DNA from: Candidatus Woesebacteria bacterium GW2011_GWC1_42_9 | GTDB lineage: Bacteria > Patescibacteriota > Microgenomatia > UBA8517 | Direction: 5' to 3' | DNA: 64,000 nucleotides | NCBI GenBank assembly: GCA_000995185.1 | Contig: LCET01000005.1 | Location: 84,277 to 148,276, forward strand | Part shown: positions 1 to 64,000 of the stretch, in pieces | Position numbering within the stretch: position 1 is the stretch's first letter | Layout of the letters: each line of letters starts with the position of its first letter | Translations under genes and position numbers: made by a program | Notes under the pieces: model-generated | Database searches by the model: none | The model's input: only the letters and a program-made list of their open reading frames with translations | What the model was told of the DNA's origin: nothing

Positions 1-633
1 ATGCCTAAAAACCAATTTATAAGCATGCAAAAATAATCTCGGGCACCATGATCGGTCTGCCCTCGCTCTTTTGCGGCCAGCGTACTTTTGGTCTGAAATT
101 ACTGGATGATCAAGATGCTTCATATGAACTCTAATTTGGTGGGTCCTCCCTGTTTTTGGCGACACCCTTAAAAGAGTATAAATTTCCTTTGGGCCGCGAT
201 ACTCCCCTTCAACTGCAAAATTTGTTTGTGCACTCTTGCCGCCTGGGACCACCCCAAATTTTTCCCGATTCCAAGAAAGTCTCCCAAGGGGAATAGAGAT
301 TGACCCTTCTTTATCATCAAACCGTCCATGGACCATCGCTAGATATGTTTTTTCCACTAAACGATCTTTAAACTGCTTTTGGAGATAATAAAAAGAGTCT
401 TCGTCCTTGGCAACCAAAAGCACCCCGCTTGTTTCCTTGTCCAAGCGATGAACTATCCCATTCCTAAACACCTCTGAATTGGAAATACTAAAATTAAAAT
501 TTTCCGCTATCCAATCCTGGATCGTCCTCTGGCCTCTTGTAGATACGGCGTTATTAACTACCCAGCCTGAAGGCTTATCGATAACGAGAAGAAATTTGTC
601 CTCAAGAATTATTTTTGGTTTTTCTTGATTCAC
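1..633 (-). CDS. RluA-family pseudouridine synthase. The 3-prime end is cut by the window edge, so it is absent from the ORF track.
   Basis: Minus-strand translation from ~633 down to 1 reads ...DKFLLVIDKPSGWVV...NGIVHRLDKETSGVLLVAKDEDSF...LFLHAYKLVFRH. HRLDxxTSG is the RluA-family catalytic motif. An in-frame stop lies upstream at 667-669. The likely GTG start is at 631-633 or 640-642 and overlaps the dksA-like 3-prime end. Confidence 0.7.
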   Translation of the reverse strand, partial: MNQEKPKIILEDKFLLVIDKPSGWVVNNAVSTRGQRTIQDWIAENFNFSISNSEVFRNGIVHRLDKETSGVLLVAKDEDSFYYLQKQFKDRLVEKTYLAMVHGRFDDKEGSISIPLGRLSWNREKFGVVPGGKSAQTNFAVEGEYRGPKEIYTLLRVSPKTGRTHQIRVHMKHLDHPVISDQKYAGRKRARADRSWCPRLFLHAYKLVFRH

Positions 634-1012
634 ATTTAACACACAAGGTGGCCTCGGGATAAACCATCAACCTATCCGTATCAATCATCTCGCCGCAATG
701 CTCACAAATTCCATACTTGCCAATTTTCACCCTAGCCAAGGCTTTCCAAGTCTGGATAATTTTCCGGTCTAACTGCTCTTTAATCGCCGCCGACCTGGCA
801 TGACCAAATTGCTCTTCAGCATCAGCATCCGGGGAGGCATTATCGGTCACCCTGTTTATATTTTTAAACGGATCATCTGCTTCAATTTCTTTCCTGCGTC
901 TTTTAAGGCGTGCAAGCTGAGAACTAAGAAAATACCCCGCCGGGGAAAGAACCTTCGCCGGGAACCTTACAATCTGAGCGCCTCTAGTTAATTTACTTTT
1001 TCGTTTTGCCAT
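602..1012 (-). CDS. DksA/TraR-family C4 zinc-finger transcription factor
   Basis: C-terminal CEHCGEMIDTDRLMVYPEATLCVKCE, a CxxC..CxxC DksA/TraR finger; N-terminal coiled-coil-like region. Confidence 0.75.
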   Translation of the reverse strand: MAKRKSKLTRGAQIVRFPAKVLSPAGYFLSSQLARLKRRRKEIEADDPFKNINRVTDNASPDADAEEQFGHARSAAIKEQLDRKIIQTWKALARVKIGKYGICEHCGEMIDTDRLMVYPEATLCVKCESRKTKNNS

Positions 1013-1627
1013 TTATGTTTGAGAAAGATTATACAGTGCAAAGAATAATAAAAACGCGACCGACGCAGAAACGATTGAATCTACTCTTCCAACGAAGGAT
1101 AACATAGTTGGGAAAAATACCGCAACAAGAGAACGCAGTAAGAAAACTAGTCCCAGTGTGGTTAACCCGGAAAAGCCCACCCTACCCGATTGGTACCAGT
1201 TAAACCGCTTGTAATACTTATTAAGAATTAAGTAAAGAATAAAAAACATGATTAAAACCAGTGACAATGGCCAGTACAAAATGCTTGCAAAAATCGCAAA
1301 CCAGACAATGATCCCCATTCCATACGCCTCAAATGTCTCAAAAAAACGAAGCTTTTTTTTCCTCACACCAAATAAAAAAAACACAAATGAGACCAAGACC
1401 GATCCCCAAAACCAAGTCCCCTGAGGCACAAATACCCGATTTTCCATTAACACTTTTGAAAGTAAATTACCGCCCACTCCTCCGGCTATCGATCCGATCA
1501 CTACAAATAAGCCTGTCGTGAACACCGTGTCCCTGGAATAATCATCTCGAAGTTTTTTCCAATATAAAAAAAGAAAAACCAGGGCGCCAATAATTACAAG
1601 GAGGATTAAAGGTATTACAGTTGACAT
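1013..1627 (-). CDS. Hypothetical polytopic membrane protein
   Basis: 204 aa with about six hydrophobic segments. Only a weak resemblance to Lgt glycine-rich motifs, so it is left unassigned. Confidence 0.5.
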   Translation of the reverse strand: MSTVIPLILLVIIGALVFLFLYWKKLRDDYSRDTVFTTGLFVVIGSIAGGVGGNLLSKVLMENRVFVPQGTWFWGSVLVSFVFFLFGVRKKKLRFFETFEAYGMGIIVWFAIFASILYWPLSLVLIMFFILYLILNKYYKRFNWYQSGRVGFSGLTTLGLVFLLRSLVAVFFPTMLSFVGRVDSIVSASVAFLLFFALYNLSQT

Positions 1628-1658
1628 AAGGGGCTTGGTGATTATAGCATGAATAACT

Positions 1659-2120
1659 GTGCTAGAAACACCTCATGTAGCGGTTGGAGCGGCCATTGCG
1701 GTATCCGTCGCCAATCCATTTTTGGCTATCCCTTTGGCTTTTGGGAGCCATTTTGTGCTGGAAACTGTTCCCCACTGGAATCCCCACCTTAATTCCGAGC
1801 TTAAAAAACACGGGAAGATAACTAAACAATCCGTGCAAGTGGTAATTTTTGATTCATGCTTAGCGCTGGCTCTAGGGAGCTTTATCGCCTATCAAGCGCT
1901 CCCGAACACAGCGCATGCCTTAACGATTTTCTTCGCCTCTTTTGCTTCCGTCTTACCCGACGTTGTCGAAGGACCGTACTTTTTCCTTAAATATAAAAAC
2001 AGGTTAGTTATGAAATGGATTTCATTTCAGAAGTCTATCCAAAACGACGCGGATGTCGTTCTTGGCCTTTCCACTCAATTTATCACGATCGCGATCGCTC
2101 TCTGGTGGATTTTTGGCTAA
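1659..2120 (+). CDS. Hypothetical membrane protein
   Basis: 153 aa, hydrophobic segments, several His residues. No motif recognised. Confidence 0.45.
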   Translation: MLETPHVAVGAAIAVSVANPFLAIPLAFGSHFVLETVPHWNPHLNSELKKHGKITKQSVQVVIFDSCLALALGSFIAYQALPNTAHALTIFFASFASVLPDVVEGPYFFLKYKNRLVMKWISFQKSIQNDADVVLGLSTQFITIAIALWWIFG

Positions 2121-2673
2121 CTCTTTCAAGATACTCCCCGGTCCTGGTATCAACATTTACAATGTCGCCCGTTTTGATAAACAGCGGAACTCTCACCTGA
2201 ACGCCGTTCTCGCATTTTGCGGGCTTATAAACATTAGTTGATGAATTGCCCTTTACGCCGGGATCCGTCTCGGTAACCTCAAGGGCCACTTTGGGAGCCA
2301 GCTCAATTGAAACGGGTTCGTCATCACGGAAAAGCACATCCACATTTTGTCCCTCATTAATGTATTGAAGTTGCCCTTTAATAAGGTCTATATCTATCTC
2401 TGACTGGCTGTAATCAGTGGGGTCAGCAAAGACCGCCCTATCTCCATCACGATATAAATATGTAAGTTCCTTTTTAGATGTAGAAACTTCTTCAAATTTT
2501 GCAGTGGATGGAAAAGTTTTTTCCTCCATCTTGCCATTTGACAAATTCCTGGCACTCACCCGCACCGTCGCCCCTCCCCTGCCCATTTTTATATGGGTAT
2601 ATTTGATTACCTGCAAGGGCTTCCCTTCGTACAAAAAACAGGTTGAATTTTTTAGATTAGTTGCCGAAATCAT
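2083..2673 (-). CDS. efp: Elongation factor P
   Basis: MISATNLKNS...KMGRGGATVRV...PLFIKTGDIVNVDTRTGEYLERV aligns with EF-P along its length. Likely start is the second Met (MISAT). The tip residue of the KPGKG loop is Arg here. Confidence 0.9.
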   Translation of the reverse strand: MISATNLKNSTCFLYEGKPLQVIKYTHIKMGRGGATVRVSARNLSNGKMEEKTFPSTAKFEEVSTSKKELTYLYRDGDRAVFADPTDYSQSEIDIDLIKGQLQYINEGQNVDVLFRDDEPVSIELAPKVALEVTETDPGVKGNSSTNVYKPAKCENGVQVRVPLFIKTGDIVNVDTRTGEYLERVSQKSTRERSRS

Positions 2674-2681
2674 GGTAAAAT
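2673..2681 (+). promoter_or_regulatory. Extended -10 element TGGTAAAAT, 12 nt upstream of tRNA-Leu
   Basis: TGn + TAAAAT. The same element occurs at 61402 upstream of the tRNA-Trp 5-prime fragment. It overlaps the efp start codon on the other strand. Confidence 0.4.
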
Positions 2682-2692
2682 ATACCATATTT

Positions 2693-2778
2693 GCCGAGGT
2701 GGCGGAACTGGTAGACGCGCAGGTCTCAAAAACCTGTGGGCCCTAAAGCTCGTGAGGGTTCGAGTCCCTCCCTCGGCA
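2693..2778 (+). tRNA. tRNA-Leu(CAA)
   Basis: Acceptor GCCGAGG/CCTCGGC, D-stem GCG/CGC, anticodon stem CAGGT/ACCTG with loop CTCAAAA, long variable arm, T-arm GAGGG-TTCGAGT-CCCTC, discriminator A. Confidence 0.9.
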
Positions 2779-3111
2779 CTCAATCAGTAGTGCCAATAAA
2801 GCGGATAATAGGCCGATGTCGCGTACGGTAATCGCATTAATTCCGGAAACCAGTAAAACACTCGCTAGGTGAATTACCGCCAAACTAGCTGGTACCCAAA
2901 GTTTATAATCCAAAAGAAGCCATAGCCCTACAACAAGATCAAAGATCGCCGTTGTCTGCATCATCATTTTTATATCAACCGGAAAATAAGTTAAAAACGA
3001 ATCATTTATATACCCTCCCCACCCCACCGGGTCTTTCAAAATTAAAAGTCCGACCCACAAAAAAGTAATCGCTAAACCAACTCTCAGGATATGAAGGCTA
3101 CTTCCTTTCAT
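2743..3111 (-). CDS. Small four-TM membrane protein, possibly DoxX-like
   Basis: Likely start MKGSSLHILRVGLAITFLWVG..., giving a 4-nt overlap with the VKOR gene. The C-terminal ...RDSNPHEL is the antisense read of the tRNA-Leu T-arm, so the true C-terminus is uncertain. Confidence 0.4.
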   Translation of the reverse strand: MKGSSLHILRVGLAITFLWVGLLILKDPVGWGGYINDSFLTYFPVDIKMMMQTTAIFDLVVGLWLLLDYKLWVPASLAVIHLASVLLVSGINAITVRDIGLLSALLALLIECRGRDSNPHEL

Positions 3112-3509
3112 ATGAATAAATATATCAGAGCCATCAGCCAAATTGTCACAGCACTCATCACACACCAAAAGCACCATTTCTTAATTACAAATTTCTGAAG
3201 AAAAACAAAGTACACCGAGACTAGCGAACCAGAAAAAAGCATTATCCCAGATAGATTCTGGATCAAATTTTCTGAGCCAATTCTAAGGACCAAAAGCGAG
3301 ACGATAAACCCAGTCAACAAATAAAATACGAGCCCCCAAACATCATTGTGAATCCCAAGAAGCTTATTATATTTACTTTCTAAAACGATGTGGCACTCGC
3401 TTCCCAAGAAGCATGCCGGTTTATCGCTTTTTAACCTTTTCTCTATCAAATATCTCGTCTCGGAAACTCCGATGGCGGCAAGAGTAAAAATAAGGGCAAG
3501 GGACGTCAT
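3108..3509 (-). CDS. VKOR-family (vitamin K epoxide reductase-like) thiol oxidoreductase
   Basis: Loop Cys pair ACFLGSEC, plus the active-site CFWC inside a transmembrane helix near the C-terminus. Confidence 0.75.
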   Translation of the reverse strand: MTSLALIFTLAAIGVSETRYLIEKRLKSDKPACFLGSECHIVLESKYNKLLGIHNDVWGLVFYLLTGFIVSLLVLRIGSENLIQNLSGIMLFSGSLVSVYFVFLQKFVIKKWCFWCVMSAVTIWLMALIYLFI

Positions 3510-3940
3510 TATTCAACTATAAGCACTCCTTCCATCCCGGCTTCTCGATGCCCCGGGACAGAACAATAAAAAACATATTCACCAAGCTCACTAAAAACAA
3601 CTTCGATGGTCTGAGACTCGCCGCCTGATATTGAATTTGTCTTAAATTCCCCGCCTTCAAACACTAAATCATGCCTCATTTTCCCATTATTTTTAAAAGT
3701 AATCTGTATTTTTTCTCCTGCCTTTATCTTAATTTCTTGGGGATTAAATTTAAATTCCGAGGCAGAAATAACAATTTCATTACTCACCACCGTATCCACC
3801 GCATCGGTCTCAACAGGGGTCGGCGTTAAAAAATAGTAGCCCAACCCGAACAACGCTATTACCACAACTAACCCGGCGACAATATAGACTAGCATACTTC
3901 TCGATTTACTCTTTATCTCCTCTTTTTGCGTCTCTTCCAT
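3509..3940 (-). CDS. Membrane-anchored type-1 blue-copper (cupredoxin/plastocyanin-like) protein
   Basis: N-terminal TM anchor. The C-terminal YCSVPGHREAGMEGVLIV is the canonical C-x-x-P-G-H-x-x-x-G-M copper site. Confidence 0.85.
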   Translation of the reverse strand: MEETQKEEIKSKSRSMLVYIVAGLVVVIALFGLGYYFLTPTPVETDAVDTVVSNEIVISASEFKFNPQEIKIKAGEKIQITFKNNGKMRHDLVFEGGEFKTNSISGGESQTIEVVFSELGEYVFYCSVPGHREAGMEGVLIVE

Positions 3941-5237
3941 AGAACTTTATTCTATCACCCCTAAAGTGTAAGGCAATTTGGCCAAGCGGTCCATTCCTGT
4001 GTTTTGAAATATCCAAATACATATTTTCAAGCTTTTCCTCATCTTCCCTCCATAAAAACATAACCACGTCTGCATCCTGCTCTATGCTACCGCTCTCGCG
4101 GAGATCTGCCAACTGCGGCCGCTTCGTACCCCTTTGTTCAACTGCCCTTGAAAGCTGGCTTAGGGCCAAGACTGGTATTTTCAGCTCTTTGGCCAAGTTT
4201 TTTAATCCCTGCGAAATTTCGGAAACTTCCTGCACGCGGTTCTCAAGGTTCCGACTAATAGCAAGCTGTAAATAATCAACAATTATGAGCTCCACCCCTG
4301 ATTCCACTTGGAGCCTTCTTGCCTTTGTCCGCATTTCCAAAATCGAAAGCCCCGGGGAATCATCAATAAATAGCGGCGCTTCAGCAAGCTCACCCATCGC
4401 ATTTGAAAACTTAGTAAAATCATCCTCACTTAACTTGCCTGTCTTTAATTTCCAGGCGTCAATATCCGCCTGCGCGACAAGAAGCCTATCCACCAACTCT
4501 TCACTGCTCATCTCAAGCGAGAAAAACCCAACCGGGATTTTTTCGTTAACCGTCAAATGCTGAGCCATGTTAATTGCCAAAGTTGTCTTCCCTACTCCTG
4601 GCCTGGCCGCGAGAATCAATAAATTTGAGCGCTGCATCCCGGCAAGCATGCTATCTAGATCACTAAATCCAGTTGGCAATCCGCGAAGCCCGGTATCAAG
4701 CTTACTTAGTTCATCAAGCCGATCAAACGAATCAGCCAGTGCGGCCTTTACTGGTCGAAAGCTTTTTGCCAGATGCTTTTGGGTAAGCGAGAACACTTCG
4801 CTCTCGGCTTTGTCCAACAGCTCCCCCGCGGCCAGTCCCTCATCAAGCGACAGATCAAACAACTTTGCCGCCGCGGCCATAACGCTTCTTTTTGTAGCCT
4901 GGTCTTTCACGATCTGACCGTAGTGCTCGACATGGGCGGCAGTGGGGACTTTGTTGGCTAGCTCCGCCAAATAGCTCGCCCCTCCGATCTCCTTCAAGGA
5001 TTTATTCTTCTTAAGTTTCTCAGAAACCGTTAATACGTCGACGGGGACCCGGTCTTCGTAGAGCGCCAAGATGCTATCGTAAATTTTTCGGTGCCGATCA
5101 TCATAAAAATGCCCCGGGATCAAAAACTCCGCCACCGCGATAATCGCATCTTTATCCAAAAGCAATGCTCCAATTACCGAAGCCTCGGCATCATGAGAAT
5201 GGGGCGGGATCCTTACTTGAAGAGAGGGGCTCGCCAT
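3906..5237 (-). CDS. dnaB: Replicative DNA helicase DnaB
   Basis: N-terminal PPHSHDAEASVIGALLLD, Walker A GVGKTTLAINMA, RecA-like C-terminal domain. Confidence 0.95.
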   Translation of the reverse strand: MASPSLQVRIPPHSHDAEASVIGALLLDKDAIIAVAEFLIPGHFYDDRHRKIYDSILALYEDRVPVDVLTVSEKLKKNKSLKEIGGASYLAELANKVPTAAHVEHYGQIVKDQATKRSVMAAAAKLFDLSLDEGLAAGELLDKAESEVFSLTQKHLAKSFRPVKAALADSFDRLDELSKLDTGLRGLPTGFSDLDSMLAGMQRSNLLILAARPGVGKTTLAINMAQHLTVNEKIPVGFFSLEMSSEELVDRLLVAQADIDAWKLKTGKLSEDDFTKFSNAMGELAEAPLFIDDSPGLSILEMRTKARRLQVESGVELIIVDYLQLAISRNLENRVQEVSEISQGLKNLAKELKIPVLALSQLSRAVEQRGTKRPQLADLRESGSIEQDADVVMFLWREDEEKLENMYLDISKHRNGPLGQIALHFRGDRIKFYGRDAKRGDKE

Positions 5238-5866
5238 ATAATCTGATCTCCGTTAGTATAACTATCTGCCTTTATCGAAAGTTTCGGAGCAGATTCGACC
5301 TTGATACCAAGAGCGGAAATAAACGGCTCAACTGGTTGTAGTTTTGAAAAAGACTCCGAGTTTAGACCGGGCATTTGATAGTGCATCGGGACAATTACGT
5401 TGGGCTCAATTAATCTTGCCACCTCTGCCGCTTCATTTGCGCCAATTGTGTACTCTCCTCCGACAGGGATCATCAAAACATCGATGTCGCCAATTTGATT
5501 AACGATTGATTCGGAGATTACGTGCCCAAGATCCCCCAAGTGGGCGATCCTCACCCCGTCCATTTCTATTACATACATCGTATTTTGGCCTCTTTCTTGA
5601 CCTTTTTTGGCATCATGGAAGCTTGATATTCCGATCACCGAAACTCCCTCAATTTCATATTCACCCGGTCCATTAATAACTTTTTTCACATCATTAACTG
5701 CCGCAAAATTATTATGGTCTTTATGATCATGACTAATTGTAACGATCGTGGCGCTTACTTTAGGGAATTTTAACCCGACCACGACTGGGTCAAACGGATC
5801 ACAGACTACGCTTACTTTCCTATTAGTCAGCCTAAACGAAGAGTGCCCGAGGTATAAAACATCCAT
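5213..5866 (-). CDS. MBL-fold metallo-hydrolase
   Basis: Zn-binding motif TISHDHKDHNN (HxHxDH) and downstream His/Asp ligands. Confidence 0.8.
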   Translation of the reverse strand: MDVLYLGHSSFRLTNRKVSVVCDPFDPVVVGLKFPKVSATIVTISHDHKDHNNFAAVNDVKKVINGPGEYEIEGVSVIGISSFHDAKKGQERGQNTMYVIEMDGVRIAHLGDLGHVISESIVNQIGDIDVLMIPVGGEYTIGANEAAEVARLIEPNVIVPMHYQMPGLNSESFSKLQPVEPFISALGIKVESAPKLSIKADSYTNGDQIIWRAPLFK

Positions 5867-5894
5867 CGCGTCATCCTAACAAAGACTGCCTTCC

Positions 5895-5924
5895 TTGACA
5901 AGTAACAGCTAATTTAAGTATATT
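5895..5924 (+). promoter_or_regulatory. Sigma70-like promoter (TTGACA-18-TATATT) for the 5946 gene
   Basis: TTGACA at 5895-5900 and TATATT at 5919-5924, about 20 nt before the start codon. Confidence 0.45.
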
Positions 5925-5945
5925 TGGGAACCTCTGCCACAAGGC

Positions 5946-6878
5946 ATGCGGAAAGAAATCCTATTAGCAATCATTCTTGGCAGTGTCCTTGGCGGCGCTT
6001 TGGCTTTTGGGATCTGGAGAATGAATGATTTTTTTGACCGAAAACCAGATCAGAACGAGCCCCCACCTAGCGATCGCAAATCCCCACCCAAACAAAACAC
6101 CGGGTTTTTCCTTGAAATATCCGAGCCGGCAAACCAAGCCGTGATACCCGCCACAAGCGTCTCTGTGGAAGGCTACACTTCCCCCAATGCACTCATCACC
6201 ATTACAACTAATGATGAATCATCTCTCACTCTTTCCGATACAGAAGGCAGGTACCGCTCAGAGGCAGAACTTAGCGGGGGGGTAAACCAAATTGAAGTCA
6301 CAGGATTTGACAATAGCGGGAAATCGCTGAGCAAAAGCCTTTTATTAGTCCATTCGACGTACTTAAAAAACGGCGAACACGGGATTTCCTTAATCGGGAC
6401 AGTTACAGATTTGAGCGAATCAACAATTCAAATAAAAACTTTATCCGGAGAAATTGAACAAATTTCGGTCAACAAAGACGAAACCACCTATGCAAATATC
6501 ATGAAATCCTCTCGCGAAATTGAATTCACCGATCTTGCTCTTGGTGACTTTATTGTCGCTATCGGAAAATCAAATGGCAATGATATTATCGAAGCCCAAA
6601 GGATTTTAGTTACGACGGCTCTATCCGAATCAACCATCCGGGCAGTATGGGGAGAAGTAAAAACTTATAACACCAAAGAATTTATCATCAAGGATATTGG
6701 CGGCAATGACTGGTCCATCGACGCCAAAGGAGGAGTGGAAGTGACCAAACTAGTTGAGGATGAGTTCAAAAAGGCAAAGCTAACAAGCCTCAAAGAGGGA
6801 GATACCATCATCGTCATCGGAGAATTTGATAAAGAAGAAATCGACGCAAACCAAATCCACCTGGTTACAAATAATTGA
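5946..6878 (+). CDS. Hypothetical exported or membrane-anchored protein
   Basis: N-terminal TM helix, Pro-rich linker, then a beta-rich extracellular portion. Confidence 0.5.
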   Translation: MRKEILLAIILGSVLGGALAFGIWRMNDFFDRKPDQNEPPPSDRKSPPKQNTGFFLEISEPANQAVIPATSVSVEGYTSPNALITITTNDESSLTLSDTEGRYRSEAELSGGVNQIEVTGFDNSGKSLSKSLLLVHSTYLKNGEHGISLIGTVTDLSESTIQIKTLSGEIEQISVNKDETTYANIMKSSREIEFTDLALGDFIVAIGKSNGNDIIEAQRILVTTALSESTIRAVWGEVKTYNTKEFIIKDIGGNDWSIDAKGGVEVTKLVEDEFKKAKLTSLKEGDTIIVIGEFDKEEIDANQIHLVTNN

Positions 6879-6990
6879 CAGGTTTAAACAATTAAAGTAC
6901 AATTTCTTAATATGAAAATATTATTTGTTTCTAAGGTTCATCATACCCTGGCCTAAAGGCTGGTGGTTTTTTGCGTGAACTAAAACAATC

Positions 6991-7014
6991 ACCAGCCGGA
7001 GGGCTGGTTTTTTA
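6991..7014 (+). terminator. Rho-independent terminator (accagcc-ggag-ggctggt + T6)
   Basis: 7-bp GC-rich stem followed by TTTTTT. An alternative partner ggctggtg+T6 lies at 6957-6970. Confidence 0.6.
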
Positions 7015-7027
7015 GTGGGAAAAATTT

Positions 7028-7101
7028 GGTGGGCGTGGCTTAAAGGATAAAGCGTTCGCTTGTGAAGCGAAAGATTGGGGGTTCGAGTCCCCTCGCCCAC
7101 C
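7028..7101 (+). tRNA. tRNA-His(GUG)
   Basis: Encoded G-1 giving an 8-bp acceptor GGTGGGCG/CGCCCACC, anticodon loop TTGTGAA, T-loop TTCGAGT, discriminator C. Confidence 0.9.
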
Positions 7102-7130
7102 CAAAGTCCAATTGGTGAAAGGAGCAGACA

Positions 7131-7745
7131 ATGGAACGCACGATCCTAAGATGGATTTTGTTCCACGGCCACTGGACCCACAATGAAGGAGATTTTTTCT
7201 CCTTCATTGTAATTGAAGTAAAAATGACAGAAATGGATAACAACTATTTAAATCAAGAGATAGAGCGCCTGACAAATTGCGCTTTATCTGTGTTGGAAAA
7301 TTATGACCGGGTGCAAGATAACCCTGATCGGGACATTCTCCCATCAATTGTGAGTCAACAATTATCTACTGAGGGGAAAATTACTTTATCGCTATTTGCG
7401 TGCCCGTCGTATGATCCATCTGCATTAACTTCCAAAACACAGGAGAACTATATCCGGACGGAAGTTAAGGGAACCGATCTATTCACTCCAAGAGTTCCGA
7501 GAATAAATAAACTAAGAGACGATCTTCGTAAATTAGGAATTCAAACTGATATCGTAATCTTTCTTGGAGATTCTGATCCTAATACATATGTATTACCAAT
7601 TCTAAGTAAATACGGAGTGGTAGCCGACCAAGCTAAATTAAACGAACGGCAGGCGCAATATGCACAAAGTTTCGAATCAAGAGCCAAAAGCTTATTGGGA
7701 GAAGACGTTGTTGTGTTTTCCTTGGCGAAAGAGTGTCTTCATTGA
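7131..7745 (+). CDS. Hypothetical protein, probably the 5-prime part of a frameshifted gene
   Basis: 204-aa ORF that overlaps the next ORF (7660-8046) by 86 nt in another frame. Confidence 0.4.
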   Translation: MERTILRWILFHGHWTHNEGDFFSFIVIEVKMTEMDNNYLNQEIERLTNCALSVLENYDRVQDNPDRDILPSIVSQQLSTEGKITLSLFACPSYDPSALTSKTQENYIRTEVKGTDLFTPRVPRINKLRDDLRKLGIQTDIVIFLGDSDPNTYVLPILSKYGVVADQAKLNERQAQYAQSFESRAKSLLGEDVVVFSLAKECLH

Positions 7746-8046
7746 AAATTTAAATCCAAACTACACCACCAAAGAACTTAATAACGAAGTAGATTTCTTA
7801 AGGAAGCTATTCTCAACTAAAGGCCCCTACAAGGGAATATTTAATATTGCCGAGGCTGATCTTGAGCTTATGGCAAAAGAGAAGTTTCGGTCATACGGAG
7901 AACAGGGAAAATTAGTCCAGGAGATTGGCGGCGGGATACTCCTCCAAACTGAAACTCCTTGGCTTTTGAGAACCAAAATGCTAAAAAGCGGCGGATCATC
8001 CTTCGCCGCAATTTATCCCTGGATCAGGAAGGAAGAGCTTTCCTGA
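7660..8046 (+). CDS. Hypothetical protein, probably the 3-prime part of the same frameshifted gene
   Basis: 128-aa ORF in the +1 frame relative to 7131-7745. The junction is near a T-run at ~7710-7745. Confidence 0.35.
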   Translation: MHKVSNQEPKAYWEKTLLCFPWRKSVFIENLNPNYTTKELNNEVDFLRKLFSTKGPYKGIFNIAEADLELMAKEKFRSYGEQGKLVQEIGGGILLQTETPWLLRTKMLKSGGSSFAAIYPWIRKEELS

Positions 8047-8076
8047 AATTTTTTTGATAGTATAAATCTACTATCT

Positions 8077-8976
8077 ATGTCGAGAGCTCGCTATAAAGCT
8101 TATCTATATATGCTTATTTCCTCAGCCATATGGGGAGTGGCGGCGCCGATGATCAAATTTACTCTTGAGGGAATCGACGTCTTGCCATTTCTCACTTACC
8201 GCTTCATTGTTGCCGGTCTATTTTCCCTCCCATTTGTATTGTTCACTAATCTTAAAATCCCAAACAAGTCCAGAAATTTACCATTGGTTATTCTTTATGG
8301 ACTTTTTGCTTTTACTATTGCCCTGGGCTTTTTATTCGTAGGACTAAAACAATCCACTGTTTTAGATTTAACTCTGATTACAATTATTTCTCCCTTAATT
8401 GCGGTGGTGGGAGGAGCGCTCGTTTTCCGAGACACTATCACCAAGCGTGAGAAAATGGGGATCGTAATCGCGCTTTTGGGAGTCATCACCGTGACCCTCC
8501 TTCCCCTTTACAAGGGCGAGGACGGCGTCCATTTTTCCGGGAACATTGCCCTTTTGACCTTTTTGGTCATCGACGTGGTCGGAGTATTAATCGGCAAAAA
8601 GCTTTTAAAAGATGGGGTGCATCCTGCCGCTCTGACTCACTGGGGATTTTTAGTGAGCGGGCTTGTGGTGACACCCTTTGCTATCGCTACAATTGGAGCA
8701 GGTCCACTGTGGGGCACAATCACCACACTTGAGCTGCAGTACCACCTCGGCGTCTGGTATATGGCGCTCATTTCCGGAACACTGGCATACTATTTATACG
8801 TCCTCGGTCAGAAAACAATTGAGGTCAGCGAAGCCGCACTTTTCAAATACTTACAGCCGATTTTTGCTATTCCTCTGGCAGTCTTGTGGCTTGGGGAAAA
8901 ATTCACACTACTTTTTGTAGTAGGGGCTGTAATTATTACTATCGGCATATTTATTGCCGAGAGCAAGCGCCAATGA
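8077..8976 (+). CDS. EamA/DMT-family permease
   Basis: Ten hydrophobic segments with the EamA two-repeat architecture. Confidence 0.75.
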   Translation: MSRARYKAYLYMLISSAIWGVAAPMIKFTLEGIDVLPFLTYRFIVAGLFSLPFVLFTNLKIPNKSRNLPLVILYGLFAFTIALGFLFVGLKQSTVLDLTLITIISPLIAVVGGALVFRDTITKREKMGIVIALLGVITVTLLPLYKGEDGVHFSGNIALLTFLVIDVVGVLIGKKLLKDGVHPAALTHWGFLVSGLVVTPFAIATIGAGPLWGTITTLELQYHLGVWYMALISGTLAYYLYVLGQKTIEVSEAALFKYLQPIFAIPLAVLWLGEKFTLLFVVGAVIITIGIFIAESKRQ

Positions 8977-8992
8977 TATAATCGTAAGTTCA

Positions 8993-9301
8993 ATGAAAGC
9001 AAAAATCCACCCGAAATGGTATCCGGAAGCTAAGGTAACTTGTGCCTGCGGGAACACTTTTACCCTTGGGGCCGCCGTGCCGGAAATTAAAATCGAAGTC
9101 TGCAGTGCCTGTCATCCTTTTTATACAGGTCAAATGAAATTCCTTGACGCCGCAGGGAGGGTGGATGCGTTCATGGCTAAAAGAGCCAAAGCAAGTAAAA
9201 AAGTACTATCCAAAGCTCAAAGGAGGGAAATTAAAAGGACCAAGCGCATCAAAGAAGAACTGGCAAAGCCGGCATCACTCAAGGAACTTCGAAAAAAATA
9301 A
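8993..9301 (+). CDS. rpmE: 50S ribosomal protein L31 (Zn-ribbon type) with a Lys/Arg-rich C-terminal extension
   Basis: MKAKIHPKWYPEAKVTCACGNTF...CSACHPFYTGQ...GRVDAF matches L31, followed by a ~35-aa basic tail. Confidence 0.85.
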   Translation: MKAKIHPKWYPEAKVTCACGNTFTLGAAVPEIKIEVCSACHPFYTGQMKFLDAAGRVDAFMAKRAKASKKVLSKAQRREIKRTKRIKEELAKPASLKELRKK

Positions 9302-9994
9302 ATGCAAACAGCGTACCTTGAAATTAGAGGCGCCACAGGGGGCGACGAAGCAAAAATATGGGCAAACGACCTTCTTCGCATGTACCACAGGTTCGCAATC
9401 AAAAAAAATTGGAAGACTTCCCTGATTAATGAATCTGTCCTTAAAATATCCGGAGAGGGAGCCTTTGATCTCCTGAAAGGGGAATCAGGCGTACACAGAG
9501 TGCAAAGGGTCCCGCAAACTGAAAAGCGCGGCCGCATCCATACTTCTACCGCTACAGTTGCAGTCCTCCCGGAAATCACGGAACACGAGATAAAAATAAA
9601 TAACGGCGATATCGAGTGGCAATTTATCAGGGCCTCCGGCGCCGGAGGACAAAACGTAAATAAAGTTTCCACTGCCGTAAGGCTCACTCATAAGCCAAGC
9701 GGGATCGTGATAGTTTCCAGACAGGAACGGGAGCAACTAAAAAACCGAAATATCGCCCTCTCCCTTTTGCGGTCAAAGCTGTGGGAGATAGAAGAAGAAA
9801 GGAAATTAAAAACAATTGAAGGCTACCGCTCGGCGATCGGGCGCGGGATGAGATCAGAAAAAATAAGAACTTACAACTACCACCAATCACGGGTCACCGA
9901 TCACCGGATCAAAAAAAGTTTTGGGAATCTTGAGAGCATTGTCGATGGAAACCTAGATAAACTTATCTCTACTCTGACGAGCCAGACAAAATAA
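9302..9994 (+). CDS. prfA: Class-I peptide chain release factor, RF1-type, lacking N-terminal domain 1
   Basis: [12 protein letters not shown]..., [26 protein letters not shown] (PxT motif = PQT) and [10 protein letters not shown] (GGQ). The ORF starts right after the L31 stop at the domain-2 boundary, so ~105 aa are absent. Confidence 0.8.
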
Positions 9995-11123
9995 CAGAAA
10001 GCTCAAGTGTTTCTTCACCCCTCCATAATTCCACTTCCACACTGTCGCCAACTTTCTTTTTCTTGATCGCGCTTGCCAGATTATTGTCTTCATTTAAATC
10101 TTCCCCACCAAACTTGGTAATGATGTCCCCCTCTTTTATCCCGGCCTTGTCCGCCCCGGATCCCGCGACAACAGAAGCAATGTAGGCACCCTCCGGCACC
10201 TCATTTACTATTGCGCTTCTTTTGCTTATCATCTGGTACTCCACCCCTAAAAACGGCTTTGAGGCAAAAGATCCATCCGTTTCGAAATGGTTAAGCGCTT
10301 CCTTTAGAACATTTATAGGGATGGCAAAGCCGATATTTTCTGCCCCATCGGCAATGGCCACATTTATCCCGATCACCTGCCCGGCAGAATTTAGAAGCGG
10401 CCCGCCGCTATTGCCCGGGTTTATCGCCGCATCTGTTTGAACCACATCATCTAATTCCTCGACGTATCCTTCAAAGGCGCTCCCGGCGGTTATCCCCCGG
10501 CCAAGCCCGGAAATTACTCCGGTCGTAACCGTATGCCTAAATTCTCCCAAAGCAGTCCCGATAGCCATCACATATTGCCCAACCTTCAGGTTTGAAGAAT
10601 CCCCCAACTCAACCGGTTGAAGCACTTGCCCCGCTCCCGCGAGGTCAATCTTAATTATCGCCAAATCATTTGCCGGATCGCGCTTAATATCGGTGACTTC
10701 ATACTCTTTATCATCACTCGTGATAACTTTATAAATTGCTCCTTGTACCGAAACAACGTGTTTATTTGTGACAATTAATCCATCGCGGCTAACAATAAAT
10801 CCTGACCCGATATCCTGAGGCTTTCCTCCTTCAAAACGCGAAGTAAATCCTTGAAAAAAATCAAAACCCATTACCTCTCTCTGGGGGAACTCGACAGAAA
10901 CTGTCACCACAGACGGAGAAACACGCTCGGCGATATCTATAGTCACAGACTCCTCCACCAATACTTTCTGTCCGTTTGCACCAACCGAAGTTCTCGGGAG
11001 CCAACTATCGAGGGTATCAAATCCAAAAATCCTATCCGCGATCGCTCCGCCTACCACCGAGGATACGATCACCACCCCCACCGCAAGTCCAAACATGAAA
11101 CTTCTCAAATTAAATAATTTCAT
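9969..11123 (-). CDS. HtrA/DegP-family serine protease with PDZ domain
   Basis: N-terminal TM, trypsin-like GNSGGPLLN catalytic-serine motif, C-terminal PDZ. Confidence 0.9.
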
Positions 11124-11136
11124 TAGAGAAATTAAA

Positions 11137-12357
11137 TCAGTTAGTGATTAAGTAGTCAATCGCTTTGGCAAGCTGTTCATCTTCCGGGGTATCAAAATCA
11201 TCTTCAATTTCCACATCCGGCAGAAGCCCCTGGTCATTTACCCAATTCCCCTTTGGTGTGAGCCATTTGGCGATTGTCACATGGAGCCCTGCGCCGCTAT
11301 CAAGATACATCGGCTCCTGGATCGTTCCTTTCCCAAAAGTAGTCATGCCAATAATATCTGTCCCAAGATTTTCTCGCAAAGCACCCGCTAAAATCTCGGA
11401 GGCCGAAGCACTCCCGCCATCAGCTAAAATAACAAGCTTTTCGCCCTTAAGTCTCCCAGGCCCATTGGCCCTAAGTTCCTCAGTATGGGCGTTCCCGCGG
11501 TCTTCGATCACGACCAACTCATTTACATCCATAAAGTCGCCGCTCAAATCAACCGCTCCCTGCAAGTAACCCCCTGGGTTCCCCCTTAGATCAAGGATCA
11601 CGCCGCTTAAGTTATTGTGAAGTAAAATCTCCAAAACCGCCTTATCCCACTCGGCCTTGGTCTCAGCCCCAAATTTCATCACGCGAAGGTGAGCAATATC
11701 TTTTGTTTCCCCCACAAATGCCAGACTGACACTGGGGACATCAATACTCTTTCGAACCACATCCACAATGATGGGTTCATCGCTTCCTCCACGAAGAAGG
11801 GTAAGATTCACCTTTGTACCAGCTCTCCCTCGGATAAGCTGAACTGCCTCGGGCAGTGTGATCCCTGTGGTCCCGCGCTCTATGTCCTTTTCTTCATCTT
11901 TTATCCCGACGATATAGTCCCCAGCTTTAATCCCTGCCTCTTCGGCGGGAGTGCCCGGAAGAGGAGAAATGACGGCAAGTTGTTGGCCGCGAAAGCCAAT
12001 CTGGATCCCCACTCCCTCAAAATTTCCACTCAAATCTTCCTGAGTTACCTCATTTTCCCTGGGCGTCAAAAACACGGTATACGGATCCCCCACTGCCGCG
12101 ACCATCCCCTTGATCGCCCCATAAATCATATTAGCTTCATCTAGCTGGGAATTATCATAATAATTAGCGTCTAGGGTGTCCCAAATATTCCAAAATAATG
12201 AAAAATCTAAATCGCGATTTTTGGGAGATTCTCGATTAATAGTTATTTTGGGGACACTTGAAGCAGCTATTGAATATCCTAGTAAAAAGAAAAAAGTCCA
12301 TGATGTAAGGACAACAATCAGCTTTCTCACTTTTGGTAAAGTTAATTTAGGGATCAT
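11137..12357 (-). CDS. S41-family C-terminal processing peptidase
   Basis: PDZ domain plus the S41 catalytic region ...ILDLRGNPGGYL... and the Ser/Lys dyad context. Confidence 0.85.
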   Translation of the reverse strand: MIPKLTLPKVRKLIVVLTSWTFFFLLGYSIAASSVPKITINRESPKNRDLDFSLFWNIWDTLDANYYDNSQLDEANMIYGAIKGMVAAVGDPYTVFLTPRENEVTQEDLSGNFEGVGIQIGFRGQQLAVISPLPGTPAEEAGIKAGDYIVGIKDEEKDIERGTTGITLPEAVQLIRGRAGTKVNLTLLRGGSDEPIIVDVVRKSIDVPSVSLAFVGETKDIAHLRVMKFGAETKAEWDKAVLEILLHNNLSGVILDLRGNPGGYLQGAVDLSGDFMDVNELVVIEDRGNAHTEELRANGPGRLKGEKLVILADGGSASASEILAGALRENLGTDIIGMTTFGKGTIQEPMYLDSGAGLHVTIAKWLTPKGNWVNDQGLLPDVEIEDDFDTPEDEQLAKAIDYLITN

Positions 12358-12530
12358 CGTGCCGAATACGGAAGAAGGCCTAAAAACCTTGCTCTTTTAA
12401 TCGCTCTAACAAGTTGCCTTTGACTCTTTGGGGATAAGCCAGTTTTTGCCCGGCCTAAAATCCTCGCACGATCGCTCATATAGTGAGCCAACTCCTCATA
12501 ATTTTTATAAGAAAACTTTTCTTTTTTCAT
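12354..12530 (-). CDS. rpsR: 30S ribosomal protein S18 (58 aa; below the ORF-track cutoff)
   Basis: Manual translation gives MKKEKFSYKNYEELAHYMSDRARILGRAKTGLSPKSQRQLVRAIKRARFLGLLPYSAR, matching the S18 core. Its TGA stop overlaps the ATG of the S41 peptidase (ATGA). Confidence 0.8.
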   Translation of the reverse strand: MKKEKFSYKNYEELAHYMSDRARILGRAKTGLSPKSQRQLVRAIKRARFLGLLPYSAR

Positions 12531-12534
12531 TTAT

Positions 12535-12996
12535 TTAAAAAGGGATGTCATCCGCCGGCGCCTCTTTTTTAGGCTCTGCCTTTTTGGCGGGCTTAGCTTC
12601 ATCAACGCTCAAATCCTCCGGAATATCTTGGGGAGTGGGGGCGCTAGTTCCCCCACCTTCGCCAATCCTTTCCAGAAGGAGCATGTCGCTAATTACAATT
12701 TCTGTAGTCGTCCTTGGGTTCCCGTCTTTGTCTTCCCATTTTCTGGTTTGGATCCTTCCCTCTACAAATACTCTCTTCCCCTTACCCAAAAGCTGGGAGC
12801 AGATCTCGGCCAATTTATCCCAAGCCACAATCCGGTGAAATTCCGCCTCATCTTTGGTATCGCCAGATTCAGTTTTCCACTGCCTATTCGTCGCCACGCT
12901 AAAAGTGCACACGGCCGTCCCTTGAGGAGTATAGCGAAGCTCGGGATCCCGAGTCATATTACCTATCAAAGTTGCCCTATTTAAACTTCTTGCCAT
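12535..12996 (-). CDS. ssb: Single-stranded DNA-binding protein
   Basis: OB-fold N-terminus, Gly-rich linker, acidic C-terminal tip ...DDIPF. Confidence 0.95.
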   Translation of the reverse strand: MARSLNRATLIGNMTRDPELRYTPQGTAVCTFSVATNRQWKTESGDTKDEAEFHRIVAWDKLAEICSQLLGKGKRVFVEGRIQTRKWEDKDGNPRTTTEIVISDMLLLERIGEGGGTSAPTPQDIPEDLSVDEAKPAKKAEPKKEAPADDIPF

Positions 12997-12997
12997 T

Positions 12998-13294
12998 TCA
13001 CTCTTTCACTTTTTTACCTTCTTGCTTTATCAGCAAGTATCTAATGATATCCTCATTTAATCGAAGCTTCAAACCAAGCTCGCGCGCGGCGTTTGCTTCC
13101 AACTCTAAATCATACAATAAAAAGACACCTGTTTTCGATTTACCGATTTTATAAGCAAGAGTTTTAACACCCCAGTCGCTAAAATCGACAACTTTTCCCT
13201 TGAAAACCTTAAGAGTTTTTTCAACAGAAACACGGACGGACTTTTTCTTCGCCGCCGTAGCCTCTCCATCCAGGACCACCACTAATTCGTAGCT
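12998..13294 (-). CDS. rpsF: 30S ribosomal protein S6
   Basis: MSYELVVVLDG... Conserved rpsF-ssb-rpsR order. Likely start is the internal Met at 13294. Confidence 0.85.
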   Translation of the reverse strand, partial: SYELVVVLDGEATAAKKKSVRVSVEKTLKVFKGKVVDFSDWGVKTLAYKIGKSKTGVFLLYDLELEANAARELGLKLRLNEDIIRYLLIKQEGKKVKE

Positions 13295-13325
13295 CATGAC
13301 GGTAGTAGTATACCAGCACTCTGCC

Positions 13326-14297
13326 TTATCTTCCAATTCTGAACTCGATCACATCTCCATCTTCTACGATGTAATCTGCTCCCTCGATTTTCACCTTTCC
13401 ATTCTCTCGGCACTTTTTCCATCCCCCTCCGCCAGCTGGCGGACCGACAAAATCCTCAAATTTCACCACATCGGCTTTGATAAATTTCTTCATAAAGTCT
13501 GTGTGGATTACTCCCGCGGCATTTTGGGCATCAATCCCCTTTTCTATAGTCCATGCCCTCACTTCTTTCTCACCAGCAGTTAAAAAAGTGATCAACCCTA
13601 AAGTGGAAAATGCCTTTTTAATAAGCCTTTCCAATCCAGATTTCGCTACCCCCAAGGCGGCTAAATATTCCTTTTGATCCTCTTCAGATAACCCCGCTAA
13701 CTCTGACTCTGTTTTGGCGCAAATTGCAATCACTTGGTCTTTATTAAGATTATTATCACTCGCAAATTTTCCCTCAAGCCTCGCTGACCCAGGCAAGTCT
13801 TCTTCATCTACGTTCAAAGCTATCAAGATGGGTTTTTGGGAGAAAGGCAAGGCATTGGGGTGCTCCAAATCGGCTAAATCCAGCTCTATTTTTATGGTCT
13901 CAAAATCTTCGCGGGGACTTTTACTCCCCTCCCGAACGACGTTATCATCACTAAAGCCACGGAGAACATGACAAATTGCATCAACCTCCCTAATATGTGC
14001 CAAAAATTTATTTCCAAGCCCCTCCCCCTTATGCGCTCCTTTTACCAATCCCGCGATATCCAGGAACTCCACTGTCGAAGGCACAATTGGAGGTTTCCTA
14101 TGTTCTTTGTCCTCTGCACTTATCACTTCGGCGAGAGCATCGAGCCGATCATCCGGCACCGGAACCATGCCGATATTTGGCTCAATCGTCGCAAACGGGA
14201 AATTTGCAACATAGGCTTGTTGTTTTTTAAGAAGGGCATTAAAAAGGGTGCTCTTCCCCACATTGGGCAACCCCACTATCCCAACAGATAATGACAT
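13326..14297 (-). CDS. ychF: Ribosome-binding ATPase YchF (Obg-family)
   Basis: G1 motif GIVGLPNVGKST, NxxE-type G4, C-terminal TGS domain. Confidence 0.9.
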   Translation of the reverse strand: MSLSVGIVGLPNVGKSTLFNALLKKQQAYVANFPFATIEPNIGMVPVPDDRLDALAEVISAEDKEHRKPPIVPSTVEFLDIAGLVKGAHKGEGLGNKFLAHIREVDAICHVLRGFSDDNVVREGSKSPREDFETIKIELDLADLEHPNALPFSQKPILIALNVDEEDLPGSARLEGKFASDNNLNKDQVIAICAKTESELAGLSEEDQKEYLAALGVAKSGLERLIKKAFSTLGLITFLTAGEKEVRAWTIEKGIDAQNAAGVIHTDFMKKFIKADVVKFEDFVGPPAGGGGWKKCRENGKVKIEGADYIVEDGDVIEFRIGR

Positions 14298-14321
14298 AGT
14301 GGTATTTTAACAGGATGCTAA

Positions 14322-15266
14322 TTATTTTTCTTGATGATGCAGATAATTTCTAGCAATCTTCCCAGCGATTATAGCTTTAACAGACGACTTCTCTATCACT
14401 TCTCTTACATTTTCCCACTGGCCAGGGAAATTAAGATATGTTTCAAGGTCTCTATAATCAACCCAAATGTGAGCTCTGATTTCCTCATCTTGTGTTTTTA
14501 TCTCGGTATTCGTGCCTGAAAAACGAACAATAAATTGTATTTGCTTTTGCCCTTTATATTGGTTTCCTTTTTTTATCTGCTGAACCACAACAAAATCCGG
14601 GAACTCATATTTGTTTATAATTTTTGATTTTTCTATAATTTCAAATTTATCAGTACCCAATTCTTCTTTTAATTCACGAAAGACTGCTTCTTCGGGGGTT
14701 TCTCCTTCCTCGATACCTCCACCAGGCGTGTTCCAATCAGTATCGCCATAATTTATCAACTGAAGTAAAAGTATTTGATTATTACTATTCAAAATAACAG
14801 TATTAACTTTCTCCCGGTAAACCAAGCCCCCTTTAGCCTTCAAGTAGTTTGCGTAAGCGTTTTGGAAAGCCTCTTTGGCATAAATTCTGATTGCCTCTCC
14901 AAACTGGTTGCCATTCTTAACTTCATCAGAAACATTTTCGGGAAGGTGAACTTCAACTCCCTCTCCTATAAATTCATCACCGCTTTGGTCAACTAAACAG
15001 CTAAAAGTCACTAGGTGATACCCTTCGCCGTAATCATGAAGCCCTCCCTCCAAGCCAATCCAGAAGTCAGCATCAGGCTTTGCTTTTCTAGCATTAGTTG
15101 CCCGGTTCCTAGCACCTTGCTGGGTTGTTTCTTTATCAAGCGGTTGATCAATAACTTGAGAACTTACCCTTATTTTTTTTACTTCAGCACGTAAATTAAG
15201 TTCTCTCAATGCCTTTTGAACTATATTTGTTTTTATGTCGCTCGATGAACCGATAATTACTTTCAT
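14322..15266 (-). CDS. Fusion of a YjjX-family inosine/xanthosine triphosphatase with a NUDIX hydrolase
   Basis: N-terminus ...ETTQQGARNRATNARKAKPDADFWIGLEGGL aligns with E. coli YjjX. The C-terminus carries the Nudix box GGGIEEGETPEEAVFRELKEELG. Confidence 0.75.
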   Translation of the reverse strand: MKVIIGSSSDIKTNIVQKALRELNLRAEVKKIRVSSQVIDQPLDKETTQQGARNRATNARKAKPDADFWIGLEGGLHDYGEGYHLVTFSCLVDQSGDEFIGEGVEVHLPENVSDEVKNGNQFGEAIRIYAKEAFQNAYANYLKAKGGLVYREKVNTVILNSNNQILLLQLINYGDTDWNTPGGGIEEGETPEEAVFRELKEELGTDKFEIIEKSKIINKYEFPDFVVVQQIKKGNQYKGQKQIQFIVRFSGTNTEIKTQDEEIRAHIWVDYRDLETYLNFPGQWENVREVIEKSSVKAIIAGKIARNYLHHQEK

Positions 15267-15439
15267 CCATCTATTATATCTCTGCTTTCATCTCTGAAGC
15301 TATTTTACTATACCGAAGCTGTTACTGGAGCGTCATCTTCGAGATAAGCTAAATCAGCCAAGAATTGCCTGCAGTATTTTTGCGTCGCTACTCACATATA
15401 CAGCATATTAAAATGGTGAATTCAATTCAATAGCATATC

Positions 15440-16039
15440 TCACCGCGTAACCACTAACAAAAAATGCGGATAAGGTAAAAAACTTTTTAGGTTTATGCGA
15501 GTTTTTACACCAAACCCCAACTCCGTAAGCATCCTCTTATATCCATCTCGGGAAAGAAAATGAAGGCCTTCGTATTTGGTAAAGGTAAACTTAAATAATC
15601 GAGTCATGATCGTTTCCTCGATTTTCAGGACTTTATAAATAAAGCCTGATCCGTTCCCATTTTCAACTACAATCAAACTGCCGTTTTTTTTCAAAAGCTT
15701 CCGGCATATCTCAAAAAATTTACCTTTCTCCCGGCGCGGGAAAAGGTACAAAACATCGATCACAATAATGCAATCAAATCTTACCTTCCTATTTATTAAA
15801 TCGGATAGCTCGCATACTTCAAATTTTAAATTTTTTAGATGGCTATATTTACGCGCATGCCGGATCTTTATCTCTGAAGGATCAATCCCGGTTACTTGCC
15901 TATCTAAAGATCTTTCCGCCAATATTTTCGAAAACAATCCATGGCCACAGCCAACGTCTAGTATCTCCCCCTTTGAGGGCACAAATTTTTCTATTTCACC
16001 AAAGGGGCAAATGAGTGGACGGACAAATTCATAAAACAT
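15440..16039 (-). CDS. Class I SAM-dependent methyltransferase
   Basis: Motif I ILDVGCGHGLFS, plus a later acidic loop. Confidence 0.75.
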   Translation of the reverse strand: MFYEFVRPLICPFGEIEKFVPSKGEILDVGCGHGLFSKILAERSLDRQVTGIDPSEIKIRHARKYSHLKNLKFEVCELSDLINRKVRFDCIIVIDVLYLFPRREKGKFFEICRKLLKKNGSLIVVENGNGSGFIYKVLKIEETIMTRLFKFTFTKYEGLHFLSRDGYKRMLTELGFGVKTRINLKSFLPYPHFLLVVTR

Positions 16040-16049
16040 AATTAATTTT

Positions 16050-17777
16050 CTACTTTTTTTCTAACAAATAAAACGCAGGCTCGCCTGATGGAAGAGTTAT
16101 CACTCTCACTAAATGGAGGCCCGCAGGTACTCTGCTTGGCTCGGAGATTAGATTTGGTGCAATTTCCCGTTTGGAAGCGATATAAAGAGTGTCTTCATCC
16201 ATCACGAGAGAAAGTTTGTCCATCCCGATTTTTCCCTCCACTTGTCCGAAATAAAATTTTCCAACCTTTTTTAAATCCCCGAAACCAGCGACATATCCTT
16301 CTCCAAAACCTCTCTGCCAAACATTGGGGTCATAAGGATAATATGAGGCCAAAAAAATGTACGGCCTCTCCTCCGCATTGGTAATCACAATTTTGTCGTA
16401 CTGATTTTCATATTCTTTAACTGCTTCGATTGCTTCTTTGTATCCTGCATACCAGCTCTTTTCTGAATACCACGGATACCGTACCCAATAGTTATACTGA
16501 TAAAAAAACAAACTTATTAACAAAAGCACGGCGTAACTAAGGATAAATATCTTTTTATAAAACCTATTTTTGATGAAATTTACAGTTTCTACTAATCCAA
16601 AAGAAATAAGAAAAATTAAAGGCGGCAAGATCAGTATTAATCTAGTTGCGTGACCTCCCCCTTCAATTGTCAAAGAAGACGGGACTGCGCCAAAGATCAC
16701 CCAAAATGAGATTAATGCCTTATTTTTTTTTGACTCAGCTCCTCCGTCCAATTTGCTTTTGAAAAAAAGAATTATCCCCAATACCAAAAAAATTGCGTCG
16801 AGTTTGTAAAACTGGCCAACACCAACTACAGAGTGCCTTGAACTTATGTCCCCTTTCAAAAATAAAAATTGCGTTGAAAAAGACTCTAAATAATTTGTTG
16901 ATATTTTTGAAGTCCAAACAACAAATTTATTATTAACTATTCTTGAAGCAATTTTTGGTACTATTCCACCGTTATAAGTATTTCTTACTTGGGCATCGCT
17001 TAAGCGAGCAAGGCTAATTTCGGAGATAGTACTCTGGTCGCCAAGCACGCTAATATTTTTAAACCGATACGCTCCTCCCCCAAACACAACAACATAGATT
17101 AAAGGTAATATTAAAACCAACAACACCAAAACTACCCTGATCAAATGTTTTCTGGGGAACTTCACCAAGTCTTTCGACCAGACAAATGCTAAAAATATAA
17201 TAAGCGCGGGGGCAAATAATTTAGCGGTGCTATATGTCCACGGGGCCAAGCCAAGTAATAATGCCGAGACCCACAGGAACTTGGGCTTTTTTATACTTTT
17301 CAAAAAAAAATAGATCGCGCCGAGGATAAGAAACAATAGTTCACTTACTTCAAAACCAGCGCGGCTATAGTGGATGTGCCACGGAGAAAGCGCCATCAAA
17401 AAGGCACTCGTTAAAGCCAATGTCTCAGATTTGTCAATTTCTTTAACCAAAAAATACAGCATTAATACCCCAAGGATTCCAAATATCGCGGCCGGCAACC
17501 GCACGCCGTAAGGGGTAATACCAAAGACTGCAACAGAGGGAACAGTCGAATAAATATATAAAGGGGCTCGGTACTCAACGTACGATTGAAAGTGCAGGGG
17601 CCAGGGATTCCCAAAATAATCCTTGCCAGTTTTAAGAATAGAATATGCTTGATAACCCACATCTAGCTCATCGGTAAAGAGTGAGACAGGGACTCGATCA
17701 AGCCTCCATAAACGAAGTAAAGATGCAAGTAATAAAATTACAATCAACAATTTTCTACTCTGCACAAAACTGGACAT
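16050..17777 (-). CDS. GT39/ArnT-like (PMT_2 family) membrane glycosyltransferase
   Basis: 575 aa with about 12 TMs. N-terminal DE-containing loop (FTDELD). Architecture of 4-amino-arabinose/mannosyl transferases. Confidence 0.65.
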   Translation of the reverse strand: MSSFVQSRKLLIVILLLASLLRLWRLDRVPVSLFTDELDVGYQAYSILKTGKDYFGNPWPLHFQSYVEYRAPLYIYSTVPSVAVFGITPYGVRLPAAIFGILGVLMLYFLVKEIDKSETLALTSAFLMALSPWHIHYSRAGFEVSELLFLILGAIYFFLKSIKKPKFLWVSALLLGLAPWTYSTAKLFAPALIIFLAFVWSKDLVKFPRKHLIRVVLVLLVLILPLIYVVVFGGGAYRFKNISVLGDQSTISEISLARLSDAQVRNTYNGGIVPKIASRIVNNKFVVWTSKISTNYLESFSTQFLFLKGDISSRHSVVGVGQFYKLDAIFLVLGIILFFKSKLDGGAESKKNKALISFWVIFGAVPSSLTIEGGGHATRLILILPPLIFLISFGLVETVNFIKNRFYKKIFILSYAVLLLISLFFYQYNYWVRYPWYSEKSWYAGYKEAIEAVKEYENQYDKIVITNAEERPYIFLASYYPYDPNVWQRGFGEGYVAGFGDLKKVGKFYFGQVEGKIGMDKLSLVMDEDTLYIASKREIAPNLISEPSRVPAGLHLVRVITLPSGEPAFYLLEKK

Positions 17778-17807
17778 AGGTCATTCTACTATACTCGCCT
17801 TATTAAA

Positions 17808-20534
17808 TTAATCTGTGGCCATGCTTGAACTGATACTTGCAAATTGAATAAAGATAAAAGCGAAAACAATTGCCATAACAACTGGTGCAAATTTAGCTAA
17901 ATAATCTTTCTTGCCAGGAACAAATCTCCTGAGGAGTAAGGAATTCCCAACAACCGAAATCGAAGAAAATGCCATCGCCAAACCCGCCAGCTCTGGCTTA
18001 AGAATCAACCCAAACCCTGCAAAGACTCTTGCGGCAACTGGAATGCCAATGACATTGTAGAAAAGCGCGAAAAACATGTTTTGCTTAATCTTTGACATTG
18101 TGGTGCGAGATAAATCTATCGCGCCGACAACATCTCGAAGGTCGTTTTTAATAATTACAATACCACCAGTTTCCATTGCCACATCAGTTCCGCTCCCCAT
18201 GGCTATCCCTAAATCCGCCTGAGCTAAAGCCGGGGCATCATTAATTCCATCTCCTACCATCGCCACTTTTTTCCCTTGTTCTTGCAACTTTCTAACCTCG
18301 TTTGCTTTATCTTCAGGGAGTACTTCAGCTAATACGTTTGTAACGCCAACTTGTGCAGCAATTGCCTGCGCAGTACGCTCATTGTCTCCTGTAATCATAT
18401 ATATTTGAATCCCGAGCTTAGTCAACTTTTCAATTGCTTCTTTTGTCGTGTCTTTAACAATATCAGCTACAGCAATCAACCCTAGTACTTCTTTTTTCGT
18501 GGCAAGTACCATCACTGTTTTCCCTTGGCCCTCAAGGGACTGAATCATATTCATCTGATTAAAAAGCGGTAACCCCAATGTGTCGCTTGCTAGTTTTGGC
18601 TTTCCAAAATAATACGTATTTCCATCCATCTGCCCTTCCACGCCAAATCCAGGGATTGCCTTAAAACCAATCACATCACTAAATGCTACGCCTTTTCCTG
18701 AAGCATATGCGCAAATTGCTTCCGCCAACGGATGCTCTGATTGCTTCTCCAGTGAGGCTGCAATTTCCAAAACAGCGCTGTTGCCAATAATATCCGTTAC
18801 TTCAGGTTTCCCCTTTGTAATCGTCCCCGTTTTATCAAACACAATCACATTAATCTTGTTTGCCTTTTCCAGAGGCTCTCCCCCTTTCACCAAAATCCCA
18901 TGTTCAGCTCCCTTTCCGGTCCCGACCATAATAGCGGTAGGCGTCGCAAGTCCTAAAGCACATGGACAAGCAATCACTATTACAGCTGTAAATGCCATCA
19001 GAGCAAAAGAGAGTGTTGCGCCAAATACAAAATACCAAGCGATAAAGGTCAAGACTGCTGTAACTATTACTGCGGGTACAAAATAAGCGGAAATCCGGTC
19101 CGCAATGGCCTGTATTGGAGCTTTTGATCCCTGGGCATCTTCGACTAGCTTTATTATCTGGGAAAGGGTAGTTTCTAAACCAACTCTTGTTGCAATAAAC
19201 TCAAAACTTCCAGTTTTATTTAATGTACTACCGATCACAATATCTCCTTCATTCTTCTCAACAGGCATGCTCTCTCCTGTTATCATTGATTCGTCGATCG
19301 AAGAAGAACCTTTGATAATTTTTCCATCCACCGGAACCTTTTCTCCGGGACGAACAATAACAACATCACCTTTCATCACATTCTCTAGGGGAATATCAAT
19401 CGTCACTCCATTTCTTATTATTCTTGCCGTTTTGGCTTGGAGCCCCATTAGTTTTCTTATTGACTCAGAAGTCCGGCCTTTAGCCTTTGCTTCCAACCAT
19501 TTTCCCAAAACAACAAAAGTAATTAAAAACGCAGCCGTTTCAAAATAGAGCTCAGGAATTTTGGCCCCCATAAGGCCAATTACGGAATAATTAATCGCGT
19601 AATAAGAAAAAAAATTAACAACACTATAAAAATATGCAACCGAAGTGCCAATCGCAATCAAGCTATCCATGTTGAATGTCCTCATGCGAAAGCCCGACAA
19701 AGCCCCTTTATAAAAACTAGCCCCCACAATAAACTGCACAGGTGTTGCCAAAATAAACGAAATAATTCCTACATAAGGAAGTAAAATCCCACCGAGAGGG
19801 ACACTAGAAAAGAAGTCAAAAAGCATGAAATATACCATCGGCGCACTAAAAGCAAAACTCCATAAAAATTTTCTAGACAAACCCTTAATCTGCGCCAACT
19901 GTTTCTCGGCATCTTCTTTGGTGTTTGTTGGATCTGAAACTACAGCTTTATATCCAGTTTTCTCAACGGCGTTAATTAAATCGCTCTCTTTAATTTTAAC
20001 CTGATCAAAAATCACTGTTGCTTTTTCGGCGGTGAAGTTTACTTTCGCCTCGCTTACTCCCGGAACTTTCTTCAAAGATTTCTCTATAATCCCCGCACAA
20101 GACGTACAGTGCATCCCATACAATAATAATGATGTTTTCTTCTCTCCTTCTTTATTCTCTATACCTCCTTCTTTAAGTTTTATTTCACCGTCAAACTCAA
20201 TTTCTCCCTTCTCGTTTTTTGTTATTTTTCCACTTATTCTTAAAGAGTCTTGCGCTCTAAAGATAATTTCTTGAAGTGGGCTTCTCCCATTACTATGCAA
20301 AACATTACCACTATTACTAACTATTGCTGTATAGCCTGCCTTCTTGATCGCATTTTTTATAACGTCTGTCGACAGACTTTTACTAGCCCGAAGACTACCC
20401 TTTCCTGTCTCGAAATCAACTTCTACATGCTCCACGCCATCAATTTCACCGATCTCATCGCGTATAAGCATCTCGCATGACTGACAATGCATTCCGTTAA
20501 CCTGAAACTTTATTACTCCCGCAGTTTCACTCAT
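17808..20534 (-). CDS. copA: Cu(I)-translocating P1B-type ATPase with two N-terminal HMA domains
   Basis: GMHCQSCE and [11 protein letters not shown] motifs, TM CPC ([12 protein letters not shown]), [13 protein letters not shown], and the YN...MxxSS Cu(I) signature in the last TMs. Confidence 0.9.
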
Positions 20535-20733
20535 TTACAATTTTATACAGGGTACCCGATAATACTTCATCTATGTCTTCGCTTGTGACATCCCACCCAG
20601 CAGTTACACAAACTGCTCCAGTTTTATAATTTACTTCCACAGAATCCACTCCGGGAATAGTGCCAATGCGTTTCTCAATTATTTTTTTACAAGCCGGACA
20701 ATGAGTTCCTTGAATTTTATAAACAAATGATTT
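20527..20733 (-). CDS. copZ: CopZ-like HMA copper chaperone
   Basis: [25 protein letters not shown]... Single HMA fold with a CxxC. Start taken at the internal Met. Confidence 0.8.
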
Positions 20734-20737
20734 CATA

Positions 20738-22549
20738 TTAGTTAACAGTAATGCTTCCTCGAGAAATTCCCATCGCACAAGTAATGTTATATGTACCGGT
20801 GCTACCTGGTGTAAATTCAAAGACAATCGTCTGCCCCTTAGTAAACACCTCAATTTTCTTGGTGAGACTTGGGATAGTCACACTACCCATACAGCCCTGA
20901 CCGTCATCCTTTGCCTCAATTTCAAACCGTACAGGTTGGTTAACTTTAACCGTGAATTTATTAGGAGAGATATCCCCGAGAGACGTATAAGTAGATTTCA
21001 ACACTTGAATGTTTCCTTGTGTGATGGTTTGACCAGCGGGTTGATTTGAATTCTGTGTGACTGCTGATTTAGCCCCGCATCCGCAGCCACCCCCATTTGC
21101 ACTGCACGACGAAGAAGCACTCAGCACCGTATTAGCAGCTAGAGTCGAAGGTGTAGCCACGTTTGAATTTTCATCGACCACATTAAATGAACCAGTATAC
21201 ATACCCATAGAACACGAGAAACGGATTGTGCCGGCTTGGGCGGGAGTAAATTCAAAGATGTTTTCGCCTAATTCCAGTCCTCTGCGAATACCTAATTGTT
21301 GCGATACGATGCTACTGGCGCATGAATAAATATCTTTTGAAGTAACAATCCATTTAACAGGAATGTCCTTCACAATCGTAAATTTATTTGGTGAATATCC
21401 AGATGAACTTTGTATCATCCGAACTTCTTGAACTCCATTGACAAGTTTGACATTAGGATCCTCTATGGCACTACTCGTAGAGGCGCTAATGGTAAATACT
21501 CCGAGTACTTTGGGGCTGATACCCAATAAATTTAAGCCATTTGAGACATTAAATAAAGCCAGCAAAATCACTACCACGCCAGCAGTTTTGAAAAATAGTC
21601 TTGCCCCCCGGCCCTTGACAACTGAAGTTAGTCCACCGACTCCAAGTAATCCCGGAGCAGTCCCAAGGGCAAAGACACCCATTGTTAAAGAACCTGAAAT
21701 GGGACTCCCGGTACTCATTGCATATAACTGCATTGCTTGTGTAAAGCCACAAGGTAAAAAGAAAGTCATTGCACCCATGACTACTGAATTTTTGTTACTA
21801 TATTCGCCGAAGGATTTCTTCTTAATCCCGAGCTTGCGGGATAAACTCTTAGGAAGAGTAAAAGATGCTTTTTTCAAAATAGGAAAGATGTCGATTAACT
21901 GTCCGCCAAGAAGCAGCATGACCAGCCCAACGGCAACAATCAGCATTCCCAAGACTGAAGTCGAAAGCTGAAATAATGAACCTGCAAAACCAATCAGTCC
22001 CCCAAGGGCAAAAAAGGATACGATACGTCCTAGATTAAAGAATAGATGGGGCTTAAACTTTTCCAAGGAACTGGCATAAGGGTTTTGAGCTGAGAAACGA
22101 GCGGAGGCGCCAAGCACAAGACCGCCAACTAGTGCCATGCATGTCGAAACTCCAGCGGTAAGGCCAACTAAGAAGACAATTGGCAAACTGCTAAAACTAC
22201 CAGAAATTGAGCTACTTAGGTTAAAAATTCCCAATGTCTTGGCAACTAAAAACAAAGCTGTAGCAATAAAAAAAGCAATTCCTAGATCGAGATAATCTCT
22301 ACGGTTACGGGAGAAAAAATGAATTTTCCCATCCTGGCCGATTCCATACCCTGCACTTTCTACCGCTTTTGCAACTGCACCTTCATCTAATTCACATTCA
22401 CAGTCAATGTTTGCGATGCCTGTTCGATGGTTAACAGAAACTTTTTTCACTCCCGGAACTTTCTTTAACTCATCCTCAATTAATATTTCACAAGACCGAC
22501 AGTGCATGCCCTTAATATGAATTTTTTGATTTTTCATGAATCTAAGCAT
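20738..22549 (-). CDS. HMA domain - DsbD_2/CcdA-like thiol membrane domain - two C-terminal cupredoxin-like repeats
   Basis: N-terminal GMHCRSCE. Then ~8 TMs with single Cys in helices (VSTCMALVGG, FFLPCGFTQAM). Then two ~100-aa repeats (Y/ISPNKFT... ending FSCSMGMYTGSFNVV and ITCAMGISRGSITV), separated by a Cys/Gly patch SSSCSANGGGCGCGAKS. Confidence 0.7.
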   Translation of the reverse strand: MLRFMKNQKIHIKGMHCRSCEILIEDELKKVPGVKKVSVNHRTGIANIDCECELDEGAVAKAVESAGYGIGQDGKIHFFSRNRRDYLDLGIAFFIATALFLVAKTLGIFNLSSSISGSFSSLPIVFLVGLTAGVSTCMALVGGLVLGASARFSAQNPYASSLEKFKPHLFFNLGRIVSFFALGGLIGFAGSLFQLSTSVLGMLIVAVGLVMLLLGGQLIDIFPILKKASFTLPKSLSRKLGIKKKSFGEYSNKNSVVMGAMTFFLPCGFTQAMQLYAMSTGSPISGSLTMGVFALGTAPGLLGVGGLTSVVKGRGARLFFKTAGVVVILLALFNVSNGLNLLGISPKVLGVFTISASTSSAIEDPNVKLVNGVQEVRMIQSSSGYSPNKFTIVKDIPVKWIVTSKDIYSCASSIVSQQLGIRRGLELGENIFEFTPAQAGTIRFSCSMGMYTGSFNVVDENSNVATPSTLAANTVLSASSSCSANGGGCGCGAKSAVTQNSNQPAGQTITQGNIQVLKSTYTSLGDISPNKFTVKVNQPVRFEIEAKDDGQGCMGSVTIPSLTKKIEVFTKGQTIVFEFTPGSTGTYNITCAMGISRGSITVN

Positions 22550-22587
22550 ACAAAATCACTCATTAAGATTTTATTAGGATCGCGGGG

Positions 22588-23259
22588 TCAATCTGTCCTT
22601 TCTATCACTCCATCTTTATATTCATAAACAAGCGGGTGGCCCAGAGGAAGATTTACGAAGGAAATTTTATCATCCCCAATGTTTTCTAAAAATTTAATAA
22701 CTGCTCGCAGAGTATTACCATGGCCGACAATGAGATTTGTTTCCCCGCGTTTTAACCGGGGGATGATCACTTTCTCAATATACGGGACAACTCTATCATA
22801 TACATCCTTCAGGCTTTCCCCATGAGGAGGTCTATCGAAAAAACCTCTTCTCCACTTAAGTACCTGCAATTTGCCATATATTTCCGCAACCTTTTTTTTG
22901 TTCATCCCTTGCAACGCCCCATAAGCTCGTTCATTTAGAGCTCTGTCCGTATACACATTAATAATTTTCTTGCTTAAATGAGGATTAGCATCATCAGGAA
23001 TATCGTATTTTTTATCACTTTGATGCTGAAAAACACCTATCTTATTTTGTTTAGACAGGATTACTGCCAAGGTTTCGTGTGCTCGTTTGAGATGAGAAGT
23101 AAAGATGGCATCATAGTCAAAATTTTTACAGTGCTTCGCAACTTTATGTGCTTCTCTAATACCCTTCTCCGACAGAGGTACATCTAGCCAACCGGTAAAT
23201 ATATCCAGCTCGTTAAATCTAGATTGACCATGCCTCACAATCACTAATATCCCTTTCAT
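22588..23259 (-). CDS. gpmA: 2,3-bisphosphoglycerate-dependent phosphoglycerate mutase
   Basis: RHGQSRFN phosphohistidine motif and LIVGHGNTLRAV. Confidence 0.85.
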   Translation of the reverse strand: MKGILVIVRHGQSRFNELDIFTGWLDVPLSEKGIREAHKVAKHCKNFDYDAIFTSHLKRAHETLAVILSKQNKIGVFQHQSDKKYDIPDDANPHLSKKIINVYTDRALNERAYGALQGMNKKKVAEIYGKLQVLKWRRGFFDRPPHGESLKDVYDRVVPYIEKVIIPRLKRGETNLIVGHGNTLRAVIKFLENIGDDKISFVNLPLGHPLVYEYKDGVIERTD

Positions 23260-25367
23260 ACAGAAACTAAGTCTTTTTCGGCTCTATTAAGTAAGATCGC
23301 ATTTGTCGCAACGATAATAGATGAAATACTCATGAGGAGAGCAGAAAACTCCGGCCGAAGCGTGATGCCAAAACTTGGGTACAGAACCCCTGCCGCAACT
23401 GGTATCGCTAGAAGATTGTAGACACTCGCCCACACCAGATTTTCCTTCATCTTTCGTACGGTTGCTTTTGAAAGTTTAATGGCTCTTAAAACGTCTGCCG
23501 GGTCAGACTTCATCAGTACTACTTTGGCAGTCTCAATTGCCACATCAGTTCCCGCACCAATCGCGATCCCGATATCAGCCTGCGCCAATGCCGGAGCATC
23601 ATTAACTCCGTCACCCACCATTGCAGTAAATTTACCCTCCTCTTGAAGTTTTTTGACGTATGAAGCTTTGTCTTCCGGCAGAACCTCAGAAAAAACCCTA
23701 TCAATATTGAGCTCTTTGCCAATGGCTTCAGCAGTTTTTTTATTATCACCAGTAATCATAGCCACCTCCAGCCCCAATGCTTTCATTTTGACGATAGCTT
23801 GCTTGGCATTCTCTTTGACTGGATCTAGCGCAGCCGCAACGCCAGCGATTTTATTATCAACCGCGAGTATCATGATTGTTTTGCCTTCCAAAAGCAGCCT
23901 GTCTATATCATTTTGTAGTGGAGAAATATCAACCTTCGAACTATCCATTAATTTCACAGTTCCGACAAGCACATGCCTGCCGTCGACAACTGCTTCAACA
24001 CCATGACCAGCCAGGTTTTTAAACTTCTCAACATTATTTGAAACAGAGATTTTTCTTCGTTTGGCTTCTTCTAAAACCGCCGAGCTTAAAGGATGAGAAG
24101 ACTTTTTTTCGGCCGCAGAATTAAGTTGAATAATTTGATCTTGAGTAAATCCATTAGCGGCAACTACATCGGTAATTCTAGGCTTACCTTCTGTGAGAGT
24201 TCCTGTCTTGTCCATTACTACTGCTTGTATTTTTGATACTTGCTCAAGAGTCGCAGCATCCTTAATAAGAATATTGTGTTTGGCTCCTAACCCAGTGCCT
24301 ACAGCAACAGCAGTAGGAGTAGCCAACCCTAACGCATCGGGGCAAGCTATGACCACTGTCGAGATGGCGAAGGTAAGCGCAAACAGGAGAGGTTGTCCTA
24401 GAACAAAAAACCAGACGACGAAGGTAAGTAATCCTCCACCAACAGCCACAACCACCAAATATCTGGCAAATCTGTCGGCGATTTTCTGTCCCGGAGCCTT
24501 GGAGTTCTGGGCAGTTTCTACCATTTTAACTATCTGGGCCAGTGCAGATTCTCCAGTAACAAGTGATTCATCAATGGCCGTTTCACCCTCAATGATTTCT
24601 CCATCAACCGGCACTTTATCACCAGGCTTGAGGATGAGTATGTCTCCAAGCTTCACTTCTGATGTAGATACCAAGGTCTCTTTCCCGTCCCTCCAAAGTC
24701 TTGCTTGTGGAGGAACGAGGTCAAACAACGCTTGAAGAGCATCGGTGGTTCCACGTCTTGACTTCATTTCCATCCAATGACCAAACAGGACAAAGGTCGT
24801 TAACATGGCTGCGGCTTCATAGAATGATTCCTGACTACCCAGAAGTGTTAACACCACACTAAATACATAGGCCGTGGTAATACCCACCGCAATCAGAACC
24901 GCCATATTCAGTGTCTTGGCTTGCAGGGCTTTATAGGTTGAGTATAGAAAGATCCAGCCTGAATAAAAATAAACAGGTGTAGCCAACAAAAACATGATCC
25001 AACTCGCGGGAATGGGTTCGGGGAGCCTCAAACCCAAGATGTTTGTTCCCAAAGGTGAATAAACAATAATCGGTAGGGTGAGTATGAGGGCAACAAGAAA
25101 TTTGTTGCGGATATCTTCTTCCATGAGTTTTGCCATCTCGCGCCCCGCCAGGCCCGCATGTTCCATCCCCATGGCCATAGTCATACTCATCTTAAATTTT
25201 TCCCAGAAAGACCAGCCTTCGCCAAGGCTTCGGCCGGCAAGCATTTCTTTATGACCCACTTCTTTTTCAACAGGAACCAAAGCCATGCCGCATTTAGGAC
25301 ACTCCCCAGGATTTTTCTCTTGCACTTCGGGGTGCATCGGACATGTATAATATATTGTTTCTTTCAT
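23256..25367 (-). CDS. P1B-type heavy-metal ATPase with N-terminal CPxH...CPxCG metal-binding domain, Met-rich segment and a CPD (not CPC) TM motif
   Basis: YYTCPMHPEV...PGECPKCGMAL, then MSMTMAMGMEH, IACPDALGLATP, DKTGTLT, GDGVNDAP, YN and MSISS in the last TMs. Confidence 0.85.
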   Translation of the reverse strand: MKETIYYTCPMHPEVQEKNPGECPKCGMALVPVEKEVGHKEMLAGRSLGEGWSFWEKFKMSMTMAMGMEHAGLAGREMAKLMEEDIRNKFLVALILTLPIIVYSPLGTNILGLRLPEPIPASWIMFLLATPVYFYSGWIFLYSTYKALQAKTLNMAVLIAVGITTAYVFSVVLTLLGSQESFYEAAAMLTTFVLFGHWMEMKSRRGTTDALQALFDLVPPQARLWRDGKETLVSTSEVKLGDILILKPGDKVPVDGEIIEGETAIDESLVTGESALAQIVKMVETAQNSKAPGQKIADRFARYLVVVAVGGGLLTFVVWFFVLGQPLLFALTFAISTVVIACPDALGLATPTAVAVGTGLGAKHNILIKDAATLEQVSKIQAVVMDKTGTLTEGKPRITDVVAANGFTQDQIIQLNSAAEKKSSHPLSSAVLEEAKRRKISVSNNVEKFKNLAGHGVEAVVDGRHVLVGTVKLMDSSKVDISPLQNDIDRLLLEGKTIMILAVDNKIAGVAAALDPVKENAKQAIVKMKALGLEVAMITGDNKKTAEAIGKELNIDRVFSEVLPEDKASYVKKLQEEGKFTAMVGDGVNDAPALAQADIGIAIGAGTDVAIETAKVVLMKSDPADVLRAIKLSKATVRKMKENLVWASVYNLLAIPVAAGVLYPSFGITLRPEFSALLMSISSIIVATNAILLNRAEKDLVSV

Positions 25368-25450
25368 ATATTTTATTGTAATACTTTTTTAGTAACCACA
25401 CATACAGTTGAAATTACCGCCGTCAGTTACTACAATGAGTAATAACTTTT

Positions 25451-25861
25451 GTGCTCTACACGCAGAATAAAAATTTACTTATTGCTCTTATAATTGGAGC
25501 AGTTGTTGTTGCCGGATTGAGTTGGAAAGTGCTTTCCAGTTCTAACTCTGGCGCGAGCGCGGCCAGCGAGGCAGTAACATTGACTACTGATCCTAACCCA
25601 TTACGAACTGGGCCGGCGACTCTTATTATTGATGTAAAAGACAAAGCTGGCGGATCAATTAATGATGCAACCGTATCGTTCGATCTCAATATGACCACTA
25701 TGGACATGGGGAGTCAGCGGGGTAACGCTATTTTTCAAGGTAACGGCAGATATATAGCCTCTGGAAGAATAAGTATGCGTGGCCCCTGGAAAGTGACAAT
25801 AAAAGTCACCATGCCGGACGGCGTTGTGGTCAATAAAGATTTTACTGTGAATGTTCCTTAA
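25451..25861 (+). CDS. YtkA/FixH-like exported beta-sandwich protein with Met cluster
   Basis: GTG start, N-terminal TM, ...DLNMTTMDMGSQ...MRGPWKVTIKV pattern typical of YtkA-like proteins that are often linked to copper. Confidence 0.55.
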   Translation: MLYTQNKNLLIALIIGAVVVAGLSWKVLSSSNSGASAASEAVTLTTDPNPLRTGPATLIIDVKDKAGGSINDATVSFDLNMTTMDMGSQRGNAIFQGNGRYIASGRISMRGPWKVTIKVTMPDGVVVNKDFTVNVP

Positions 25862-25910
25862 TGTTTGTGGCCGCCACTTTTCATCATCCAAAGGTGCATT
25901 AACGGGCAAG

Positions 25911-26003
25911 TCAGTAGCGGAAAATAATCACCGCTACAACTGCTAGAGCCATCAATCCTAGGCAAATACCAAACCATTTTAAGAGTGAATCATAATTATC
26001 CAT
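25911..26003 (-). CDS. Candidate 30-aa single-TM peptide (not in ORF track)
   Basis: GGAGGTG SD sits 5 nt before the ATG. Translation is MDNYDSLLKWFGICLGLMALAVVAVIIFRY. It lies 40 nt downstream of the histidine kinase on the same strand. Confidence 0.3.
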   Translation of the reverse strand: MDNYDSLLKWFGICLGLMALAVVAVIIFRY

Positions 26004-26042
26004 ATTCACCTCCATTATAAGAAAAGAAGGATTAGGAAATCA

Positions 26043-27461
26043 TTAGGAGGACATGGTGGATTTCTGAAATAGAGGCAGGATAATGGTTACTGAGGTTCCA
26101 CTTTCGACTTTACTTTTGATTTTGATCTCTCCACGATGAGCTTTAATAATTCCTTGAGAGATAGCGAGCCCTAATCCCGAGCCTAGGGTTTTTGTTGCCT
26201 TGGACCCTCTATAAAAACGCTCAAAGATATGTCCAAGCTCTTTTTTAGGAATACCAATTCCAGTATCTTTAACTTCCAGTCTCGCGTTTCCTTTCTCTTT
26301 CCGAAGCGATATAGTGACAGACCCGCCTCCAGGTGTATATTTGATCGCGTTATCAACAATATTGAGTACTGCGCGCGATATTTTATCTTCAGCACCACCA
26401 ACGACAATCCCTGGATCAATTTCACTTTCCAAAACAATGCGCTTTCGAGATGCTAGTTTGATAACAATTTCTTGAAGTTCAATCAGAGCATTTGAAAGGT
26501 CAAAATAGCCGTCGACCAACTTAGTATTTTCAGCTCCAGTCCAAGCTAAATCAAGGATATTTTTTATTATTGCCGATAGCTGATTGATATCTATAAGTGT
26601 CTCGTCAAGTGCTCTTTTATACTCCCGATTTGTCCTTTTTTTAGACATAGTTACTTCTACCCCCCCCTTAAGCGTCGCTACGGGTGTCTTTAATTCATGC
26701 GCGACATCGCCAATAAATTGTCTTTCGCGAATAAAAGCATCATTTAGATGGTCCAATAAACTGTTAAATGTTTGCGATAACTCCTCAATCTCATCTCCAG
26801 TATTAGGATTTGGGACACGCTCTTTTAGATTCTCTGCACTAATCTTCTTGAGTTGTTTTGACACTTGAGAGATAGGGCTCAATGCCTTACGAGCCAACAA
26901 AAAACCTCCAGCAACGATGATCGCAAGCAACCCAACGTACACTGAAACGAGGGTTAAAGTGAGAGTATTCAAAGATTTTTGGATAACATCCATGGGTTGA
27001 CCCATTAAGACAATCGCTTGCCGCTGATCACTGCGCTCCGCTGGAAAAATCCCGAACCGCAAAGGAGTTGTTCCAATATTTCGATTCACAAATGTTGGTC
27101 TAATTATATTTGCCGATTTTTCAAGCAAGTCGATGATATCAGACTCGTTTATCCCAAGATCATGCGAGCTATAAAGTATATCCCCATACGGATCGCCAAT
27201 AATCAAAAGCATGCCTGGCATTTCACTAAATTGTTGTGCAAATGTTTGACTACTATTGATGAATGACTGATTCATCACTGCATCTTCTTGAGTGATTATT
27301 TCAACTATTTTCTCATTGTGAGCAGTAATTGCCGAGTCGGTATGAGAGAGAAGAGATCGCTGTGTAAGGAGATAAAAGGCAATGAAAACCAATGCCATGG
27401 CGACGGAAAAAACGAGGGTACACCACATTGTTAATCTAAACCTAATGCTTTTAGTGTTCAT
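26043..27461 (-). CDS. Sensor histidine kinase (two TMs, periplasmic sensor, HAMP, HisKA, HATPase_c)
   Basis: H-box VAHELKTPVATL, plus N, G1 and G2 boxes. Confidence 0.9.
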   Translation of the reverse strand: MNTKSIRFRLTMWCTLVFSVAMALVFIAFYLLTQRSLLSHTDSAITAHNEKIVEIITQEDAVMNQSFINSSQTFAQQFSEMPGMLLIIGDPYGDILYSSHDLGINESDIIDLLEKSANIIRPTFVNRNIGTTPLRFGIFPAERSDQRQAIVLMGQPMDVIQKSLNTLTLTLVSVYVGLLAIIVAGGFLLARKALSPISQVSKQLKKISAENLKERVPNPNTGDEIEELSQTFNSLLDHLNDAFIRERQFIGDVAHELKTPVATLKGGVEVTMSKKRTNREYKRALDETLIDINQLSAIIKNILDLAWTGAENTKLVDGYFDLSNALIELQEIVIKLASRKRIVLESEIDPGIVVGGAEDKISRAVLNIVDNAIKYTPGGGSVTISLRKEKGNARLEVKDTGIGIPKKELGHIFERFYRGSKATKTLGSGLGLAISQGIIKAHRGEIKIKSKVESGTSVTIILPLFQKSTMSS

Positions 27462-27464
27462 ACT

Positions 27465-28133
27465 CTAGTCGCCGACTTTATAACCTACACCATGAATTGT
27501 CTTAATCAGATTCTTTTTAGAATCTGTGCCAATTTTCTTTCTTAAAGCTACTATAAAGACGTCCACAACATTGCTCATTCCATCAAAATTATAGTCCCAT
27601 ACGTGTTCAGTGATCATCGTTCTCGTCACCACCTCTCCTTTGTGTCTAAGCAATAGTTCTAAAACTGCAAATTCTTTAGGTGTGAGATTAATGATTTTTC
27701 CATCTCGCTTTACAACATGCTTAAGCGGATCTAGTTCTATACCATTGAGTGTAAGAACCGGAGAGATTTCTTGGTGGCTTCTTCTAATAAGCGCATGCAC
27801 CCGAGAGCGAAACTCAACAAAAGAGAATGGCTTGGTAACGTAATCATCAGCACCGCTATCAAGCCCGGAAACCTTATCTTCAGTTGTTGATTTAGCTGTA
27901 AGCATTAGGATTGGGGTTTTAATGTTTTTCTTCCGAAGCTCACGGCAAAGCTCTAAACCACTCATTTTAGGAAGCATAATGTCCAAGACAATAAGATCAT
28001 ATTGTTCACTTTCTGCTAAGTATTGTCCCTCTTCGCCATCAAAAGCCTGGTCAACTGCAAATCCATCTTCAACTAATCCCTTTTTAATAATATTCGAAAG
28101 CCGGTGTTCATCCTCAACAATCAAGACCCTCAT
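27465..28133 (-). CDS. OmpR-family response regulator
   Basis: Receiver LIVLDIMLP with the conserved Asp, and a C-terminal winged helix. Confidence 0.9.
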   Translation of the reverse strand: MRVLIVEDEHRLSNIIKKGLVEDGFAVDQAFDGEEGQYLAESEQYDLIVLDIMLPKMSGLELCRELRKKNIKTPILMLTAKSTTEDKVSGLDSGADDYVTKPFSFVEFRSRVHALIRRSHQEISPVLTLNGIELDPLKHVVKRDGKIINLTPKEFAVLELLLRHKGEVVTRTMITEHVWDYNFDGMSNVVDVFIVALRKKIGTDSKKNLIKTIHGVGYKVGD

Positions 28134-28189
28134 GGGCCTATTATATTAATAAATTATTAAAAAATCATTAAGACTTATATTTTTATTAA

Positions 28190-28459
28190 TTATCTCTTGC
28201 TGAAATAATTGTAGGACACCGCGAAAGCGTACCCGATGACCCAGGCAAAAATTACCGATGATGCCAAACCCACAGTAAATGTCCCAAGCGATAAATTCCA
28301 AGATCCAAGCCGGGTTAGTTCAATTCCATGCAACCATGACTGGCCAACCGAAAACATCAGATCAGGAAACAAACTAACTAGAATGCGACAAGCAACATAG
28401 ACAACTCCCGTCGTAGCGGCCAAAGCATTTGCTGTGGCGGTAGGGTTATTCTTCATCAT
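28190..28459 (-). CDS. Small hypothetical membrane protein (89 aa, 3 TM)
   Basis: Hydrophobic. No motif recognised. Confidence 0.4.
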   Translation of the reverse strand: MMKNNPTATANALAATTGVVYVACRILVSLFPDLMFSVGQSWLHGIELTRLGSWNLSLGTFTVGLASSVIFAWVIGYAFAVSYNYFSKR

Positions 28460-28498
28460 TTCTCACCTCCTTCTTAGATACTTTATATTTATATCACT

Positions 28499-29434
28499 TT
28501 ATACTCCACAACCACCACTTTTTTTGGGGGGCTGTTGAATAAGTCCTTTATCAGTTAACCATTGTTTAACCCTTTGCCAGCCTGAGGCAGATGAGTAATC
28601 CTTGCTCAATAAAATTTGAGCATCGATATCTTTGAAAGATTTGCCCTCTTTATTAGAAAAATAGAGTGCTATGTCATAATAGTTTCCTGGAAACCAAAAT
28701 GCATTAAAATATTTCCCGACTTCATACATTTGACTTTCGGTGGCGTCATTGCCGGCCATTAATTGAAGTACTCCTAAAAGGGCCATGCCATGGTTGCAAT
28801 CAGGGAAAGCGGTAGAATTATTGCAACAGGGTCTGAAAATATTTGAGGCGACCAGATAAACTCGCGCTTCCTGCTCTTTGGTTAGAGGAATAAGTGTGGA
28901 TTTTGAGTAATAAGTCATTGCGTCGCCCTTACCCAAGGTCCAACCGCCAGTTGAAGCAAAATTTCCGGCACCCTTTTTACCTCCATATTTCATCATGTCA
29001 CCGTCATCCAAAATCTGTGACTTGTTGGCCAAACCTACTGCCCAAAAAAAGTTTAGTAAAAAATAAGAATTATCACGGGTGATTTTAATTTTTTCGTTTG
29101 ATTCTTTGAGAAGTACCCCCTCTTGTTCTAATGTGAGGGGTTGACTCGATTTTTCATAAATAGCTTTAAACTTCTCCGGGTCAATAACCCCCATCGCTAT
29201 CATTTTAGGACCTAAGTCGCCATATGTAGCGCCAATCTCAAAACCATCCACTGGATTAATTTCGTTAAACAAAGTGTCTTTACTAGTTGCAGTCGATATG
29301 GTGGAAGTGTCCTCAGCTGTCTTGAATCTGCTCACTCTAAGTTTCATGACTTGTGGAATATAAAGTACAACTACCAATATTAAATTAGCAACTATACTAA
29401 TTATAAGGACTAACAACAGTTTATTTTTCTTCAT
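28499..29434 (-). CDS. Hypothetical Cys-rich exported protein
   Basis: N-terminal TM anchor, motif RPCCNNSTAFPDCNHG, C-terminal ...KKSGGCGV. Confidence 0.5.
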   Translation of the reverse strand: MKKNKLLLVLIISIVANLILVVVLYIPQVMKLRVSRFKTAEDTSTISTATSKDTLFNEINPVDGFEIGATYGDLGPKMIAMGVIDPEKFKAIYEKSSQPLTLEQEGVLLKESNEKIKITRDNSYFLLNFFWAVGLANKSQILDDGDMMKYGGKKGAGNFASTGGWTLGKGDAMTYYSKSTLIPLTKEQEARVYLVASNIFRPCCNNSTAFPDCNHGMALLGVLQLMAGNDATESQMYEVGKYFNAFWFPGNYYDIALYFSNKEGKSFKDIDAQILLSKDYSSASGWQRVKQWLTDKGLIQQPPKKSGGCGV

Positions 29435-30245
29435 GGCCTTTGTATTTCAACAACTTATAAAAAGTAAATAAAACAATCCCAAAAACAAACAGATCTACTA
29501 TTGGGTTTTGGAAATACTTAGCAATTTCAAAAACGATCAGGCGGATTTTTTGGCTATATAGCTCCATTTGATTCATCTGAATTTTTCCCTGAAAGTTATA
29601 CACAGCAATTAAAATCCCTGTAAAAAAGAATATTCCGGCGCCCAAATAATTCAGCACGTTATAAATCTTATGCCTATTAGGTCCAGCAATTTTTGCCGTC
29701 GCTTTTTCATAAAATATCGACATAACAAAAAGAGGCATCACGATGCCGACTACATAGGCCAAGGAAACAATTAATGCTTGGAAGAGGGAGGGCGATAAAG
29801 ATGTAAGCGTTACTGCAACAAACAATACTGGTGCACAGCAGGCTGAGGTCAAGCCAGACATAAGCCCCAGTCCAAACACGCTCGCGGCATCAACCTTCTT
29901 GCCCTGAAGGCTAGTTACATGGAATATTTGCGGCAAATGGAAGATTGGCTTAAGCGTCATAACCCCCATTAGAATCATGACTAACGCACCAAAGTAATAA
30001 ATAGCTTCGTGATAAGCATCGAAGAAAAAAATGACAGATCGAACACCTAAGGCTATCGGCACCAATACAAAAGCCAGGCCTAAGGCAAAAATAAAAGTAT
30101 AGTACATGACCCTTTTTTGCTCTCTAAAAATTGTCCCAAGATAAGAAGGAAATAGAAACGTAATGCAACACGGCGCAAATAAAGCCATTACTCCGGCCAA
30201 AAAAGAAGCGGTTAACGATATTCCGAATAGAAAATTTGAATCCAT
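29421..30245 (-). CDS. CcdA/DsbD-like thiol-disulfide membrane transporter
   Basis: Two repeats with TM Cys doublets: LFAPCCITFLFPSYL and LTSACCAPVLFV. Confidence 0.55.
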   Translation of the reverse strand: MDSNFLFGISLTASFLAGVMALFAPCCITFLFPSYLGTIFREQKRVMYYTFIFALGLAFVLVPIALGVRSVIFFFDAYHEAIYYFGALVMILMGVMTLKPIFHLPQIFHVTSLQGKKVDAASVFGLGLMSGLTSACCAPVLFVAVTLTSLSPSLFQALIVSLAYVVGIVMPLFVMSIFYEKATAKIAGPNRHKIYNVLNYLGAGIFFFTGILIAVYNFQGKIQMNQMELYSQKIRLIVFEIAKYFQNPIVDLFVFGIVLFTFYKLLKYKGHEEK

Positions 30246-30247
30246 AG

Positions 30248-30712
30248 TTATTTTACTTTTGCTTTAATACTAAAAACTAATTTCTGATTCTCCGGATCAT
30301 TGGTAATTACATATACTTCTCTCTCAACTAGTCCATACACAGGCATAGTAGCTGGTCGATAAGTAAGTCGGACTGTAGCGGTATCTCCTGGTGCAATTTC
30401 AGTCACAAACCCACTCTGCGAGTGCATACTGTACTCTTTGCTCGTTTCGCCTTTGTAAATAATTTGCCCGGTTGTACAACCACAACTTGAGTTAACGTTG
30501 AGAATTTGTAGAGGTTTCGTTCCAATATTTTTTAGAGTGTAATCTTGCTGTTTTACATCTGATACTTTAATTTCACCTATGTCAAAAAAGATCTGTGATG
30601 TTTCCGCCCTCGGACGATCAGAATCTGGTACTGAAATGTTTCTAGTAAAAGCCAATCCAGCGATGGCTCCAAATAAAAGAATAAGACTAATAATAACCGC
30701 CTTAAATGACAT
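30248..30712 (-). CDS. DUF1573-domain protein (CGC motif)
   Basis: Signal anchor then ...LKNIGTKPLQILNVNSSCGCTTGQ...IAPGDTATV..., the DUF1573 consensus. Confidence 0.75.
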   Translation of the reverse strand: MSFKAVIISLILLFGAIAGLAFTRNISVPDSDRPRAETSQIFFDIGEIKVSDVKQQDYTLKNIGTKPLQILNVNSSCGCTTGQIIYKGETSKEYSMHSQSGFVTEIAPGDTATVRLTYRPATMPVYGLVEREVYVITNDPENQKLVFSIKAKVK

Positions 30713-30740
30713 CTGATAACCAATCTTACAATTGAAGGAG

Positions 30741-31472
30741 TTAAGATTTTATTAAGATCTGTAAATACATCACAAGAGCTCCCAAAATCACCAAAAAATA
30801 TTTTCTAATACCTGGAATCCTGCTATCCTCCTCCACCTGCGGCAAAAAGTCGCTTGCACCCAAATACAAAAATATCCCCGCCGAAATTGCCAAAAATATC
30901 CCTATCTTGTCTGGGGTATCTTTAAAATAAAAATAAACCAGGAGCGCTCCCGGAAAAGTAGCCAAAGCTGAGAATAAATTAATTAGAAATGTTCTTTGTT
31001 TTGTATACCCTGCTTTGATCAATATCCCAAAATCACCTATTTCGTGAGGTGTCTCATGTAAAAAAGTCGCAAGAGCAACCACTAATCCAAATTTAGGCTC
31101 AATCAAGTAGCTTGAGGCAATGGCGATCCCATCGATGACATTGTGGATCGTGTCCCCAACGATCACTAGAGGGATTGCCGATTCTAAATCGTTCCTCCTC
31201 CCCTCATGATGGTGTAAATGACAAAAAAACTGCTCAAACAAAAAAGAAGCAATAAATGAAACTAAAACGACCGTAAAGGCAATGTCCCCTGCCAGCTCAC
31301 TCGCCTCAGGTATCAAATTAATAATCGAAACAGATAAAAGCACCCCTGCCGCAAAAGGAACCGCGTTATGGCTTAGTGCCCTCGCCCAAGAGTTTTTGAC
31401 CAAAAAAAACACTCCGCCAATCAGCCCTGCAATACTCCCAAGCGCCGTGAGTAACAGTATTTCCACTAACAT
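30741..31472 (-). CDS. ZIP-family divalent metal transporter (ZupT-like)
   Basis: HNVIDGIAIASS and HETPHEIGDFG metal-binding TM motifs. Confidence 0.85.
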   Translation of the reverse strand: MLVEILLLTALGSIAGLIGGVFFLVKNSWARALSHNAVPFAAGVLLSVSIINLIPEASELAGDIAFTVVLVSFIASFLFEQFFCHLHHHEGRRNDLESAIPLVIVGDTIHNVIDGIAIASSYLIEPKFGLVVALATFLHETPHEIGDFGILIKAGYTKQRTFLINLFSALATFPGALLVYFYFKDTPDKIGIFLAISAGIFLYLGASDFLPQVEEDSRIPGIRKYFLVILGALVMYLQILIKS

Positions 31473-31502
31473 AATATTTAAATATTAACATACTTATGTT
31501 AA
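31473..31502. promoter_or_regulatory. Two adjacent perfect palindromes (AATATTTAAATATT and TTAACATA-CT-TATGTTAA) abutting the ZIP start codon
   Basis: 14-nt and 18-nt inverted repeats at 31473-31486 and 31485-31502, in the divergent region between ZIP and the 31520 ORF. Confidence 0.45.
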
Positions 31503-31519
31503 CCTTTTTGTGAACAAAA

Positions 31520-31840
31520 ATGGCCCAGCCAAAATACAAAGAGTATGTAGAAAAGATGCTTACTGCAAACACTGAGCTTTTTGCCGCCTTCAGAAAAATC
31601 CATGATCGATATGTCCTTAACCCAGAAAAATATCAGGAGGAATTTAATGAGGCTGGACGCGAAGTGATGAGCGTTATAAACGACTTTGAGGATCGATTAT
31701 GTTCCCAGAGTGAGCGGGGGGGCTACGGAAGCTTTACTACTAAGCTTGCAGAAAAATTTAGAGCAGAGATAAAAAAGCATTTTAGCGAGATTGATAAAGT
31801 GGGTATCGTAGTCTTCAAAGTTCCAAAAATTAATCTCTAG
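31520..31840 (+). CDS. Hypothetical protein
   Basis: 106 aa, charged/helical, weak SD. Confidence 0.4.
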   Translation: MAQPKYKEYVEKMLTANTELFAAFRKIHDRYVLNPEKYQEEFNEAGREVMSVINDFEDRLCSQSERGGYGSFTTKLAEKFRAEIKKHFSEIDKVGIVVFKVPKINL

Positions 31841-31913
31841 AGTCCCCAAAAAATTGACTTTTTTGGCATAAATTGTTACTATAGGCCATCGACAATTAAC
31901 AGGAGATATTTTC

Positions 31914-32105
31914 ATGCCGATTGAAAATATTATGTTCGCGCTCATTATCGTTTTTTTGGTCATGCTCAGCCTGAGCGTCATTTTCGAGAACCGTTCAAAG
32001 GCGTGCCCGCCTATGATCACTCCCTACAAGGAAGATCTCCCCCGTACCCACTATGAACACGGCGAGCGAGCGGCCAGGCGCAAAAGACGACGGGTGAAAG
32101 CATAA
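31914..32105 (+). CDS. Hypothetical small membrane protein with basic tail
   Basis: 63 aa, one TM, C-terminal RRKRRRVKA. Confidence 0.3.
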   Translation: MPIENIMFALIIVFLVMLSLSVIFENRSKACPPMITPYKEDLPRTHYEHGERAARRKRRRVKA

Positions 32106-32150
32106 TTATTTTTGGAGGGTGAAGCCACCTTTGCCCTCCTTAGGTCTTTA

Positions 32151-32558
32151 CTAAAAGCTCACTTCAAAATCCAAAAGTGGAATATTTAGAGCGTCCTCGC
32201 GAACACGGGTTTCATCAAACTTCTTTTCAAGCTCTTCAAGTGCCTTTCCAATCGCCTGCACTTCCGGATCGCTTGCATATTGGGACAGCTCCCCCTCTTC
32301 CAGCCCGTCTCCACTCTCCTCTGTAGTCTCAGGTGAAGGTGTTGGCACAACAGTAGCCGGCTCACCATTGTTCGCTACCATGCTTGCCACAACTGCCAAT
32401 ACTAATAATGCCATCAAAATTCCCACAATAATCATGATCAATCTAGCTCTGCTAAATCTCCGCTTCTCCGGCGGCGTTTCCACTGGCACCGGCACTTGCC
32501 CCTGTACCTGTACCTGTTCCTGAACTTGAGTTTGAACCTCTTGTTTATCTTCTTGCAT
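32151..32558 (-). CDS. Hypothetical membrane-anchored acidic protein
   Basis: Q/V-rich N-terminus, TM, acidic C-terminus. Confidence 0.4.
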   Translation of the reverse strand: MQEDKQEVQTQVQEQVQVQGQVPVPVETPPEKRRFSRARLIMIIVGILMALLVLAVVASMVANNGEPATVVPTPSPETTEESGDGLEEGELSQYASDPEVQAIGKALEELEKKFDETRVREDALNIPLLDFEVSF

Positions 32559-33379
32559 TATTTTGTTCTTATTCCCCTTAATATCTCACGAACGTACTGA
32601 TTGGCTTCATCTAAATATTGCACCGACTCCTGCAACCGAAAAAGACCACTGTTATAAGCTTCGGATGTGTCTTTAGTTTTGGGGTTTTGGATTTCCGCTA
32701 AATGAGTCATAGAATCATCATATTTCTCTTGGCTGCGAGTGAGCTTGTACTCGGTTTCAATGATCCAGCGGTCAACCACTTGGCTATTAAAACCATCATC
32801 TGATGATAATTGGGCAACTTTAATTTTTAATTTTGTAAAGAGTTCCTCGACCTGTTCGCGCAGATCAAGAACTTTTCCTTGAGAAATCACAAGAAGAGCT
32901 TCATAGCTTAGGCTTTTTGAAAGCTCGAAATGGTCTTTAGCTTCATCGGAATCTGCCGTTAAATCTTCCAGCGTACCGGCACTATGGATCCGCGATTTAT
33001 GATCATTAAACCAAGCTACATCGGCATCAAGTCTAGTTAACAATCCAGTCTCGCCTAACCTCATCCTAATTGCAGTCAGATAAGTAGCTACCGCATTATC
33101 ACGGGCTTCGAGTATTTTGGCAGTTGCATCGCGGGCGGCAGTTTGCGCAGTCAAAGTCTTTGCTTGCTGATACTGCGAACGAGCAAGCAGATACTCCGAG
33201 TGCGACTTCCGATAAAGATCAAGAGTATAAACATAATCGCTATATGCGCGATTATAATCAAACCCCTCCTGTGCAAAAGTAATTTGCGTACTGCTAAAAA
33301 CAAACAAAAATCCAACGAATAAACTAATTAATTTCTTGACCATAACTAATCTTACAATATTATCCTTTTTAATCCACAA
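32558..33379 (-). CDS. Hypothetical secreted coiled-coil protein
   Basis: Signal peptide then long helical segments. Confidence 0.45.
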   Translation of the reverse strand: MWIKKDNIVRLVMVKKLISLFVGFLFVFSSTQITFAQEGFDYNRAYSDYVYTLDLYRKSHSEYLLARSQYQQAKTLTAQTAARDATAKILEARDNAVATYLTAIRMRLGETGLLTRLDADVAWFNDHKSRIHSAGTLEDLTADSDEAKDHFELSKSLSYEALLVISQGKVLDLREQVEELFTKLKIKVAQLSSDDGFNSQVVDRWIIETEYKLTRSQEKYDDSMTHLAEIQNPKTKDTSEAYNSGLFRLQESVQYLDEANQYVREILRGIRTK

Positions 33380-34043
33380 TCTTTATCCTCCCGCCGCTGT
33401 AGGTGACCAAAAATCCGTTTAATGACTTTATCTGAACTTTATACAAATTTCTTCCCCTCCAAAGGGCAAGATTTGTGGAAACTTTTTGTACATAATCAGA
33501 ATTATTGATCGTTGAAATCTCGCTACCTGAAACGCCAATTTTATTAGTATCATCCCAAAGCCTCGCAAAGGCCTGCCCGTTAGCATGAGCTACTTTCAAG
33601 GAAGCCTCCCAAGTGACATACGCGTCAGCACTGTAATCATTCACAAGATCAATATAGACCGCTGTGTCGTCAATCGTTTTCCAGTCTGTGTCCGTAGTGG
33701 TTGCGGTTGAACCAAGAGAGATAAAATCCGTCCCGCCTGAAGTACTCACTTCTTTGATGATTGTTTCCGTGCTTTTACTTCCAGAAATTGTCGCCACTGC
33801 CGCACTCACTGCTTTCTCGATCTCTTCTTTACAACTCTCCCCGCAAACATCAACCGTCTTTTCAACCACTTGCCCACTATCTGTGACAACTCTTTCTACC
33901 ACAGGGGCCGGCGGGGTGGACGCAATTTGAAAAAGATTAAATACTGCAAAGCTTAGTCCTGAGACAACTATGACTAAAGCGGCCAAAACAAAATATACTA
34001 ATTTTACGGGCAGATTATTCATTACTTTTTTTGCCGAAGGCAC
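33369..34043 (-). CDS. Hypothetical membrane-anchored extracellular protein
   Basis: N-terminal TM, Ser/Thr-rich linker, beta-rich C-terminus. Translationally coupled to cysS. Confidence 0.45.
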   Translation of the reverse strand: MPSAKKVMNNLPVKLVYFVLAALVIVVSGLSFAVFNLFQIASTPPAPVVERVVTDSGQVVEKTVDVCGESCKEEIEKAVSAAVATISGSKSTETIIKEVSTSGGTDFISLGSTATTTDTDWKTIDDTAVYIDLVNDYSADAYVTWEASLKVAHANGQAFARLWDDTNKIGVSGSEISTINNSDYVQKVSTNLALWRGRNLYKVQIKSLNGFLVTYSGGRIKIVD

Positions 34044-35454
34044 TTCTTCTACTTAACTTGGCGCCACTTTCTCCATCTTTAATTATAAACCCTTGATTCT
34101 CAATCTTTTCCCTGATCTTATCAGCCATTGCGAAATCTCCTTTCTGTCGATACTCCTCTCTTTTCTTTGCTAATTTTATTAGATCTTGAGGTATTTTCGC
34201 CTCCTCCACTCCCCGCAGGTTAAGCCCTAAGACGTCATCAAAATCATAGAGCAAATCTAATTTATCTCGACTGGGGAGATTACTTTTAAGAGTGCTCCAA
34301 ACTACCGCCATTACCTTTGGCATATCCAAATCATCTTCCAAGTACCCCCTAAATTCCGACCGAAAATTATCAATTTTATCTAATTTTTCGGAAGAGAGCT
34401 CATCACCTAGACTAGCTTTAAGTTCCCTCACACGTTCATAAAGATTATTTAGCGCGTTTTGACTTCCCTCCAATGCCTCCCAAGTAAAATTAAGGCTATC
34501 GCGATAATAAGCTGAATAATAAAAAAGTTTGAGGGCAAGAGGGTCAATACCTCGCTTTTTAATATCACCCAAACTATACGCATTTCCCAAGCTCTTTCCC
34601 ATTCTCCCGCCATCTACCTTCAAAAATGCGCCATGAACCCAATACTTCACAAAAGGCTTTCCTGTCGCGCCCTCGCTTTGTGCTATTTCGTTTGGATGGT
34701 GAGTGCTTCTCAGGTCCTCGCCGCCAATATGAATATCCAAAGTTTCACCTAAATATTTCATGCTCATCGCGGAGCACTCGATATGCCACCCCGGAAAACC
34801 AACCCCCCACGGGCTCTCCCACTCCATCTGTCGTCCTTCTCCTTTTTTAGAAAACTTCCAAAGGGCGAAATCGCGCGGATTTTTTTTCTCAACATTCTTT
34901 TCAACCCTCGCCCCCTCCTTAATTTTGTCCAAATCAGAAAGCTCCCCATACTTTTTACCAGTAGCCCTCTCATATTCCTTTGTATCAAAGTAAACTCCAT
35001 CACTTGTTTCATAAGTAAGCCCATTTTTCTGAAGCTTTTCGATAAGCGCAATCTGCTCCGAGATATGATTAGTTGCCTTGGGGTACTTATTTGGCTTAAT
35101 TAAATTCAAATCGCTAAACTCACTCAAAAACTTACCACCATAAAACTTAGCAATATCCCACGCGCTTTTCGCCTCGCGCTTGGCGGCCTTTTCCAATCGG
35201 TCCTCTCCTGTATCGGCATCTCCAAGATTGTCCCCCGTCAAGTGCCCTACATCCGTCAAATTCATCACATAATTAGTTTCATACCCTAAATATTTAAGCG
35301 TCCTCACTAGTAAATCAGAAGTCACATAAGTCCTCCAGTTCCCTATATGAGCGTAATAATAAACAGTCGGTCCGCAAGTATAAATATTAATTTGGGGAGG
35401 ATTAAGGGGAGTAAATCTTTCGATCTTTCTTGAGAGCGAATTATAAATCTTCAT
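34015..35454 (-). CDS. cysS: Cysteine--tRNA ligase
   Basis: HIGH motif region (YAHIGNWR), Zn-binding Cys, KMSKS-type motif (RMGKSLGN). Confidence 0.95.
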   Translation of the reverse strand: MKIYNSLSRKIERFTPLNPPQINIYTCGPTVYYYAHIGNWRTYVTSDLLVRTLKYLGYETNYVMNLTDVGHLTGDNLGDADTGEDRLEKAAKREAKSAWDIAKFYGGKFLSEFSDLNLIKPNKYPKATNHISEQIALIEKLQKNGLTYETSDGVYFDTKEYERATGKKYGELSDLDKIKEGARVEKNVEKKNPRDFALWKFSKKGEGRQMEWESPWGVGFPGWHIECSAMSMKYLGETLDIHIGGEDLRSTHHPNEIAQSEGATGKPFVKYWVHGAFLKVDGGRMGKSLGNAYSLGDIKKRGIDPLALKLFYYSAYYRDSLNFTWEALEGSQNALNNLYERVRELKASLGDELSSEKLDKIDNFRSEFRGYLEDDLDMPKVMAVVWSTLKSNLPSRDKLDLLYDFDDVLGLNLRGVEEAKIPQDLIKLAKKREEYRQKGDFAMADKIREKIENQGFIIKDGESGAKLSRRSAFGKKSNE

Positions 35455-35847
35455 TTAATTGCGTCTTTTCAACAATTCTCCGGTACCGGGGATATTTGAC
35501 CCCTTTTTGTGCGGCGGCTCGACAGGAGATGTGATCGCCGACTCGTCCATCTTCTTTGCTTCTTCAGCGTGGGCTTTAGTGATCTCATCTTCTTCTCCAC
35601 GGCGAACATCGCGCTCCTTCCTTTCTTTTCTTAAAATCTCCATTTCTTCTTCCAAGCGCTTCAATCTCTCGCGATCAATTGCTACTTGGTCGACTTCATT
35701 CACTTCCCCCTTTACGCTTTTCTGCTGCATTGCCTCGGTAATCGGCGAAGGACCAGAACTTTTTGCAACTTGTTTGGAAGCAGACTTCACCAGCTCACCT
35801 AACTCTTCGATTGCTCTTTTAGTTACCACGTTCGTTCTTTTTTTCAT
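35455..35847 (-). CDS. Hypothetical charged protein
   Basis: 130 aa, K/E-rich, no motif. Confidence 0.4.
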   Translation of the reverse strand: MKKRTNVVTKRAIEELGELVKSASKQVAKSSGPSPITEAMQQKSVKGEVNEVDQVAIDRERLKRLEEEMEILRKERKERDVRRGEEDEITKAHAEEAKKMDESAITSPVEPPHKKGSNIPGTGELLKRRN

Positions 35848-36467
35848 AATGCTCTTCTCCCCTCCATTGCCTCCATTAGCGTAGTCTCATCTGCAAACTC
35901 CAAGCTTGCACCTGTCGGGATGCCGCGTCCAAGACGAGTAATCACAAGAACATCGCCATTCACAGGGACTTCTTCCCGCAGGCGCTTCGTCAGATACATC
36001 GCCGTAGCTTCTCCCTCCATTGTCGGGTTTGTCGCAACTACAACCTCTTTTATCTTTTTACTCTCTTTCTTTTTCACTCTAATTACAAGATCCTCAATAT
36101 ATAGCTCATCTGGGCCGATATTATCCAGTGGATTTATCGCCCCATGCAAGACATGATAAACCCCATTATATTTCCCCGTCCTTTCAAAAGCCAGAATATC
36201 CAGAGGCTGCTCGACAACTAAAACTTGCGACTTGTCGCGGTTATTATCATCACAAATCGGGCAAGGGTCGGTTTCGGAAATATTTTTGCACACTCCACAA
36301 AGCTTAGTATCGCGCTTCACTCGCAAAACGGCTCTAGAAAAACTATCCAATTCACTTTGGGGGACATGAAGCAAATAGTACGAAAGCCTTTGAGCGGTTT
36401 TTGGGCCAATGCCAGGAAGCTTTTGGAATGAATCGATCAAATTAGACAACGGACGAGCAATTTTCAT
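35844..36467 (-). CDS. recR: Recombination protein RecR
   Basis: HhH (GIGPKTAQR), C4 zinc finger (CGVC...CPIC), Toprim. Confidence 0.95.
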   Translation of the reverse strand: MKIARPLSNLIDSFQKLPGIGPKTAQRLSYYLLHVPQSELDSFSRAVLRVKRDTKLCGVCKNISETDPCPICDDNNRDKSQVLVVEQPLDILAFERTGKYNGVYHVLHGAINPLDNIGPDELYIEDLVIRVKKKESKKIKEVVVATNPTMEGEATAMYLTKRLREEVPVNGDVLVITRLGRGIPTGASLEFADETTLMEAMEGRRAL

Positions 36468-36555
36468 AATCCCATTTTAACAGAATAATTCAAACCATGT
36501 TACAATTCCTAGAAGCTTTATGCCGTCCGCACCTTGCAATAAATAGGAGAGAACT

Positions 36556-36768
36556 ATGCTCACAGGAGTACGCTTCAATTGGATGGGAAAAGGTATTTAT
36601 TTTGTACACGATCCTGGATGCATCACTCTAGCAAATATCGACACCGACAAAAAGAGCTTTGAAGAGATTATAAAAAACTTCGAAGCCGAAGTCGTCTTAA
36701 AAAAGCCTTCTGTCGGCAATGTTATCTGCAATCGTGTAATCAGTGACGTAAAAGACTTTGTGGATTAA
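36556..36768 (+). CDS. Hypothetical small protein
   Basis: 70 aa, preceded by AGGAGAG and a TGTTACAAT extended -10 at 36498-36506. Confidence 0.4.
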   Translation: MLTGVRFNWMGKGIYFVHDPGCITLANIDTDKKSFEEIIKNFEAEVVLKKPSVGNVICNRVISDVKDFVD

Positions 36769-36781
36769 TTTCCCTACAAAC

Positions 36782-36812
36782 AAAAACCTCTTGGGATACC
36801 GAGGGGTTTTTT
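36782..36812. terminator. Probable bidirectional terminator
   Basis: cctc...gagggg hairpin flanked by an A-run and a T-run, between convergent genes. Confidence 0.4.
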
Positions 36813-37095
36813 ATTGCATCCCTCCAAGAAGTCCGGAGAGGCCGCCGCCCGATTCCATCATCTTTTGCGCGGCTTTTTTCTGAACTTTCTTGAAAGCTTC
36901 ATTAATTGTTTTAACAACATCATCCTGCTTTTCGCCCGCTTTTTCGATATATATAACCTTCTGATCTGCCGAAACCTTTACGCGCACATCGCCAGATTCC
37001 ACCGTCTCCGTAACTTCGGCAAGCTCCTTTTGAAGCTTTTTTGCTTCGGAGCGCATTTTAAGTAGTTGTTTTCCTTGTTTTACTTTGTCAAACAT
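36811..37095 (-). CDS. ybaB: Nucleoid-associated protein YbaB/EbfC
   Basis: MFDKVKQGKQLLKMRSEAKKLQKEL... Lies in the dnaX-ybaB-recR arrangement. Confidence 0.85.
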   Translation of the reverse strand: MFDKVKQGKQLLKMRSEAKKLQKELAEVTETVESGDVRVKVSADQKVIYIEKAGEKQDDVVKTINEAFKKVQKKAAQKMMESGGGLSGLLGGMQ

Positions 37096-38521
37096 CGCCA
37101 AATATTTCCTTTGCTGCCTCAAGTATATCGCCATCATCCGTATCGGTCAAACTAGTTTCTTCTTTCACTTTTGGCTCAACTTCCCGCTCTGTAAGCGTGC
37201 ATTTCACTCGCACCGGCACCCCCATCACGCCAGCTATCACTCCCTCTAAAATTTTCAGATTTTCCATCGCTTCCAGACGCTCTTTATGAAATTGATAATA
37301 AACCCCGACATTAATTGTTTGCCCGTCAAACCCCAAGGGTCTAGCAGCGCGAAGAAGTGCCTCAATGGAAATATTTTTATCCTTTACGCTTCCGATTATT
37401 TCCGACCAAATTTTATCATCAAGTTTTTTTATCTTTTTAGGGTCCAAAACTGGTTCACTTTCTATTTCCTTTTCCTCCTCATCTTCGCTAATTTCTTGAC
37501 TATGCCCACACCACTTAATTAGGGCAAGCTCCAGTGGAAGTTGTGACACTGCCGGCGGAGCAAGCTGATCGCGGGAGGCCAAAAGCAAATCAAGCAAAAA
37601 AATTAATTCTTCTTCAGGAGAAGTAAGGCTCCCCTTCTCTCCTTTATATTTATCCAGTAATTCGCTGCGAACATAAATTATAAGTTCTTCCAAAATCGAC
37701 TTGGCAGAAGTTCCGATACTAATCTCCCGCTCGACTTCCGCCAAAATTAGTTTTGCGTCCTTTTGAAAAATTAATTTAAAGAGACTCGCGATATTCTTTG
37801 GACGATTTTGCAAAAGATATCCTTCTGCTTTTTTAACCGTGATTTTTCGCTTGTCGACGGCAAGCCCTTCCAAAATTTTCACGGCTTCCCTGAAAGACCC
37901 TTCTGAATATCGCGCAATTATTTCAATTGCTTCTTTATCAATATTAATCTTTTCACTTTTCACCACACGGGCAATCTGCCTCGCAATCTCTTCCTCGCTT
38001 GCTTTCGGAAAAATCACCGTGGTTGCCCGAGAGCGAACTGTATCAGGAAGCTTCATCGGCTCAGTCGTTGCCAAGATAAACATCACGTGGGCAGGAGGCT
38101 CCTCTAAAGTCTTCAGAAGTGCATTGGCCGCTTCTGTTGTCAACATGTGTGCTTCGTCGATGATATAAATTTTTTTGTTTGCACTGCTTGGCGCAAGATT
38201 AACGTTCTCACGAAGTGATCTCACATCATCAATCCCGCGGTTGCTTGCGGCGTCCATCTCAATGACATCCAAGTGGTTTCCGGCAGTAATGGCTTTACAG
38301 TGAGCACACTTATTACATGGCTTATTTTTTACATTCGCTGAGCAGTTAATCACTTTTGCAAGGATCCTTGCGGCGCTTGTTTTACCAGACCCCTTTGGTC
38401 CAGAAAACAAGAAGGCATGAGGAATAGATTTAGAAGCGAGGATATTTGTTAAATTCTCACGGACACTGGTAAGATCTAGCTCTTCCAATTTTTGGGGACG
38501 ATACTTAAGGTACAGTGTCAT
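37088..38521 (-). CDS. dnaX: DNA polymerase III subunit gamma/tau
   Basis: AAA+ Walker A GPKGSGKTSAARI, zinc module CNKCAHC, sensor motifs. Confidence 0.95.
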   Translation of the reverse strand: MTLYLKYRPQKLEELDLTSVRENLTNILASKSIPHAFLFSGPKGSGKTSAARILAKVINCSANVKNKPCNKCAHCKAITAGNHLDVIEMDAASNRGIDDVRSLRENVNLAPSSANKKIYIIDEAHMLTTEAANALLKTLEEPPAHVMFILATTEPMKLPDTVRSRATTVIFPKASEEEIARQIARVVKSEKINIDKEAIEIIARYSEGSFREAVKILEGLAVDKRKITVKKAEGYLLQNRPKNIASLFKLIFQKDAKLILAEVEREISIGTSAKSILEELIIYVRSELLDKYKGEKGSLTSPEEELIFLLDLLLASRDQLAPPAVSQLPLELALIKWCGHSQEISEDEEEKEIESEPVLDPKKIKKLDDKIWSEIIGSVKDKNISIEALLRAARPLGFDGQTINVGVYYQFHKERLEAMENLKILEGVIAGVMGVPVRVKCTLTEREVEPKVKEETSLTDTDDGDILEAAKEIFGDV

Positions 38522-38577
38522 CGCAAATCACCATAACACGCAAGGGTGATTGTGAAAAGAGAACAAAATATAGCAAC

Positions 38578-38970
38578 CTACTTATGATGGATGCCCAGGA
38601 GGTGAAGAGTCGCGTGGGCGGCGTAGTCGCAGACTATATCCTCCGCCGAACGGTCAAACTTTTTGGACTCGATAACGGCCTTCTCCCACGAGATCATGAT
38701 CTCACCCAAGTAATTTTTACTCTCCTTAGGCACTATAAAATCTTTAACCTCCTTTGAAGAAAAGGACAAAACTGGATGACTTTTTGCTTCCTCCCCGCTT
38801 TCCCCCATATATCTCGCTGCAAGTTCCTCCAATTCCTCGTCGCTCGTGATAGCAGTAGAAATTTCTGAATCTTTAGGAGCCCCGTTTTTCATTAAAACTA
38901 TCTTCACCGATTCCTCCACTTTCTCCACATTCACATCACAACTTATCTTCTTAATTACGCTTATCTTCAC
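38578..38970 (-). CDS. ybeY: rRNA maturation endoribonuclease YbeY
   Basis: HATLHLLGIHH zinc-binding motif (HxxxHxxGxxH). Confidence 0.8.
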   Translation of the reverse strand: MKISVIKKISCDVNVEKVEESVKIVLMKNGAPKDSEISTAITSDEELEELAARYMGESGEEAKSHPVLSFSSKEVKDFIVPKESKNYLGEIMISWEKAVIESKKFDRSAEDIVCDYAAHATLHLLGIHHK

Positions 38971-39407
38971 TGAAGCTTTGATTTGACCACTTCACTAACT
39001 CTCGCTCCGCTTGCTTTTCCGTTAGCTTTTTTCATAACTAACCCAATCACTTTTCCGATATCAGCCACCGAGCTGGCGTTTGTCTCGATAATTGCCCCAT
39101 CAACAATTTTAACTAATTCATCATCCCTCATCTCCGTTGGTAAAAATCCCTTTAAAATTTCCAGCTCGCGTCTTTCTGTGTCTGCTTTGTCCTTTGCGTT
39201 AGCTTTGTCATATGCCTCAATTGCGTCACGACGCATCTTCGCTTGAGCTCTCACTACAGCAATTTCTTCCTCGTTTGTAAGACTACCCTTTTTGTCAATC
39301 TCCTTATTATGAAGCTCAGTCGAAAGCATCCGAAGCACAATTAACATATCTTTATCTTTTGCTTTAAGCGCTTCAACTAATTGTGATTTAATGGTGTCCG
39401 CAATCAT
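38967..39407 (-). CDS. GatB/YqeY-domain protein
   Basis: Helical YqeY-like sequence along its length. Confidence 0.75.
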   Translation of the reverse strand: MIADTIKSQLVEALKAKDKDMLIVLRMLSTELHNKEIDKKGSLTNEEEIAVVRAQAKMRRDAIEAYDKANAKDKADTERRELEILKGFLPTEMRDDELVKIVDGAIIETNASSVADIGKVIGLVMKKANGKASGARVSEVVKSKLQ

Positions 39408-39736
39408 TTCGCCTCCTTTTTCATTTCTCCCCCCAATAAATGCCAGTGAAGATGCGGCACAAATTGATACTCTCCTCCATTGATTACCAATTTATATTTT
39501 TTTTCAAGCTTCTCGCTCTTTATTAAGTCTTGAGAAATTCTCAACATCTGGACCAAAACCTCATTATCTTCCTTATTTATATCCATAAAAGTCTCGATAT
39601 GTCTTTTGGGAACTACCAAGATATGTGTGTCAGCTGAAGGATTTGCATCTTCAAAGGCGATTACGTTTGTCATCTCAATTATCTTCTTTGCCGGTATTTT
39701 ACCCTTTATTATTTTACAGAAAATGCAATCCTTCAT
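39404..39736 (-). CDS. HIT-family hydrolase
   Basis: C-terminal HLHWHLLGG histidine triad. Confidence 0.85.
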   Translation of the reverse strand: MKDCIFCKIIKGKIPAKKIIEMTNVIAFEDANPSADTHILVVPKRHIETFMDINKEDNEVLVQMLRISQDLIKSEKLEKKYKLVINGGEYQFVPHLHWHLLGGEMKKEAK

Positions 39737-39743
39737 CTCTCAA

Positions 39744-40736
39744 TTATAACAGCGACATGATCGCATTAGCGAGCTTTTTACTATCGTGCCTTACTAAGCT
39801 TCTTTTTAATTTATCACTTCCGGGTTTATCAAATATTTTTTTTGAAGATAAGCTTTTTCTGATAACTGTTAATTTTTTAGTACTAATAAGATCATCTTTG
39901 ACCGGTGTTGCTTGCTCCTCCTTATAGCGGGTAAGAGCTCCTTTAGGATAGGAACGGGCCTTGTTTATTAAACAAAAATCCATAGCATTGTCATCCAAAT
40001 ATTTCTCTAATTCTGCCAAATGGTCCTTTGCACTAAACCCTTGAGTTTGGCCAAATTTAGTCATCAAATTCATTATGTAAACTTTTTTGGCCTTAGATCT
40101 GATTATTGCACTGGCAACGTCCTCAACAAGTAAATTACTGATAATGCTCGTGTATAAATCACCTGGCCCTAAAACAATCAAATCAGCCGCTTTAATAGCG
40201 TAAAGCGCTTCTTTATTTGCTTTTGCGGGAGGGAAAATTTCAAGATCAACAATCCTATGCTGGCCAATTTCCTCACCCGGCTCATCGATATAGTGTTCAC
40301 CCATTACCTGTTTCCCATTATCATATCGAGCAACCAAATGAGAGTCATTCAAAGTGACCGGGATTACTTTCCCTTGCACTCTCAATATTTCACAAGTCTT
40401 TTTAATTGCCTTCTCCTGCGAGCCATAAATATCGGTGAGTGCCGCCATAAATAAATTCCCAAAGCTCATCCCGCTGATCCCAGTTCCACGGGCATAGCGA
40501 TAAGTAAATAATTTCCTTAAAGTCTCATTCCCATTTTCGCTTGCCAGAGCGACAATGCACTGCCTTATATCTGAAGTTGGAAGAAGACCGAATTCATCCC
40601 TTAATACCCGATTACTGCCGCCTGAATCAGTCATCGAAACAATCGCGGTTAATTCAACCGGATATTTTTTTAAACCGGACAGTGCAGTAAACGTTCCCGT
40701 CCCTCCGCCAATGCAAACAATTCTTTTCCGCCGCAT
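39744..40736 (-). CDS. YvcK/CofD-like (UPF0052) gluconeogenesis-factor family protein
   Basis: N-terminal IVCIGGGTG nucleotide-binding motif. Confidence 0.8.
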   Translation of the reverse strand: MRRKRIVCIGGGTGTFTALSGLKKYPVELTAIVSMTDSGGSNRVLRDEFGLLPTSDIRQCIVALASENGNETLRKLFTYRYARGTGISGMSFGNLFMAALTDIYGSQEKAIKKTCEILRVQGKVIPVTLNDSHLVARYDNGKQVMGEHYIDEPGEEIGQHRIVDLEIFPPAKANKEALYAIKAADLIVLGPGDLYTSIISNLLVEDVASAIIRSKAKKVYIMNLMTKFGQTQGFSAKDHLAELEKYLDDNAMDFCLINKARSYPKGALTRYKEEQATPVKDDLISTKKLTVIRKSLSSKKIFDKPGSDKLKRSLVRHDSKKLANAIMSLL

Positions 40737-40783
40737 GGACCCTAATTCTAACTAATTTTCACTAAATTTGCTAAAATATAGGC

Positions 40784-41086
40784 ATGGATAAAGATAGACT
40801 TTATGAAAGAAGAGAAATTGAATCCATCATAGCAATCGAAAGAGAAATAAGAAACGCCGAAAACACGTCCCAGCTCTGGCGGTATCTCAGTGACTTAAAA
40901 ACCATCTCCATCTCACGAGGACACGATAAATTGCTCGAGGAGGATAATATCGTAAATAAATTATTAGACACTTTCAGCAATCTAGAAAAAGAAGGAAAGA
41001 GATTTCCAATCCTTTCACCAGAAGAAATTACCTCACTAGCAATTGAGATTCATGACATCAAGTTCCGGATATCACCAATGTTTTGA
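40784..41086 (+). CDS. Hypothetical protein
   Basis: 100 aa, helical/charged. Confidence 0.4.
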   Translation: MDKDRLYERREIESIIAIEREIRNAENTSQLWRYLSDLKTISISRGHDKLLEEDNIVNKLLDTFSNLEKEGKRFPILSPEEITSLAIEIHDIKFRISPMF

Positions 41087-41326
41087 TTAATTTTCCTCTT
41101 CCCTGTTTGGTCGTTCCTCACCAGGTCTTTTCTCAAGTCCAGCTTCTCTTAGCTGACCCGTAAACTTTTCAGGGGCTACATCGGTCCCTGCAGTTGCAGC
41201 AGCAGCAGCCTCTTGGGTCACCCTCTCTTGAGTTAATCCTTCCTTTTTATCCCCCTTATTGGCTTTAATTCTATCTATAATTCTAGATAAATCAGCTTTC
41301 GTCGGGCCTGTTTTCTCTTCGCTCAT
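41087..41326 (-). CDS. Hypothetical protein
   Basis: 79 aa, low complexity Ala/Glu. Confidence 0.35.
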   Translation of the reverse strand: MSEEKTGPTKADLSRIIDRIKANKGDKKEGLTQERVTQEAAAAATAGTDVAPEKFTGQLREAGLEKRPGEERPNREEEN

Positions 41327-41330
41327 AAGA

Positions 41331-42563
41331 TCACCTCGCTTTCAATTTGTTTATAACCTCATCAATTGCCATTAGCTTAAGTTTATCTGAGGACCTTAAT
41401 TTCCACTCAAGTTCACTCCCTGTTTTTTCTGACACAACCAATCTTATCGGAATACCGATCAAATCACTATCAGCAAATTTCTCCCCTGCCCCCAATTCCC
41501 GATCATCCCACAAAACGTCAATTTTATTTTCTATTAGAGTTTTGTATATTTCGGCTGTCTTTTTTGCACCTGTCAATTCCACTAAGTGAACATCAAACGG
41601 CTTTATTGCATCAAACCAAATGATCCCCTTATCCTCATTAGACACTTCAACCGCCGCCCCCATCACCCTTGTCGACCCAATGCCATAGCTCCCAAACCAG
41701 ACTGGCTTCAAACTTCCGTCTTTGTCTGTAAAATTAACTCCCATTTTCTCGGCATACCACTTCCCAAGCGGGAAAATATTCCCCACCTCTATCCCCCGTG
41801 AAATTTTTACCTTACCACTTTTACAGGAAGGGCAAATATCCCCTTCCTTACCTTTAAAAATCTCCTTATTGGACCCCCATTCACAATTCTGACAAAAATA
41901 AATTGTGTCCTCGCCATTCTCTGCAATAACTTGAAACTCATGAGTATTTCGATCTGTAAACACCCCTCCGGCCGCTTCAGTTATCCGAAAATCAAAACCA
42001 ATCCGCTTAAATATTTTTGAGTAAGCCTGCTTCACCTTCTCGTAATAGCTATAAAGATCTTTCTCGGTCGCGTGTGTGCTATAGAGATCCTTCATCATAA
42101 ACTCGCGTCCTCTGAGTATCCCACTTTTCGCTCTAGGCTCATTTCTAAACTTAGTAGAAAAATGATAAACGGCCAAGGGCAAATCTTGATAGCTATTTAT
42201 ATTTTTGCGGATCAAGTCCATCACGATCTCCTCGTGCGTGAAGGAAAGAACATATTCCTTGCCGCGGGGATCTTTAAGTTTGTACATTATTTCACTGGCT
42301 TTATCCCAACGCTCAGTTTCATTCCAAATTGATTTTGGATGAAGGAGAGGCATGAGCATCTCTTGGCCGCCAATAGCATTCATTTCTTCACGGATAATTT
42401 GGTTAATTTTAGAAACGACCCGGAAGCCCAAGGGAAGTAAGGTCCAAGACCCCGCCATCAATTGATCCATAAACCCAGCTCTTACTAATAATTGATGGTT
42501 TATGCTCTCCGCGCCCTTCGGAGCAGTCTTCCTTGTTTTTGGAAATAATTCTGATTGCTTCAT
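41331..42563 (-). CDS. proS: Proline--tRNA ligase (short form without INS editing domain)
   Basis: Class II motifs, and RAGFMDQLMAGSWTLLPLG typical of ProRS. 410 aa. Confidence 0.85.
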   Translation of the reverse strand: MKQSELFPKTRKTAPKGAESINHQLLVRAGFMDQLMAGSWTLLPLGFRVVSKINQIIREEMNAIGGQEMLMPLLHPKSIWNETERWDKASEIMYKLKDPRGKEYVLSFTHEEIVMDLIRKNINSYQDLPLAVYHFSTKFRNEPRAKSGILRGREFMMKDLYSTHATEKDLYSYYEKVKQAYSKIFKRIGFDFRITEAAGGVFTDRNTHEFQVIAENGEDTIYFCQNCEWGSNKEIFKGKEGDICPSCKSGKVKISRGIEVGNIFPLGKWYAEKMGVNFTDKDGSLKPVWFGSYGIGSTRVMGAAVEVSNEDKGIIWFDAIKPFDVHLVELTGAKKTAEIYKTLIENKIDVLWDDRELGAGEKFADSDLIGIPIRLVVSEKTGSELEWKLRSSDKLKLMAIDEVINKLKAR

Positions 42564-43663
42564 GGTAGGAGGGTTTCTACAAAGGCGGAAAGGGAACCCG
42601 CTGCAATAATTTTCGGGATCTCACTAATGGTGATTAGAACCACTAAAATTAAGAGTATCGCCATCCCTACTGTGTAGCTTTTTTCTTCAATCTTTGCAAC
42701 ATTTCCTTTCCCGATCACGCTCTCAAGAATTACAAAAACGACTCTTGACCCATCTAGAGGAGGAAAAGGCAAAATATTGAGAAGAGCCAAGTTGATCGAA
42801 ATAATCCCCGTCAATTCAATTAAAGGCAAAATGCCCTGCTTTGAGAACTCAGCGATTATTCCCCCTATTCCTAACGGCCCGGCGACTCCTTTGGGAACTT
42901 CCCCAGAAAGGGATTTTGAAAGCACGCCAATTAGTCCATAGCCGACCGCCTTGGTCATATTTATCGTGCGCTGAAATCCTAAATAGGTATATACAAACGG
43001 GCGCTTCCATAATGGCGGGAAAAACTGCTTGATATTGGTTGGCTCAACCACTACTCCCAAAGCACCCTGATCTTCTGGAGGATCTTCTCTAGGAGTAATT
43101 AAGATGCTTATTTCTTTACCTCCTCGATCAAGCACCAACTCAATTTCTTTGCCTAAATTGGAATTAACAACAGTCATAAAGTCCGCCATATTTTGAGGCT
43201 TTTCGCCCGCAATTTCTTTGACCAGATCGTCTGGTTTTATCTTTGCTTCCTCCGCTGGAGAATTTGGCGCAATTTCAACAATTCTAACTTCTTCAGTAAT
43301 TACCCCGACAAACCAAAAGATTACACTGAAAGAAAATACCGCCAAAACCAAATTCATAAATACTCCGGCGACCGCCACAAAAATCCTCACCAAAGGAGGC
43401 TTGTTTACAAAAGACTCACTGGGGACACTAACTTCCTCACCCGTTGTTTCCCCATGAAGCTTCACAAATCCCCCGATGGGTAAAGCATTTATTGAATAAT
43501 CTGTCTTGCCAATTCTTTTTGCCCGGATCCTTGGAGGATATCCAAGCCCAAACTCTTCTACCCAGATACCAGATAACTTGGCGGCGAGAAAATGCCCAAA
43601 TTCATGGACTAATATCAAAATGGATAAAACCACAAAAGCGATAATAATTTGAAAAAATATCAT
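42560..43663 (-). CDS. rseP: RIP (site-2) metalloprotease RseP
   Basis: HEFGHFLAAK, PDZ, C-terminal LDG motif. Confidence 0.9.
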   Translation of the reverse strand: MIFFQIIIAFVVLSILILVHEFGHFLAAKLSGIWVEEFGLGYPPRIRAKRIGKTDYSINALPIGGFVKLHGETTGEEVSVPSESFVNKPPLVRIFVAVAGVFMNLVLAVFSFSVIFWFVGVITEEVRIVEIAPNSPAEEAKIKPDDLVKEIAGEKPQNMADFMTVVNSNLGKEIELVLDRGGKEISILITPREDPPEDQGALGVVVEPTNIKQFFPPLWKRPFVYTYLGFQRTINMTKAVGYGLIGVLSKSLSGEVPKGVAGPLGIGGIIAEFSKQGILPLIELTGIISINLALLNILPFPPLDGSRVVFVILESVIGKGNVAKIEEKSYTVGMAILLILVVLITISEIPKIIAAGSLSAFVETLLP

Positions 43664-43665
43664 AA

Positions 43666-44220
43666 TTAAACAGAAAGCAACTCGTTTTTCTTTTCCTCAC
43701 CAGACATTTCAATTTTCTTTATAAATTCGTCAGTAAGTTCCTGGACTTCTTTTTCCTTTCTGGAATTTTCGTCCTCGCTAATCTCCTTTGCACCAAATGC
43801 ATTTTTAATATCTTTCATCGCCATTAATCTCACTTGCCTGATCAAAACACGCCCGTTTTCTACTTTTTGACTCAATAGCTTCACATATTTTTGCCTATCT
43901 TCTAAAGTCATTGGAGGGATGATAATGCGGATAATTTCACCATCTACTTGCGGCGTGAGACCAATATTGGCTTTGTCAATCCCTTTTTTAATTTCACCGA
44001 TAATCGATTTATCCCAAGGATCGATCACAATCGTCTCAGCGTCGCTTGCGGAAACCGAAGCAAGCTCAATAATTTTTAATTTTTGCGCACCGCCGTAAGC
44101 ACTGACAACAACATTCTCAATTATTGACGGCTTCGCTCGACCAGTTCTAACTGAAGCGATATCTCCCGCGACAAGATCATAAACTTCCTGCATCTCTCCT
44201 CTTACCTTGTCTTTATCCAT
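43666..44220 (-). CDS. frr: Ribosome recycling factor
   Basis: Alignment along its full length. Confidence 0.95.
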   Translation of the reverse strand: MDKDKVRGEMQEVYDLVAGDIASVRTGRAKPSIIENVVVSAYGGAQKLKIIELASVSASDAETIVIDPWDKSIIGEIKKGIDKANIGLTPQVDGEIIRIIIPPMTLEDRQKYVKLLSQKVENGRVLIRQVRLMAMKDIKNAFGAKEISEDENSRKEKEVQELTDEFIKKIEMSGEEKKNELLSV

Positions 44221-44246
44221 TTAGTACGAAGTATATCAGAAAAAAA

Positions 44247-44708
44247 TTACTCTCCGACTGCAATCCGGGCAATTCTCCCAACTTTAATGTTCTCACCAGT
44301 CTTTGTGATCACCTCTTTAACAAGCTCTTCTATTTTCCTACTCGGATCTTTAATGAAATCCTGGCGCAATAGCTCTTTTTCATTTTTGGGATTCATTGAA
44401 GCAGTCTGCATGGCAATTTCATTGGCAAGTTTCTGGAAAACATCATTTTTAGCCACAAAATCAGTCTCACATAAAAGCTCGATAATACTTGCCACTTTAC
44501 CATTGTGGTGAGTGTAAGTAGTTACTATACCCTGAGCAGTGGCTCGCTCGGCGCGCTTCGAAGCTTTTTCAAACCCTTCTTTGCGAAGTATTTTAACTGC
44601 CTTTTCTCTATTCCCGTTAACCTCCTCGAGAACTTTTTTGGTCTTTAATATCGGCGCCCCAGTCGACTCTCTGATATCTCGGATCAAATCTGCTGTAACC
44701 TTTGCCAT
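44247..44708 (-). CDS. tsf: Elongation factor Ts (minimal 153-aa form)
   Basis: N-terminal ADLIRDIRESTGAPILKTKKVLEE (UBA-like) plus a single core subdomain. Confidence 0.8.
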   Translation of the reverse strand: MAKVTADLIRDIRESTGAPILKTKKVLEEVNGNREKAVKILRKEGFEKASKRAERATAQGIVTTYTHHNGKVASIIELLCETDFVAKNDVFQKLANEIAMQTASMNPKNEKELLRQDFIKDPSRKIEELVKEVITKTGENIKVGRIARIAVGE

Positions 44709-45436
44709 TATTTCTTCTTTAATTTACCACTCGCAGCCTTGCGCGCGGGGCTTTTTCTCCCTGCCATTACTGCCTCTTTAAATAAATCTAGCACATATTC
44801 CAACGCCCCTGCCGCATCATCATTCATAGGCACCGGCCAAGTGACCAAAGATGGATCAGAATTAGAATCTACTATCCCAACTGTATCCACTTTTTTGAAA
44901 TTTGCCTCTCTTAATGCGGAATTTTCCCGATGGATATCAAAAATTATCATCAGATCAGGAAGACTTTCAAGCCCACTAATCCCTCCGAAACGCTTGTCCA
45001 TTTTCTCGATCTCTCGATCTATCAAAAGTCTCTCCTTTTTGGTGCGATCTTTATATTTACCTTCCTTTTGGGCCTCTTTCATTTCCCCCATGCGCCTGAT
45101 GGACCTTCTAATCTGCTCAAAATTAGTAAGCGTGCCTCCAAGCCAGCGCAAGTCCACATAGGGACAACCTGTCGCAAGCCCCACCTCCTTGATCTTATCT
45201 TTTATTTGCTTTTTGGTCCCGACAAATAAAATTACTTTCCCGCCTTTACTCGCTTCTGTAACTACTGCCAGAGCTTTTTCAAGCGCGCTCACAGTTTTAA
45301 CAAGATCAAAAACGCGGACACCGTCTTTCAAGCCATAGATATAATCCTCCATTTTTGGATTCCAACGACGATTCTGGTGCCCAAAATGGGCCCCAAGTTC
45401 GAGTAATTTTTCTATGTCGACTTTAACAATTGCCAT
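44708..45436 (-). CDS. rpsB: 30S ribosomal protein S2
   Basis: Alignment along its full length. Confidence 0.95.
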   Translation of the reverse strand: MAIVKVDIEKLLELGAHFGHQNRRWNPKMEDYIYGLKDGVRVFDLVKTVSALEKALAVVTEASKGGKVILFVGTKKQIKDKIKEVGLATGCPYVDLRWLGGTLTNFEQIRRSIRRMGEMKEAQKEGKYKDRTKKERLLIDREIEKMDKRFGGISGLESLPDLMIIFDIHRENSALREANFKKVDTVGIVDSNSDPSLVTWPVPMNDDAAGALEYVLDLFKEAVMAGRKSPARKAASGKLKKK

Positions 45437-45454
45437 GAATTATTTAGAGGAATA

Positions 45455-46258
45455 CTAACTAGTGTGTATTATCGCCTGATTATAGGCGGCCTGGGCTAAA
45501 TTTTCAAGTAAATAGCTAATCCCAACTGGTCCAATCCCGCCAGGAACTGGAGTAACAAATTTCGCTTTTTTATAAGTACCTTTATCAACATCACCTTTCG
45601 GAGCACCTACATCTATAATGAGTACACCTTCTTTGACCATATTTTTTTTGATTAAATTCGGCACGCCAGTGCAACTAATCAAAATATCCGCGCTCTTGGT
45701 AATTTTTTCGAGATTTTTAGTATTTTTATCTACACCAACGGCTTCGTAATTCTTTATCAATTTACTCCCAACCATGCCTTTACTTCCTACCACCACAATC
45801 TTTTCTTTACCAGAGAAAACTGCTATATCCAAAGCACTCAAGATTGCCTTCACTGTGGGATGAACAAACCCTCTGTCTTCCCGCAGGCCATCCACATCTT
45901 TATTTTCAGCAATACTTTGCACTATGTGCTTTGTACTTTGTGCTAAATTCGCTGGAAGAGGAAGCTGGACCATTATCCCATGTGTTTTGTCGTCTAAATT
46001 ATTTTGGGTAATATACTTCATTATCTCGCTCGCTTTTGTATTTGAGTTGAATTTTTTTATCTTAAATTTCACCCCGACCCGCTGCGCCGCTTGTTTTTTT
46101 AATTTGGTATATAAAACACTCGAAACATTCTTTCCCACTAAAATTGAAACTAATTTTGGTGTAATATCAAAGTCATTTTTCAGATCACGGACTTTCTGCG
46201 CCACCTCATTCTCGATCCTTTTTGCATATTCTTTTCCATTAAATACAACTGTCTTCAT
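45455..46258 (-). CDS. folD: Methylenetetrahydrofolate dehydrogenase/cyclohydrolase FolD
   Basis: Rossmann VVVGSKGMVG and catalytic Lys region. Confidence 0.9.
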   Translation of the reverse strand: MKTVVFNGKEYAKRIENEVAQKVRDLKNDFDITPKLVSILVGKNVSSVLYTKLKKQAAQRVGVKFKIKKFNSNTKASEIMKYITQNNLDDKTHGIMVQLPLPANLAQSTKHIVQSIAENKDVDGLREDRGFVHPTVKAILSALDIAVFSGKEKIVVVGSKGMVGSKLIKNYEAVGVDKNTKNLEKITKSADILISCTGVPNLIKKNMVKEGVLIIDVGAPKGDVDKGTYKKAKFVTPVPGGIGPVGISYLLENLAQAAYNQAIIHTS

Positions 46259-46261
46259 ATT

Positions 46262-47491
46262 TCAGAAAATATCAGGGATGGGAAACTTTTTTGTTAATTG
46301 CTGTACTTCTTTTTTAACTTTTGAGACGCTCCCGGGATCGCTTGAAACCTGGTAAATAAATTCTGCGATCTTTTTCATTTCAGCCGGGCCCATCTTTCTT
46401 GAAGTAACTGCTGGCGTCCCAAGCCTTACCCCCGAGGGGCTAAATGGCGGATAAGGATCATGCGGAATCGCATTCGCATTTACTATAATGCCAGCTTTTT
46501 CAAGTTTCACCGCAAACAGTTTGCCAAGAATCTTCTCGCCAGACAAATCTAACAACACCATATGGTTCTCGGTACCGCCAGTTACCACTTTAAAGCCCTT
46601 GTCTGAAAGCGAATCCGCTAAAGCTTTCGCATTCTCGACAATCCTTTTACCATAAGTTTGGAATTTCTTTTTACCAGCTTCCTCTAGTGCAATCGCGATA
46701 GCGGCAATTTGATTGTCATGCGGTCCACCTTGAAGTCCCGGAAATATCGCCCGGTCAATTTTCTTGCCCATTTCACTATCCTTTTTCAATCCCTTACTGG
46801 TAACCATAATTATCGCTCCCCTTGGCCCGCGAAGCGTCTTATGGGTAGTTGTCATAACAATGTGAGCGTAATCTGTGGGCGACGAATGGACGCCGGCAAC
46901 TATAAGCCCGGCAATATGCGAAATATCAGCTAAAAGATAAGCCCCCACGCTATCTGCAATTTCCTCAAACTTTTTAAAGTCCAAAACACGCGAGTATGCC
47001 GTGATCCCTGCAATAATTAATTTTGGTTTTTCCCCTTTGGCTAGTTTATAAACTTTGTCATAATCTATGAAGCCATTTTCATTAACTTCATATTGGACGC
47101 TTTTAAAAAACTTTCCTGAAAAAGTGATCTTAGGATGACCATGAGTTAAATGTCCACCAGAGCTAAGGGACATCCCCATGATTTTGTCCCCCGGGTTTAA
47201 TAATGCAAACAAAATCGCCGCGTTAGCCGAAGACCCAGAATAGGCTTGTACGTTGGCATGGGGAACACTGAAAAGCTTTTTAGCGCGCTCAATAGCTATT
47301 TCCTCAATCTTGTCCACAAATTTATTTCCCTGGTAATACCGCCTCCCAGGATAACCTTCTGAGTATTTATGTGTGAGGCAGGATCCAAGTGCCTCCCGAA
47401 TATCCTTAGAAGTGTAATTTTCCGATGGGATCAACATCAAAGTCTCCGCCTGCCGTTTTTCTTCTTTTTTAATTAAATCAAATATTCTCAT
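46262..47491 (-). CDS. glyA: Serine hydroxymethyltransferase
   Basis: PLP site TTTHKTLRGPRG. Confidence 0.95.
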   Translation of the reverse strand: MRIFDLIKKEEKRQAETLMLIPSENYTSKDIREALGSCLTHKYSEGYPGRRYYQGNKFVDKIEEIAIERAKKLFSVPHANVQAYSGSSANAAILFALLNPGDKIMGMSLSSGGHLTHGHPKITFSGKFFKSVQYEVNENGFIDYDKVYKLAKGEKPKLIIAGITAYSRVLDFKKFEEIADSVGAYLLADISHIAGLIVAGVHSSPTDYAHIVMTTTHKTLRGPRGAIIMVTSKGLKKDSEMGKKIDRAIFPGLQGGPHDNQIAAIAIALEEAGKKKFQTYGKRIVENAKALADSLSDKGFKVVTGGTENHMVLLDLSGEKILGKLFAVKLEKAGIIVNANAIPHDPYPPFSPSGVRLGTPAVTSRKMGPAEMKKIAEFIYQVSSDPGSVSKVKKEVQQLTKKFPIPDIF

Positions 47492-48152
47492 TTTTTTTAC
47501 TTTCCAATATCATGTTAAGACATCCTTTTACTTCTTTCGCGACACCTTCAATTGGTTGACTGGCATCAACCACATACCATCTCAATCCTCCCCAGTCTTC
47601 CCAGGCCATCTGCCGATATCCTTTAACAATTTTATCCCACTCTTCTTTTTCAGCCTCGTCAAATGGGTCGCCATCATTATTGTTTGTTCGCCGTTCCATG
47701 GCTACTTTTGCATCAAGATCAAATAAAATAATTCCATCTGGCTTATGTTCTCTCAAAATATAATCAGCTAAATTTTTAATTACTCCCATATCTGCACCCC
47801 TACCAAATCCTTGATATGCAGCTGTTGAAGTATAAGTCCTATCGGTAAGCACTAATTTTCCTTCTTTAAGCTCAGGCGCCAACAAATCTTCTACCCAAAA
47901 CATTCGAGCGGCAAAAAACAAGGCGACTTGGTGATCGGGACTGATTTCATCCCCCAAGCTAAAAATCAATTTTCTAATTCTCTCGGCCTCCGGTACTCCT
48001 CCAGGTTCTCTAGTGGCAACAACTTCAAAACCCCTAGATTCCAAGTATTCCTTCGCACCGTCAATTTGAGTGGATTTACCCGATCCCCCGACTCCCTCAA
48101 GAGCAATAAATAATCCTTCTCTCTCCGCCATCAAGAGTATTATAAACACCAC
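47478..48152 (-). CDS. tmk: Thymidylate kinase
   Basis: P-loop LEGVGGSGKST and DR motif. Confidence 0.9.
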   Translation of the reverse strand: MVFIILLMAEREGLFIALEGVGGSGKSTQIDGAKEYLESRGFEVVATREPGGVPEAERIRKLIFSLGDEISPDHQVALFFAARMFWVEDLLAPELKEGKLVLTDRTYTSTAAYQGFGRGADMGVIKNLADYILREHKPDGIILFDLDAKVAMERRTNNNDGDPFDEAEKEEWDKIVKGYRQMAWEDWGGLRWYVVDASQPIEGVAKEVKGCLNMILESKKNENI

Positions 48153-48241
48153 ATCAAATTCTTCACATAGACATTGTGCTTTAGATTCTATATTCTTTCT
48201 CAGAACAAAATCGCTTAGTTAGCACCTTGAAAGGAAAGAAA

Positions 48242-49138
48242 ATGAGACAGTATTTGGATCTATTAAAGGATATTCTCGACAACGGCTCCAAAAAAGGAGA
48301 CCGGACAGGGACTGGCACTTTGTCAGTTTTCGGAAGACTGCTCAGATTCAACCTATCTGATGGTTTTCCCTTAGTGACCACAAAACAAGTTGACATGGAT
48401 CTTGTCATAAAAGAGCTTTTGTGGTTCATTTCTGGAAACACGAATATTCGTCCTTTAGTTCTGGCGGGCGTAAACATCTGGAATCGGGATGCTTTTCGAA
48501 GATATTTAGAACAACTCGCGCTGGATAAAACACTCGAAAAATATTCATACGCTTGGAAGCTTGCGCTAAAGCACTATGCCCAAGAGATCAAGGATAACGA
48601 AAAATTCGCGGAGACGTATGGCAACCTAGGGCCGGTATACGGTGCTGGATGGAGAAATTTCGAGGGTGTTGATCAGCTTGCCTGGGTAATCGATGAAATC
48701 AAATCAAACCCGGATAGCCGCCGCCTACTTGTCTCTGCTTGGCAGCCGCACCGGATAAAAGAAATGGCACTTCCCCCTTGCCATGTGATGTATCAATTCT
48801 ACGTCTTTGACGGCAAGCTTTCATGCCAGGTCTATATCAGATCATGGGACGTCTTTCTTGGCGGGCCATTTAACATCGCCTCATATGCATTGCTTACAAT
48901 GATGGTTGCCCAAGTTACCGGAACAACCGCGCATGAACTAGTGATCTGCGCTGGCGATGCCCACTTGTATCTTGACCATCTTGCGCAGGCAGAGGAGCAA
49001 ATTTTCAGAAAACCATACCCCTTGCCGACGATGCTAATGGAATACACCATTGACGATATCGAAGAGTTCAAAATCACGGATTTTGAATTAAGAAATTATG
49101 TCCACCACCCCCCGATCAAAGGGGAAATGTCGACATGA
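48242..49138 (+). CDS. thyA: Thymidylate synthase ThyA
   Basis: MRQYLDLL..., GDRTGTGT, catalytic LPPCH. The start is taken at the internal Met. Confidence 0.95.
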   Translation: MRQYLDLLKDILDNGSKKGDRTGTGTLSVFGRLLRFNLSDGFPLVTTKQVDMDLVIKELLWFISGNTNIRPLVLAGVNIWNRDAFRRYLEQLALDKTLEKYSYAWKLALKHYAQEIKDNEKFAETYGNLGPVYGAGWRNFEGVDQLAWVIDEIKSNPDSRRLLVSAWQPHRIKEMALPPCHVMYQFYVFDGKLSCQVYIRSWDVFLGGPFNIASYALLTMMVAQVTGTTAHELVICAGDAHLYLDHLAQAEEQIFRKPYPLPTMLMEYTIDDIEEFKITDFELRNYVHHPPIKGEMST

Positions 49139-49190
49139 AAATTGCCATTGTCGTTGTCACGTCAAATAATTGGGTAATAAGCCCGCCTGC

Positions 49191-51185
49191 TTAACCGCTT
49201 GCGGGTTTTTCTTTTTCGCTCTTTTTCCTTGGGTCTTTCCAAGAAGCGTATTCACAATCAGGATATCTAAAACAGCCAAAAAATGGCCGTCCTTTTCTAG
49301 TTTTTTTAATAACTACATCTCCCTTTTTACACTTCGGGCACTTCATCCCAATTTTTTGAACAAATTTTTCTGTATATTTACAATCTGGGAAGCGTTCGCA
49401 AGAAATAAACTTTCCAAACCTCCCTACTCTCACCACAAGCTGGCCTTTCTTACATTCCGGGCATTTTCGATCAAGCTTCTCGGTCCTGATTTTTATCCGT
49501 TTAGCCTTTTTTTCTACCGACAAAATCTTTTTGTTAAATGGTCCCCAAAACTTCTTAATTTCACTCGTCCACGCTAGCTTTCCTTCAGCAACACGATCTA
49601 AGTTATCCTCCATTTGCGCGGTAAAGCCATACTCAAAAACAGTCGGAAAATTACCGACTAAAAAGCTATTAACTGCTTCTCCGACAGGTGTGGGTAAAAA
49701 CTTCCTATCCTCTTTTTCAACATAATTCCTTGCCATTATCGTCGATATCGTCGGAGCATATGTCGAAGGCCTACCTATCCCAAGCTCCTCAAGTTTTTTT
49801 ATTAAAGAGGCTTCGTTATACCTTGCGGGAGGCTGTGTAAACTTTTGTTCTCCATCGGCTTTTATAAGAGATAAATCCTCTCCTTTCAAAACATCCGGCA
49901 GTACCACATCGTGAGCACCACTAACTAAGACTTTCCGCCATCCGTCAAACTTCACAATTTCTCCGCTTGTTTTTAAAAGATATTTTTTCTTTCCGTTTGC
50001 GAGGACGTCAATCCTTGTCCGGTCAGAAATCGAAAACGCCATCTGGCAAGCAACAAAGCGCGTCCAAATAAGTTCATATAGTTTCTTTTGATCACCAACT
50101 AATTTGCTTTTATTGTTAGTCACTTCGGTTGGCCGAATTGCCTCATGCGCCTCTTGCGCGCTTTTTGATTTCGTCTTATAAACTCTCACCCTTTCTGATA
50201 AATATTTTTCCCCATAATTCTCCACGATATACGCTCTGAGCTTGGCAATGGCGCTAACGGCAATATTCAAAGAATCGGTCCTGTGGTATGTAATCATCCC
50301 CTGTTCGTACAATTTTTGGGCCACACTCATCGTTTTTTTTGCCGGCCAGCCAAATTTCACTGCCGCAGACTGTGTCATTGTCGAAGTGGTATATGGCGGG
50401 TATGGGTTCCTTTTGATTTCCTTTTTGATAATATCGCTAACTATATATTTAGCGCTTCGCAGGTGAGTAAGTACCTCATCTGCTATTTTTTTATTGTTTA
50501 CAAGCGCTTTTTTACCATCAACTTTATCAAGCATCACATTAAAACTATTTCCTTGTTTGCTATTTGTTACCTTACAAGTAATTTCCCAATACTCTTTTTT
50601 GTCGAATGCTTTAATTTCCTCCTCGCGCTCGATAATAATCCTTAGTGCAACTGACTGCACTCTCCCAGCAGAAAGTCCCCTCCGCACTTTTTTCCATAAA
50701 AGCGGCGACAATTTATATCCCACGAGCCTATCAAGCACACGCCGCGCAATCTGAGCATTAACCAAATTTTTATCGATTTCTCTCGGGTGTTTAATAGCTT
50801 CCTCAACCGCCTCTTTAGTAATCTCATGAAAAGCAATTCTTTTTACGACTGCTCCTTTTGGAAGAATCTCATTTACATGGGCCGCGATCGCTTCTCCTTC
50901 CCGGTCCGGGTCAGTTGCGATAAATACATTTTTACTTTTTTTGGCTAATTTCTGAATGGACGCAATAGTATCCTCACGGTCGCTCACAACCTTATAATCA
51001 GGCCTGAAATTATTTTCAATATCGACACTTATCGGAGATTTTGGGAGGTCCATTATATGGCCGTATGTCGCCTCAACGTCGTATTCCTTAGGCAAAAAGT
51101 TGCCCAGTGTCTTTGCTTTTGTCGGACTTTCAACAATTATTAAGGTCATCTTCAAAGAAGAACATAGTCTACACGAACGCGTCAA
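49191..51185 (-). CDS. topA: DNA topoisomerase I
   Basis: Toprim, catalytic Tyr region, C-terminal C4 zinc ribbons. Confidence 0.95.
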   Translation of the reverse strand: MTRSCRLCSSLKMTLIIVESPTKAKTLGNFLPKEYDVEATYGHIMDLPKSPISVDIENNFRPDYKVVSDREDTIASIQKLAKKSKNVFIATDPDREGEAIAAHVNEILPKGAVVKRIAFHEITKEAVEEAIKHPREIDKNLVNAQIARRVLDRLVGYKLSPLLWKKVRRGLSAGRVQSVALRIIIEREEEIKAFDKKEYWEITCKVTNSKQGNSFNVMLDKVDGKKALVNNKKIADEVLTHLRSAKYIVSDIIKKEIKRNPYPPYTTSTMTQSAAVKFGWPAKKTMSVAQKLYEQGMITYHRTDSLNIAVSAIAKLRAYIVENYGEKYLSERVRVYKTKSKSAQEAHEAIRPTEVTNNKSKLVGDQKKLYELIWTRFVACQMAFSISDRTRIDVLANGKKKYLLKTSGEIVKFDGWRKVLVSGAHDVVLPDVLKGEDLSLIKADGEQKFTQPPARYNEASLIKKLEELGIGRPSTYAPTISTIMARNYVEKEDRKFLPTPVGEAVNSFLVGNFPTVFEYGFTAQMEDNLDRVAEGKLAWTSEIKKFWGPFNKKILSVEKKAKRIKIRTEKLDRKCPECKKGQLVVRVGRFGKFISCERFPDCKYTEKFVQKIGMKCPKCKKGDVVIKKTRKGRPFFGCFRYPDCEYASWKDPRKKSEKEKPASG

Positions 51186-51864
51186 GTATGTCCTTTGGAG
51201 TTCTCACCATTTTAGCTCCATTTTCTATTAAAAAATTTGGAGCAAACGAAGCCGGATTATCCACTCTTCCGGGGATTGCAAACACTTCTCTACCTTGGTT
51301 TGCCGCATGAGCGGCGGTCGAGAGCGTTCCGCTTCGATTTCCTCCCTCAATCACCAATACCCCCAAAGATAAGCCCGAAATAATCCTATTCCTTGCTAAA
51401 AAATTTTTGGGCAACGGTTTTGTATCTTCTGGAAATTCGCTTATTAAAGCCCCATTTTCTAAAATTCTGTCAGCAAGTTTTCTATTTTCCGGAGGATAAA
51501 TAATATTAAGTCCTGACCCAAACACCGCAATTGTCCGGCCGCTTACATCCAAAGCAGTTTTATGAGCGATCGTATCAACCCCGCGAGCCAGCCCAGAAAC
51601 GATGGTCACCCCATTACTTGCCAAGGCTCTCGTAAAAATTTTGGCCATCTCCATCCCATATTTACTGGGATTTCTCGTCCCGACGACAGCAATTGCCATC
51701 TGATCCTCTGCTCTTATCTCACCCTTCACATAAATCTCCGGCGGATCAATCAAGCCGCTCAAGTTTTTTGGATAGCCACTCGCTTTTTTATCTAGTAAAC
51801 CAGTAATCAAATATTTCATAGGCAATTGGTGCGGCGACTTTTGAACCTTCTCCCCCTTCCTCAA
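51169..51864 (-). CDS. dprA: DNA-processing protein DprA/Smf
   Basis: GLARGVDTIAHKTALD Rossmann-like DprA core. Conserved dprA-topA neighbourhood. Confidence 0.85.
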   Translation of the reverse strand: MRKGEKVQKSPHQLPMKYLITGLLDKKASGYPKNLSGLIDPPEIYVKGEIRAEDQMAIAVVGTRNPSKYGMEMAKIFTRALASNGVTIVSGLARGVDTIAHKTALDVSGRTIAVFGSGLNIIYPPENRKLADRILENGALISEFPEDTKPLPKNFLARNRIISGLSLGVLVIEGGNRSGTLSTAAHAANQGREVFAIPGRVDNPASFAPNFLIENGAKMVRTPKDILDAFV

Positions 51865-53368
51865 CCAGGACTGTCACCACAATTTCTGGAAAATCCTCTG
51901 GCGCGAAAGCAATAAACCAAGCATGGGTCTTTTCCTCATTGAAGGTCTCTGCTGTACCTGTTTTACAGGCTACCTGCGGATAAAAACCAAAGAATGGATA
52001 GGCTGTCCCCCCAATGGAGCAAGCGGCTATCATCCCCTCTTTAACCATCTGGATTGAATCCTCCGAGATATCCAGATTTCTACACTCACTATGGTCACCC
52101 ACAAAAAATGGCTGGCACAAGGCTCCTCCGTTTGCGATAACCATAGTCATAACATTCGCCTCGATCGGGGTTATTGCTAGATCTCCCTGCCCTATGGACA
52201 TATGGTAAGTATTACCTAAAAACCAATTCTCACCTTTCACCCGCTTTTTCCATTCCGGGGTAGGGACAAGTCCTGAAACTTCTCCAGGAAGATCTACCCC
52301 GGTAGTTTGCGACAGACCAAATTTATCTGCCCAAAAAGCTAATCTTTCAGCCCCGATAAACTCACCAACTTTATAAAAAAAAGTGTCTGTGGACCGCGCA
52401 ATTGCCTTTACTAAACCAATTACTCCCTCAACCGCACCATACTGGGTGAAATACCAGTTTGTGTACTCAAACTCTTTTACATTAATTGCCCCCGTATCTT
52501 CATAAGTAAATTCACGGTTAATTTTCCCATCTTCAAGAGCAGCGATCGCTGTCACAATCTTAAAAATCGACCCTGGATGAAAAGTCCCTCCTATTGCCCG
52601 ATTAAATATCGGTAAATTCGGATCATCCAAAGAGTCCACCACAATTTCTGGATCAAACGAAGGTGAAGAATAAAACGCCAGAATCTCTCCTTCTGGGCCT
52701 GAAACGATAATTACCCCTTTTTCGCCGTGAAGAAGGCCCGATACCTTTTTTTGAAGCTCGCTATCAATTGTCGTTTTTATGTCTTCCCCGGGGATTACAG
52801 GCTTCCTTCCCAAGGTTCTTATTTTCTCCCCACGGGTGTTTACCTCCACAAGTTCTTCACCATCAATCCCTCTCAAAAGACACTCATAATAACCCTCCAA
52901 TCCACTCCTTCCAATTAAATCGCTAAGTTTATACTCCCCCTTTTCTACACAATCGGGATTCACTTTGCCCACTTCAGTCTCATTAATTTCTCCCACATAC
53001 CCCGTAATATGGGCAAAAGATGAACCATTATAATATTTTCTCTTATGCTCTACTATTGCTTCATCACCTTGATAATCCCCGCCGACTTCTTTTTTGACAA
53101 GCCCAGCTTCAGGCAAAAATTCAACTATTTTTTTTATCTCCTGATTTCCCACTATTGCTTCTCCGCTTCTTCCTAATATTTCTCCGCGAGGAGCTCTGAT
53201 GGGTACTTTCCTAATTCGATTTTCCTGAGCAAGAGTTGCATAATACTCGCCTTTAACAATCTGAAGCTCAATGAGGCGGGCGGTTAACGCTATGCTTGCT
53301 AAAACCAATATCCCCCTAAAAAACCAAGACAACCAGCTTTGCTTTTGAGACGCTGTAAGCGATTCCAT
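51788..53368 (-). CDS. Penicillin-binding protein 2-type peptidoglycan D,D-transpeptidase
   Basis: SIFK (SxxK), SxN and KTGTA motifs. N-terminal TM. Confidence 0.9.
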   Translation of the reverse strand: MESLTASQKQSWLSWFFRGILVLASIALTARLIELQIVKGEYYATLAQENRIRKVPIRAPRGEILGRSGEAIVGNQEIKKIVEFLPEAGLVKKEVGGDYQGDEAIVEHKRKYYNGSSFAHITGYVGEINETEVGKVNPDCVEKGEYKLSDLIGRSGLEGYYECLLRGIDGEELVEVNTRGEKIRTLGRKPVIPGEDIKTTIDSELQKKVSGLLHGEKGVIIVSGPEGEILAFYSSPSFDPEIVVDSLDDPNLPIFNRAIGGTFHPGSIFKIVTAIAALEDGKINREFTYEDTGAINVKEFEYTNWYFTQYGAVEGVIGLVKAIARSTDTFFYKVGEFIGAERLAFWADKFGLSQTTGVDLPGEVSGLVPTPEWKKRVKGENWFLGNTYHMSIGQGDLAITPIEANVMTMVIANGGALCQPFFVGDHSECRNLDISEDSIQMVKEGMIAACSIGGTAYPFFGFYPQVACKTGTAETFNEEKTHAWFIAFAPEDFPEIVVTVLVEEGGEGSKVAAPIAYEIFDYWFTR

Positions 53369-53393
53369 CTATGATGGATATTATATGAAGAAA

Positions 53394-54335
53394 TTATTTG
53401 ATGCCACCTGAAACATGAATCTTTTCCAATAGCGCCCTATCTGTCAAAAGCTTCCCGCAACCTCTCACTACACATGTGATCGGATCTTCGACTAACTCGG
53501 GAGGGGCTTCTTCCAAAGCATCCTTTATATGCCCTACTATTTCCTGAACAATCGGAGAAAGCGCTTCCCGCACTTCACCTTCCGAAAGCCTAACTGATCT
53601 TGGAAGCCCAGACTCTAGGTCTCTTCCCCGCACGACAGCATATCTTTCTTTCCCTGTGGCTACCGCAGAGCCGATACTATGTTTAAGGGACTCAGCAGTT
53701 GGCTGTCCCAATAAAAGAGAATATTTTAACCGAAAAAAATTAATTAACGCCTCATCCATCTCGTCCCCGGCAATTCTGACTGATCTCCCAAGGACAATGC
53801 CTCCATAGCTAATTATCGCAATCTCCGTGGTCCCGCCGCCAATATCAACTACAAATAATCCTCTTGGTTTTTCTACGGCAAGCTCTGCTCCGATAGCTGC
53901 CGCCATCGGCTCTTCGACTAAATATGCTTTTCTGGCACCGGCTGAGATTGCGGCATCAGCGACAGCCCTTCGTTCTACCTCTGTCACACCAGATGGGATA
54001 CCGATAATTATTAAGGGCCTCGGGATCTTTGGGATCACCGTACCGCTTTCGTGTACTTTTTTGATATAATGATCTAGCATCGCGGAGGTGGCATCAAAAT
54101 CCGCAATCACGCCATCTTTCAAGGGCCTCACTGACTCAATCATTGCCGGCGTCCTCCCTACCATTCTTTTAGCAGAAGTACCGATTGCCAATATTTCCTT
54201 AGTCTTTTTATTACGGGCCACCACAGAAGGCTCTCGGATGACAATCCCTTTTCCAGCTACATAAACCAGGGTGTTCGCTGTCCCTAAATCAATCCCGACA
54301 TCATGGCTAAAAAGCCCTAAAAATCTATTAATCAT
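53394..54335 (-). CDS. mreB: Rod-shape-determining actin homologue MreB
   Basis: DLGTANTLVYV phosphate-1 and ...VDIGGGTTEIA phosphate-2 motifs. Confidence 0.9.
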   Translation of the reverse strand: MINRFLGLFSHDVGIDLGTANTLVYVAGKGIVIREPSVVARNKKTKEILAIGTSAKRMVGRTPAMIESVRPLKDGVIADFDATSAMLDHYIKKVHESGTVIPKIPRPLIIIGIPSGVTEVERRAVADAAISAGARKAYLVEEPMAAAIGAELAVEKPRGLFVVDIGGGTTEIAIISYGGIVLGRSVRIAGDEMDEALINFFRLKYSLLLGQPTAESLKHSIGSAVATGKERYAVVRGRDLESGLPRSVRLSEGEVREALSPIVQEIVGHIKDALEEAPPELVEDPITCVVRGCGKLLTDRALLEKIHVSGGIK

Positions 54336-54337
54336 AA

Positions 54338-56221
54338 ATGCCTTTCCTCTCTACGACGCAAAGTATATCATTGGCTATGATTCCCTTTTTATTTAATTTT
54401 TTGGTCTTCATTACTCCATTAATTTTTTTTCCAAAGACGTCTGAATTATTCGAATTTAACAAAATTATCGCGGTTTATTTTATCACCATTCTTATAATCT
54501 CCTCTTGGATAACCAAAGTAGCTCTCCAAAGAAAAATTAGGTTACGCCGCACAATCCTGGACGTACCCATCCTAACATTTTTAATTGCCCTGACAATATC
54601 CACATTTTTTTCCATTGACACAAGGACTTCGCTATTTGGATATTATTCCCGTTTTGCTGGGGGTCTCGTCCCGACCTTCACATTTGCAATGCTCTATTTT
54701 GCTTATGTCTCAAATATGGGAGCCAAAGAGACCAAAAAAGTTATCACGACAATCATAATCGCTTCAATTATAGCAGGAGTTTATGCCTTCCTTGAGCATT
54801 TCGGGATCGGGATCAGCTGCTTAATAATTAACGGAAAAATGGACACTAGTTGCTGGATACAAGACGTACAAGCGCGGGTATTTGGCACATTTGGTCAGCC
54901 CAACTGGCTTGCCGCTTGGATAGTGGGGGTGCTCCCGCTCATTTGGAACTCAAAGCTGAATTTCAAATTAATAATTTCAAGCATAATGTTTGCCGCTTTG
55001 TTATTCACCGGCTCAAAATCCGGCCTCTTGGCCTTCTCGGTAATTTTCATAATCTACTGGGGGATAAACCGCAGGCAAGTGAAATTAATCTCCAAATTAT
55101 TACTTACTATTTTTTTTATAATAGTCTTATCCAGAATATCAACACCAAAAAATAATCTCCCCCCTGGTAATAACGACCTAATCACCCCATCATCTGAAAT
55201 AAGGCAGATTGTCTGGCAAGGCGCCTTGGATGTCTGGAAAAATAATTTTCTAGTCGGGACAGGGCCTGAAACATTTGCCATGAGCTACTATCAGTACCGG
55301 CCAACGAAGCATAATCTTACTTCCGAGTGGAACTTTACTTACAACAAAGCACACAACGAATATCTAAATTACGCGGCAAATACTGGATTAATCGGTTTAG
55401 CGGCATACTTAGCTCTTTTACTAACATGCCTTTTCATTTTTATTAAAAACAAAAACTATGACCTTTTTGCTGGCTTCACTGGGATACTTATAACAAACTT
55501 TTTCGGCTTTTCCACTGTTCCCATTTTTCTCCTCTTGTTTATGCTCCCAGCATTCTCAATAACGCTTAAGAGCAAGGAGCAAAGCACAAAACACATAAAA
55601 TTAGATCGGCTTCCCGTCAAGCAATGGTCATTAATCATCACAATTTTGTGCACTATGTCCTATGCACTTTTCACTGTCGCTAAATACTGGTATGCCGATT
55701 ATTTATACGCAAAAAATACCACTGAAAGTCTCAAGCAGGCGGTCCGATACTTCCCAAATGAAAGTGTATTTAGAGTATCTTTGGCCGAGCACTACGACGG
55801 AGAAGAAAAAACCGTGGAGGCTTTTGAGGAGGCCCAAAAAACAGTTCACCTCTCTCCAAGAAATGTTAAGTTAATTAAGCAAGTTGGAATAGTTTATTTA
55901 AGCCTCGCCGAGAAAGATCCTAAATATTATGATTACGCTTATAAAACATTTAATTATCTTGCCTCCCTGGCACCAACTGACGCCTGGGTCTTCTACTACC
56001 TTGGGAGAACGAGCTTACTTATGGGGAATACTGAGGACTCTCTAAAATATCTAAATTTCACCCTTGAAATCATGCCCAGGAATAAAAATGCCAGAAAATT
56101 AAGGGCGTATATTTATTTAGAGCTCAACTCCAAAAAAGAAGCCAAAGACGACCTTCTGTATATTCTAGAAAATATTTCGCCGGATGATCCGGAAATTAAG
56201 AAATTGATGAGCGATCTTTGA
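54338..56221 (+). CDS. O-antigen ligase (Wzy_C)-like polytopic membrane protein fused to C-terminal TPR repeats
   Basis: About 12 TMs with a large periplasmic loop, plus a C-terminal TPR-like region. Divergent from mreB. Confidence 0.65.
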   Translation: MPFLSTTQSISLAMIPFLFNFLVFITPLIFFPKTSELFEFNKIIAVYFITILIISSWITKVALQRKIRLRRTILDVPILTFLIALTISTFFSIDTRTSLFGYYSRFAGGLVPTFTFAMLYFAYVSNMGAKETKKVITTIIIASIIAGVYAFLEHFGIGISCLIINGKMDTSCWIQDVQARVFGTFGQPNWLAAWIVGVLPLIWNSKLNFKLIISSIMFAALLFTGSKSGLLAFSVIFIIYWGINRRQVKLISKLLLTIFFIIVLSRISTPKNNLPPGNNDLITPSSEIRQIVWQGALDVWKNNFLVGTGPETFAMSYYQYRPTKHNLTSEWNFTYNKAHNEYLNYAANTGLIGLAAYLALLLTCLFIFIKNKNYDLFAGFTGILITNFFGFSTVPIFLLLFMLPAFSITLKSKEQSTKHIKLDRLPVKQWSLIITILCTMSYALFTVAKYWYADYLYAKNTTESLKQAVRYFPNESVFRVSLAEHYDGEEKTVEAFEEAQKTVHLSPRNVKLIKQVGIVYLSLAEKDPKYYDYAYKTFNYLASLAPTDAWVFYYLGRTSLLMGNTEDSLKYLNFTLEIMPRNKNARKLRAYIYLELNSKKEAKDDLLYILENISPDDPEIKKLMSDL

Positions 56222-56234
56222 TATAATTCAATAT

Positions 56235-56753
56235 ATGATCAAAAAAATAGTCGATGTAAAAGACCCAATCTTGAGGGCTAAAGCGAAACCCGTCGCAAAA
56301 ATCGATGCAAAAATAAAAAAATTAATCCAGGATATGAAGGATACGCTATATTCACAAGATGATCCAGAAGGTGTTGGTCTCGCCGCCCCACAGGTCGGAA
56401 AAAGCCTCCAAATATTCATCACAAATTACGAAGGCAAAAAGATCACAGTCATAAACCCAAAAGTATTGAATACAGGAAAAAGCGAAAAGATTAAATTATC
56501 TGAAAAAGTATTAGAGGGATGCCTTTCACTTCCCCATTATTACGGCCCGCTATCACGAGCAAGAACAATCAAGATAAAATATCTTGACGAAAACAGAAAC
56601 ACACAAGTGAAAGAATTCCGCGACTTTATGGCTCAAATTATCCAGCATGAAATTGATCACCTCAAAGGGGTCCTCTTCATCGACAAACTAATCGCCGAAA
56701 AAGAACCTCTTTATAAATTTGACGGAGAGGACTGGGAAGAAGTAGAGCTATGA
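56235..56753 (+). CDS. def: Peptide deformylase
   Basis: GVGLAAPQ, EGCLS, HEIDHL. Confidence 0.95.
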   Translation: MIKKIVDVKDPILRAKAKPVAKIDAKIKKLIQDMKDTLYSQDDPEGVGLAAPQVGKSLQIFITNYEGKKITVINPKVLNTGKSEKIKLSEKVLEGCLSLPHYYGPLSRARTIKIKYLDENRNTQVKEFRDFMAQIIQHEIDHLKGVLFIDKLIAEKEPLYKFDGEDWEEVEL

Positions 56754-57559
56754 AAATCATCTTTTTTGGAACTCCAGATTATGTTTTGCCAATAGTTAAG
56801 AATATTCCTGACTTAACGGCTCTTGTCACAAAGAAGTTAACCGAATCATCTCTCGAGAGGTGGGCCAAAAAAAACAAAATAAAAATAATTTATGACCTTG
56901 AAAATATTCCTAAAGCTGATCTTGGGATAGTTGCCGCCTATGGCAAAATTATCCCCGACAAAGTAATAAATAACTGCAAATTTGGAATTATCAATATTCA
57001 CCCCTCGCTACTTCCTAAATACCGAGGCGCCTCTCCTGTGCAGGAAGCAATTAAAAATGGCGATGAAGCTACCGGCGTGACATTTATCAAAATGGACAAG
57101 GAAATCGATCATGGACCAATTATCGCTTCATTCAAAGAGAAAATATTAAACACAGACACCACCGATAGCCTAAGAAAAAGATTATTTAAAAAAGCTTCAA
57201 AATTTATAATTGATCTAATTCCTAATTATGTAAACAAAAAAATAAAACTAACGCCTCAAAATCATAAATTGGGAAACTACACCCCGCCACTTACAAAAAA
57301 AGACGGCTTTATTGATTTAAATAAAACCACACCAGTTGAAGCTGGTAGATTCATAAGGGCTATGAATCCCTGGCCGATTAGTTGGACCCTCCTTCGCCTA
57401 AAGGCTACGGAAGGGCAAACTTACAGGCTAAAAATCTTAAGTGCACATATTAGTGAGAACAAAAAGCTGATTTTGGACGAAGTCCAGCTGGAAGGGAAAA
57501 AACCTGTTACTTGGAAGCAATTTAAAGAAGGCTATCCTGATTTTTCTTTCTCCTCTTAA
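56750..57559 (+). CDS. fmt: Methionyl-tRNA formyltransferase (short form)
   Basis: IINIHPSLLPKYRGASP formyltransferase motif. Confidence 0.85.
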   Translation: MKIIFFGTPDYVLPIVKNIPDLTALVTKKLTESSLERWAKKNKIKIIYDLENIPKADLGIVAAYGKIIPDKVINNCKFGIINIHPSLLPKYRGASPVQEAIKNGDEATGVTFIKMDKEIDHGPIIASFKEKILNTDTTDSLRKRLFKKASKFIIDLIPNYVNKKIKLTPQNHKLGNYTPPLTKKDGFIDLNKTTPVEAGRFIRAMNPWPISWTLLRLKATEGQTYRLKILSAHISENKKLILDEVQLEGKKPVTWKQFKEGYPDFSFSS

Positions 57560-57752
57560 GGCACTTGGCACAAATGCGCACACGCTTTTTGCGGCCATCT
57601 ACGACTATTGTTGCCATCTGTAAATTTGGAATAAAAACACGCGGAGTTTTTGCCACACGATTTTTCCAGCGCTTTCCCGCCACACCCCTACGGTGCTTCT
57701 GGCTTGCGCCTATCCCTGTACTTTTACCGCATATTTCACAAACTCTTGCCAT
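57522..57752 (-). CDS. rpmB: 50S ribosomal protein L28
   Basis: MARVCEICGK...PNLQ... Its 3-prime end overlaps the fmt 3-prime end convergently by 38 nt. Confidence 0.75.
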   Translation of the reverse strand: MARVCEICGKSTGIGASQKHRRGVAGKRWKNRVAKTPRVFIPNLQMATIVVDGRKKRVRICAKCLKRRKKNQDSLL

Positions 57753-57815
57753 AATTTTAAAATTGTAATTACCTGCGGGCTTGATTATACTATTTCTAGT
57801 TCAACCACTGCAAAC

Positions 57816-58451
57816 ATGCTAATATTTTTTGCGGCTTTACTCGCCGCTATCACAGTTCACGAGTTTGCCCACGCCTTTATGGCGGTGCGCCTCGGTGATC
57901 CAACTCCAAAATTACTTGGCAGACTTACCTTTAACCCAATCGCCCATCTTGATCCTTTCGGGACACTTCTTCCTATCCTCCTGATCCTAACCGGATCACC
58001 AATTGTTTTTGGCTGGGGAAAGCCGGTCCAGTTTGACCCATATAATTTAGAAAGCCCCAGGCGTGATTCTGCCTTGATCTCATTTGCCGGCCCTGCCGCT
58101 AATTTATTACTCGCAAGTTTGCTATCGCTAATTTTAAGGCTCTCATCAGGTCCGTTCTCACCTTTCTACTTCCTCTCAAGCGTTCTTCCGTCATTTATCG
58201 TTATCAATGTAGTTTTGGCAACATTTAATCTGATCCCGGTACACCCCTTGGATGGAGGGAAAATATTAATTGGCCTGCTTCCAAATAAAGAAGCCTACAA
58301 AGCCGAGCGCTTTTTAAGCCAATATGGGATGATTATTTTATTATTCTTAATATTCCCGATCCTAAACGGCAGAAGTCCGGTTTTCATCATTCTTTCTCCT
58401 CTAATTAACCTCCTTTTATCCGTTTATCTTCCAAGCGGTTTTTTGGTCTAG
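57816..58451 (+). CDS. M50-family (site-2 protease-like) membrane metalloprotease
   Basis: HEFAHAFMAVRLGD and a later ...PLDGG motif. Start taken at MLIFF to avoid the rpmB overlap. Confidence 0.75.
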   Translation: MLIFFAALLAAITVHEFAHAFMAVRLGDPTPKLLGRLTFNPIAHLDPFGTLLPILLILTGSPIVFGWGKPVQFDPYNLESPRRDSALISFAGPAANLLLASLLSLILRLSSGPFSPFYFLSSVLPSFIVINVVLATFNLIPVHPLDGGKILIGLLPNKEAYKAERFLSQYGMIILLFLIFPILNGRSPVFIILSPLINLLLSVYLPSGFLV

Positions 58452-58453
58452 CA

Positions 58454-58462
58454 TGGTATAAT
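58454..58462 (+). promoter_or_regulatory. Extended -10 TGGTATAAT
   Basis: This exact 9-mer recurs at 60014 and 60212. The putative transcript has a ~155-nt leader before tRNA-Thr. Confidence 0.45.
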
Positions 58463-58624
58463 GCAGTGACCCCGCCAAGGGGAAATGAGAATATTTTTCC
58501 TGACCGATTACGATTTCGGGAAAGCGGAAGTTCCCGGTGACCCGTGGGTACCGGGACAGCTTACCCACCTGGAGTATCTTCCAGGAAATCTTTCTCAGCA
58601 CCCCGCAAGGCGGGGTTATGGTTC

Positions 58625-58696
58625 GCCGTCTTAGCTCAGTGGTAGAGCAGCTGTTTTGTAAACAGCAGGTCGTCGGTTCAAGCCCGACAGACGGCT
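58625..58696 (+). tRNA. tRNA-Thr(UGU)
   Basis: Acceptor GCCGTCT/AGACGGC, anticodon stem GCTGT/ACAGC with loop TTTGTAA, T-loop TTCAAGC. Confidence 0.85.
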
Positions 58697-58705
58697 CAGT
58701 TATAA

Positions 58706-58790
58706 GTCAGGGTGGCAGAGTGGTCAAACGCACGAGTCTGTAAAACTCGCGCCCGAAAGGGCTACGGGGGTTCGAATCCCTCCCCTGGCA
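58706..58790 (+). tRNA. tRNA-Tyr(GUA)
   Basis: Anticodon stem CGAGT/ACTCG with loop CTGTAAA, long variable arm GCCC-GAAA-GGGC, T-arm GGGGG-TTCGAAT-CCCTC. The acceptor has one G-U pair and the D-stem has one mismatch. Confidence 0.7.
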
Positions 58791-58830
58791 CAACATATCA
58801 TCGAAAGATTAAAGGAAAAGGAGGAACGAA

Positions 58831-58950
58831 ATGAAGCCTTACTTAGCTAAAAGTAGCTATAGGGCAACAAAAAGGAACAGCCAAGATAACCAGCTTTGCT
58901 GGTTGATCCTAGGACTGTTCGTGTTCATTGTCATCCTCTTGCTATTTTGA
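58831..58950 (+). CDS. Candidate 39-aa single-TM peptide (not in ORF track)
   Basis: AAGGAGG SD sits 8 nt before the ATG. Translation is MKPYLAKSSYRATKRNSQDNQLCWLILGLFVFIVILLLF. Confidence 0.35.
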   Translation: MKPYLAKSSYRATKRNSQDNQLCWLILGLFVFIVILLLF

Positions 58951-58960
58951 GGAGGAGACA

Positions 58961-59059
58961 ATGGAAAAGTTAAAGATGTTGGCAAAGACGGTGCTAGGAG
59001 TGTTTTTCCTGCTAGCTTTCTTGGTATTGCTTTTCATCGTTTTTCCTTACTTCCCTTAG
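58961..59059 (+). CDS. Candidate 32-aa single-TM peptide (not in ORF track)
   Basis: GAGGAGG SD sits 7 nt before the ATG. Translation is MEKLKMLAKTVLGVFFLLAFLVLLFIVFPYFP. Confidence 0.35.
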   Translation: MEKLKMLAKTVLGVFFLLAFLVLLFIVFPYFP

Positions 59060-59074
59060 GGGATTTTTGATCGA

Positions 59075-59111
59075 GAGCCCGCGGCACTCAAAAGCTTCGG
59101 GCTCTTTTTTT
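59075..59111 (+). terminator. Rho-independent terminator (gagcccg...cgggctc + T7)
   Basis: 7-bp GC stem with a 16-nt loop that contains the AAGCTT palindrome, followed by TTTTTTT. Confidence 0.55.
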
Positions 59112-59985
59112 AATTCACCCAAGCGGGTTGAGCCCAATTTTCGATATAAACCGGAAGACTTTCTTCTTTGACAATTTTTCCGTCCCTAAAAGTTAACCTA
59201 ATTGCTAGCCCTTCACGGGTTTTCTCACTCCACATCTGATCAAATACAAAATTGCCAAGTGAATAGTAAACTGGCTTACCGTTGATATGTTCTACCTCCT
59301 GCACCCAGTGCGGATGATGCCCCGCAATCACATCTGCTCCATTAAAGACCAATTTTTTAGCGATTTCATTTTGTTTATCAGAGCGATTTTCCCGATACTC
59401 CGCTCCCCAATGCACCCCGACAATCAATACATCCACTTTAGAGTCCGACTTAGCCACTAAATCATAGTCATCTTGCACCGGCCATTTGTCGATAAATTCA
59501 AAGCCCAAAAACCCAAATTTTGTACCTTTAATTTCCTTAATTACTAAATTGCCCAGTCCCGTGTAGGCGATGCCATTCTCATTAAGCACTTTTGTCGTCT
59601 CAGTAAGCCCTTTCTGCCCGTAATTTAAAATATGGTTATTGGCCAAGGTAACCACATCTACCCCCGCGTAAACAAGCCCCTCTGCCATTTTAGGATCAGC
59701 ACAGAAAATAAGACCCTCATAAGTCCGGGGGCAATTAGTGGCTACCGGGCTCTCCAAATTCGCAAACACCACATCGGCACTTCTCAATCTGTCGTTAACT
59801 TTTATAAATGGATAATTAGGGTCGCTTTTCTTGTCCAGCGAAGTGGTCGCGACAGTTCTTCCAAGCATTATATCGCCAGTCAAAATAACTTCGACCTCGG
59901 AATTAGTACTTGCAACTTTCATGATCGGAGCAAAAGAAAAGATCATAAGTGAAGAAACGATTAACAGCAAATGCTTCCTGTTCAT
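59110..59985 (-). CDS. CapA/PGA_cap-family metallophosphatase-like protein
   Basis: Signal peptide, GDIMLGR, GNHxxxx and GHHPH motifs of the CapA/YmdB-like calcineurin fold. Confidence 0.75.
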   Translation of the reverse strand: MNRKHLLLIVSSLMIFSFAPIMKVASTNSEVEVILTGDIMLGRTVATTSLDKKSDPNYPFIKVNDRLRSADVVFANLESPVATNCPRTYEGLIFCADPKMAEGLVYAGVDVVTLANNHILNYGQKGLTETTKVLNENGIAYTGLGNLVIKEIKGTKFGFLGFEFIDKWPVQDDYDLVAKSDSKVDVLIVGVHWGAEYRENRSDKQNEIAKKLVFNGADVIAGHHPHWVQEVEHINGKPVYYSLGNFVFDQMWSEKTREGLAIRLTFRDGKIVKEESLPVYIENWAQPAWVN

Positions 59986-60013
59986 GATTTTAGTTTAACA
60001 GGAATTAGATTAC

Positions 60014-60022
60014 TGGTATAAT
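60014..60022 (+). promoter_or_regulatory. Extended -10 TGGTATAAT upstream of tRNA-Thr(GGU)
   Basis: Exact repeat of the 58454 element, 26 nt before the tRNA 5-prime end. Confidence 0.45.
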
Positions 60023-60048
60023 TCGGGCACGGTCAGGGGTGGTTATTT

Positions 60049-60210
60049 GCCTGGGTAGCTCAGTGGTAAGCAAAGCTTGGCCTTCGGCTAAAGCAAAGCT
60101 TGGCCTTCGGCTAAAGCAAAGCTTGGCCTTCGGCTAAAGCAAAGCTTGGCCTTCGGTAGAGCACTTTCTTGGTAAGAAAGGGGTCGGTGGTTCGAATCCA
60201 CTCTCAGGCT
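60049..60210 (+). tRNA. tRNA-Thr(GGU) interrupted in the D-loop by a 91-nt tandem-repeat array (possible pseudogene or unusual precursor)
   Basis: GCCTGGGTAGCTCAGTGGTA-[array]-GAGCACTTTCTTGGTAAGAAAGGGGTCGGTGGTTCGAATCCACTCTCAGGCT. Without the array the sequence is a canonical tRNA: acceptor GCCTGGG/CTCAGGC, anticodon loop TTGGTAA, T-loop TTCGAAT. Confidence 0.6.
60068..60158 (+). repeat. Four head-to-tail copies of the 23-nt unit aagcaaagcttggccttcggcta (the last copy lacks one c)
   Basis: Copies at 60068-60090, 60091-60113, 60114-60136 and 60137-60158. Each unit can form a uuggcc/ggcuaa hairpin. There are no spacers, so this is not a CRISPR array. Confidence 0.9.
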
Positions 60211-60211
60211 C

Positions 60212-60220
60212 TGGTATAAT
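60212..60220 (+). promoter_or_regulatory. Extended -10 TGGTATAAT immediately after the tRNA, upstream of rpmG
   Basis: Third exact copy of the element. The rpmG ATG is 8 nt downstream, suggesting a leaderless or short-leader transcript. Confidence 0.4.
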
Positions 60221-60227
60221 ACCGATT

Positions 60228-60398
60228 ATGGCAAAAGGATCACGCGAGGTCGTTGCAATGAAATGCAGAGACTGCAAAGCGCAAAATTACATTACTACAA
60301 GAAATAAGGTCAATATTGAAGGGAAATTAGTGGTGAAAAAATATTGCAGAAATTGCCGTAAAATCACTGAGCACAAAGAAACGATAAAGCTCAAATAA
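60228..60398 (+). CDS. rpmG: 50S ribosomal protein L33 (56 aa; not in ORF track)
   Basis: Translation MAKGSREVVAMKCRDCKAQNYITTRNKVNIEGKLVVKKYCRNCRKITEHKETIKLK, with the L33 zinc-ribbon pattern C..C..NY...KN......L..KKYC..C.K.T.H.E. Confidence 0.8.
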   Translation: MAKGSREVVAMKCRDCKAQNYITTRNKVNIEGKLVVKKYCRNCRKITEHKETIKLK

Positions 60399-60421
60399 GC
60401 CTCTTTTTAAAACCCCATAGT

Positions 60422-60450
60422 CTTGACAATTCGGATATCTTTTGATATGC
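60422..60450 (+). promoter_or_regulatory. Sigma70-like promoter TTGACA-17-TATGCT
   Basis: TTGACA at 60422-60427 and TATGCT at 60445-60450. AAAGGAG SD and an ATG at 60487 follow. Confidence 0.45.
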
Positions 60451-60486
60451 TTTTTCAGTTGAAAATTAGTGCTTAAAGGAGCACGA

Positions 60487-60645
60487 AATGACCATTTACA
60501 TTAAGGTCAAAAAGTCGTCTGGGAACGGACGGCAAAAATGGTCGCAGGTTAATTTAAAGGATCCGTCGAGGATAAGGCCCACGACATTGCCTTATATTTC
60601 TCTCCCTGACCCAGGACTGAGTCCTGCAACGGATCAGCGGATCTA
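60487..60645 (+). CDS. Candidate 52-aa protein (not in ORF track)
   Basis: Translation MTIYIKVKKSSGNGRQKWSQVNLKDPSRIRPTTLPYISLPDPGLSPATDQRI. Good promoter and SD. Followed by a ggggtag...ctacccc hairpin. Confidence 0.25.
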
Positions 60646-60792
60646 AATTTGAAAAACCTGCGCGCTTAAGGGGTAGCCTTTTTTTACTAGACTACCCCTT
60701 CCCTCCCCTCATGACTTCCGCCACCTCAAATTATGTTATAATAACTCAGTATTTTTCCAATTACCTTAATTTAATTAAAAAGGAGTACTGAA

Positions 60793-61059
60793 ATGTCACT
60801 GATTGGCAAGGTTGATCCAAAATTGGGACAAGCTCCCGAAGGAATGGTTTGGTACAAGTGCGACTGTAGGGGGCGCGACTGCCACAGACGCTTTGTTGTT
60901 AGCGATAAAATCACTAAGGAGTCGGACACCGTATTATATTCCACCGATTGCGATCCGAGGATGATAATCACAGAAAGGATGGTCGTTTCTGAAGACGACA
61001 GAGGTCAAAAAACATATGGTCCTTTGATCGTCTACCAAAATCCTGTCCCAACCGTGTAA
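60793..61059 (+). CDS. Hypothetical protein
   Basis: 88 aa. AAAGGAG SD. Contains CDCRGRDCH and a later Cys. Confidence 0.45.
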   Translation: MSLIGKVDPKLGQAPEGMVWYKCDCRGRDCHRRFVVSDKITKESDTVLYSTDCDPRMIITERMVVSEDDRGQKTYGPLIVYQNPVPTV

Positions 61060-61067
61060 CTTGAATA

Positions 61068-61099
61068 GGGTCTGTCCTCCGGATGGACCCTTCTTTTTT
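61068..61099 (+). terminator. Rho-independent terminator
   Basis: gggtctgtcc-tccg-ggatggaccc followed by a T-run. Confidence 0.55.
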
Positions 61100-61162
61100 C
61101 CCAATATTGTGGTATCATCGTCCCAAGCAGTTTGAAATGTGGGATAGGATAGAAAGGATCTC

Positions 61163-61366
61163 GTGATGGCTACTGAGAATATCCCTAAGCCAAAGCCGAC
61201 CTACCCCGAACGGAATCCTCTCTCCCAAGACGCGATCGACAAAGGGATCAAATGGGCACAATGCAAAATATGCGGCGCGTGGATTATAATCGGCCCAAAA
61301 GCATATGACCTCCTTTGTGCAGTCTGCATGATCAAGGAAGATAGGGAAAAACCGTTCATCGAATAG
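61163..61366 (+). CDS. Small zinc-ribbon-like protein
   Basis: 67 aa with CKICGAW...CAVC. A TGGTATCAT -10-like element sits at 61110-61118. Confidence 0.45.
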   Translation: MMATENIPKPKPTYPERNPLSQDAIDKGIKWAQCKICGAWIIIGPKAYDLLCAVCMIKEDREKPFIE

Positions 61367-61398
61367 CCCCGCTGGCAATACCGCAAAGCGGGGTTTTT
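61365..61398 (+). terminator. Rho-independent terminator (ccccgct...agcgggg + T7)
   Basis: 7-bp GC stem followed by TTTTTTT. Confidence 0.7.
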
Positions 61399-61401
61399 TT
61401 A

Positions 61402-61410
61402 TGGTAAAAT
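61402..61410 (+). promoter_or_regulatory. Extended -10 TGGTAAAAT, 12 nt upstream of the orphan tRNA-Trp 5-prime half
   Basis: Same element and same 12-nt spacing as upstream of tRNA-Leu (2673-2681 to 2693). Confidence 0.45.
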
Positions 61411-61418
61411 AGGGGTCT

Positions 61419-61457
61419 CTTAGGCCTGTAGTGAAATGGCATCACAAGCGTCTCCAA
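61419..61457 (+). repeat. Orphan duplicate of tRNA-Trp positions -3 to 37 (5-prime half through the anticodon CCA and A37)
   Basis: 39/39 identity between 61419-61457 and 61744-61782 (cttaggcctgtagtgaaatggcatcacaagcgtctccaa). The two sequences diverge immediately after tRNA nucleotide 37. Confidence 0.85.
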
Positions 61458-61782
61458 CCCCGCAGTTGCGGGGCGAATCCTTTAGGCTATAATAATTTGT
61501 GTATTACGTTTACGTACTATTAAGCAAGAAGGACAACAATATTTATACCGGTTTTACTTCAGATTTAAGAAGGAGAATTAAAGAGCATAAACTTGGCAAA
61601 GTAAAATCTACTGACAAGAGACGTCCACTTGAACTCATATATTACGAGACTTACAAAAACAAAAATGACGCAAAACATAGAGAAAAATACCTTAAAAGTG
61701 GTGGTAAGGCTAAAAATACGCTAAAATTGCAGATAACAAAATCCTTAGGCCTGTAGTGAAATGGCATCACAAGCGTCTCCAA
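61458..61782 (+). mobile_element. Putative 325-bp insertion carrying a GIY-YIG endonuclease gene and a replacement tRNA-Trp 5-prime half
   Basis: Inferred from the duplication. The segment starts with a ccccgcagttgcgggg hairpin, has a TATAAT at 61486-61491, carries the GIY-YIG ORF, and ends with the tRNA 5-prime half that rejoins the resident 3-prime half. Confidence 0.4.
61499..61756 (+). CDS. GIY-YIG-family nuclease (small UPF0213-type)
   Basis: GTG start. YYVYVLLSKKDNNIYTGFTSDLRRRIKEH is the GIY-YIG motif with the conserved Arg and Glu. The last four codons (SLGL*) are encoded by the first 10 nt of the repeat, including the tRNA-Trp 5-prime end. Confidence 0.75.
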   Translation: MYYVYVLLSKKDNNIYTGFTSDLRRRIKEHKLGKVKSTDKRRPLELIYYETYKNKNDAKHREKYLKSGGKAKNTLKLQITKSLGL

Positions 61783-61820
61783 AACGCTTATTCCAGGTTC
61801 GAATCCTGGCAGGCCTGCCA
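61747..61820 (+). tRNA. tRNA-Trp(CCA), with CCA encoded
   Basis: Acceptor AGGCCTG/CAGGCCT, D-arm GTGA-AATGGCA-TCAC, anticodon stem AGCGT/ACGCT with loop CTCCAAA, T-arm CCAGG-TTCGAAT-CCTGG, discriminator G, then CCA. Confidence 0.9.
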
Positions 61821-61847
61821 TACGGCTCTGATACAATGTAAGCTGAC

Positions 61848-63638
61848 TTGAAGAGTATAAAGAGAAAACTCAATAAATCTTCTAGGAAAGTATTGCTTGG
61901 GTGGGCCGCTATCCTCTTCTTGGCCCTTCTATTAAGGTCGTATGGGCTCAATCTAAACCCGGTTGGAATAAGCCACGACGATGAACTAAATGAAATATTA
62001 AATGCAAAATCAGTGGCTCTAACTCAAACTCAGCGACCAGGTTTTGTTGCCGGAATATTGACGCAAACCGATCAATGCAAATTTATTGGCGACTGCGTAT
62101 ATGGCGAATTAGGAACTTATATTCAAGTTCCGTGGATGTATTTCTCCCCGCTTGGTTTAGCTTTTTCTAGAATATTTTTTGTACTTATCTCTCTTGGGTT
62201 GGTTATTGCTACAGGCAAGTTATTTGAAAACTTTTCTAAAAGTACCACGATTGGCATGATTACAGGATTATTTGTCGCGATTAATCCCTGGGCGATTTAC
62301 TACGGGAGAACCGCGCACACTATTTTGGCATCCCATTTATTCTATTGTCTAGCCGCTTACTATTTCACTCGCCCCAATTCCTATAAATCTAATCTAATAT
62401 TTGGGGGTATAACTGCATTCATTGCATCTTTAATTTACTTTGGAGCAAAACCAATATTACCGCTAATAATTATTTGGGGAGTCTCATACAATTTATATCA
62501 ATTTGGATTTCGCAATATAAAGTTTACTTTTCAATTCCTTTTGGTAGCAATGATCGTGATTGGCGGGTATTTACTGATACTCTCTAATTCGTATGCGGGA
62601 AAAAGGTTTACCGACATAGAGAATGGGCGGCAGGAAAATGTGGGAATAACAATTGAGCTTGGCGGAAGTACTTCTTGGAGGGTAGGCCGACAAGTAGACA
62701 AAGTTACCCCGCGAATAGATAGTTTTCTTGGCTTCTTTTCTGCCTCGTCTTTATTTTTGACCGGACAGAGAGCATCTGACAACTACTATCTTTCGGGGCA
62801 TGGATATTACTATTTGGCAGACTTTATATTTCTAATACTTGGAATAATGGCAATTTCGTCCAGATTTGGGAGGGCAATGTTTATTTTGCTTTTGATTGCG
62901 ATTTCTATCACCCCAACTGCGATTAAGATCTCAGGAACTAGCATTTATTCACACAGGGCTTCACTAGCTTATCCCCTGATTAGCGGCATAATGGCATGGG
63001 GACTTTATTTTTGTTGGAGCAAGGTGCCGGCGAAGCCGTTTCTTGCCAAGATATTTTTACTATCAGCAGCAATCGTCTATTCCGGGTCTTTAATTTATTT
63101 TTTGTTTGTTTATTGGTATCGAAGTCCAGTCGAACAAAGCACGCGCTGGTTTTTCCACGAAAGAGTATTAGCAAGCTATATAACCAGAGTTCAAAAAAAT
63201 AATGAAAATAAAAAACTAATAGTAATCTCGGGACGCCCGGATGGGATTTTTAATTCATATGTTTTCTATAGCGGTGTTTACAATAACAAAGAAGGAATTA
63301 TAGAAATAAACAGTAAATACTTAGAGCGCGATTATGCGTATCGAGGAGCGATGTTCACTGATGATTGCAGTAAGATTGCCCAAGAAGACCTAGCCGAAAA
63401 CATTATTTTTATTGACAAAATCAATAATCCGGAGTGTGAAATTAACTTAGGCAACACCTCCAGAATTTCTAACCCAAGAGACGCGGGGGTGATCTATAAC
63501 ATCGTAAATGACTCCCTTTGTAAAGATTACTCGATTGGCAGATATCCGTACCCAAAAAGTATTCACGACTTTAGCGTAGAAAACCAAACAGATGAAGTCT
63601 TTTGTAAAACTTGGATAACAAATCCAGAAGTTAACTAA
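61848..63638 (+). CDS. GT39/ArnT-like (PMT_2 family) membrane glycosyltransferase, paralogue of 16050-17777
   Basis: TTG start. About 12 TMs. Early acidic loop (SHDDELNE). Large C-terminal soluble domain. Confidence 0.6.
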   Translation: MKSIKRKLNKSSRKVLLGWAAILFLALLLRSYGLNLNPVGISHDDELNEILNAKSVALTQTQRPGFVAGILTQTDQCKFIGDCVYGELGTYIQVPWMYFSPLGLAFSRIFFVLISLGLVIATGKLFENFSKSTTIGMITGLFVAINPWAIYYGRTAHTILASHLFYCLAAYYFTRPNSYKSNLIFGGITAFIASLIYFGAKPILPLIIIWGVSYNLYQFGFRNIKFTFQFLLVAMIVIGGYLLILSNSYAGKRFTDIENGRQENVGITIELGGSTSWRVGRQVDKVTPRIDSFLGFFSASSLFLTGQRASDNYYLSGHGYYYLADFIFLILGIMAISSRFGRAMFILLLIAISITPTAIKISGTSIYSHRASLAYPLISGIMAWGLYFCWSKVPAKPFLAKIFLLSAAIVYSGSLIYFLFVYWYRSPVEQSTRWFFHERVLASYITRVQKNNENKKLIVISGRPDGIFNSYVFYSGVYNNKEGIIEINSKYLERDYAYRGAMFTDDCSKIAQEDLAENIIFIDKINNPECEINLGNTSRISNPRDAGVIYNIVNDSLCKDYSIGRYPYPKSIHDFSVENQTDEVFCKTWITNPEVN

Positions 63639-63718
63639 ATCCCAAGAATCACCTCCTTCTCTCTATGGGCTAAACGATCCGCATATTATACACTGATCGT
63701 GCTATAATCCCCTCAAAG

Positions 63719-64000
63719 ATGGCGAGAATTAGCTTCCCGAGGACTATAAAGAAATACAAAAAAACATTTTCTCTGATTGCTGGGATTATCGCTTTAATAG
63801 TTTTATTTTTACTGCTCAAACCAAAACAGGCAGAAGAAATAGTCGAAACTCCCAAAGAAGACATTGTCCCCACTGCGATCATTGAAATTTTCGAGGGTTC
63901 TCCAGAAGTAAAACTTCCAAACAAAGAATTTAAATTAGCACAAAACGGGATAGAGATCCCCGCCGGGACCATTGTTAAAACTGACGACAAATCCCGCGCA
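63719..64000 (+). CDS. Hypothetical membrane-anchored protein, 3-prime end beyond the window
   Basis: ATG at 63719 after a TATAAT at 63703-63708. Translation MARISFPRTIKKYKKTFSLIAGIIALIVLFLLLKPKQAEE... The frame stays open to the window end. Preferred over the antisense ORF-track entry at 63670-63990. Confidence 0.4.
   Translation, partial: MARISFPRTIKKYKKTFSLIAGIIALIVLFLLLKPKQAEEIVETPKEDIVPTAIIEIFEGSPEVKLPNKEFKLAQNGIEIPAGTIVKTDDKSRA

Follow-up and report, generated by a model that had tools for sequence, protein, structure and literature searches.

Architecture of the Interrupted tRNA-Thr(GGU) Locus

Positions 60049-60210 of the window (the whole 64-kb stretch of DNA that was analysed) read directly as nucleotides 1-20 of a tRNA-Thr(GGU), approximately four copies of a 23-nt unit, and then the remaining part of the tRNA; all features of this locus lie on the + strand. 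The extended -10 element that a previous sequence-only reading had proposed upstream of it belongs to a sigma-70-type promoter (TTAACA, 16 nt, TG-n-TATAAT; 59995-60022) that matches the consensus at 11 of 12 positions and carries the TG extension. A 26-nt leader (60023-60048), identical in contigs L001, L002, and L016 from other assemblies, connects this promoter to the first tRNA fragment, GCCTGGGTAGCTCAGTGGTA (60049-60068), which provides the acceptor 5' strand, the D-stem 5' strand, and the D-loop up to GGTA. The tandem array of the 23-nt unit AAGCAAAGCTTGGCCTTCGGCTA spans 60068-60156, as delineated by TRF, a pattern search, and folds; three of its units are perfect (60068-60136), and the fourth (60137-60156) is truncated after ...TTCGG.

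Behind the array, TA-GAGCACTTTCTTGGTAAGAAAGGGGTCGGTGGTTCGAATCCACTCTCAGGC-T extends to position 60210. The stretch from GAGC at 60159 through CTCAGGC-T represents nucleotides 22-76 of tRNA-Thr(GGU) (60159-60210); it is part of a partial Rfam tRNA match, is found in identical form within the complete tRNA of contig L016, and comprises the D-stem 3' strand, the GGT anticodon arm, the variable loop, the T-arm, the acceptor 3' strand, and the discriminator T, with no CCA encoded at the 3' end. The junction GG|TA (60155-60158) links the array to this tRNA body and reads GGCCTTCGG|TAGAGCAC (...CTTCGG joined to TAGAGC...); comparison with contigs L001, L002, L016, L022, and L024 revealed that 61 nt present in these other assemblies are missing here between positions 60156 and 60157. 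Further downstream, again as the earlier reading had it, come a second TGgTATAAT (60212-60220) and rpmG (60228-60398), whose gene call matches Pfam Ribosomal_L33. With only 7 nt between the end of this -10 element and the ATG, rpmG probably gives rise to a leaderless mRNA.

The computational detectors agree with this description. TRF reported 60068-60163 with a period of 23, 4.2 copies, 97% matches, and a score of 178, and the unit occurs four times in the window when up to three mismatches are allowed (0 expected from shuffles), with no occurrence in the 64 kb beyond the array in the pattern search. The proposal that a tandem 23-nt array splits the D-loop is thus borne out: 90 extra nt lie between nucleotides 20 and 22, so that the D-loop is not of normal size. 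ARAGORN made no tRNA call on the locus in place and called tRNA-Thr(ggt) once 60069-60158 had been deleted in silico, exactly the removal that had been suggested to leave a tRNA-Thr. Rfam likewise returned a partial tRNA match only (60143-60202), at 28.9 bits against a gathering score of 29 bits. A search of the window for copies of tRNA 5' and 3' fragments uncovered no second tRNA-Thr(GGT) body; only tRNA-Trp has such a copy. Since ACT and ACC together account for ~55% of the Thr codons in the window, the loss of the tRNA that reads them would be costly.

Several further features were noticed in the neighborhood. The TGGTATAAT motif was seen at ~58453 and at 60014, and again before rpmG (60212-60228). 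Between the TGGTATAAT promoter at ~58453 and a tRNA-Thr(UGU)-tRNA-Tyr pair, positions 58466-58620 gave a weak match to 6S RNA (29.2 bits; gathering score, 46.4); this stretch may be a divergent CPR 6S RNA that is co-transcribed with the two tRNAs. Three small ORFs occupy 60488-61366, between rpmG and a GIY-YIG gene. The 52-aa and 88-aa ORFs of this interval are called in other assemblies and have no Pfam match on record; paired Cys motifs suggestive of zinc ribbons are present in the 88-aa ORF (60793-61059) and in a 67-aa ORF (61163-61366) that is found in the ORF list only.

Other Assemblies Carry a Complete tRNA-Thr(GGU) Behind the Array

We retrieved contigs covering the same locus by exact-protein look-ups with rpmG, PGA_cap, and the 52-aa and 88-aa ORFs in JGI, ENA, and Logan. 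In NCBI, the proteins of the locus are those of Candidatus Woesebacteria bacterium GW2011_GWB1_43_14 / GWA1_39_11b, which are metagenome-assembled genomes (MAGs) from Rifle groundwater. The flanks of contigs L001 and L002 are 99.9-100% identical to the window. In five contigs from five assemblies (L001, L002/L017, L016, L022, and L024), we could directly read a different arrangement, referred to here as the intact type: promoter, 26-nt leader, the 20-nt fragment GCCTGGGTAGCTCAGTGGTA, array, a stretch complementary to the D-arm (anti-D-arm), a spacer, and a complete tRNA-Thr(GGU). Hence, in the other five assemblies the array lies in the 5' leader of the tRNA and not inside the tRNA body.

The array comprises 4.65 or 5.65 units in the intact type where it is present at its whole length. 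It is followed in the five assemblies by CCTCTGATCTACCGGCTTAGAATATTC and then by the complete tRNA; this intervening sequence equals AAGCAAAGCTTGG-CCTCTGATCTACC-GGCTTAGAATATTC. CCTCTGATCTACC is the D-arm complement and can pair with GGTAGCTCAGTGG at 11 of 13 positions at the Thr locus, where the complementary stretch as a whole measures 13-16 nt and is separated from the gene by an AU-rich spacer of ~11 nt. The array meets this clamp at CTTGG|CCTCTGATC, and the gene starts at ATATTC|GCCTGGGTAGCTCAGTGGTA|GAGC. Through this arrangement the 5' part of the tRNA is present twice, as a direct duplication of 20 nt exactly, or of 25 nt with one mismatch (L001, L002, and L016). In Rfam, the complete tRNA reaches 66.8 bits; ARAGORN calls it tRNA-Thr(ggt) (L016, L001, and L002). 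Among the 13 contigs that contain the neighboring 52-aa ORF, eight form one group, L024 included; rpmG of L024 is called as an 81-aa protein, and this call begins at the GTG of CAGTGGTAG, a sequence found in the intact type only.

The 61 nt missing from the window consist of CTA followed by AAGCAAAGCTTGG, CCTCTGATCTACC, GGCTTAGAATATTC, and GCCTGGGTAGCTCAGTGG, and microhomology of the form GG(C)TA(A/G)AGC exists at this gap. Without these 61 nt, the array abuts tRNA nucleotide 20/21 and the complete tRNA is gone. The only acceptor 5' strand available to the window RNA is the 20-nt fragment, and the gene is almost certainly not a functional tRNA. As judged from the sequence comparison, the copy in the window appears to be a variant, shorter by 61 bases, of a locus that is unusual and yet works, and not a new tRNA intron. 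The comparison of same-locus assemblies also revealed variation in copy number (3.96 in the window, 4.65 and 5.65 elsewhere), and six contigs stop within the array. No window-type junction was present among the contigs listed by the exact-protein look-ups, and the window's own contig was not among them.

The 23-nt Unit Is a Dispersed Hairpin Element

While the array had been taken for a local minisatellite, its unit proved to be a dispersed element at unrelated loci. The exact 23-mer is contained in eight metagenome contigs, singly or in arrays and in unrelated intergenic contexts, and the 20-nt hairpin core occurs twice on the Candidatus Microgenomatus contig DYGT01000007.1. In total, copies were found at 10 distinct loci of metagenome and genome contigs with differing neighbor genes, among them pilins, an antitoxin, L25, topA, and blaI/blaR-like genes. 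Multiple near-identical copies at unrelated, mostly intergenic loci are what characterizes a dispersed repeat. Most sites carry a single 1.5-unit copy of ~35 nt (AAGCAAAGCTTGGCCTTCGGCTAAAGCA[A/G]AGCTTG); arrays elsewhere amount to 5.5 copies in L005/L009, and others are situated at contig ends.

The core of the unit is predicted to form an 8-bp hairpin, GCUUGGCC-UUC-GGCUAAAGC, with one bulge, and AAA links successive units; in arrays, pairing between units is predicted to give rods. The retrieved copies do not differ in sequence and leave no room for covariation. Among the GTDB genomes, a single one yielded the core (Candidatus Microgenomatus DYGT01); the genome of the window is therefore not one of the array-bearing species representatives. 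The core 20-mer had 0 matches in viral contigs and, hence, the element shows no phage link. An Rfam scan by E-value of positions 58000-62500 and of contig L016 returned no intron, riboswitch, or sRNA family; it returned the tRNAs, the weak 6S match, and a spurious mir-266 match to the array. We saw no transposase beside any copy of the element, and none of the six non-tRNA loci tested had significant flanking inverted or direct repeats, which led us to reject a MITE-like model with terminal inverted repeats (TIRs) and target-site duplications (TSDs).

At three of the sites (L003, L004, and L012), the element is located at most 20 nt upstream of a start codon (antitoxin, pilin, and BlaR1-like), and a similar CAAAC-T..-GTTTATGA stretch follows it, with no Shine-Dalgarno sequence obvious by eye. 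The element may extend in the 3' direction beyond its 35-nt core, or it may influence translation initiation.

A tRNA-Gln Gene With a Matching Layout

A second tRNA gene with the same layout was found on contig L011, which stems from another genus than the window. Here, GCCCGGTGGTGTAATGGTA corresponds to nucleotides 1-19 of tRNA-Gln and ends at the GGTA of the D-loop; the element comes directly after it and is trailed by CCATTACACC, a perfect reverse complement of the D-arm, a 13-nt spacer, and an intact tRNA-Gln(CTG). The direct duplication is exact over 24 nt (-5 to +19). In both tRNAs the element abuts the same D-loop nucleotide, and of the sites tested these two tRNA loci are the only ones with a significant inverted repeat around the element (p~0 and ~0.02). 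Thus, two of the 10 known element sites fall on the same nucleotide of a tRNA D-loop and possess the same extra features, a coincidence that would be hard to attribute to chance.

The neighborhood of the tRNA-Gln gene has more such traces. At positions 4083-4589 of L011 (DYGT01000007.1, Candidatus Microgenomatus sp.), the 5' end of tRNA-Gln is repeated in three nested copies. The oldest of them (4083) is interrupted in its D-arm by ~61 nt and is followed by a GIY-YIG ORF that ends in the second copy, by the 23-nt element with its anti-D-arm, and by the intact tRNA-Gln. This succession suggests that the same few nucleotides of one tRNA gene may have been hit repeatedly.

A tRNA-Trp Copy Upstream of a GIY-YIG Gene

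In the window itself, the 5' part of tRNA-Trp (-3 to nucleotide 37, 39 nt) is duplicated at 61419-61457, upstream of the GIY-YIG gene (61499-61756), whose 85-aa product is terminated by a stop codon inside the real tRNA-Trp (61747-61820). A GC hairpin (CCCCGCAGTTGCGGGG) follows the copy in place of nucleotides 38-54 and precedes CGAATCC, a remnant of the T-loop. The GIY-YIG gene abuts tRNA-Trp in all five lineages examined, that is, the window and four sampled homolog contexts. A clear tRNA-Trp copy exists in four lineages (the window, L025-27, L028, and L031), with compensatory changes in the hairpin, and each clear copy matches the tRNA-Trp of its own genome, although these tRNAs differ between genomes; the copy in L029/30 is degenerate.

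This arrangement resembles that of the Thr locus in that a displaced 5' copy beside the ancestral promoter is combined with a hairpin, an insert, and an intact tRNA. It differs in its breakpoint, which is located in the anticodon loop (after nucleotide 37), and in an insert that encodes an 85-aa protein. Furthermore, the GIY-YIG/tRNA-Trp arrangement is of old date and has been conserved in different genera of Microgenomates; that of the Thr locus was encountered in the present species only.

Orthologous tRNA-Thr(GGT) Genes Are Uninterrupted

Three relatives (L019, L020, and L021; PGA_cap 65-69% identical) possess a plain tRNA-Thr(GGT) gene that is divergently oriented beside PGA_cap. It is an ordinary gene with a homologous promoter and a leader of 10-24 nt; neither an array nor a 5' fragment is present at this gene in any of the three. 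As a synteny anchor, PGA_cap served only in part: L020 and L021 have lost the rpmG synteny downstream and have kept the divergent tRNA-Thr(GGT). Since array and fragment are absent from the relatives sampled, the rearrangement appears limited to this species among those compared. The window promoter (59995-60022) aligns with the promoter regions of all three relatives, and it is therefore the promoter beside the 5' fragment that is conserved in the orthologs. CTTAGAA is common to the leader of one ortholog and the spacer that adjoins the intact gene.

In L021 (1980-2200, minus strand; PGA_cap 67% identical), two 3' fragments of tRNA-Thr(GGT), GAAGAAGGTCATGGGTT ... ATTCCCATCGTCGACTC, lie downstream of the normal gene, ~75 nt apart at the T-loop, and CTCTCAGATTGGGCTC is repeated as well. 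They resemble an att-type scar or a further tRNA copy with an interruption.

Two Possible Origins of the Window Junction

The window junction could be a deletion allele or a wrong assembly path, and we regard these two origins as about evenly balanced. The pure periodicity of the array covers ~131 nt, whereas the assembler k was 127-141 and the reads were little longer. With an array as long as the assembler k and nearly as long as a read, copy number and path are unreliable in any short-read assembly. Re-assemblies of groundwater from the same aquifer at Rifle display only the intact type, or break within the array. Pointing in the other direction, the overlap at the window junction amounts to only 2-4 nt, which a de Bruijn assembler cannot invent, and this favors real molecules.

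Logan contigs (k = 31) end at exact branch points of the assembly graph; the end predicted at 61448, for example, is observed at the 39-nt tRNA-Trp repeat. The start of contig L034, which stems from seven runs, falls on TAGAGCAC (60157), at a distance of 2 nt from the window junction. Contigs L014 and L015, from eight runs, end at 60078, as would be expected if the junction between fragment and array were also situated behind the spacer. In an unrelated run, going by the reported gene coordinates, one contig reaches 60097, the end predicted for a simple intact allele. These contig ends hint that the Rifle reads may contain, next to the intact allele, junctions of the array with the tRNA body and of the spacer with fragment and array; L034 could instead start where it does by virtue of a related tRNA sharing 31 nt. 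The sample behind the window could itself contain the window junction as a real and even abundant sequence. On either origin, the 162-nt product of the window is not a working tRNA. Among the options offered by the sequence-only reading, a freshly inactivated gene and an assembly artefact therefore both survive, and an unusual precursor or novel intron position found no support.

Discussion

Probable Rearrangement of the 5' Side of a Working tRNA Gene

We consider it likely that in this Candidatus Woesebacteria from the Rifle aquifer, the 5' side of the tRNA-Thr(GGU) gene was rebuilt around a dispersed hairpin element, and that the window contains this locus minus 61 nt. As an integral part of this explanation, and with the same good likelihood, the array would have arisen through slippage-prone amplification of an element that is scattered in the intergenic DNA of Microgenomates.

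The intact type has only one consensus promoter, and it is situated upstream of the 5' fragment (the decoy). As this is the sole detectable promoter, the intact tRNA would be made with a leader of ~215 nt. We envision that transcription of the entire stretch starts at this promoter and that, as the RNA emerges, decoy, array, and anti-D-arm become folded together in a single long rod. By acting as a clamp, the anti-D-arm would prevent competition between the decoy and the real 5' strand of the tRNA, and it plausibly blocks pairing of the decoy with the tRNA 3' strand. RNase P cleavage at G1, perhaps preceded by cleavage of the rod by RNase III, would then release a normal tRNA. The fold predicted for the intact type conforms to this picture, with decoy, array, and anti-D-arm in one rod and the tRNA arms free (z = -2.4), and the L011 transcript also folds better than its shuffles (z = -3.1); for the complete window-type transcript, the predicted fold did not surpass shuffles (z = -0.37). 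The window version could have been generated by a microhomology- or hairpin-mediated deletion, or by an assembler taking a short cut where short reads do not suffice to resolve the sequence.

Alternative Explanations

The order of events could also be reversed, such that the window arrangement is primary. The element would then have been inserted, or copied by microhomology, at GGTA|GAGC, thereby inactivating the gene; the intact allele would be a later rescue, and both would persist. The promoter that is conserved in the orthologs is indeed the one beside the 5' fragment, GGTA flanks the array on both sides in the window as in a clean insertion, the element sits at the same D-loop nucleotide of the tRNA-Gln from another genus, and the Logan contig ends suggest additional junctions in several runs. 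However, this scenario demands a non-functional intermediate of a tRNA that reads ~55% of the Thr codons, and a complex rescue that must have taken place independently at two tRNAs, while a single 61-nt deletion suffices to convert the intact into the window arrangement. Moreover, the window junction is absent from every other assembled contig listed, and the CTTAGAA that the spacer has in common with an ortholog leader also speaks against it. We therefore judge a primary insertion to be unlikely. Far less probable still, and in our estimation close to negligible, is a 162-nt gene that yields a functional tRNA, with the extension of the D-loop either tolerated as a rod or removed by a new class of bacterial intron. 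A cloverleaf from whose D-loop the array protrudes as a rod is predicted within 0.1 kcal/mol of the minimum free energy, and the insertion at 20/21 affects the part of the tRNA D-loop that is variable in length. In the best fold compatible with a cloverleaf, however, the rod sequesters by pairing G18 and G19, on which the elbow between D-loop and T-loop depends, and the window transcript as a whole folds no better than its shuffles. The inserted repeat is also found at loci without a tRNA, the junctions lack a bulge-helix-bulge (BHB) motif by inspection, the Rfam scan disclosed no intron family, and an uninterrupted gene is present in the same population. We know of no bacterial activity that would remove the rod.

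A further possibility is that the array is neither neutral nor selfish and instead serves as a functional RNA or DNA element, for instance as a regulatory leader that controls maturation of the tRNA, as a processed small-RNA array like that of type III antitoxins, or as iteron-like sites for protein binding. The exact conservation of the unit across genomes and environments would fit such a role, as would its position within 20 nt upstream of start codons at three loci and the similar array size (5.5-5.65 copies) at two unrelated loci; in addition, the decoy/anti-D-arm pair and the real tRNA 5' strand could in principle adopt two alternative folds that exclude each other. On the other side of the ledger stand an unstable copy number, the lack of any consistent neighbor gene or downstream toxin gene, the lack of a matching Rfam family, and orthologous tRNA-Thr loci that work without an array. 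We deem a functional array quite improbable. The opposite emphasis is to grant the element itself more: it might specifically target GGTA|G in tRNA D-loops of Microgenomates and bring along a built-in repair in the form of a duplication of ~24-25 nt (-5 to +20) and an inverted clamp that neutralizes the displaced fragment; owing to a structure prone to hairpins and slippage, intact and interrupted alleles might interconvert within populations, the window containing one of the interrupted kind, and the GIY-YIG/tRNA-Trp arrangement might be an older product of the same process. We entertain this idea tentatively and think it rather unlikely to be correct in its entirety. The explanation that we favor remains a 5' side rebuilt around a dispersed element, with the window locus as its shortened version.

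Comparison With Known Systems

Several known types of arrays and insertions were considered and set aside. The units are strictly head-to-tail without spacers, which excludes a CRISPR array. A ToxI-like type III toxin-antitoxin system is contradicted by the downstream genes, which are the tRNA and rpmG here and unrelated genes elsewhere, none of them a toxin gene, and iterons by the lack of any replication context. A group I intron does not agree with the D-loop site, with a length of only 90 nt, or with the lack of an Rfam intron family. Neither the junction sequences nor the predicted fold contain the bulge-helix-bulge of an archaeal-type intron, and a novel bacterial tRNA intron was discarded on the grounds that no BHB was seen by inspection, no Rfam intron family matched, and the insert is a repeat found elsewhere. 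Archaeal tRNA introns can sit in the D-loop; the BHB consists of 3-nt bulges around a 4-bp helix, and group I introns of tRNAs occupy the anticodon loop, have a P3-P8 core, and exceed 200 nt. The window locus is like these introns in that extra sequence interrupts a tRNA body, and unlike them in that the Thr insert consists of a dispersed repeat whose copy number varies, in a bacterial host whose population also has the gene without interruption.

Closer relatives in kind are the short dispersed hairpin repeats of bacterial genomes, to which REP/BIME, Correia/NEMIS, and the Rickettsia palindromic elements belong. Common to them and to the element described here are a short sequence predicted to form a hairpin (23-35 nt) and near-identical intergenic copies that are sometimes clustered, and, like the Rickettsia elements, the present one can come to lie inside RNA or protein genes. 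The present unit differs through its head-to-tail order with a strict 23-nt period, the lack of TIRs and TSDs at non-tRNA sites, the lack of an identified RAYT or transposase beside its copies, and, at the tRNA loci, a 20-25-nt direct duplication together with an inverted copy of the target. At E. coli tyrT, tandem 178-bp repeats are reportedly positioned downstream of tRNA-Tyr, each with its last ~19 nt. That locus likewise combines a tandem array with a partial tRNA copy, is co-transcribed, and probably originated from unequal recombination or slippage; its duplicated part, however, is the 3' end, located downstream and inside the repeat unit, in contrast to the single upstream 5' fragment and the unrelated dispersed hairpin unit of the Thr locus. 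The att duplications of integrative elements similarly leave part of a tRNA twice as a direct repeat around an insert and preserve the intact gene, but here it is the 5' and not the 3' part that is duplicated, the insert is ~170 nt long, non-coding, and devoid of an integrase, and an inverted copy of the target is present. In the literature that we searched, we found no description of the fragment/hairpin/clamp layout, which is recurrent and, within that literature, undescribed.

Implications for tRNA Genes in CPR Bacteria

A minisatellite in the D-loop of a bacterial tRNA would be remarkable, but it is largely explained away by the intact gene in the same organism and by the 61 nt that the window lacks in a region where short-read assembly is unreliable. 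For genome annotation, the consequence is that a MAG built from the window arrangement would appear to be without tRNA-Thr(GGU), the tRNA for ~55% of its Thr codons. If intact and interrupted alleles do interconvert, a tRNA gene would in effect be polymorphic for an on and an off state. If the arrangements at the Thr, Gln, and Trp tRNAs share one mechanism, they would represent an undescribed route by which the tRNA genes of CPR bacteria absorb insertions while keeping their function.

What the first reader, a model, noticed from the sequence alone, without database searches (positions are those of the whole stretch)
61402..61820. tRNA-Trp split-and-restore structure: duplicated 5-prime half flanking a GIY-YIG endonuclease mini-element
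A 39-nt segment (tRNA-Trp positions -3 to 37, ending exactly after the nucleotide 3-prime of the CCA anticodon) occurs twice, at 61419-61457 and 61744-61782. The upstream copy keeps the tRNA-type promoter: TGGTAAAAT 12 nt upstream, the same spacing as at tRNA-Leu. But it is followed by unrelated sequence, namely a GC hairpin, a TATAAT and a GTG-initiated GIY-YIG nuclease gene. The downstream copy is part of a complete tRNA-Trp. The simplest reading is insertion of a ~325-bp element at the canonical 37/38 anticodon-loop position, with the element bringing its own tRNA 5-prime half so the gene is regenerated. That is the logic tRNA-targeting integrative elements use, but here the only cargo is a GIY-YIG homing-endonuclease-like gene. 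The nuclease ORF terminates inside the repeat; its last 4 codons are tRNA-derived. The result is a very small tRNA-targeting GIY-YIG element, a possibly degenerate intron/intein-free homing cassette.
Basis: partly seen in the sequence, partly recalled or inferred. Interest (0 to 1): 0.7.

Follow-up and report, generated by a model that had tools for sequence, protein, structure and literature searches.

The report
Mobile mini-nuclease cassette splitting tRNA-Trp gene
A 325-bp selfish DNA cassette, carrying an 85-residue GIY-YIG nuclease gene, a conserved GC hairpin and a spare copy of the tRNA's front half, sits inside the tRNA-Trp gene of a groundwater CPR bacterium while leaving a working tRNA. 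A close relative has the uninterrupted gene, and the cassette belongs to a large family I could not find described, whose members sit next to tRNA and other structural-RNA genes.

Summary
An exact 39-nt direct repeat (61419-61457 / 61744-61782) flanks an 85-aa GIY-YIG ORF, and the downstream copy is part of an intact tRNA-Trp(CCA).

A contig from a close relative (L089; the flanking protein is 95% identical) has the same gene order, terminator and TGGTAAAAT promoter, followed directly by an identical intact tRNA-Trp. It has no nuclease gene and no hairpin. The window therefore carries a clean 325-bp insertion.

The arrangement recurs in at least four independent assemblies, so it is not an assembly artefact. 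No group I intron signal was found.

New here:
- The "unrelated GC hairpin" is a family-wide signature, CCCCGC-N4-GCGGGG, directly abutting the anticodon-loop breakpoint.
- It is followed by a decayed T-loop/acceptor remnant that belongs to the inserted DNA.
- 56 of 80 homologous loci in CPR genomes sit within 200 nt of a same-strand tRNA. The closest relatives lie 0-25 nt upstream of tRNA-Trp, Cys or Tyr.
- In most tRNA-Trp loci the upstream fragment comes from a different tRNA-Trp than the intact gene, so the element usually brings a whole replacement tRNA.
- The nuclease is of the UPF0213/Slx1 type, not the I-TevI type.

The mobility mechanism and the hairpin's role are inferred, not shown. 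I rate it a new variant of a known kind (free-standing homing-type nuclease ORFs that restore their target).

The parts
61367..61400 (+). Terminator-like hairpin (CCCCGC...GCGGGG plus T7) of the upstream 66/67-aa ORF. This is native flank, present unchanged at the empty site.
   Evidence: Read from the sequence. Identical in L089. The consensus scan did not flag it, I presume because the loop exceeds 8 nt.
61402..61410 (+). TGGTAAAAT extended -10-like box, 11 nt upstream of the resident tRNA 5' end. This is the native tRNA-Trp promoter candidate.
   Evidence: Same motif and spacing before tRNA-Leu at 2693. Present in the same place at the empty site in L089. Promoter function is not tested. 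The -35/-10 consensus scan finds nothing here.
61419..61457 (+). Direct repeat copy 1: CTT plus tRNA-Trp nucleotides 1-36 (standard positions 1-37), ending in the anticodon loop ...GTCTCCAA. This is the orphaned, promoter-proximal 5' half.
   Evidence: 100% identical to copy 2 and to the L089 tRNA.
61458..61473 (.). Conserved GC palindrome/hairpin CCCCGCAGTTGCGGGG (6-bp stem, 4-nt loop), directly abutting tRNA position 37. This is the left edge of the inserted DNA if the insertion is placed at 37/38.
   Evidence: Absent from the empty site. A hairpin of this type lies within 130 nt upstream of the ORF in 44 of 47 non-redundant related units, with stem CCCGC in 41 of those 44. The outer pair is C-G in 33 and T-A in 10. 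It is about 100-fold enriched inside units compared with the rest of the same loci.
61474..61488 (+). Decayed tRNA 3' remnant, CGAATCCTTTAGGCT. The first 8 nt equal tRNA positions 54-61 (T-loop and T-stem). The rest resembles the acceptor 3' strand CAGGCCT. It is part of the inserted DNA.
   Evidence: t+54-61. Absent from the empty site. Related loci have the same layout with better-preserved remnants, for example 13 of 13 nt in L006.
61488..61493 (+). TATAAT box 5 nt upstream of the GTG start. This is a candidate internal promoter, which would give a leaderless or near-leaderless nuclease mRNA.
   Evidence: Read from the sequence. Only 19 of 47 related units have a TAnnnT box within 25 nt of the start, and 45 of 47 lack a Shine-Dalgarno motif. 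This is a weak inference.
61499..61756 (+). 85-aa single-domain GIY-YIG nuclease gene (GTG start). The stop TAG at 61754-61756 is tRNA nucleotides 8-10.
   Evidence: Pfam PF01541 at E=9.6e-18. 3744 homologues at E<=1e-5. Invariant Y5, Y16, G18, R26, H30 and E62. PDB sequence hits 1zg2 and 1ywl, both UPF0213. AlphaFold2 pLDDT 92.5, with nearest folds UPF0213, HIGLE and Slx1.
61744..61782 (+). Direct repeat copy 2: the last bases of the nuclease ORF plus tRNA-Trp 1-37. It forms the 5' half of the intact tRNA.
61747..61820 (+). Intact tRNA-Trp (anticodon CCA, encoded CCA end).
   Evidence: ARAGORN. Rfam RF00005, 64.1 bits. Identical to the L089 tRNA-Trp at 1410-1483.
61458..61782 (+). The 325-bp segment present in the window and absent from the empty site. 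Its position is arbitrary within the 39-nt repeat, so 61419-61743 is equivalent. Content: hairpin, tRNA 3' remnant, TATAAT, nuclease ORF, tRNA 5' half.
   Evidence: Comparison with L089.

Best explanation
This is a small selfish element: a free-standing GIY-YIG nuclease cassette inserted in the single-gene tRNA-Trp locus of a Woesebacteria-like CPR bacterium.

Layout:
- The inserted 325 bp reads: GC hairpin, decayed tRNA T-loop/acceptor remnant, TATAAT, 85-aa nuclease ORF, tRNA positions -3 to 37.
- The cassette carries tRNA sequence, so the gene is rebuilt downstream of the nuclease.
- The resident 5' half is left stranded next to the native promoter.

Shown:
- There is presence/absence between close relatives at an otherwise collinear site.
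- The same architecture (tRNA fragment ending in the anticodon loop, then hairpin, T-loop remnant, nuclease, intact tRNA) recurs across dozens of CPR lineages for tRNA-Trp, Cys and Tyr.
- In most Trp loci the stranded fragment and the intact tRNA are different tRNA-Trp sequences, so the intact one arrived with the element.

Inferred mechanism:
1. The nuclease breaks DNA in or next to a naive tRNA gene. I think this happens at a stem-loop/loop junction such as 37/38, because the protein is closest to Slx1-type structure-specific nucleases and has no separate DNA-binding domain.
2. The break is repaired by copying from an element-bearing allele.
3. The conserved tRNA sequences on either side of the cassette serve as short homology arms.
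4. Alternatively, a [5'half-hairpin-3'remnant-nuclease] unit could integrate by a single crossover within the 5' half. This gives the same product.
5. After insertion the essential tRNA lies downstream of the nuclease gene, probably on the same transcript. That ties the tRNA's expression to the element and would make imprecise loss costly if this is the only tRNA-Trp gene.

The hairpin is most likely a site the nuclease binds or cuts, or at which elements recombine. An RNA-level role, insulating or processing the transcript, is the main alternative.
For: Presence/absence and reality of the insertion:
- Empty site in L089 with identical tRNA and flanks.
- Exact 39-nt repeats.
- Independent assemblies agree.

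Association with tRNA genes:
- 56 of 80 homologous loci have a tRNA within 200 nt, all on the nuclease strand. Random placement would give a few percent; that estimate is mine.
- The closest relatives (57-73% identity) lie 0-25 nt upstream of tRNA-Trp, Cys or Tyr.
- The anticodon stem-loops of these tRNAs share GTCT(C/G)(C/T)AAAAC.

Conserved architecture:
- 22 of 28 Trp units have the anticodon-loop|hairpin junction.
- 44 of 47 units have a hairpin upstream, with compensatory C-G/T-A outer pairs.
- Hairpins occur at 2.16 per kb inside units against 0.022 per kb outside.

Foreign tRNA cargo:
- The upstream fragment is 61-89% identical to the adjacent intact tRNA in 19 of 23 loci, yet it is a well-formed 5' half of another tRNA-Trp.
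- In L017 the resident 5' and 3' parts flank the whole insert.

Successive invasions: arrays of [anticodon loop|hairpin|tRNA 55-73 + 12-nt flank] lie downstream of intact tRNAs.

A functional nuclease gene:
- ORFs stay intact at about 85 aa, with invariant catalytic-type residues.
- The fold model is confident and closest to UPF0213, HIGLE and Slx1.

Other structured-RNA targets in the family: the ORF lies inside an RNase P RNA gene in L072 and directly after a tmRNA gene in L023.

Analogues in the literature:
- T4 SegB recognises a tRNA T-psi-C motif and spreads itself with neighbouring tRNA genes (PMC2330249).
- Fungal mitochondrial endonuclease ORFs carry a replacement gene end (PMC3630166).
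Against: - No cleavage activity or site is known for this protein or for any UPF0213 member that I could find.
- The intact tRNA in the filled allele recreates the 37/38 sequence, so the usual self-immunity of a homing site is missing.
- All 15 contigs of the window's own species are filled. L089 could be a precise revertant produced by recombination between the 39-nt repeats, so direction and recency are unproven.
- The homology arms would be only about 37 nt.
- The model does not by itself explain why a hairpin replaces positions 38-54 afresh in Trp, Cys and Tyr genes. It also does not explain why hairpins replace D-arm segments.
- Evidence for the internal promoter is weak.
- Close relatives were not found in viral contigs, so the vehicle of transfer between genomes is unknown.
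Confidence: 0.62

Rival explanations
1. Palindrome-centred element. The GC hairpin is the real recognition, cleavage or crossover site of the Slx1-like nuclease. The mobile unit is bounded by hairpins: HP - tRNA 55-6x' - nuclease - whole tRNA - short flank - tRNA 30-37' - HP. It inserts into loops of structured-RNA genes and replaces positions 38-54. Solo hairpins in pseudo-tRNAs are footprints left by hairpin-hairpin recombination. On this view the window's single-hairpin form is a derivative, produced by deletion between the two copies of tRNA 55-73, that now persists or spreads by plain homologous recombination.
For: - 'Full' forms exist with a hairpin at both ends, and the resident tRNA 1-37 and 55-73 lie outside them (L006, L008, L010, L017, L018, L037).
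- Downstream arrays repeat the element-borne 12-nt flank exactly as nested insertions would predict (L103, L150, L155).
- Hairpin stems co-vary and the centre is mostly NGCN.
- Other subfamilies carry other palindromes (GCTNAGC) or place the ORF inside a 20-bp inverted repeat.
- The L072 ORF-in-hairpin lies inside RNase P RNA.
- The fold is nearest to branched-DNA nucleases.
- Trp, Cys and Tyr targets are intermixed on the nuclease tree.
Against: - The window-versus-L089 difference contains only one hairpin and is fully explained by recombination in the 5' half.
- No biochemical data exist.
- A palindrome signature (co-varying stem, free centre) is equally expected for an RNA hairpin.
- The origin of the first hairpin in a naive tRNA is unexplained.
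Confidence: 0.25
2. Old, immobile rearrangement. A tandem partial duplication of tRNA-Trp with a nuclease gene caught in between was fixed long ago. L089 lost it by recombination between the repeats, and there is no current mobility.
For: - All same-species contigs are filled.
- The 3' remnant is decayed (4 differences in 17 nt) and therefore older than the perfect 39-nt repeats.
- Gain versus loss cannot be polarised.
Against: - The unconstrained upstream 5' half is 39/39 identical to the functional copy. That argues for a recent event or ongoing conversion.
- The same architecture occurs with different tRNAs and with foreign tRNA cargo in many lineages.
- Target types are intermixed on the nuclease tree.
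Confidence: 0.08
3. Host-useful nuclease riding on tRNA promoters. The association with tRNA genes reflects selection for expression or processing signals, and the tRNA fragments are by-products of local recombination.
For: - The orientation is always on the same strand as the tRNA.
- ORF stops overlap the tRNA 5' end in 27 of 47 units.
- UPF0213 proteins exist in many bacteria, and I am not aware of evidence that they are mobile there (from memory; only shows the homology).
Against: - There is presence/absence between 95% relatives.
- Foreign tRNAs sit beside the gene.
- Debris arrays are present.
- One family member is inserted inside RNase P RNA.
- No conserved partner genes were seen in the loci examined.
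Confidence: 0.04
4. Assembly artefact, or an intron (group I, or archaeal-type at 37/38) that is spliced out.
For: - The 37/38 position is the canonical archaeal/eukaryal tRNA intron site.
- Repeats can arise from misassembly.
Against: - Assemblies from five different samples (three ENA, two JGI) reproduce both junctions.
- No Rfam intron model matches at E<=10.
- A complete tRNA lies downstream, so no splicing is required.
Confidence: 0.01

Closest known systems
Phage T4 SegB (free-standing GIY-YIG homing endonuclease in a tRNA gene cluster; PMC2330249)
   Same: - It is a GIY-YIG nuclease gene lying between tRNA genes rather than in an intron.
- It recognises a conserved tRNA-gene motif.
- It spreads itself together with adjacent tRNA genes.
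- It is present or absent between close relatives.
   Different: - SegB carries DNA-binding regions beyond the catalytic domain and recognises a 27-bp site; its size (about 220 aa) is from my memory. It acts in phage co-infection and leaves no duplicated tRNA halves or hairpin-patched pseudo-tRNAs.
- The protein here is an 85-aa catalytic domain only, of UPF0213/Slx1 type, on a bacterial chromosome.
Fungal mitochondrial mobile endonuclease ORFs (mORFs) that carry a replacement gene end (Allomyces atp6; Glomus atp6, atp9, cox2, nad3; PMC3630166)
   Same: - The split-and-restore logic is the same. The endonuclease ORF arrives with a copy of part of the target gene.
- The target gene is regenerated and the native fragment is left behind as a duplicate.
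- The inserted copy is often foreign.
   Different: - The targets there are protein-coding 3' ends in mitochondria, and the enzymes are LAGLIDADG or multi-domain GIY-YIG.
- Here the target is a bacterial tRNA gene, the 5' part is duplicated, and a conserved GC palindrome marks the junction.
tRNA-targeting integrative elements (tyrosine-integrase islands and prophages)
   Same: They insert into a tRNA gene and carry a tRNA segment that restores it, leaving a direct repeat.
   Different: - Those elements encode an integrase, are kilobases long and typically duplicate the 3' part.
- Here there is no integrase, the insert is only 325 bp, and the 5' half is duplicated.
Group I introns, some with homing endonucleases, in tRNA anticodon loops (Patescibacteria, Cyanobacteria; PMC13011429)
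   Same: They occupy the same host phylum and the same general target region (the anticodon loop), and they are selfish.
   Different: - No ribozyme is present here. The tRNA is restored at the DNA level, not by splicing.
- That survey reports LAGLIDADG, PD-(D/E)XK and HNH endonucleases in tRNA introns, not GIY-YIG.
Non-intron insertion sequences encoding GIY-YIG proteins in CPR rRNA genes (PMC11270868)
   Same: These are CPR bacteria with GIY-YIG ORFs inside structural-RNA genes and no intron features. They are probably related to the ORF-in-hairpin subfamily seen here in RNase P RNA (L072).
   Different: [quoted passage not shown]
- No tRNA association, hairpin signature or restoring duplication was reported.
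UPF0213 proteins (BH0048, EF2693) and Slx1/HIGLE structure-specific nucleases
   Same: They are the closest match in sequence and fold, and they share the catalytic-type residues.
   Different: - Slx1 works with Slx4 and has a RING/PHD-type domain.
- The UPF0213 structures have no assigned function.
- None of these is known to be mobile or linked to tRNA genes.

Membership tests
GIY-YIG nuclease superfamily (Pfam PF01541) | Match to the domain model above the curated threshold | tested here: met
   64.7 bits against a cut-off of 22.6, E=9.6e-18, covering residues 1-71.
GIY-YIG nuclease superfamily (Pfam PF01541) | Conserved catalytic-type residues (two Tyr of GIY/YIG, Arg, His/Tyr, Glu) | tested here: met
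   Y5, Y16, G18, R26, H30 and E62 are invariant in 20 family members. Their catalytic role is inferred by homology.
UPF0213 / Slx1-like branch of GIY-YIG | Closest sequence and fold relatives are UPF0213 and Slx1, not I-TevI or UvrC | tested here: met
   Sequence: 1zg2 at E=5e-12, 1ywl at 3e-9, SLX1 homologue 7wme at 4e-3. Fold (Foldseek): 1zg2, then HIGLE and Slx1 at probability 1.0, while I-TevI scores E=0.29 and UvrC E>1.
Homing endonuclease gene (functional class) | Gene present in some and absent from other otherwise collinear alleles of close relatives | tested here: met
   Window (filled) versus L089 (empty).
Homing endonuclease gene (functional class) | Site-specific cleavage of the empty allele by the encoded enzyme | not testable with these tools
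   This needs purified protein and DNA substrates.
Homing endonuclease gene (functional class) | The recognition site is disrupted in the element-bearing allele (self-immunity) | tested here: not met
   The intact tRNA at 61747-61820 is identical to the empty-site tRNA, so the 37/38 sequence is regenerated. The test assumes the target lies within the tRNA.
Homing endonuclease gene (functional class) | A DNA-binding module that gives long-site specificity | tested here: not met
   The protein is 85 aa and the single domain fills it.
Mobile endonuclease ORF with restoring gene-fragment duplication (fungal mORF type) | The endonuclease ORF is inserted together with a copy of part of the target gene, so the gene is regenerated and a native fragment is left over | tested here: met
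   for the window. for the family.
Mobile endonuclease ORF with restoring gene-fragment duplication (fungal mORF type) | The inserted gene copy is of foreign origin | tested here: inconclusive
   In the window all copies are identical. In 19 of 23 related Trp loci the leftover fragment and the intact tRNA differ (61-89% identity).
Group I intron in tRNA | Ribozyme core detectable by covariance model, with the tRNA interrupted | tested here: not met
   No intron family matches at E<=10 in 60500-62500, and the tRNA is uninterrupted.
Integrase-mediated tRNA-targeting integrative element | A tyrosine or serine recombinase gene within the element | tested here: not met
   The 325-bp insert holds only the 85-aa GIY-YIG ORF.
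IS or MITE with target-site duplication | Short (2-15 bp) target duplication derived from the target, with terminal inverted repeats | tested here: not met
   The repeat is 39 nt, and in related loci the two copies come from different tRNAs. No terminal inverted repeats flank this unit. A sister subfamily does have long inverted repeats around the ORF.

The most novel reading that the evidence does not exclude
The 85-aa protein is a palindrome- or structure-guided nuclease. Together with its cognate GC hairpin it would define a new class of bacterial mobile element. This class would invade loops of structured-RNA genes (tRNA, tmRNA, RNase P RNA, probably rRNA). It would replace essential single-copy tRNA genes with its own copy, which makes the host dependent on it, and it would leave hairpin-patched pseudo-tRNA arrays as a record of successive invasions. 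On this reading the hairpins are the cleavage or crossover sites, a mechanism distinct from both classical homing and transposase- or integrase-mediated insertion.
Probability: 0.3. Interest if true: 0.88.

Novelty: new variant of a known kind. Interest (0 to 1): 0.74.

Why it matters
- **Smallest of its kind I know of.** The element would consist only of a catalytic-domain nuclease, one hairpin and borrowed tRNA sequence.
- **How selfish DNA can persist in minimal genomes.** CPR genomes are about 1 Mb. Sitting inside an essential, universally conserved gene and rebuilding it gives the element a safe site in any genome. It also supplies ready-made homology arms and may make the element hard to lose.
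- **A candidate biological role for the uncharacterised UPF0213 family.** The search found 3744 homologues at E<=1e-5.
- **A source of annotation and assembly problems.** The family accounts for pseudo-tRNA debris that could confuse annotation. It may also contribute to contig breaks next to tRNA genes in CPR assemblies. Many homologue-bearing contigs are short or end about 100 nt after the gene.
- **A possible tool.** If the nuclease is guided by hairpin structure, it could be of interest as a very small programmable or structure-specific nuclease.

Tried and rejected
- **Group I or other intron.** An Rfam scan at E<=10 over 60500-62500 found only the tRNA.
- **Assembly duplication.** Rejected, because independent assemblies carry both repeat copies.
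- **Strain-level polymorphism.** All 15 contigs carrying the identical upstream 88-aa protein are filled. The empty site appeared only in a relative whose flanking protein is 95% identical.
- **More distant synteny.** Homologues of the 581-aa flanking protein (P0124, P0134, P0141) have no tRNA nearby, so they cannot polarise gain versus loss.
- **Co-conversion tract.** Identity between the window and L089 is mosaic throughout, so the 85% patch just downstream of the tRNA is not distinctive.
- **Hairpin as intrinsic terminator.** It has no T-tail and the scan does not flag it. One related locus, L161, does have the hairpin followed by T6.
- **Leaderless-mRNA idea.** The TATAAT box 5 nt before GTG looks attractive here. 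Only 19 of 47 related units have a -10-like box within 25 nt, so this is kept as a weak inference only.
- **Phage vehicle.** Viral contigs hold only 40-43% relatives and none lies next to a tRNA.
- **Named family.** NCBIfam and PHROGs give no equivalent.
- **Literature.** Six full-text searches found no paper describing tRNA-linked UPF0213/GIY-YIG cassettes or hairpin-patched pseudo-tRNAs.
- **Pseudo-tRNA as a functional tRNA-like RNA.** Rejected by inspection. The anticodon-stem 3' strand and T-stem 5' strand are missing, and the acceptor 3' strand is truncated or decayed.
Full report
**1. The observation**

- A single exact 39-nt direct repeat lies at 61419-61457 and 61744-61782.
- The second copy is the start of a complete tRNA-Trp(CCA) at 61747-61820 (ARAGORN; Rfam 64.1 bits).
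- The first copy ends one base after the anticodon, at standard position 37. It is followed by CCCCGCAGTTGCGGGG (61458-61473), then CGAATCCTTTAGGCT, then TATAAT (61488-61493), and then a GTG-initiated 85-aa ORF (61499-61756).
- The ORF matches Pfam GIY-YIG at E=9.6e-18. It ends on the TAG formed by tRNA nucleotides 8-10.
- TGGTAAAAT (61402-61410) lies 11 nt before the first copy, the same motif and spacing as before tRNA-Leu.
- The protein and both repeat copies recur in contigs from independent assemblies, so this is not a misassembly.
- A source annotation names the organism Candidatus Woesebacteria bacterium GW2011_GWB1_43_14, a groundwater CPR bacterium.

**2. The empty site**

I looked for relatives through the downstream 581-aa membrane protein. 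A homologue 95% identical to it lies on ENA contig ERZ27267809 k141_479649 (L089).

That contig has the same order: L33, 88-aa ORF, 66-aa ORF, terminator, TGGTAAAAT, then directly an intact tRNA-Trp, then the 581-aa gene. The tRNA is identical to the window's. There is no nuclease gene and no hairpin.

Relative to L089 the window holds exactly 325 extra base pairs.

The inserted DNA includes the hairpin and the CGAATCCT... remnant, so both belong to the element and not to the resident gene.

Two cautions apply.
- All 15 contigs of the window's own species are filled.
- Identity between the two relatives is mosaic. I therefore cannot say whether the window lineage gained the element or L089 lost it precisely through the 39-nt repeats.

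**3. A large family next to tRNA genes**

The protein has 3744 database homologues at E<=1e-5. Most are about 85 aa, and many are annotated from CPR bacteria.

I fetched 80 loci from species-representative genomes.
- 56 have a tRNA within 200 nt, and all 56 tRNAs are on the nuclease's strand.
- The closest relatives (57-73% identity) lie 0-25 nt upstream of tRNA-Trp, tRNA-Cys or tRNA-Tyr.
- The anticodon stem-loops of these three tRNAs share GTCT(C/G)(C/T)AAAAC.
- On a rough neighbour-joining tree the three target types are intermixed.

A second subfamily (about 90 aa) lies downstream of an intact tRNA of many kinds. It is separated from the tRNA by a different set of palindromes built on GCTNAGC. 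Sometimes a second copy of the tRNA 3' end plus the palindromes follows the ORF.

A third subfamily has the ORF enclosed by inverted repeats of about 20 bp.
- One such copy (L072) lies inside an RNase P RNA gene.
- Another member, L023, which carries class-2-type GCTNAGC palindromes, directly follows a tmRNA gene.
- Published work reports non-intron GIY-YIG insertions in CPR rRNA genes (PMC11270868).

**4. The hairpin is a signature, not incidental**

- In the Trp/Cys/Tyr class, 44 of 47 non-redundant units have a GC hairpin within 130 nt upstream of the ORF.
- The stem is CCCGC/GCGGG in 41 of those 44.
- The outer pair is C-G in 33 and T-A in 10, which is a compensatory change.
- The 4-nt centre varies and is mostly NGCN.
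- Such palindromes occur at 2.16 per kb inside the units and 0.022 per kb elsewhere in the same loci.
- In 22 of 28 Trp units the hairpin directly follows ...GTCTCCAA, exactly as in the window. It is followed by tRNA positions 54/55 onward.
- The same junction occurs in tRNA-Cys and tRNA-Tyr, each with its own 3' sequence: position 36/37, then hairpin, then position 54/55.
- Hairpins also replace other segments. Breakpoints fall after positions 10/11 and 21, and the tRNA sequence resumes at 12, 16-25 or 32/33. These points lie near stem/loop junctions of the cloverleaf.

**5. The element usually brings a whole tRNA**

I compared the stranded upstream fragment with the 5' half of the adjacent intact tRNA in 23 Trp loci.
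- Two loci are 100% identical (the window's species and L129) and two are 97%.
- The other 19 are 61-89% identical. In several, the upstream fragment is recognisably the 5' half of a different tRNA-Trp, not a randomly decayed copy.

In L017 the resident tRNA-Tyr 5' part lies upstream and its matching 3' part lies downstream of the whole insert. The intact tRNA beside the nuclease has a different acceptor stem.

Downstream of several intact tRNAs lie one to three copies of a repeated unit. The unit consists of anticodon-loop fragment, hairpin, tRNA 55-73 and a 12-nt flank. Successive insertions into the then-intact tRNA would produce this pattern.

So the family moves between genomes and displaces resident tRNA genes. 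At the window's locus all copies are identical, so a 5'-half cargo and a whole-tRNA cargo cannot be distinguished.

**6. The nuclease**

- A profile of the family hits only the UPF0213 structures 1zg2 and 1ywl, and weakly an SLX1 homologue.
- The AlphaFold2 model is confident (pLDDT 92.5).
- Its nearest solved folds are UPF0213, then At-HIGLE and Slx1-Slx4, including complexes with branched DNA. I-TevI and UvrC are much further away.
- The protein is a bare catalytic domain with the expected conserved residues and no DNA-binding module.
- From established knowledge, Slx1-type enzymes cut branched and stem-loop DNA. This makes recognition of structure plausible, whether tRNA-gene cloverleaf or cruciform, or the GC palindrome. 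It is an inference.

**7. How it most likely works**

What is shown:
- The 325-bp unit is present or absent between close relatives.
- The architecture is conserved.
- Related loci carry foreign tRNA cargo.
- The hairpin is conserved.

What is inferred:
1. The nuclease breaks a naive tRNA gene at a loop/stem junction.
2. The break is repaired from a filled allele, using the conserved tRNA sequences as arms of about 37 nt.
3. A unit [5' half | hairpin | 3' remnant | nuclease] could instead integrate by one crossover in the 5' half. The product would be the same.
4. Afterwards the tRNA lies behind the nuclease ORF, probably on one transcript.

The ORF stop overlaps the tRNA by 2 or 10 nt in 25 of 47 units. 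RNase P processing would therefore strip the stop codon from the nuclease message. That is a possible brake on expression, and it is speculative.

The main rival puts the palindrome at the centre, as the site the nuclease cuts or at which elements recombine. In that view, solo hairpins are footprints. However, the window-versus-L089 difference does not require it.

Two points remain unexplained by either model:
- how a hairpin first comes to replace positions 38-54 in a naive tRNA;
- how the element avoids cutting its own restored tRNA.

**8. Comparison with known systems**

The logic matches two described systems.
- Fungal mitochondrial endonuclease ORFs arrive with a replacement gene end (PMC3630166).
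- T4 SegB is a free-standing GIY-YIG enzyme. It recognises a tRNA motif and spreads with neighbouring tRNA genes (PMC2330249).

It differs from both in several ways:
- the host (a bacterial chromosome in CPR);
- the enzyme type (UPF0213/Slx1-like, 85 aa);
- which part is duplicated (the 5' part);
- the conserved palindrome;
- the hairpin-patched pseudo-tRNA debris.

It is not a group I intron and not an integrase element.

Six full-text searches found no description of this family. The recent survey of Patescibacteria tRNA introns does not mention it.

**9. Verdict**

I rate it a new variant of a known kind, with a real chance (about 0.3) that the palindrome-guided mechanism makes it a new class. 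Interest is 0.74.

Noticed in passing
window 60049-60212: A tRNA-Thr(GGT) gene is interrupted in its D-loop, after ...GGTA (about position 21), by a 23-nt tandem repeat, AGCAAAGCTTGGCCTTCGGCTAA (TRF: 60068-60163, 4.2 copies). ARAGORN and Rfam do not call this tRNA in the window. The sister contig L089 has the uninterrupted gene at 121-193. Exact-unit counts differ between sequences of the same species: 3 in the window by eye, and 4 or 5 in the fetched contigs. The breakpoint coincides with one of the hairpin breakpoints in the nuclease-linked pseudo-tRNAs. Whether this tRNA still functions is unknown.
   Followed up: partly
window 58600-58616: A second GC hairpin with the same stem, ACCCCGC-AAG-GCGGGGT, lies 8 nt upstream of tRNA-Thr(TGT). 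It and the element's hairpin are the only two of this type in the 64 kb. I saw no tRNA fragment beside it. The roughly 170-nt region upstream (58452-58599) is non-coding and has no Rfam match.
   Followed up: partly
L072 2898-3550: A homologous GIY-YIG ORF (87 aa), flanked by inverted repeats of about 20 bp (CCCCCACACTTTTGGGGAATA / TATTCCCCAATAGTGTGGGGG), lies inside a bacterial RNase P RNA gene. The Rfam model (positions 1-367) is matched across 653 nt.
   Followed up: partly
L023 2568-3340: A homologous ORF (113 aa) follows a tmRNA gene directly. It is separated from it by the GAGCTGAGCTC-type palindromes typical of the subfamily that sits downstream of tRNAs.
   Followed up: no
L103 1281-1390; L150 62-190; L155 83-190: Tandem arrays of a 53-64-nt unit lie downstream of intact tRNA-Trp genes. 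The unit consists of an anticodon-loop fragment, GC hairpin, tRNA 55-73 and a short flank. The layout is reminiscent of a repeat-spacer array.
   Followed up: partly
L056, L058, L059, L065, L079, L076, L083 (about 20-130 nt after the tRNA): In the subfamily downstream of tRNAs, the tRNA 3' end ...TCACC(A) is followed by palindrome 1 (xGCTNAGCx), GGTGA, palindrome 2 (..CAGCTCAGCTG..) and TCACC. The middle GGTGA can therefore pair with either the tRNA end or the downstream copy. This leader is conserved across different tRNA identities.
   Followed up: no
L161 about 1780-1810; L096, L113, L118, L125, L156: In these loci an intact tRNA-Trp is followed by GTCTCCAA plus a hairpin, and the script flagged no nuclease match upstream of the junction. 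In L161 the hairpin is followed by T6 and looks like an ordinary terminator. These may be footprints of lost elements.
   Followed up: no
L004, L009, L015, L021, L054, L063, L064 (contig ends): Many genome contigs end within about 20-180 nt after the nuclease gene or its tRNA. This suggests that the repeated tRNA and hairpin segments break short-read assemblies at these loci.
   Followed up: no
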